This document shows, one piece after another, positions 1 through 20,013 of a stretch of DNA of 20,013 nucleotides; positions within the stretch are counted from its first letter, which is position 1, and every line of letters starts with the position of its first letter. The notes beneath the pieces are model-generated. The model was not told where the DNA came from. It did no database searches and worked only from the letters and a program-made list of their open reading frames with translations. The position numbers were made by a program, and so were the translations under genes. Source of the DNA: a bacterium (GTDB taxonomy: Bacteria > Zhuqueibacterota > Zhuqueibacteria > Oceanimicrobiales > Oceanimicrobiaceae); contig JBHHXN010000093.1 of assembly GCA_046757025.1 (NCBI GenBank), forward strand, positions 1 through 20,013, read 5' to 3'.

Positions 1-214
1 TTGTCGGATATCATGACATTTGGTATGTTATCCGGATCAGTAGACTTATATGTTAATTCGTGGCGCCCCACGTCCGGCGCGTCGCTGGAGTAAGGCATAA
101 AAAGCAGCACGAACCAACTAAGTTTTCAACCATAACATTTACACTTTAAATAAAGTTTTGCTAAATCAATAAATACTCAGGCGCTTTAAAATGTACGGCC
201 TGTCTTGCGCAACG

Positions 215-344
215 AAATAACAAGCGGATGGACCCGTCACGGCAAATAACTTGTGCGCCTCTTGTAATGCCTCTAACAAACTTAAAACTTTTAACTAACA
301 CCCTGCAGCTTCGCCGTGCGGGTCATCCGCGCGATCCGTTAGCA
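215..344 (+). mobile_element. Integron attC site 1 (130 bp)
   Basis: R'' box AAATAAC (215-221). Left arm GCGGATG[G]ACCCG[T]CACGGC (224-243) pairs with right arm GCCGTGCGGGTCATCCGC (313-330), leaving two extrahelical bases. AT-rich central region. R' box GTTAGCA (338-344) lies just before the next ORF. Confidence 0.85.
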
Positions 345-1603
345 ATAAATAAGATTGGACGATAATCTGATGCCACGACCGATTACACCAGGAAAACAAG
401 CAACCTATCATCACACCAAGCTTTTTTACGCTCCATTCAATTCACAAGCAGGAGCGCCGCCTGTTCTAACTGCAGATCCTTGGTCCTTTCTTATGGCAAC
501 CCTTTCTCAGAAAGTTGAGAGAAGCCGAGGAGAAAACAAGACCAGGTTGACGAAGGCCGTCTACTATGCAGCACAAGCTGAAGCATTTTACAGAACAGGC
601 AGAAATTCTGCCCAGCCGACTAAAGCGACTTTGGTTTACTATGGGTGCTAAACTTGGTTAAGTGCTTCCTCTCTGTGCGTGGAACTGACCTGGAAGTAAA
701 ACACGAACATCATGGTCTTCAGATTCCGCTTGGAGAAAAGCTCAAGGTTCAAGTGCCTGGCAGGACAACAAGCGGGGTCAACATTTTCCATAGATTTTCC
801 AAGGAATTTGACATAAGTCCGACGGTGGAATTGATTGACGTGAAAGACATAATGAAGCACATCCCTGAATTACACCAGATTTCATTCTCTCTGGGATTAC
901 TTCCAAATAACCAGCGCTGCTTCCTGCCTGTAAATATTGATTTACTCACGGATGAGAATGAACACTTTTTGTTTTCAGAAATCAGGTATTCGAAAAAACA
1001 AGAGTCACTGGTCAGAACTTCCAAGTTTCTGAGCGGCGAACGGCGTAAATACTTTAGAGACCCAAGGGAAGAAAATGGTCAAATAATCGTTAGATGCAAG
1101 AGAAGGAAATCCTTTACGTGGGACACGCTCCCAAGAATATATCAAAATATAATTAAAGAATATTCCAAATTTGGTATCGCAATGCTTTTGACCAGAGATG
1201 GATACAAATACTATATTGATTTGGAAACACCCAGGTATCATCACCTTTGCTATTCGTTGATGTTTATGTTTTATCTTGGAACCGTGACAAGATATCGACC
1301 CTCGGAGACTGAAGAAATTTTAAGCAGCGAGTTAAGGCCAGCAATAACAGAAGCACTCGCAACTTCACCAAACCAATTCCTATATCAAATGGTTGGGATT
1401 ATTACGGGCAAAGTCTGCGTAGTCCCATATTCTTATTTCGATACGATCTAAGGCCGCTCGTTCGCCAACGTTAGTGAGCCTGCTAACATTGTTTCCACCT
1501 GACGAGAGGGCTGTGGATTTTTGGCTTGGTTTAATGCTTTCTCATAGGTTATTCTAATAAGCAAGTCAGGTGCCCTTAATCCCTCTCGCAGGTGAAACTC
1601 TTG
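339..1603 (+). mobile_element. Integron gene cassette carrying the YaaC-like gene
   Basis: Bounded by G/TT crossover points at 338/339 and 1603/1604. The leading R' (GTTAGCA) is the exact reverse complement of the trailing R'' (TGCTAAC, 1481-1487), as expected for a cassette that once circularised. The ORF starts about 16 bp after the crossover, leaving no room for a promoter. Confidence 0.85.
355..1451 (+). pseudogene. YaaC-like protein, frameshifted (ORFs 355-651 and 645-1451 are one gene)
   Basis: Joined frames read ...PTKATLVYYG-x-LNLVKCFL...HHGL...MFYLGTVTRYRP, matching recalled YaaC-family motifs (YYxxLNLxK, HGL, LxxxxRYxP). TAT GGG TG CTA AAC at 640-653 is one base short. Start is TTG 355 or ATG 370. 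May be a sequencing error rather than a true pseudogene. Confidence 0.75.
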
Positions 1604-1609
1604 TTAACC
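1481..1609 (+). mobile_element. Integron attC site 2 (129 bp), apparently last of the array
   Basis: R'' TGCTAAC (1481-1487). Left arm GTTT[C]CACCTG[A]CGAGAGGG (1491-1510) pairs with CCCTCTCGCAGGTGAAAC (1581-1598). Extrahelical C and A on the top strand equal the canonical G and T on the bottom strand. R' GTTAACC (1603-1609). Confidence 0.9.
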
Positions 1610-2047
1610 CTCGAAACATGCGATATGCAATGATTATGCCTTTAGAAGTGGAGCTGCCGGCTTACCAATTTGACGTATACTAATAAAAGGCATCATTAGC
1701 TCCTTTTATTTTCCACAGTTCGTCTGCCAATCAGCATCTAATTCGCAATGCAATTAAGTCACAAATATATTCCTTTGGGTACGAGGTTGCCTATTTTTTT
1801 AACATTTTTTTGAATGTAACAACTCTCGGCAAAAACCTCAGCGTCTTCCTTGCATACTCAAGAAAAGTGTCTCCAAATTCCTAAACAACCAATTTCTCTC
1901 GTTGACTCACAGCGAACACACAACCTTCTTTTATTAAACAAGTTAAGATTTCCACCCATAGAAATTGCTTGTAAATGATAACAAGGTTCATTACATTTGA
2001 TTAGCAATGACCGTTTATCCAATAAAATCAAGTTAAATCCTGAATAA

Positions 2048-2257
2048 ATGAAAAAAAAAGTTATCATGGCGCGTAAAGTCAAAAAGAGCGAACTGGACCG
2101 CTCTTTTGACCTTGATTTTTGGGTAAAGCTGGGAGCGGAGAAAAGATTTGCCGCCGCCTGGCAAATGGCGCAAGAATGACTCATGATTCGAGGGCAGCAT
2201 GCAACCCAATCCAGACTTCAAAGATCTGTTCAAAATATTAAAAGCAGAAAGGGTTAA
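2048..2257 (+). pseudogene. Small basic protein (DRSFDxxFW...RFxAAW...RLQRSV type) with internal TGA at 2177-2179
   Basis: Manual translation: MKKKVIMARKVKKSELDRSFDLDFWVKLGAEKRFAAAWQMAQE*LMIRGQHATQSRLQRSVQNIKSRKG*. Resembles, from memory, small proteins encoded upstream of and overlapping nucleotidyltransferase genes. Absent from the ORF track. Confidence 0.6.
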
Positions 2258-2294
2258 GTATCGGGTTGCACTAAAGCTTTATTTTTCATACTAA
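2199..2294 (+). pseudogene. Truncated 5' fragment of a nucleotidyltransferase-like gene
   Basis: MQPNPDFKDLFKILKAERVKY matches the typical N-terminus (NPDFKDLFxxLNxxxVxYLVVGGYA) of this family. It diverges before the GG motif and stops after 31 codons. Overlaps the upstream small ORF. Confidence 0.55.
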
Positions 2295-2396
2295 CGGACC
2301 GGGGTGCCACGGCTTTGGGTGTTCACGATTGCGCGTAGTCTTTCTCCCCTCACCCCAGCAACCTAAAGGTTGAACACCGACCCTACCCTCACGGTT

Positions 2397-2431
2397 TAAA
2401 CCTTCCAGGTTTTCAAAACCTGGAAGGTTTA
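2397..2431. repeat. Perfect 17-bp inverted repeat with nested palindromes (REP-like)
   Basis: TAAACCTTCCAGGTTTT-C-AAAACCTGGAAGGTTTA. Each arm is itself AAACCT-N3-AGGTTT. Lies just 3' of the minus-strand methyltransferase gene, so it may also act as a terminator. Confidence 0.8.
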
Positions 2432-2463
2432 TTGATCACCGAAATTCCCGCCGCGGTGAGACG

Positions 2464-3171
2464 CTAATTTTTCTTTGTCAACAGCAAAATACCAGGAACA
2501 AACCGCGGCGTATTCCGTGCATATTTCAGATAGTCGTCACCAAACTCTTCGGTGACAAACTTCTCCTCCTGCCGTGCCAGCCAGACATAAGCTGCCACCA
2601 GAATCGGCCAGAACACCAGCGTGATGATCGATGGCCAGTGCAAAATCCAGCCCAGCGTAAACAGAAATATCCCCGTGTATTGTGGATGGCGTATGAACCG
2701 GTAAATGCCGCTGGTCACCAATCCTTTGGCGCGGTGAATTTTCTGCCAGCCCAAGGCGATCAACAGCAAGCCGATCATACTCAGCCAGGTGCCCAGAATG
2801 GGTCCGGCGTGGCCGAAATTCTGACGCGCCCATCCTCTTAATGAAGGCACTTCCACCAATGGTGAAATCAGAAATATCAACAGAGGCCAACCGAACATTT
2901 CGGTCATCAAAGCAATGACGAAGGCCACAAACACCCCTTTTGATTTCCAGGTGCTCATGGTAGCACGCCGATAAGGCAGCAAGGCCAGAAAGGCGATCAC
3001 GATCAAAATGTTAACCACTATCAAACCCGTTTTGCCCAAATTGGCCCGCAGCCAGGATATGGTGACCGGCGGCCCGCTGTGACTGAACATTTCCACTGCA
3101 TAAATTCCAACAAATAGAATCAAAGCGATAACGCCGATGACGGTAAGCACATTTTGTTTTAGATTATTCAT
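2464..3171 (-). CDS. Isoprenylcysteine carboxyl methyltransferase / PEMT-family membrane methyltransferase (235 aa)
   Basis: Multiple TM segments; LVTSGIYRFIRHPQY and EE...FGxxYxxY...PRF motifs. Start reassigned to ATG 3171 (MNNLKQ), with AAGGA upstream. The 85-aa extension in the ORF track is translation of intergenic repeats. Confidence 0.85.
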   Translation of the reverse strand: MNNLKQNVLTVIGVIALILFVGIYAVEMFSHSGPPVTISWLRANLGKTGLIVVNILIVIAFLALLPYRRATMSTWKSKGVFVAFVIALMTEMFGWPLLIFLISPLVEVPSLRGWARQNFGHAGPILGTWLSMIGLLLIALGWQKIHRAKGLVTSGIYRFIRHPQYTGIFLFTLGWILHWPSIITLVFWPILVAAYVWLARQEEKFVTEEFGDDYLKYARNTPRFVPGILLLTKKN

Positions 3172-3174
3172 ATA

Positions 3175-3209
3175 TTTGTCCTTTGTCCTTTGTCCTTTGT
3201 CCTTTGCCA
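3175..3209. repeat. Heptamer tandem repeat (TTTGTCC)x4 plus one degenerate copy
   Basis: Units at 3175, 3182, 3189, 3196 and TTTGCCA at 3203. Confidence 0.95.
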
Positions 3210-3300
3210 CTTGAAACTTGTCTCTTTCGGAATGCCGAGCTGAAAGTATCAAGTTTGAACTATTGGCTGGTACCGGCGGCAATAGTAACTTAATGCCATA

Positions 3301-3411
3301 TCGATTTCCGATTTTCGTTTTCCGATCTTCAATCTTCCATCCTCCATCAGCAATCCCTACCCACGAGTTACAATCACAAACCCGCAATCTGAAATCCGCA
3401 ATCCGCCATCG
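3301..3411. repeat. Two degenerate heptamer tandem arrays (consensus about NCAATCY / NCGATTT)
   Basis: tcgattt ccgattt tcgtttt ccgatct tcaatct tccatcc tccatca gcaatcc, then acaatca caaaccc gcaatct gaaatcc gcaatcc gccatcg, directly after the peptidase stop codon. Confidence 0.75.
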
Positions 3412-3412
3412 A

Positions 3413-5221
3413 CTACCGGCTGGCAATCACGCTCTTCCGCCCTTTATTGGCTTCTTTCAGAAAGTCCATCAAAGGTTGAAAGTATTCGAGCATGGCGCGG
3501 GCGCTCAAATCTTCGCCGGTTTTTTCTTTCAGTACTTTGCGCCAATCCTTGCTAGACCCTGGCCGCATGATGCTTTTCAAAAAATCGCCGACTTCTTTGC
3601 TGCCATAGTAGTTACAGTTACGCGGATCCTGATTCAGAATTTTTCGCGCGATATAGTCGTGCAGATGAAATTTCAACACACAAGAAAGCGCGTAATCATA
3701 GTACTGTGCCGGATCATTATTTATGTGGGTTTTGCTGGCCGCGTCGCAGTATTCTTCACCGCGCGGTACCGGCGGCACGATGCCCTGATATTTGGCCACG
3801 TATTCCCACCAGCGCTCGTTGAACTGCTCTTTGGGCAGATTCTGTTCATAAAGATCATATTCGAAATGGGTCATGGTGCCGGCGGCGAAAGGAATAAACA
3901 CCACCGAGCTGGTAGAAAGCGCATCATTCAACAGCCATTGCACTTGATCGATTTCCTTTTCCTTCGGCAATAGCCCAAGATGCTCGAGATAAGCCCGCTG
4001 GGTAGAGGCAATCCGCATCAAATCGCCAATGCCCTCGTGGTAGCTGCGATTAGCGCCCCGCCTGAGAAGCAGCGGCACATCGGGATTGGTGTATTCGATG
4101 TAGTAATAAATGTGCCCGAGCTCGTGATGCGCGGTACCAAACCAGCGGCTGTTGGCTTCCACGCTCATCAACGAACGATAATCCTGATCGTAGTCCAGGT
4201 GCCAGGCCGAAGCATGATTATTTTTCTTGCGCGTAGAACCCTCTTCTACCGGGTAAAGATCAGACTTATCCCAGAAATTCTGATTGAGTGTATCGAACCC
4301 GAGGCTCACATAAAACTGTTCGGCGGTTTTATTGATCCATTCGGGAGTTTTATCTTTAAACAAATCATCCAGATCCACGGCTTCCACGATACCCGGCCAA
4401 TTTTGTCCCCAGCGATTTGGCAGCCAGTGAGCAGGCAAATATTCCGGCACGGTCTGATTGTAGCGTTCAGCCAATTCATAGCGAATGTAGGTGTGCAGCT
4501 CCGAATATAAAGGCCGCAGCTGTTCCACCAAATTATCCATGAGCGCCATCAACTCGTCCACGGTCATACCGTAGTCGGCCACCTCCAGGGCAAAAAACGA
4601 GCTGTAACCCATTTCCTGCGCCACCTGATTGCGCAATGATTGCAGATTTTCCAGGCCATCTTTCAATACCTTGCCCACTTCTTTGCTGGATTCCCAGGCA
4701 GCTAAACGCTGCTGTAAATCACGAGAGTCCACCAGAATGCGATCGATTTCATTGGTGGAGACGATTCGGGCTTTGCCTTTTTTGTCCCGCAGCACAAAAT
4801 CAAATCCATAAAGTAAGCTGTTTTGTTTGGTTTCCGCATTGATGAGCTCCTCGACCACCTCCGGAATTGTGGCCGGCTGATGAGCCGCACGCAAACGAAT
4901 TTTTTCCAACTGCAACACCTGCAAAGGATCGAGCTGGTCTTTTTGCTCTAACAAGGACCAAGTTTTCTCAATAACTTCTTTACTTCCGACATATTTAGCA
5001 AATTCTTTCTCCTTCAGAACATTCAAGCTGTCATGCTCATCACTGATGTCCGTGTTTGCCAGCCAGGCAGCTTGGGACGCCTCGTAGTAGAGTTTCTGGA
5101 AGTTTTCGGTGTATTCGCTGATGAATTCAGCGGCTTCCTTTTTCACCGTATTTTGTGCGCACGCCAACAACAACATGCTCCCCAAACTTAGGTAAAATCT
5201 CAACTTAAGAAATATCATCAT
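3413..5221 (-). CDS. M2-family metallopeptidase (ACE-like peptidyl-dipeptidase A), predicted lipoprotein
   Basis: HHELGH zinc motif, GANxxxHEGIGD third ligand, PLYxELHxYxR, LPAHWLxNxWGQxW, HASAW. Lipobox LLAC. Strong AAGGAGG RBS. Confidence 0.93.
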   Translation of the reverse strand: MMIFLKLRFYLSLGSMLLLACAQNTVKKEAAEFISEYTENFQKLYYEASQAAWLANTDISDEHDSLNVLKEKEFAKYVGSKEVIEKTWSLLEQKDQLDPLQVLQLEKIRLRAAHQPATIPEVVEELINAETKQNSLLYGFDFVLRDKKGKARIVSTNEIDRILVDSRDLQQRLAAWESSKEVGKVLKDGLENLQSLRNQVAQEMGYSSFFALEVADYGMTVDELMALMDNLVEQLRPLYSELHTYIRYELAERYNQTVPEYLPAHWLPNRWGQNWPGIVEAVDLDDLFKDKTPEWINKTAEQFYVSLGFDTLNQNFWDKSDLYPVEEGSTRKKNNHASAWHLDYDQDYRSLMSVEANSRWFGTAHHELGHIYYYIEYTNPDVPLLLRRGANRSYHEGIGDLMRIASTQRAYLEHLGLLPKEKEIDQVQWLLNDALSTSSVVFIPFAAGTMTHFEYDLYEQNLPKEQFNERWWEYVAKYQGIVPPVPRGEEYCDAASKTHINNDPAQYYDYALSCVLKFHLHDYIARKILNQDPRNCNYYGSKEVGDFLKSIMRPGSSKDWRKVLKEKTGEDLSARAMLEYFQPLMDFLKEANKGRKSVIASR

Positions 5222-5401
5222 TTCCTCCTTTTTAGATGACTATGGCCTAAACCAACTTGTGAGTGGCTAATAAATTCGTGCCACATTGAAAAATAATTGT
5301 TGCAAGGTTAAAAATCAACTACCAAAATTCCGTCCGTCGAAATCCGTACCACTGGGGTTTTTATGCACGCATTTTCCATTTATTTGCCCGTGCGTACATA
5401 T

Positions 5402-5656
5402 TCAATTGCCATTTTTCGCCTGCCGCGTTTCCTGGATGATGCGTTCGAATCGCGGTTTGTAGATGAGGTCGAACGTTTCCGCTTTATCTGGAAACAACCG
5501 CAGTACGCTCTTTCTGGTCGCTTCAACCAACTCGGTGGCTTCGGCTGTCGTTAAATTACCCTGGTAAAGTACGGCGGCGGTCAAATCGACGATGACGCGC
5601 AGCCGACGCATTTTTTTCCGCTCTTCGGCTATTTTATCTTTATCGGCATTTGACAT
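5402..5656 (-). CDS. Small helical hypothetical protein (84 aa)
   Basis: ATG start and protein-like composition. The LFPDKxxTFDLIYxPRFxR tail looks like a conserved uncharacterised family. Confidence 0.75.
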   Translation of the reverse strand: MSNADKDKIAEERKKMRRLRVIVDLTAAVLYQGNLTTAEATELVEATRKSVLRLFPDKAETFDLIYKPRFERIIQETRQAKNGN

Positions 5657-5824
5657 GGACTAAAATGACCCTTTTTTAACTGCGATTTGATTTGGACAGG
5701 ACAACGGATTCTGATCGCGCCAGGCAGCGGCTTTTAAATCCTCGAATTGGAACATCCGGGATTTAAAATATGTTGAACTAACTATAAAAGCTGCAAATAA
5801 ACGGACATCCCAAAGGAAACGGGT

Positions 5825-6688
5825 TTGAGAACAATTAAGCGCACTTTTATCGGCAAACTTTTATTTTGGTCGCTCCCAATTTGCCTGACAACCACTTTGA
5901 CTCATGCCCAGAACCCCAACACCCAAATTGATACCACAAGCTATGCAGCACCTGCCAAAGAAATTTTAACTAAAAACACCTTGGAAGAAAAGCAATTCAC
6001 GGTGCGCAAGCACGATTTCATCGATCAGGTGGCCATTCGTCATTCCGCTCTCACCAGCGACACCAGCCTGGTTTTCGAGTTCAAGCTGAAATCCTACTCC
6101 TCTTTGCTGCTTTCTCCGGAAGAACTGCACGAAATCACCCCGCAGGGAGCCGATCCCGGAGGGGAAGCCATCCGTCGCCGGTTTCACGACATTCCCCCAA
6201 CCGTGCCCCTCAACGGTCTCATCAGAAGCTTAATCGCCAAAAGCAAGTCATCGCGTAAAAAGCGCTCGTTAGCAGAAATGCCGTTGCCATCGGATCTGGA
6301 GATAGAAATCCTGAAAGTGCTGTGGGTGCAGCCCATCGCCAGTTCCAGCGATATTTACGCTCAGTTGGATTCCACCCTGCCGCTCACTTCAGAAGACCTG
6401 AACAAAATTCTGGAACAGATGGCCGAGCGCGGCTTCCTCGATCGCAAAAAAGTTTCGCCTTCCCACGAATTCAACTTGTTCGGCATCGCCCAGATCGAGC
6501 TCAGCTCAAAGAACAGAAAAAACAAACTCTACCTCTACTGGCCACTGGTTCCTAAAAAAGAGCTGATCACTTACCTCGATTCAAAGCGCTATTTAGCTTT
6601 CGCTGCAGCTCAAAAAAACGGTCACAATGGCAATGAAAACTCGTATTACAAAATTCTCAAAGAAAAATTAAACCGCATTATAAAATAA
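5825..6688 (+). CDS. Hypothetical protein with N-terminal signal peptide and C-terminal BlaI/MecI/CopY-like winged helix
   Basis: TTG start with AAAGGA RBS. Signal-like N-terminus ending THA|Q. SDLEIEILKVLW...IYAQL...ILEQMAERGFLDR...LYLYWPLVPKKE aligns by eye with the BlaI pattern. Confidence 0.7.
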   Translation: MRTIKRTFIGKLLFWSLPICLTTTLTHAQNPNTQIDTTSYAAPAKEILTKNTLEEKQFTVRKHDFIDQVAIRHSALTSDTSLVFEFKLKSYSSLLLSPEELHEITPQGADPGGEAIRRRFHDIPPTVPLNGLIRSLIAKSKSSRKKRSLAEMPLPSDLEIEILKVLWVQPIASSSDIYAQLDSTLPLTSEDLNKILEQMAERGFLDRKKVSPSHEFNLFGIAQIELSSKNRKNKLYLYWPLVPKKELITYLDSKRYLAFAAAQKNGHNGNENSYYKILKEKLNRIIK

Positions 6689-6701
6689 CCATTCTCTGGC
6701 A

Positions 6702-7685
6702 TTAAAGCCATCCATTATCCAAATACCACCGATAAGTTTCCTGCACCGCTTCTTTCAAACCAAATTGCGTTTGAAATCCCAGTTCGCTTTTGGCTTTGGC
6801 ATTCGAGCAGAGCCAGAACCGCGGCCGCAGCTCTTTGAATTTATCGATGCTGAACAAACTGGGCTGCCGCAGAATACCGTTGTAAACCTGATAACCGCCG
6901 AACACCAAAAACGCCAGTGAAAGGGGAATCACCACTTTCCTGGCACGGACGGCCATCACTTCGGCCAGAGTTTCTGCAAAGGTCTGCCAGGAAATGAAAT
7001 CATCGTTGCACAGATAGTACATTTGGCCGCTTGATTGGGCTTTTTCAGCAACCAGCCAAATTCCCCGCACCAGATCTTTCACGTAGATTAAACTGAGATA
7101 GCGATCGCCGCCGCTTATTTGCAGATGAACGTTTTTTTGGGTCAACTTAAAAAAATTGAAAATGTCCGTATCGCGAGGACCAAAAACCGACGGCGGCCGC
7201 ACGATGGCGGTGGGCAGACGGGGCATGAAGGTGCGCGCCGCTTCTTCGGCCTGCAGTTTGCTCCGACCGTAATGCGAAACCGGTTGCGGGGGATCGGCTT
7301 CTTTCAGAGGTTGTTTGGAGGCGGCAGGGCCGGCAGCCGACTGACTGGAAACCAGCACAAATTTTTTCAGCGACAAATTATGTTTTTGCACAGCGCTGAG
7401 TAAATTTTTGGTGCCATCAACATTGACGTGGTAGTAAGCCGAGCGAGAAATAAATTTCGTGAGTCCCGCCAAGTGGAAGACATAATCCACGCCTTTCACC
7501 GCCTCGCTCAGCGATTCCGGCTCGTTGATATCGCCGGCCACGGCTTGAAAGTCCAACCCCTGAAGCCAGGTGTGGCGCCGGCAGTGGTTTCGCAACAGGC
7601 AGGTTACTTCCAGGCCGTGGTGCAATAATTCTTCCACTAAAAAACTGCCGATAAAGCCTCTCCCGCCGGTCACCAGCGCTTTCAA
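6702..7685 (-). CDS. NAD(P)-dependent epimerase/dehydratase (extended SDR); candidate ceramide reductase CerR
   Basis: TGGRGFIG Rossmann motif, HLAG, SSQSAAGP, YGRSK catalytic motif, RPPSVFGPRD. The SDR call is strong. The CerR role is inferred from adjacency to spt and bcerS. Confidence 0.8.
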   Translation of the reverse strand: MKALVTGGRGFIGSFLVEELLHHGLEVTCLLRNHCRRHTWLQGLDFQAVAGDINEPESLSEAVKGVDYVFHLAGLTKFISRSAYYHVNVDGTKNLLSAVQKHNLSLKKFVLVSSQSAAGPAASKQPLKEADPPQPVSHYGRSKLQAEEAARTFMPRLPTAIVRPPSVFGPRDTDIFNFFKLTQKNVHLQISGGDRYLSLIYVKDLVRGIWLVAEKAQSSGQMYYLCNDDFISWQTFAETLAEVMAVRARKVVIPLSLAFLVFGGYQVYNGILRQPSLFSIDKFKELRPRFWLCSNAKAKSELGFQTQFGLKEAVQETYRWYLDNGWL

Positions 7686-7875
7686 AGGCGCCCTCCAATT
7701 AAGAACAGTTTCGATCTAAAAGTGAGCATAGCCGCGCAATTCAATTATGAATACGAAAGACGTACCGCGAATATTTGACTTTTACTAAACTCGCTTGAAA
7801 AAAATCGCCTCTATTTTAGACATTTTTTTTGAAAGAATCAAGCTTTGCAGATTTAAACGCGTTGTAACTTTTACC

Positions 7876-7904
7876 TTGCTTTCTTCTTTGGCAATGTTTA
7901 TATT
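7876..7904 (+). promoter_or_regulatory. Putative sigma70 promoter for spt
   Basis: TTGCTT (7876-7881), 17 bp spacer, TATATT (7899-7904). AAGGAG RBS precedes GTG 7945. Confidence 0.6.
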
Positions 7905-7944
7905 TATCGTTTAAAAACAGACAATTAAAGTTAAGGAGAGCATC

Positions 7945-9129
7945 GTGGCAGACCTATTTGATAAATGTTACAACTTCACCAAGGCGAAAGAACTGCAGGA
8001 ACAGGGCTGGTATCCGTATTTTAAGGCGATTCAGTCCGGGGCTGACACCGAAGTCACGATCGGCGGTAGGAAACTCATCATGATTGGATCAAACAACTAC
8101 CTCGGACTCACGCAGGATGCGCGCATTAAAGAAGCCGCCCGGAAAGCGGTGATTGATTTTGGTTCCGGGTGCACAGGATCAAGATTTTTAAACGGCACCT
8201 TGTCTCTCCATGTAGAATTGGAAGAAAAATTAGCGGAATTCATGCAAAAAGAAGCCGCTTTGGTGTTTTCCACCGGCTTTCAAACTAATTTAGGAACCAT
8301 CTCCACCATAGCCGGTAAGGATGACATCATCTACACTGACCGCAACAATCACGCCTGCATTTTGGACGGCTGCCGTCTTTCGTTCGGCCGAATCGTGAAA
8401 TACAAGCACGACAACATGCGCGACCTGGAGCGCCTGTTAGCCGCCAGCAACGCCGACAGCGGTAAACTCATCGTCACGGACGGCGTTTTCAGTATGGAAG
8501 GCAATTTGACCAACCTGCCGGAAATCGTCGGTTTAGCCCAAAAATACCAAGCGCGTGTGATGGTGGACGATGCGCATTCCATCGGCGTCTTTGGTAAAAA
8601 CGGCCGCGGCACCGCCGAGCACTTCGGATTGGAAGACGAAGTCGATATCATCATGGGCACCTTCAGCAAATCGTTTGCTTCGTTGGGAGGATTTATCGCT
8701 GCGAATGCCCGCGTTATCGACTACATCAAGCACCACTCCCGTGCGCTGATCTTTTCTGCCAGCATGCCGCCGGCTGCGGTGGCGTCGGTAATCGCCGCTC
8801 TGGACATCATCAAAAAAGAACCCGAACGCAGAGAACGGTTGTGGCAGATCGTACGCAAAATGAAATCCGCTTTCGATGAGCTGGGATTTGACACTTGCAA
8901 AAGCGACAGCCCCGTGGTGCCCATCGTCATCGGCGAAATGATGGACACGTTTGTGTTCTGGAAACAGCTTTTTGAGAACGGCGTATTTGCCAATCCGGCG
9001 GTTCCCCCCGCGGTGCCGCCCGGAAAATCCTTGATCAGAACCAGCTACATGGCAACCCACACCGACGACGAATTGGACAAAGTCATCGAAATATTTGCAA
9101 ATTTAGGCAAAAAATTCGGGCTAATTTAA
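7945..9129 (+). CDS. spt: Serine palmitoyltransferase (PLP-dependent alpha-oxoamine synthase)
   Basis: GSNNYLGL; GSGCTGSRFLNGT, the Spt-type signature (unlike BioF GASRL or Kbl SVRFICGT); DGVFSMEG; DDAH; GTFSKS with the PLP lysine; FSAS. Next to a bCerS homolog. Confidence 0.88.
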   Translation: MADLFDKCYNFTKAKELQEQGWYPYFKAIQSGADTEVTIGGRKLIMIGSNNYLGLTQDARIKEAARKAVIDFGSGCTGSRFLNGTLSLHVELEEKLAEFMQKEAALVFSTGFQTNLGTISTIAGKDDIIYTDRNNHACILDGCRLSFGRIVKYKHDNMRDLERLLAASNADSGKLIVTDGVFSMEGNLTNLPEIVGLAQKYQARVMVDDAHSIGVFGKNGRGTAEHFGLEDEVDIIMGTFSKSFASLGGFIAANARVIDYIKHHSRALIFSASMPPAAVASVIAALDIIKKEPERRERLWQIVRKMKSAFDELGFDTCKSDSPVVPIVIGEMMDTFVFWKQLFENGVFANPAVPPAVPPGKSLIRTSYMATHTDDELDKVIEIFANLGKKFGLI

Positions 9130-9154
9130 AAGAGTGGTTCCAACGAATTATGTC

Positions 9155-9188
9155 AAAGGTCGTAGTCATTTTTCTGCGGCCTTTTTTT
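9155..9188 (+). terminator. Intrinsic terminator-like hairpin between spt and bcerS
   Basis: AAAGGTCGTAG / CTGCGGCCTTT stem with two G-U pairs, running into a T7 tract (9182-9188). Confidence 0.55.
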
Positions 9189-9214
9189 GTTTAACCTGAG
9201 AGAAGGCAAGTCAC

Positions 9215-10333
9215 ATGAATGTTGAAATCAAATCGGTTACCTCCAAACGAGAGCTGAAACAATTCATCAAACTGCCATGGCAGATCTACCACGACGACCC
9301 GCACTGGGTTCCGCCGCTGATTTTGGATATGAAAAATATCTTGAACCAGAACAAAAATCCTTTTTTTCAACACTCGGAAGCCGAATATTTTTTAGCCACC
9401 CGAAATGGCGAAGTGGTGGGGAGAATTGCCGCGATTTTAAACAACCGCCACAATCAAATTCACCAGGAAAACATCGGGTTCTTCGGATTCTTCGAATGCG
9501 TGAACGACGCAGCGGTAGCGGAGACCTTGATCGGGGTGGCGTCAGAATGGGCCCAAAGCCGGGGGTTGACTCACCTGCGTGGTCCCATGAATTTTTCCAC
9601 CAACGACACTTGCGGCTTTCTTTCGGAAGGATTCGACTCCAGCCCAGTGATTCTCATGACCTACAATCCCGAATATTATCTTGACTTGATGGAAAAAAAC
9701 GGCATGCAGAAAATTAAAGAATTGTACGCTTACTACTTCCATCGAGACATGCCCATTCCGGAACGGTTTGAAGTTATGAGCAAAAAAATGCTGCAGGACG
9801 AAAGCGTACAAATTCGCACTATTAACATGAAAGAATTCAAAAAAGAAGTCAAAGTTGTGCAAACCATTTACAACGAAGCCTGGCAGGCTAACTGGGGTTT
9901 TGTGCCCATGACCGACGCTGAATTCCAGCACATGGCCAAAGACCTGAAGCCGGCGGTGGATCCGGACATCGTTTTCATCGCGGAAGTCAACGGCGAAATC
10001 GCGGGTTTTTCTCTGGCCCTTCCGGACTTCAATCAGATTTTCAAAAAAATAAACGGCCGCTTGTTGCCTTTCGGCATTTTCAAACTGCTTTTGAATAAAA
10101 ATAAAATCAAGAATGTTCGGGTGGTGACATTGGGTGTGCGATCGAAGTTTCAAAGAAAACGTGCACTGGCGCCAACTTTTTATTATGAAACTTACACCAG
10201 AGGCAAAAACAAAGGCTACAACTGGGCGGAATTTTCGTGGATTTTGGAAGACAACACGCTTATGAATCGCGCGTTAGTGGCTCTCGGTGCCAAGCTGTAT
10301 AAAAAATATGCAATTTATGAAAAAAAATTGTGA
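9215..10333 (+). CDS. bcerS: GNAT-fold N-acyltransferase, bacterial ceramide synthase (bCerS/YghO-like)
   Basis: FIxLPWxIYxxDPxWVPPL, NPFF, VGRIAA, GFFGFFE, RGPMNFSTN, YNPEYY, AWxxNWGFVP, LPDFN, GRLLPFG and SWILEDN motifs, as recalled for this family. Directly downstream of spt. Confidence 0.85.
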   Translation: MNVEIKSVTSKRELKQFIKLPWQIYHDDPHWVPPLILDMKNILNQNKNPFFQHSEAEYFLATRNGEVVGRIAAILNNRHNQIHQENIGFFGFFECVNDAAVAETLIGVASEWAQSRGLTHLRGPMNFSTNDTCGFLSEGFDSSPVILMTYNPEYYLDLMEKNGMQKIKELYAYYFHRDMPIPERFEVMSKKMLQDESVQIRTINMKEFKKEVKVVQTIYNEAWQANWGFVPMTDAEFQHMAKDLKPAVDPDIVFIAEVNGEIAGFSLALPDFNQIFKKINGRLLPFGIFKLLLNKNKIKNVRVVTLGVRSKFQRKRALAPTFYYETYTRGKNKGYNWAEFSWILEDNTLMNRALVALGAKLYKKYAIYEKKL

Positions 10334-10669
10334 TCAATCGTACCAGTACAAAACCCGGCCGCAACCTTCGCACAAAATCACTTCCTGGTCGCTGCGCCCG
10401 CGGGTGAAAAGCGAGGTGGGTATGCGCATGAAACAGCCTAAACAGACGTCGTCTTTCACCGGTACGATGGAACGTTTGTATCGGGTTTTCAGCTTCTCAT
10501 AATTCGAAAGCAGAGGCTTGCTGATTTTTTTTACGATTTCATCTCTGGCTTCCTGAAGCTTTTCTCTGCCTGCCACTTCAAAACCCAAAGATTTGACGTC
10601 ATCGATATCTTTGATCATGATATCGAGATCTTGTAAAGCCACCAACAATTCGAGCTGTTTATTTAACAA
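10334..10669 (-). CDS. Short C4-type zinc-ribbon protein (DUF164/CT398 C-terminal-like)
   Basis: CLGC...CEGCGRVLY motif and LxxLQxLD N-terminus. TTG start abuts the PTS IIA stop, with a GAAGGAG RBS. Confidence 0.85.
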   Translation of the reverse strand: MLNKQLELLVALQDLDIMIKDIDDVKSLGFEVAGREKLQEARDEIVKKISKPLLSNYEKLKTRYKRSIVPVKDDVCLGCFMRIPTSLFTRGRSDQEVILCEGCGRVLYWYD

Positions 10670-11134
10670 TTAGTTTGCTCCTTCAAATACGTGAATGAAT
10701 TCTTCGAAATTTTCTGCCTGCAATAATTTTTTACGATTGGCGCTTTCGCTGACCACTTCCACCAATTTACCCAATGCTGGCAAATAACGGTTGTTTTCGT
10801 CCTGCGGCGGTGCCAGCATCACAAACACCAGGTGCACATCTTTTTTATCGATGGCGTCAAATGCAATGCCCGCTTCCGATCTGCCAAACGCAATTTTGAC
10901 TTCCAATGCCGCAGTGGTTCGACCGTGTGGAATGGCCACCCCCTTCCCGATGCCGGTGCTGCCGAGCATTTCGCGCTTTTTCAGCATCTCAACTACAATA
11001 CTCTTCTTACGCACCAATTTAGATTTTACAAACAATTCGGCCAATTCGGTAAAAACTTCATCTTTCGTTCGGGCTTTTAGAGACGAAACAAACAAATCCT
11101 TACTAAAAAATCCAATCAACTCTTTAGGCTGCAT
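10670..11134 (-). CDS. PTS EIIA domain protein (fructose/mannitol/PtsN-like), 154 aa
   Basis: REMLGSTGIGKGVAIPHGR with the phosphorylatable His; GIAFDAID. Start reassigned to ATG 11134 (MQPKEL) behind GAAGGAG. Confidence 0.9.
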   Translation of the reverse strand: MQPKELIGFFSKDLFVSSLKARTKDEVFTELAELFVKSKLVRKKSIVVEMLKKREMLGSTGIGKGVAIPHGRTTAALEVKIAFGRSEAGIAFDAIDKKDVHLVFVMLAPPQDENNRYLPALGKLVEVVSESANRKKLLQAENFEEFIHVFEGAN

Positions 11135-11171
11135 CTTCTCTCCTTCATTGCGTTTTTGGGAAGAATTCTTT

Positions 11172-11432
11172 TTATTCCATACTACTCGCATTTTCTATGA
11201 CCTCTCTTAAAGCCGGAACGATGTACAGATCATTGACATCCAATTTTTGTTTGAGTTCTTTTGCCAGAACGTTGATTTTCTGTTTGATGTTTAAACTTTT
11301 ATTGATAACAAATTGCTCTTTCTCGTTGTACCGATAAAAACCGCCTACAAAATCTCCCTTCTCGTAACGAAGGTCCACCGAGAGCTGCGCGATCAATTCC
11401 TCAAGACTGGCTAAAATCTGTTCTTCATTCAT
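11172..11432 (-). CDS. Hypothetical protein (86 aa)
   Basis: Tightly packed in the operon between manC and PTS IIA. RYEKGDFVGG and YIVPALRE look conserved. The LAKEL segment resembles a degenerate HExxH helix. Confidence 0.75.
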   Translation of the reverse strand: MNEEQILASLEELIAQLSVDLRYEKGDFVGGFYRYNEKEQFVINKSLNIKQKINVLAKELKQKLDVNDLYIVPALREVIENASSME

Positions 11433-11445
11433 GGTGGGATTTCAT

Positions 11446-12516
11446 CTACAATAATTTGTGCATTTTTTTTCTTTTGATCAAATCTACCAGGTCCTTCACA
11501 TCCTGAGCCCGGTTGCGCGGACAAATCAAAATGGCGTCATCGGTGTCCACGACGATCAACTCGTCCAGTCCAAGAACCGCCACGCTCCTTTTCGGGGCGT
11601 CGATATAACAACCTTTACCGTCCAAAATGACGTGTTCGCCGAGCAGAATATTGTCTTCCCCGTTCTGGCTTAAAATGGTGTACACTTCGTCCCAGCTTCC
11701 TAAATCGTTCCAGTCAAATTTGCCTTGCAGCACCACCACGTCTTTTGCCTGTTCCATCACCCCGTAATCGATGGAATTGCTTTTGATTTGACAGTAAACC
11801 CGGTGAATGGTTTCATCCTGTTTATCGGTACCCAGCACTTTTCTGATTTCGAGCAAACCATCGTAAAGGTGGGGTAAATACTCCTCCAGCTCTTGTAAGA
11901 TAGTTTTTATTTTCCAGATAAAGATACCGCTATTCCATAAAAAATCACCGCTTTCCATAAATCTCTGAGCGGTGGCTAAATTGGGTTTCTCCGCAAACGT
12001 TTTGACTTTGAGCAGCGTCACTCCATTAATGGTATCAATTTGTTCATGGTATTGAATGTACCCGTAGCCGGTGGCCGGATAAGTCGGTTCAATTCCGATG
12101 GTGATCAGATTGTCTTTTTCCCGTGCAATTTTATCGCCCACCTTTAAGGTTTTGATAAATTGCTCATCGCCGCTGATCAAGTGATCAGCCGGCATCACCA
12201 CCATCACTTCATCGGGGTCAATTCGTTCGAGGAATAACGCTCCCAATCCGATACAGGGCGCGGTGTTTTTGCCTTTGGGCTCAATGATAAAATTTTCTGC
12301 TGGTAAATGGGGCAATTGTGCGATGATTTCTTCGCGCTGTTTTTCTGTGGTCACCACAAAAATCTTATCAAGTGGAATCAGAGGCAGCAACCTCTTCACG
12401 GTACACTGAATCATGGTATTTTCGCCTAAAATTTTCAAAAGCTGTTTCGGATGCTTTTCGCGACTTTTAGGCCAGAATCTCGTGCCCACTCCACCCGCCA
12501 TGATCAAGGCTATCAT
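11446..12516 (-). CDS. manC: Mannose-1-phosphate guanylyltransferase (monofunctional, no cupin PMI domain)
   Basis: MAGGVGTRFWPKSR, PKQ, EPxGKNTAP, PADH, TGYGYI, FAEKP, WNSGIF, SIDYGVME and WNDLGSW motifs. Confidence 0.93.
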   Translation of the reverse strand: MIALIMAGGVGTRFWPKSREKHPKQLLKILGENTMIQCTVKRLLPLIPLDKIFVVTTEKQREEIIAQLPHLPAENFIIEPKGKNTAPCIGLGALFLERIDPDEVMVVMPADHLISGDEQFIKTLKVGDKIAREKDNLITIGIEPTYPATGYGYIQYHEQIDTINGVTLLKVKTFAEKPNLATAQRFMESGDFLWNSGIFIWKIKTILQELEEYLPHLYDGLLEIRKVLGTDKQDETIHRVYCQIKSNSIDYGVMEQAKDVVVLQGKFDWNDLGSWDEVYTILSQNGEDNILLGEHVILDGKGCYIDAPKRSVAVLGLDELIVVDTDDAILICPRNRAQDVKDLVDLIKRKKMHKLL

Positions 12517-12717
12517 GTATGAATTCTCCTGGAAACTAACAATATGAGTGAATTAAGAAATGGGTAACAACCATTGTTGACAGCATATTTTCTATACATC
12601 AGCAAGCAATGGATATATAAATAGTGGAATACAAGAGGTAAGACTTCAATTTTCGAATTGGGCTGTTTAGTCATCGTTAGCATGCATGTTGAAAGTTATT
12701 AATTCATACAATTAAAA

Positions 12718-13929
12718 TCAAGCATTTTTCAATATCGAGCTGATTGTGTTCAGAATTTTCAGTGTAATCAAAGCCGGGCTGGCTTTCATTACAGCGAAAA
12801 GATTTTGACGTGTGAAGGCGCCTTTTAAAATGGGGGGGATTAAATCTGCGGGGACTTTTGCCAGCGCCCTGATTTTTTCATCCCAATCATGGTCTGAATA
12901 CTGCGCGATGCGATCGTGAATGGTAGCAGCCAGAAAGAACGAGCGCCGATATTTTTTTTGCCAGCGGCGTTCATATTTTATGAGAAAACGGGAATCGATT
13001 CTTTCCGCCCGAATGGCCTCAGCGGCGGTCTCACCAGCCATGCGCCCGATATCTATGGCAAAACGTATGCCCTCTCCCAGAAGAATCGAGATCAAGCCGC
13101 CAGCATCGCCTGCCACCAGCAGTCCGTCGGCGACGGTTTTTTGCAAAGGGCGTTGGCCGGGAATGCGACCGACATGATATTCTAAACAACTGACGTTGGT
13201 AAATTCACCATTAAAAAGTTCTTTGTTGTTCAAAATTTGGTCCAGGTAATTTTTGGGATCGCCGGTGGAATCGGGGTAGATCAAACCCACACCCAAACGC
13301 ACGCGCTGGTTTTTGTGGGGAAAAATCCAGGCGTAGCCAGAAGGAACAAATTTTTTACCCAATAAAAAAACGGCCCGGCCACAGGGCCAATGCGGCGCAA
13401 ACAAATCGTATTCCGCGCCAACGCCGTACCGTTTAAAACCGCTGAACAGTCCCGTTTTGCGGCCGATGATGGCTGAGATACCGCTGGCGTCGATGGTCAC
13501 GCCGGCTGAAATTTCGACCAGTTTCCCGTGCCGACGCGCCTTCACCCCGCGTAATTTCCCATCCTTTTTCAAAGGCTCTAAAACGGTGGTGTTGACAAAA
13601 ATTTCAGCGCCTTCAGCCGCAGCGAGCTCTGCCAGGTACTGATAAAGCCCGCGAACATCCAGCACACAGCTCGGCGGCGAGGTATATGTAAACTCGGCTC
13701 GTTCTTTTGCAGAATAAAAAAAACCCTCATAGATGGGGTTCATAAATTTCTCAGGAATGTCTAACTGTTTTAATTCTTCGATCCAGCTACCGCCGCTGGT
13801 ATGAATGGGATAACCGATTTCTTTGCTTTTTTCTAATACGGCAACTCGAATGCCTGCTTTAGCCGCCGAGTAGGCCGCAGATAAACCCGCCGGTCCCCCG
13901 CCGACGACCACCACGTCGTATTTCATCAA
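12718..13929 (-). CDS. Geranylgeranyl-reductase-family FAD-dependent oxidoreductase
   Basis: GGGPAG FAD motif, DASG, PSGYAWIFP (PxxYxWxFP), GDAGG...GEGI. Confidence 0.82.
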   Translation of the reverse strand: MMKYDVVVVGGGPAGLSAAYSAAKAGIRVAVLEKSKEIGYPIHTSGGSWIEELKQLDIPEKFMNPIYEGFFYSAKERAEFTYTSPPSCVLDVRGLYQYLAELAAAEGAEIFVNTTVLEPLKKDGKLRGVKARRHGKLVEISAGVTIDASGISAIIGRKTGLFSGFKRYGVGAEYDLFAPHWPCGRAVFLLGKKFVPSGYAWIFPHKNQRVRLGVGLIYPDSTGDPKNYLDQILNNKELFNGEFTNVSCLEYHVGRIPGQRPLQKTVADGLLVAGDAGGLISILLGEGIRFAIDIGRMAGETAAEAIRAERIDSRFLIKYERRWQKKYRRSFFLAATIHDRIAQYSDHDWDEKIRALAKVPADLIPPILKGAFTRQNLFAVMKASPALITLKILNTISSILKNA

Positions 13930-13943
13930 TCAGGAATGCCCTC

Positions 13944-13977
13944 AAAAAAACAGGCACTTGCTCTCATCAAGTGCTTG
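13944..13977 (-). terminator. Intrinsic terminator after trxA
   Basis: Minus strand CAAGCACTTG-ATGAGAG-CAAGTGCCTG (one mismatch) followed by T7, 20 bp after the trxA stop. Confidence 0.65.
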
Positions 13978-13997
13978 GTCAGTAATCGGTTCGTATT

Positions 13998-14321
13998 TTA
14001 TAAAGAAGCTTCCAGTTTGGATTTGATTTGATTTTTGGGAACGGCGCCAATAATCTGGTCAACGACTTCGCCATTTTTAAAAATCAATAGCGAAGGGATA
14101 CTCCGGATACCGTATTTCGCAGCCACTTCCTGATGGTTGTCCACATCCAATTTGCCAATTTTGGCTTTCCCTTCAAATTCTGCGGCCAATTCCTCCACAT
14201 GCGGTGCGATCATTTTGCACGGCCCGCACCAGGCTGCCCAGAAGTCCACCAAAACAGGCTGGTCGGAAGAAAGCACTTCAGATTCAAAATTCTCAACTGT
14301 CAATTCGATAGGTTTGGACAT
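13998..14321 (-). CDS. trxA: Thioredoxin
   Basis: VDFWAAWCGPCK active site, 107 aa, IRSIP cis-Pro loop, AAGGAG RBS. Confidence 0.97.
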   Translation of the reverse strand: MSKPIELTVENFESEVLSSDQPVLVDFWAAWCGPCKMIAPHVEELAAEFEGKAKIGKLDVDNHQEVAAKYGIRSIPSLLIFKNGEVVDQIIGAVPKNQIKSKLEASL

Positions 14322-14464
14322 TGTAAAACTCCTTCTACTTACTGATATGTTGTCTGCTCAAGCTTGTCAATCATAAGCAACAGGCCTTTTCTAACGGGCA
14401 CTCCTGAATGATTAATTTTATGAATGCCAATCTTGAAATGTTTTCCTTTTAACTCTGGTGCCGT

Positions 14465-14493
14465 AAAATAAAAAGCTCGCAGTAAAATTGCAA
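14465..14493 (-). promoter_or_regulatory. Possible sigma70 promoter for trxA
   Basis: TTGCAA, 17 bp spacer, TATTTT on the minus strand. AT-rich context weakens the call. Confidence 0.35.
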
Positions 14494-14559
14494 GGGATTT
14501 GAAATTAAAATTCAGCAATGTTTTGTTACATTGAATTAACATGCACCTGCCATTCTCGT

Positions 14560-16086
14560 TTATAAAATCCATTTCGTCAGCAGTGATAACCGCTGCTGAA
14601 AAAATATTTTAAATTGCTTCAGGTGCAGATTGAACCTTTTTGATTGTAAAAAAGACATCAGCCCGATATAGATAAAGCCAAATTGAAACAACAAAAAGAA
14701 AGGAATGGAAATAAACAATCCCTTGTTCAATAAACTCAAGAGCGAAATGGTAAAGTAGCTTCCCATCAAAAGCTCCAGTACGGGCTGATAGTCAAAATCC
14801 GAACGATAGGTTTTATTCTTCCAGTTATCCCTGGTGTTTTCAATGCTATATTTAGGCGTGCGTTTAAATTCTGTAGCGTAGTTGAACAGCGCCTCTAACA
14901 CGGCTTTCGTGTTGTTGATGGACAGACCGATTCCCAGCGACATGAGAATGGGTAAGTACGGAATTTGCTTCTGCCAGTCCGCTTGACTTTCTTTTTGCGA
15001 AATCAAATAGTAAAAAATAACCGAAAGGGTCGCGGTAAAAAATACGAAAAAGTACACGTACACCATCCAGTCCCAGTCGCGCCTCAATTGCAGATGCAGA
15101 ATGATGGGCATGAAAAGCGACGGGATGGTCATGAACAAATACGTTAAATTGCTGACCAGATGCACGCCGGCTTCTAATTTCACAAAGAACGGTAATTTGC
15201 TTTTGAAAATAAAAGGCAGCAGTTTTTTAGCGGTTTGCACCGACCCCTTTGCCCAGCGGTGCTGCTGGGATTTGTAGGCGTTGATTTCCACGGGCAACTC
15301 CGCCGGCGCCACCACATCGGGTAAATAAACAAATTTCCAGCCGGCTAATTGCGCCCGATAGCTCAAGTCCAGATCTTCGGTTAACGTGTCGTGCTGCCAA
15401 CCGCCGGCGTCGAATATGGCTTCTTTGCGCCAGATACCCGCGGTACCGTTGAAATTGAAAAATCGACCAGAGCGATTTCTCGCGGTGTGCTCGATGATAA
15501 AATGCCCATCCAAAAACATGGACTGAATGCGGGTCAACAAAGAATAGTTGCGGTTCAAATGGCCCCAGCGCGCTTGCACCAATCCCACTTTCTGATTGGT
15601 AAAATACGGTAAAGTTTGTTTTAAAAAATCCGGTTTAGGAACAAAATCGGCATCGAAAACAGCCACAAACTCGCCCTTTGCCTGCTGGAGTCCCACGTCT
15701 AAAGCTCCGGCCTTGAATCCTGTGCGATTTTCTCGATGAATGTGGCGAACGTCAATTCCCTGCGCCTGATACATTCTCACCAAATCACGCGCGACAATTT
15801 TGGTTTCATCGATGGAATCATCCAAAATTTGAATTTCCAGTCGATCTTTTGGATAATCCAAATTGCACACGGACTCGAGCAATCTTTCGATGACATACTT
15901 TTCGTTGAACAAGGGGAGCTGTACGGTAACCACCGGCAGTTTACACAATTTACCTTTTTTATATATCGGTTTGTTTTTATGCTTGAGATAAAGATAAAGC
16001 AGAAAATATTTGTGGACCCCAAACATCACTAACATCAACAATATCAAACCATAAAAAATAAAAAAACAAACTTCTAAAATAGTCAT
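14560..16086 (-). CDS. Membrane GT2 glycosyltransferase, cellulose-synthase-like (CslA-like)
   Basis: QLPLFNE, LDDS, RxGFKAGAL, FDADF, VQARWGH, FNGTAGIWR, TLTEDLDLS and QQHRWAKG (D,D,D,QxxRW), F.RTPK. N- and C-terminal TM helices. Confidence 0.9.
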   Translation of the reverse strand: MTILEVCFFIFYGLILLMLVMFGVHKYFLLYLYLKHKNKPIYKKGKLCKLPVVTVQLPLFNEKYVIERLLESVCNLDYPKDRLEIQILDDSIDETKIVARDLVRMYQAQGIDVRHIHRENRTGFKAGALDVGLQQAKGEFVAVFDADFVPKPDFLKQTLPYFTNQKVGLVQARWGHLNRNYSLLTRIQSMFLDGHFIIEHTARNRSGRFFNFNGTAGIWRKEAIFDAGGWQHDTLTEDLDLSYRAQLAGWKFVYLPDVVAPAELPVEINAYKSQQHRWAKGSVQTAKKLLPFIFKSKLPFFVKLEAGVHLVSNLTYLFMTIPSLFMPIILHLQLRRDWDWMVYVYFFVFFTATLSVIFYYLISQKESQADWQKQIPYLPILMSLGIGLSINNTKAVLEALFNYATEFKRTPKYSIENTRDNWKNKTYRSDFDYQPVLELLMGSYFTISLLSLLNKGLFISIPFFLLFQFGFIYIGLMSFLQSKRFNLHLKQFKIFFQQRLSLLTKWIL

Positions 16087-16404
16087 TTGTTTAATGTTTC
16101 CTCATCGAATTTTGATTTTATTCGTTTGCAATAGATTATCACTTCTTTTCTAAACCGCCCTAAACTGCTTCGCCGGAGCGATAAACGCTGGCCGTAATTT
16201 ATATCACCAAAATAAGGTAATCGTTTGTTCTTTCTCTCGTGCTCAAACATGCCCAAGTCAACCGAATCAATACCCGATTCATCTGGCAATTTAAGGTGAA
16301 TAAACAAAATACCTATTTAGGTTATTCCATAACTTAAATATCTTCCCATCAAAGATGAAAAGAAATTCCATGGTGATCGACCGTGAGTTCAAACAAAACA
16401 GCTA

Positions 16405-16433
16405 AATATAGAACTTTTGTAACTTGAAGTCAA
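16405..16433 (-). promoter_or_regulatory. Putative sigma70 promoter upstream of GT2
   Basis: TTGACT (16433-16428), 17 bp spacer, TATATT (16410-16405). Same -10 hexamer as the spt promoter. Confidence 0.6.
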
Positions 16434-16523
16434 GAATTTTAAAATTTCTTTTGAGGAGGGGAATTTACAAAAAAGAAGACGTTATGACTTTAAAAAACAA
16501 TAATTAAATTCAAACCACAACTT

Positions 16524-17315
16524 TCAAATATTGAGTAAACCAAAAATCTTAACCCCGAGTACGGATAATTCCCGGCGAAACGCTTCAACCCCTTTCCAAT
16601 TGTCCACATCGGTGAGGGTTAACAAAACAACGGGCTCGAGATATTTGGTTAAAAGAAACGTATCTACAAAATTATTGTAAGCGGGTGTGTTGATCAAAAG
16701 AATGTCGAATTGCGTTTTCAAGGAATCCATCAAACTGATAAAATCATCCGCCATGAAAAGACTCACCGGATCAGCCGCAGGCGACCCGCAAGGCAACCAA
16801 TGCAGATTCTCCTGAGGTGTGTGTGCGATTAATGCATCAACTGATTTGTTTTGCATTAAATATTCGGACAGCCCGGTTTTGGGGCGTAATTCAAAATAAC
16901 GATTAAGGTGCGACGATCGCAGATCACAGTCCACCACCAGCACATCCAGAGAAGATTGTTCTGCCATCATTTTTGAGAATTGAAATAGGGCTCGAGAACA
17001 GTAATCAAAATCGTCCAGTGCATTAAACAGAACAACATTCGGACCCTGGTTTTCCACAAAACTGAGAATTCGAGGTTTTAAATAATTCAGATCAGAGACA
17101 AAATCTTCCTGATAAAATCGCTTACTGGCAACCGCGGGAGGCCCCTCGTCCGTGGGTGAAATAGCATCCACAATAATGGCAAGATGTTCTTTACTCATTT
17201 CCTGAAACAGCGTCAGGAACTCGATATCCGAGTAGGGATCCGGAGAGGGCTCCGCCACCGGCTGCGCGTTTCGAACGGATAATTTGGTTGTGGTAGAAGG
17301 GAGCGTCTTAATCAT
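16524..17315 (-). CDS. CpsD/CapB-like BY-kinase domain protein with degenerate catalytic motifs
   Basis: VLVVDCDLR (Walker A'), GLSEYL, NLHWLPCG...P, LKTQFDILLINTP. Walker A GK[ST] is absent. Confidence 0.75.
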   Translation of the reverse strand: MIKTLPSTTTKLSVRNAQPVAEPSPDPYSDIEFLTLFQEMSKEHLAIIVDAISPTDEGPPAVASKRFYQEDFVSDLNYLKPRILSFVENQGPNVVLFNALDDFDYCSRALFQFSKMMAEQSSLDVLVVDCDLRSSHLNRYFELRPKTGLSEYLMQNKSVDALIAHTPQENLHWLPCGSPAADPVSLFMADDFISLMDSLKTQFDILLINTPAYNNFVDTFLLTKYLEPVVLLTLTDVDNWKGVEAFRRELSVLGVKIFGLLNI

Positions 17316-17316
17316 G

Positions 17317-17958
17317 TTAAATTTGCCGGCCTTTTTTTTGTTTTGATAAAGGAGATTTTAAAATAATCACCACATCATACGGGGCTAATTTAAATTGTTG
17401 AATGGAGCGGTTTTGTTTGCCGTTTTTCTTCAGCACAAAATTAAAAGTCTTCATTCGACGGCCCATGCGGTTCCGAAATATCGTGACTTTGTATTCATTT
17501 GATTTGTCTTTCAATCCGCCAGCCAGAAGGATACCCTGCACGATGGAGAGGTCTTCTCTAAAATTAACCATACCAGGAAACACCAGATCCCCCCCGAAAA
17601 ATATTTTAAATTCCGTGGATTCCTGAATTTTGATCTCGACGTTTGGTTTGGCCAGCAGCTCTGCGTATCTTTCATAAAGCAAGGCTGTGAGCGCCTCACG
17701 AGTCATGTTGATGACCTTGAGCTTACCCAACGCCCGCAAGGAAATGCGGCCATCCTCATGTACTACCACCGTTTGATCAAATTCGGGATAGAAAATCAGT
17801 GTGATTTCAAGAATGTCACCCGGACGTAATTTGTACGGGCTGCCTTTGGAATATTTTGAAGGCATGGAGCGTGTAACCTGACCAGCGCAGGCGGAGAGAA
17901 TCAAAGTAAAGATCAAAAAAATCTGAATTGAAATGAAGGTTTTGTTCAAATAAGTCAT
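17317..17958 (-). CDS. Polysaccharide export (OPX/Wza-like) lipoprotein, short form
   Basis: Lipobox LSAC; YKLRPGDILEI...V..DGRISL..LG Poly_export domain; SLBB domain (PG...AGGL...LAPYDVV). Confidence 0.85.
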   Translation of the reverse strand: MTYLNKTFISIQIFLIFTLILSACAGQVTRSMPSKYSKGSPYKLRPGDILEITLIFYPEFDQTVVVHEDGRISLRALGKLKVINMTREALTALLYERYAELLAKPNVEIKIQESTEFKIFFGGDLVFPGMVNFREDLSIVQGILLAGGLKDKSNEYKVTIFRNRMGRRMKTFNFVLKKNGKQNRSIQQFKLAPYDVVIILKSPLSKQKKGRQI

Positions 17959-17998
17959 TTACACCTTGTTGTTAATTTGGAAAGGTACCCCACTCTTA

Positions 17999-18014
17999 AG
18001 CAAGGGCTATGCCA
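17999..18014 (-). promoter_or_regulatory. Sigma54 (-24/-12) promoter for the OPX gene
   Basis: Minus strand TGGCATAGCCCTTGCT, i.e. GG-N10-GC and close to consensus TGGCAC-N5-TTGCW. About 40 bp upstream of ATG 17958. Confidence 0.75.
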
Positions 18015-18218
18015 CTAAATTCATCGATAGTTTATTTTGAGCTACGATTTTGTATTTGTTAGATTTGTGTTTCCTGATCTTAGGAAGAAGTGAAGCGGTA
18101 ATTCGAAGAAGATCGTCAAACTCAGGGATTTTGTTTCAAACAGTCACATGACATGTTTGTCAATTGTTAAATTGCCTGATTGGACAAGGGTGAGAAGAAA
18201 TTGCTTGGAATGAGTGGA

Positions 18219-19400
18219 TCAGCGGGGTCGGGATTTTTCCAGCAGTGCGGCGCGTTTCACCACGTTTTCACCGAATTTATCTTTCAGAGAATCCAGCAGC
18301 CGGGTCACTTTCTGGTTCACCATCGAATCCTGATCAAACAAACCAAGTTGTTCACCGGCAACCGAATTCAGTTGGGAAACGCCGATGCCCAGCAGCCGGA
18401 CTTTTTTATTTTGCTTGTTGAATTTTCGGTACAAGTCGATAGCCACCGCTTTGATGATTTCTGTGGAATCCACAAAACCGGAAACCGACTGGCTGCGCGT
18501 AAAAGTGGAAAAATCCTCCAGACGAATTTTCAACGTGATGGTGCGGCCTTTGAGGTGGTGGGTCCGCATCAGCCGGGTTAGGGCGTCGGCCAATTTAAAC
18601 AGCGTGCGTTCGATGAACTCCTCGTCGCCGGTATCGGTGTCGAACGTCCTTTCCTGGCTGATGGATTTCTGAGCCGCCCACGGACTCACCGGTCGCTCAT
18701 CGATGCCGTTGGACAAACGCCACAAAGCGCTGCCCCACTTGCCAAATCTCTTGCCGAGCTCTGTTTGCGGCATCCTGGCAATTTGTCCGATGGTGGCGAT
18801 ACCCAGCTTTTTTAACGCCTGCTCGGTCTTCTTACCCACTCCCCACAGTCTCGAAATCGGCAAATCCTCCAGAAACGACTTTTCTTCGCCGGGCCTGACC
18901 ACTACGAACCCGTCCGGCTTTTGTAGATCCGAGGCGATCTTTGCCAGAAATTTGTTGGGTGCAATGCCCACCGACGCGGTCAGGTGCAGCTCGTTTTGAA
19001 TGCGCTGCTTGATTTCACGGCCGATTTTTTCAGCGCTGCCAAATAATTTCAGACTCTCGGTCAAGTCCAGAAACGCCTCATCAATGCTGATCTTTTCGAT
19101 GACCGGCGAGAAGTCCTGCAAAATCGCCATCACCTGTTTGGAGACTTCGGAATAGCGTCCTCTTTTACCGCGCAGATAAATGCCGTGCGGACAACGTTTG
19201 TAAGCCTGGGAAATGGGCATGGCCGAATGGATACCGTATTTGCGCGCTTCATAACTGGCGGTGGCTACCACGCCGCGGCCTTTACCTTGTTTGGGGTCCG
19301 AGCCTACGATCACCGGTTTGCCACGATACTGCGGATTATCCAACTGCTCCACCGCGGCAAAAAAAGCGTCCATGTCGAGATGTAAAATCGTTCGGCTCAT
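18219..19400 (-). CDS. dinB: DNA polymerase IV (Y family)
   Basis: ILHLDMDAFFAAVEQ, RGVVATASYEAR, SIDEAFLD, NKFLAKIASD.KPDG, LWGVG, KSISQERTF, RLLGIG. QLGLF clamp-binding motif. Confidence 0.96.
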   Translation of the reverse strand: MSRTILHLDMDAFFAAVEQLDNPQYRGKPVIVGSDPKQGKGRGVVATASYEARKYGIHSAMPISQAYKRCPHGIYLRGKRGRYSEVSKQVMAILQDFSPVIEKISIDEAFLDLTESLKLFGSAEKIGREIKQRIQNELHLTASVGIAPNKFLAKIASDLQKPDGFVVVRPGEEKSFLEDLPISRLWGVGKKTEQALKKLGIATIGQIARMPQTELGKRFGKWGSALWRLSNGIDERPVSPWAAQKSISQERTFDTDTGDEEFIERTLFKLADALTRLMRTHHLKGRTITLKIRLEDFSTFTRSQSVSGFVDSTEIIKAVAIDLYRKFNKQNKKVRLLGIGVSQLNSVAGEQLGLFDQDSMVNQKVTRLLDSLKDKFGENVVKRAALLEKSRPR

Positions 19401-19480
19401 GGTTGCGGTAATGGTTGATTGCCGATTTCGCCGATCACTAATTCACTCATTTTACAGGATTTTATTTCTCGATGGAATTA

Positions 19481-19599
19481 ATAACCCTGTTGATTTATAA
19501 CCCTGTCAGGGTTGGAGGCTTCAATAAATTCCTATATATATAGTATTTCTTGGAAGTTCAGTTTCTATTTGTCGAACCCTTATCAACCCTGACTTGGTT
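19481..19599. repeat. Degenerate REP-like element upstream of dinB
   Basis: Direct repeat ATAACCCTGT (19481, 19497). Palindrome AACCCT-GTC-AGGGTT (19499-19513). Inverted partner CAACCCTGAC (19584-19593) of GTCAGGGTTG (19505-19514). Confidence 0.55.
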
Positions 19600-20013
19600 C
19601 TTAAACAAAGTCATTGATTCACCTTCTTATGATAATTAAAACTGAAACTAAAAACAACTTCTTTCTTGTGATTAGATCGAATATTACTTAATTTTAAGCA
19701 GATAAACATATTTATCACATTTTATTTCGTGGGGCGCATAAGGTGTATTTGTTACTGGACACCGTTTCAGTCAGGTCTGATTCCTCCATGCTGCAAACTA
19801 ACCAACAGTTTGACGTGACACGGCAGCAAACTTTATCGCAATTAAAAAAATATTTAACTGAACACCCCCTACAGCCCAACGTGCGGGTCATCCACGGGAG
19901 CCGTTATGTGTGCATACAATTACCAATTCATTTCTCGTTTTAATAGTTGGCGCAATTATAAAAAACTTATATTTTTTTCTCATTATAGTATTACTTCTGA
20001 ACTTTTGCATTTT

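What the first reader, a model, noticed from the sequence alone, without database searches (positions are those of the whole stretch)
6702..10333. Compact three-gene bacterial ceramide (sphingolipid) biosynthesis locus
Seen: an extended SDR divergent from an Spt-signature oxoamine synthase, followed by a GNAT protein with bCerS-family motifs. Established: the bacterial pathway defined in Caulobacter uses Spt, then bCerS N-acylation, then CerR reduction. Inference: all three core steps are encoded around one 259-bp divergent promoter region, with no dedicated ACP or acyl-CoA ligase in the window. This predicts dihydroceramide production in a probably uncultured FCB-type lineage. Generic annotation would likely call these BioF-like, hypothetical and epimerase.
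Basis: partly seen in the sequence, partly recalled or inferred. Interest (0 to 1): 0.8.

Follow-up and report, generated by a model that had tools for sequence, protein, structure and literature searches.

The report
Ceramide genes in LPS-free bacterial family
Three neighbouring genes that likely make the membrane lipid ceramide are kept across an uncultured bacterial family whose genomes lack the genes for the usual outer-membrane lipid (LPS) but keep its export machinery, so a ceramide-based lipid probably takes its place, as in Sphingomonas.

Summary
In detail: an extended SDR, a 259-bp divergent gap, an Spt-type synthase and a tandem-GNAT bCerS/YghO homologue. Spt and bCerS are well supported. 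The SDR is the two-way best hit of the E. coli CerR homologue (26%) and groups with CerR (91/91), but the alternative tree is not rejected (p-AU 0.18).

The cassette itself is ordinary. It is complete in 26 of 61 class genomes (KSB1-type), recurs in Ignavibacteria and Aureispira, and this scan logged similar loci before on other DNA (143 notes match the search words).

The context is more interesting. In all 21 genomes of this family lpxC, lpxB and waaA were not found and kdsA did not pass its cut-off; lpxC and lpxB matched in 38 of 40 relatives. The genes are cut out cleanly at three conserved loci. This genome keeps BamA and LptA/B/C/D/F/G.

A KSB1 clade without LPS genes is already in print (PMC9012183); I found no paper tying it to sphingolipids. 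Most likely the cassette supplies an LPS-replacing sphingolipid, perhaps inositol-phosphoceramide. No lipid has been measured.

The parts
6702..7685 (-). Extended SDR, CerR-like ketoreductase (327 aa), likely NADPH-using and cytoplasmic
   Evidence: Best genome hit for E. coli, Sphingomonas and Rahnella CerR homologues, 26-29%; its best hit in a whole E. coli chromosome is the CerR homologue; clade with CerRs 91/91, alternative not rejected; S113/Y139/K143 and R32; in-frame stop 11 codons upstream leaves no room for a signal peptide
7686..7944 (.). 259-bp divergent intergenic region, presumed promoters
   Evidence: AT-rich with purine-rich RBS-like sequence before both starts; divergent arrangement in 34 of 61 genomes; one sigma70-like site inside, not above chance
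7945..9129 (+). Serine palmitoyltransferase (Spt), FCB type (394 aa)
   Evidence: Best NCBIfam NF047600 at 571 bits (cut-off 640) vs 432 BioF/Kbl-type, 400 Kbl, 394 BioF; best PDB hits are Spt 3a2b/8guh at E 1e-136 vs 9e-93 for the next family; groups with Spts away from Kbl/BioF, SH-aLRT 95
9215..10333 (+). bCerS/YghO-family tandem GNAT N-acyltransferase (372 aa)
   Evidence: 33-41% identity over the full length to E. coli YghO, Sphingomonas, Rahnella, Rubrobacter and Streptomyces spt-linked GNATs; only homologue in the genome; model pLDDT 93 with tandem GNAT fold

Best explanation
The three genes likely make dihydroceramide, and in this family, whose genomes lack the lipid A genes, that ceramide is probably the backbone of the lipid that replaces LPS in the outer membrane. 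Spt would condense serine with a long acyl-CoA or housekeeping acyl-ACP to 3-ketosphinganine (inferred from sequence; no AcpR/AasR found). The GNAT would add the N-acyl chain. The SDR would reduce the 3-keto group with NADPH, probably in the cytoplasm because it has no signal peptide; whether reduction comes before or after acylation is untested. An unlinked inositol-phosphate synthase plus an AUR1-like PAP2 enzyme would add an anionic inositol-phosphate head (weakest step). The Lpt bridge would carry the lipid to the outer leaflet (inferred by analogy). Shown here: the genes, their homology, their conservation, the loss of lipid A/Kdo genes, the retention of BamA and Lpt. My odds per step: Spt 0.93, bCerS 0.9, SDR as the 3-keto reductase 0.75, LPS replacement 0.65, inositol head 0.4.
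For: Gene identities. The PAVP acyl-tunnel motif equals that of the top PDB Spt (motif role from PMC10865984 passages). Same cassette in Aureispira anguillae; A. marina is reported ceramide-rich and probably LPS-free (PMC7956469 passages). Lipid A loss in the family: lpxC 0 of 21 vs 38 of 40 other class genomes; lpxB 0 of 21 vs 38 of 40; waaA 0 of 21 vs 2 of 2 sister-family genomes; kdsA over cut-off 0 of 21; lpxK 1 of 21, a 27-bit fragment in a 9%-contaminated bin. Syntenic deletions: lpxD, the LpxC half of LpxC-FabZ and lpxA are gone inside contig C9, and lpxB-lpxK inside C15; pyrG abuts lptC in G005 and G010 where relatives have kdsA-kdsD-lpxL. Kept in G000: BamA, LptF/G (83), LptD (91), LptB (93), LptC and LptA-like (122). 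Sphingomonas shows the same pattern (bioRxiv 10.64898/2026.04.12.717747 passages). MIPS in 21 of 21 and a PAP2_3 gene in 19 of 21 family genomes. All three ceramide genes are missing together only in two LPS-positive genomes, G027 and G052.
Against: No lipid or enzyme data. Spt scores below the NF047600 cut-off (571 < 640), though the Aureispira Spt scores lower still (487). SDR identity to proteobacterial CerR is only 26-29%, with E about 1e-25 at the Black Sea study's database size, short of that study's 1e-30 filter; an HpnA/EPS-SDR grouping is not rejected. The cassette, MIPS, PAP2_3 and GT2 are also present in LPS-positive relatives (37 of 40 have all three ceramide genes), so they predate the loss and are not specific to it. 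No lpt gene lies in the window. All three genes were found in only 18 of 21 family genomes (misses: bins of 70% and 76% completeness, and one with the GNAT at a contig end). Caulobacter CerR is periplasmic (PMC11087976), which this protein does not look to be.
Confidence: 0.65

Rival explanations
1. The cassette makes ceramide as an inherited accessory lipid, and LPS is replaced by something else (a glycoglycerolipid or inositol glycerophospholipid, as in spirochaetes or Thermus-type envelopes) that the Lpt system carries.
For: Cassette present in 37 of 40 mostly LPS-positive relatives. MIPS plus a CDP-alcohol transferase can make PI-diacylglycerol without ceramide (PMC9246714 passages). Lpt is also kept in control genomes with no lpxC/lpxB match, such as Thermus, Deinococcus and Thermotoga.
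Against: Every near-complete family genome but one has all three genes, while two LPS-positive genomes lost all three. Precedent in Sphingomonas and Aureispira. No squalene-hopene cyclase in 5 of 5 genomes tested.
Confidence: 0.2
2. Spt and bCerS work as proposed, but the SDR is not the ceramide reductase (for example an HpnA- or sugar-type SDR kept nearby), so the product is oxidised ceramide or is reduced by another enzyme such as a BT_0972-type KDSR.
For: Low identity to CerR; best NCBIfam hit HpnA, 142 bits; p-AU 0.18; unlinked from spt in 27 of 61 genomes; a separate KDSR exists in B. thetaiotaomicron (PMC9278070 passages).
Against: The E. coli and Sphingomonas CerR homologues also have HpnA as best sub-cut-off hit. 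Two-way best hit with the E. coli CerR homologue. Of 14 plasmid-collection records hit by the SDR, 7 also carry the GNAT among the listed hits. No hopene cyclase. It sits beside spt in three FCB lineages.
Confidence: 0.1
3. The synthase prefers another amino acid (alanine, glycine or cysteate), giving 1-deoxyceramide or sulfonolipid, or is a Kbl/BioF.
For: Below the Spt model cut-off; oxoamine synthases are close in sequence; 1-deoxyceramides are reported in anoxic waters where such lineages live (PMC11334938 passages).
Against: Cysteate acyltransferase 28eh scores E 1e-74 vs 1e-136 for Spt. The genome's second oxoamine synthase groups with Kbl. Spt clade support 95.
Confidence: 0.05

Closest known systems
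Caulobacter crescentus / E. coli Spt-bCerS(YghO)-CerR ceramide pathway (CCNA_01220/01212/01222; ECD_02854/02850/02852)
   Same: Three homologous enzymes, clustered; GNAT 35% identical to E. coli YghO over the full length; SDR is a two-way best hit of the E. coli CerR homologue.
   Different: No AcpR/AasR; no lptF2/G2 in the locus; Spt is of the FCB type (38% to E. coli Spt); SDR is divergently transcribed and shows no export signal, whereas Caulobacter CerR is periplasmic; those hosts keep LPS.
Sphingomonas LPS-free envelope (glycosphingolipid in place of LPS)
   Same: Lacks LpxC, LpxB and WaaA, keeps the Lpt system and the ceramide genes (passages).
   Different: Another phylum, so an independent loss; no AcpR/AasR; lptFG not beside the ceramide genes; head group unknown, inositol-phosphate is a candidate rather than glucuronic acid.
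Aureispira (Bacteroidota) and Ignavibacteria SDR<spt>bCerS> cassette
   Same: Identical order and orientation; A. marina reported ceramide-rich and probably LPS-free.
   Different: Stygiobacter electus keeps lpxK; none of these cassettes was found characterised in the papers I read.
KSB1 clade IV of Li et al. 2022 (PMC9012183)
   Same: No lpxC-fabZ or waaA in 15 of 15 MAGs, lpxB in 1 of 15, pelG in 10 of 15 (supplement 7 rows); this family has pelG in 14 of 21.
   Different: That paper has no match for 'sphingo' in its main text and no K00654 row in the 11 searchable supplements. Equating the family with clade IV is my inference from gene content.
Bacteroides thetaiotaomicron inositol-phosphoceramide pathway (BT_1522-BT_1526)
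   Same: MIPS next to a CDP-alcohol transferase, plus a PAP2_3-family gene, in this genome.
   Different: The PAP2_3 gene is unlinked; orthology to BT_1522 was not tested; B. thetaiotaomicron keeps its lpx genes.

Membership tests
Bacterial serine palmitoyltransferase | Closer to Spt than to Kbl, BioF, HemA or cysteate acyltransferase | tested here: met
Bacterial serine palmitoyltransferase | PLP lysine motif GTFSKS and acyl-tunnel PAxP motif | tested here: met
   K242 in GTFSKSFASLGG; PAVP as in 3a2b
NCBIfam NF047600 (CFB Spt equivalog) | Score of at least 640 bits | tested here: not met
   571 bits; the Aureispira Spt scores 487
Bacterial serine palmitoyltransferase | Condenses serine with acyl-CoA/ACP | not testable with these tools
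   Needs an enzyme assay
bCerS / YghO | Full-length homology to proteobacterial bCerS homologues (E <= 1e-30, cover >= 50% as in PMC11334938) | tested here: met
   E 1e-74 to 1e-78 against E. coli, Sphingomonas and Rahnella homologues; the Caulobacter sequence itself was not available
bCerS / YghO | GNAT fold and linkage to spt | tested here: met
   Tandem GNAT; adjacent to spt in 41 of 61 genomes
bCerS / YghO | N-acylates the long-chain base | not testable with these tools
   Needs an assay
CerR | Orthology to proteobacterial CerR | tested here: inconclusive
   Two-way best hit; clade 91/91; alternative p-AU 0.18; E about 1e-25, short of the 1e-30 filter with the three queries used
CerR | Intact SDR nucleotide-binding and S/Y/K catalytic residues | tested here: met
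CerR | Periplasmic location as in Caulobacter | tested here: inconclusive
   No room for a signal peptide, but the E. coli and Sphingomonas homologues also start at the Rossmann motif
Rhodobacterial five-gene pathway | Dedicated AcpR and AasR | tested here: not met
   One ACP in the genome, no AcpR hit, AasR hits of 22-28%
Sphingomonas-type LPS-free diderm | Lipid A/Kdo genes absent | tested here: met
Sphingomonas-type LPS-free diderm | Outer-membrane and Lpt machinery kept | tested here: met
   G000; LptD and LptB in 3 of 3 family genomes tested
Sphingomonas-type LPS-free diderm | Sphingolipid shown in the outer leaflet | not testable with these tools
   Uncultured; no lipid data
HpnA (hopanoid SDR) | TIGR03466 cut-off and a hopene cyclase in the genome | tested here: not met
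   142 < 368 bits; no shc in 5 of 5 genomes

The most novel reading that the evidence does not exclude
A whole family of KSB1-type bacteria deleted lipid A and Kdo synthesis, independently of Sphingomonas, and now builds its outer leaflet from an inositol-phosphoceramide made by this cassette and exported by its ordinary, unduplicated Lpt bridge. G049 would be a second loss in the same class. This gives LPS-positive and LPS-free sister lineages with orthologous Lpt proteins, a natural pair for finding what switches Lpt cargo from LPS to sphingolipid.
Probability: 0.35. Interest if true: 0.75.

Novelty: new member of a known kind. Interest (0 to 1): 0.5.

Why it matters
The cassette alone adds one more lineage to a pathway already known to be widespread. 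It matters through its setting. How sphingolipids reach the outer membrane in bacteria with a single lptFG copy is stated as open in the 2026 Caulobacter preprint. Here a family has lost LPS yet kept Lpt, while its sister families keep both. That makes the cargo question testable by comparing or swapping orthologous Lpt subunits, and it predicts a sphingolipid biomarker for an uncultured lineage.

Tried and rejected
The founding paper (Stankeviciute et al. 2022) is not held, so it is cited through other papers only; its query set and the Black Sea supplement (too large) could show whether KSB1 genomes were already listed as producers. Caulobacter bCerS/CerR sequences were not obtained; E. coli, Sphingomonas, Rahnella, Roseomonas, Pseudomonas and Diaphorobacter homologues, assigned by their place in aasR/acpR/spt clusters, stood in. 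No PDB sequence relative for the GNAT. The single-sequence fold was useless (pLDDT 33); the alignment-based fold worked. The first SDR tree (59 rows, quick) left CerR monophyly open; the second used 29 rows after dropping redundant and long-branch rows. The promoter/terminator scan was at chance level. HpnA reading rejected. BioF/Kbl reading rejected. Assembly gaps as the cause of missing lpx genes rejected, because the deletions lie inside contigs with both flanks kept; G000's own kds-lpt locus is broken at a contig end, so G005 and G010 were used. The GT2 at 14560-16086 as an LPS-loss-specific gene rejected: 11 of 40 relatives outside the family also have it. The genome-contig scan returned only 13 loci and none from this class, so the family could not be named.
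Full report
OBSERVATION. The window is the whole contig C93 of a 5.96-Mb genome, 94.8% complete and 0.8% contaminated.

SYNTHASE. Its best NCBIfam model is the CFB serine palmitoyltransferase NF047600 (571 bits, under the 640 cut-off), ahead of the BioF/Kbl-type (432), Kbl (400) and BioF (394) models. The best solved relatives are Spt entries 3a2b and 8guh (E 1e-136); BioF/Kbl reach 9e-93 and cysteate acyltransferase 1e-74. In a 21-row quick tree it lies with Spts (SH-aLRT 95), while the genome's only other oxoamine synthase goes with E. coli Kbl. GTFSKS (K242) and a PAVP tunnel motif are present (motif role from passages of PMC10865984).

ACYLTRANSFERASE. It has a weak Pfam GNAT hit and no NCBIfam hit. 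It aligns end to end with E. coli YghO (35%), a Sphingomonas homologue (33%) and spt-linked GNATs of Rahnella, Rubrobacter and Streptomyces (38-41%), E <= 1e-73. YghO is named as the E. coli counterpart of Caulobacter CC_1154 in PMC9386255 (passages). A model from 77 sequences (pLDDT 93) has a tandem GNAT fold. The family is large: 7968 of 8000 scored candidates passed.

REDUCTASE. This is the weakest assignment. Identity to proteobacterial CerR homologues is 26-29%. Still, it is the best hit in its genome for 3 of 3 such queries, and its best hit in a complete E. coli chromosome is the CerR homologue (E 2e-23, next 1e-17). Its best NCBIfam hit is HpnA below cut-off, as for the E. coli and Sphingomonas homologues. 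A careful 29-row tree puts it in a 17-row clade with five proteobacterial CerRs, two actinobacterial spt-linked SDRs, two Bacteroidales SDRs and one long-branch Nitrospirota SDR of unknown role (91/91), apart from HpnA, YbjS/OleD-like and sugar epimerases. Forcing it with the HpnA/EPS group was not rejected (p-AU 0.18; group chosen after seeing the tree). I did not verify that the Bacteroidales SDRs are orthologues of B. fragilis BF9343_4240. S113, Y139 and K143 are intact, and R32 after the second strand suggests NADPH by general SDR knowledge. There is no room for a signal peptide, whereas Caulobacter CerR is periplasmic (PMC11087976, parts 1-2 of 4 read).

SPREAD. Among 61 genomes of the class, all three genes were found in 55 and the full divergent cassette in 26 (12 of 21 in the family). 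I counted one hit per genome, orthologue-level hits only for spt and the SDR, and for G025 the partial GNAT next to spt rather than its top score. The same order occurs in four Ignavibacteria loci, including cultured Stygiobacter electus, and in Aureispira anguillae. The GNAT groups (99) with family members and with proteins labelled KSB1 and Calditrichaeota by NCBI, so the lineage is KSB1-type (Zhuqueibacterota, FCB; PMC11683472 passages). Clustered spt/bCerS/cerR homologues and Spt-like genes in 38 phyla are published (PMC11334938, abstract, section 20 and passages), and 143 notes of this scan hold the same search words. The cassette is therefore ordinary.

LIPID A IS GONE IN THE FAMILY. lpxC: 0 of 21 family genomes, 38 of 40 others. 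lpxB: 0 of 21, 38 of 40. waaA: 0 of 21, 2 of 2 sister-family genomes. kdsA above cut-off: 0 of 21; the weaker hits of about 120 bits are probably DAHP synthases. lpxK: one 27-bit fragment in a 9%-contaminated bin, otherwise none of 21. Thirteen of the 21 are at least 90% complete and at most 5% contaminated. Kin are not independent, so this counts as one event. Synteny shows deletion, not assembly gaps. Relatives have bamA-skp-lpxD-lpxC/fabZ-lpxA; G000 has bamA-skp and a 164-aa FabZ-only remnant inside a 71-kb contig. lpxB, its neighbour and lpxK are missing between two retained genes about 180 bp apart on C15. In G005 and G010 pyrG abuts lptC where G021 and G041 carry kdsA-kdsD-lpxL. G000 keeps BamA, LptF, LptG, LptB, LptC, an LptA-like gene and LptD; LptB and LptD were checked in 3 of 21 family genomes. 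Li et al. 2022 reported that KSB1 clade IV lacks LPS genes and has pel genes (PMC9012183 passages and five rows of supplement 7). pelG is in 14 of 21 here, so the family is probably that clade. That paper does not mention sphingolipids, and searches listed no paper making the link; most subscription journals are not searched.

MECHANISM. Spt would make 3-ketosphinganine from serine and acyl-CoA or housekeeping acyl-ACP (one ACP, no AcpR/AasR). The GNAT would N-acylate it and the SDR would reduce the ketone, in an order I cannot fix. For a head group, MIPS is in 21 of 21 and a PAP2_3 gene in 19 of 21 family genomes, with a CDP-alcohol transferase beside MIPS in G000. This recalls the B. thetaiotaomicron inositol-phosphoceramide route (PMC9246714 passages), but both genes are also in the two LPS-positive sister genomes and orthology to BT_1522 was not tested. 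Export by Lpt is by analogy with Sphingomonas, which lacks LpxC, LpxB and WaaA and keeps Lpt (bioRxiv 10.64898/2026.04.12.717747 passages), and with Aureispira marina (PMC7956469 passages).

AGAINST. The cassette predates the loss (37 of 40 outside genomes have all three genes). Lpt also persists in control genomes with no lpxC/lpxB match, such as Thermus and Deinococcus. Three family bins miss one or two of the genes. Nothing has been measured. In favour of dependence, the only genomes lacking all three genes (G027, G052) keep lpxC and lpxB, and no hopene cyclase was found in 5 of 5 genomes.

VERDICT. A real, conserved ceramide cassette: a new member of a known kind. Alone it would merit about 0.3. 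Its place in a family that has cleanly deleted lipid A synthesis while keeping Lpt makes a Sphingomonas-like envelope likely (0.65) and gives a testable handle on sphingolipid export. Interest 0.5.

Noticed in passing
G049 (same class, family f8; 97% complete): No lpxC, lpxB or lpxK found, yet it has the ceramide genes and a second Spt-like gene: a possible second, independent LPS loss.
   Followed up: partly
G027 and G052 (genus g25): Both lack all three ceramide genes and keep lpxC and lpxB, the mirror case.
   Followed up: partly
window 5825-6688 (+): 287-aa protein with a signal-peptide-like N-terminus and a BlaI-type winged helix (PF03965), convergent on the SDR in 13 of 21 class loci. 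An exported protein with a DNA-binding fold is odd.
   Followed up: no
window 10334-16086 (-): Conserved convergent run: Zn ribbon, PTS EIIA, small protein, ManC, geranylgeranyl-reductase-like, thioredoxin and a 508-aa GT2 with a weak Glyco_transf_21 hit. The GT2 is in 9 of 9 family loci but also in LPS-positive relatives; a possible but unsupported glycosylceramide synthase.
   Followed up: partly
window 9155-9194 (+): An 11-pair hairpin followed by a T-run lies between spt and the GNAT; it could attenuate read-through, but such sites are not above chance in the region.
   Followed up: no
window 355-1451 (+): YaaC-like gene in two overlapping frames (profile positions 12-66 and 66-304): probable frameshift or split gene.
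   Followed up: no
window 3413-5221 (-): Bacterial angiotensin-converting-enzyme-like peptidase M2, probably a lipoprotein.
   Followed up: no
G000 C42:9582-11866 and C249:3816-5972: The MIPS plus CDP-alcohol transferase block occurs twice with the same neighbours: duplication or binning contamination.
   Followed up: no
L033:5983-10128: The E. coli cerR-aasR-yghO stretch is covered at 80% or more in 4090 of 5426 complete E. coli genomes, so it is far from a BL21 oddity.
   Followed up: no
L036:4704-8071 and L037:4769-8051: Plasmid-borne spt-bCerS-SDR operons in the monoderms Rubrobacter radiotolerans and Streptomyces.
   Followed up: no
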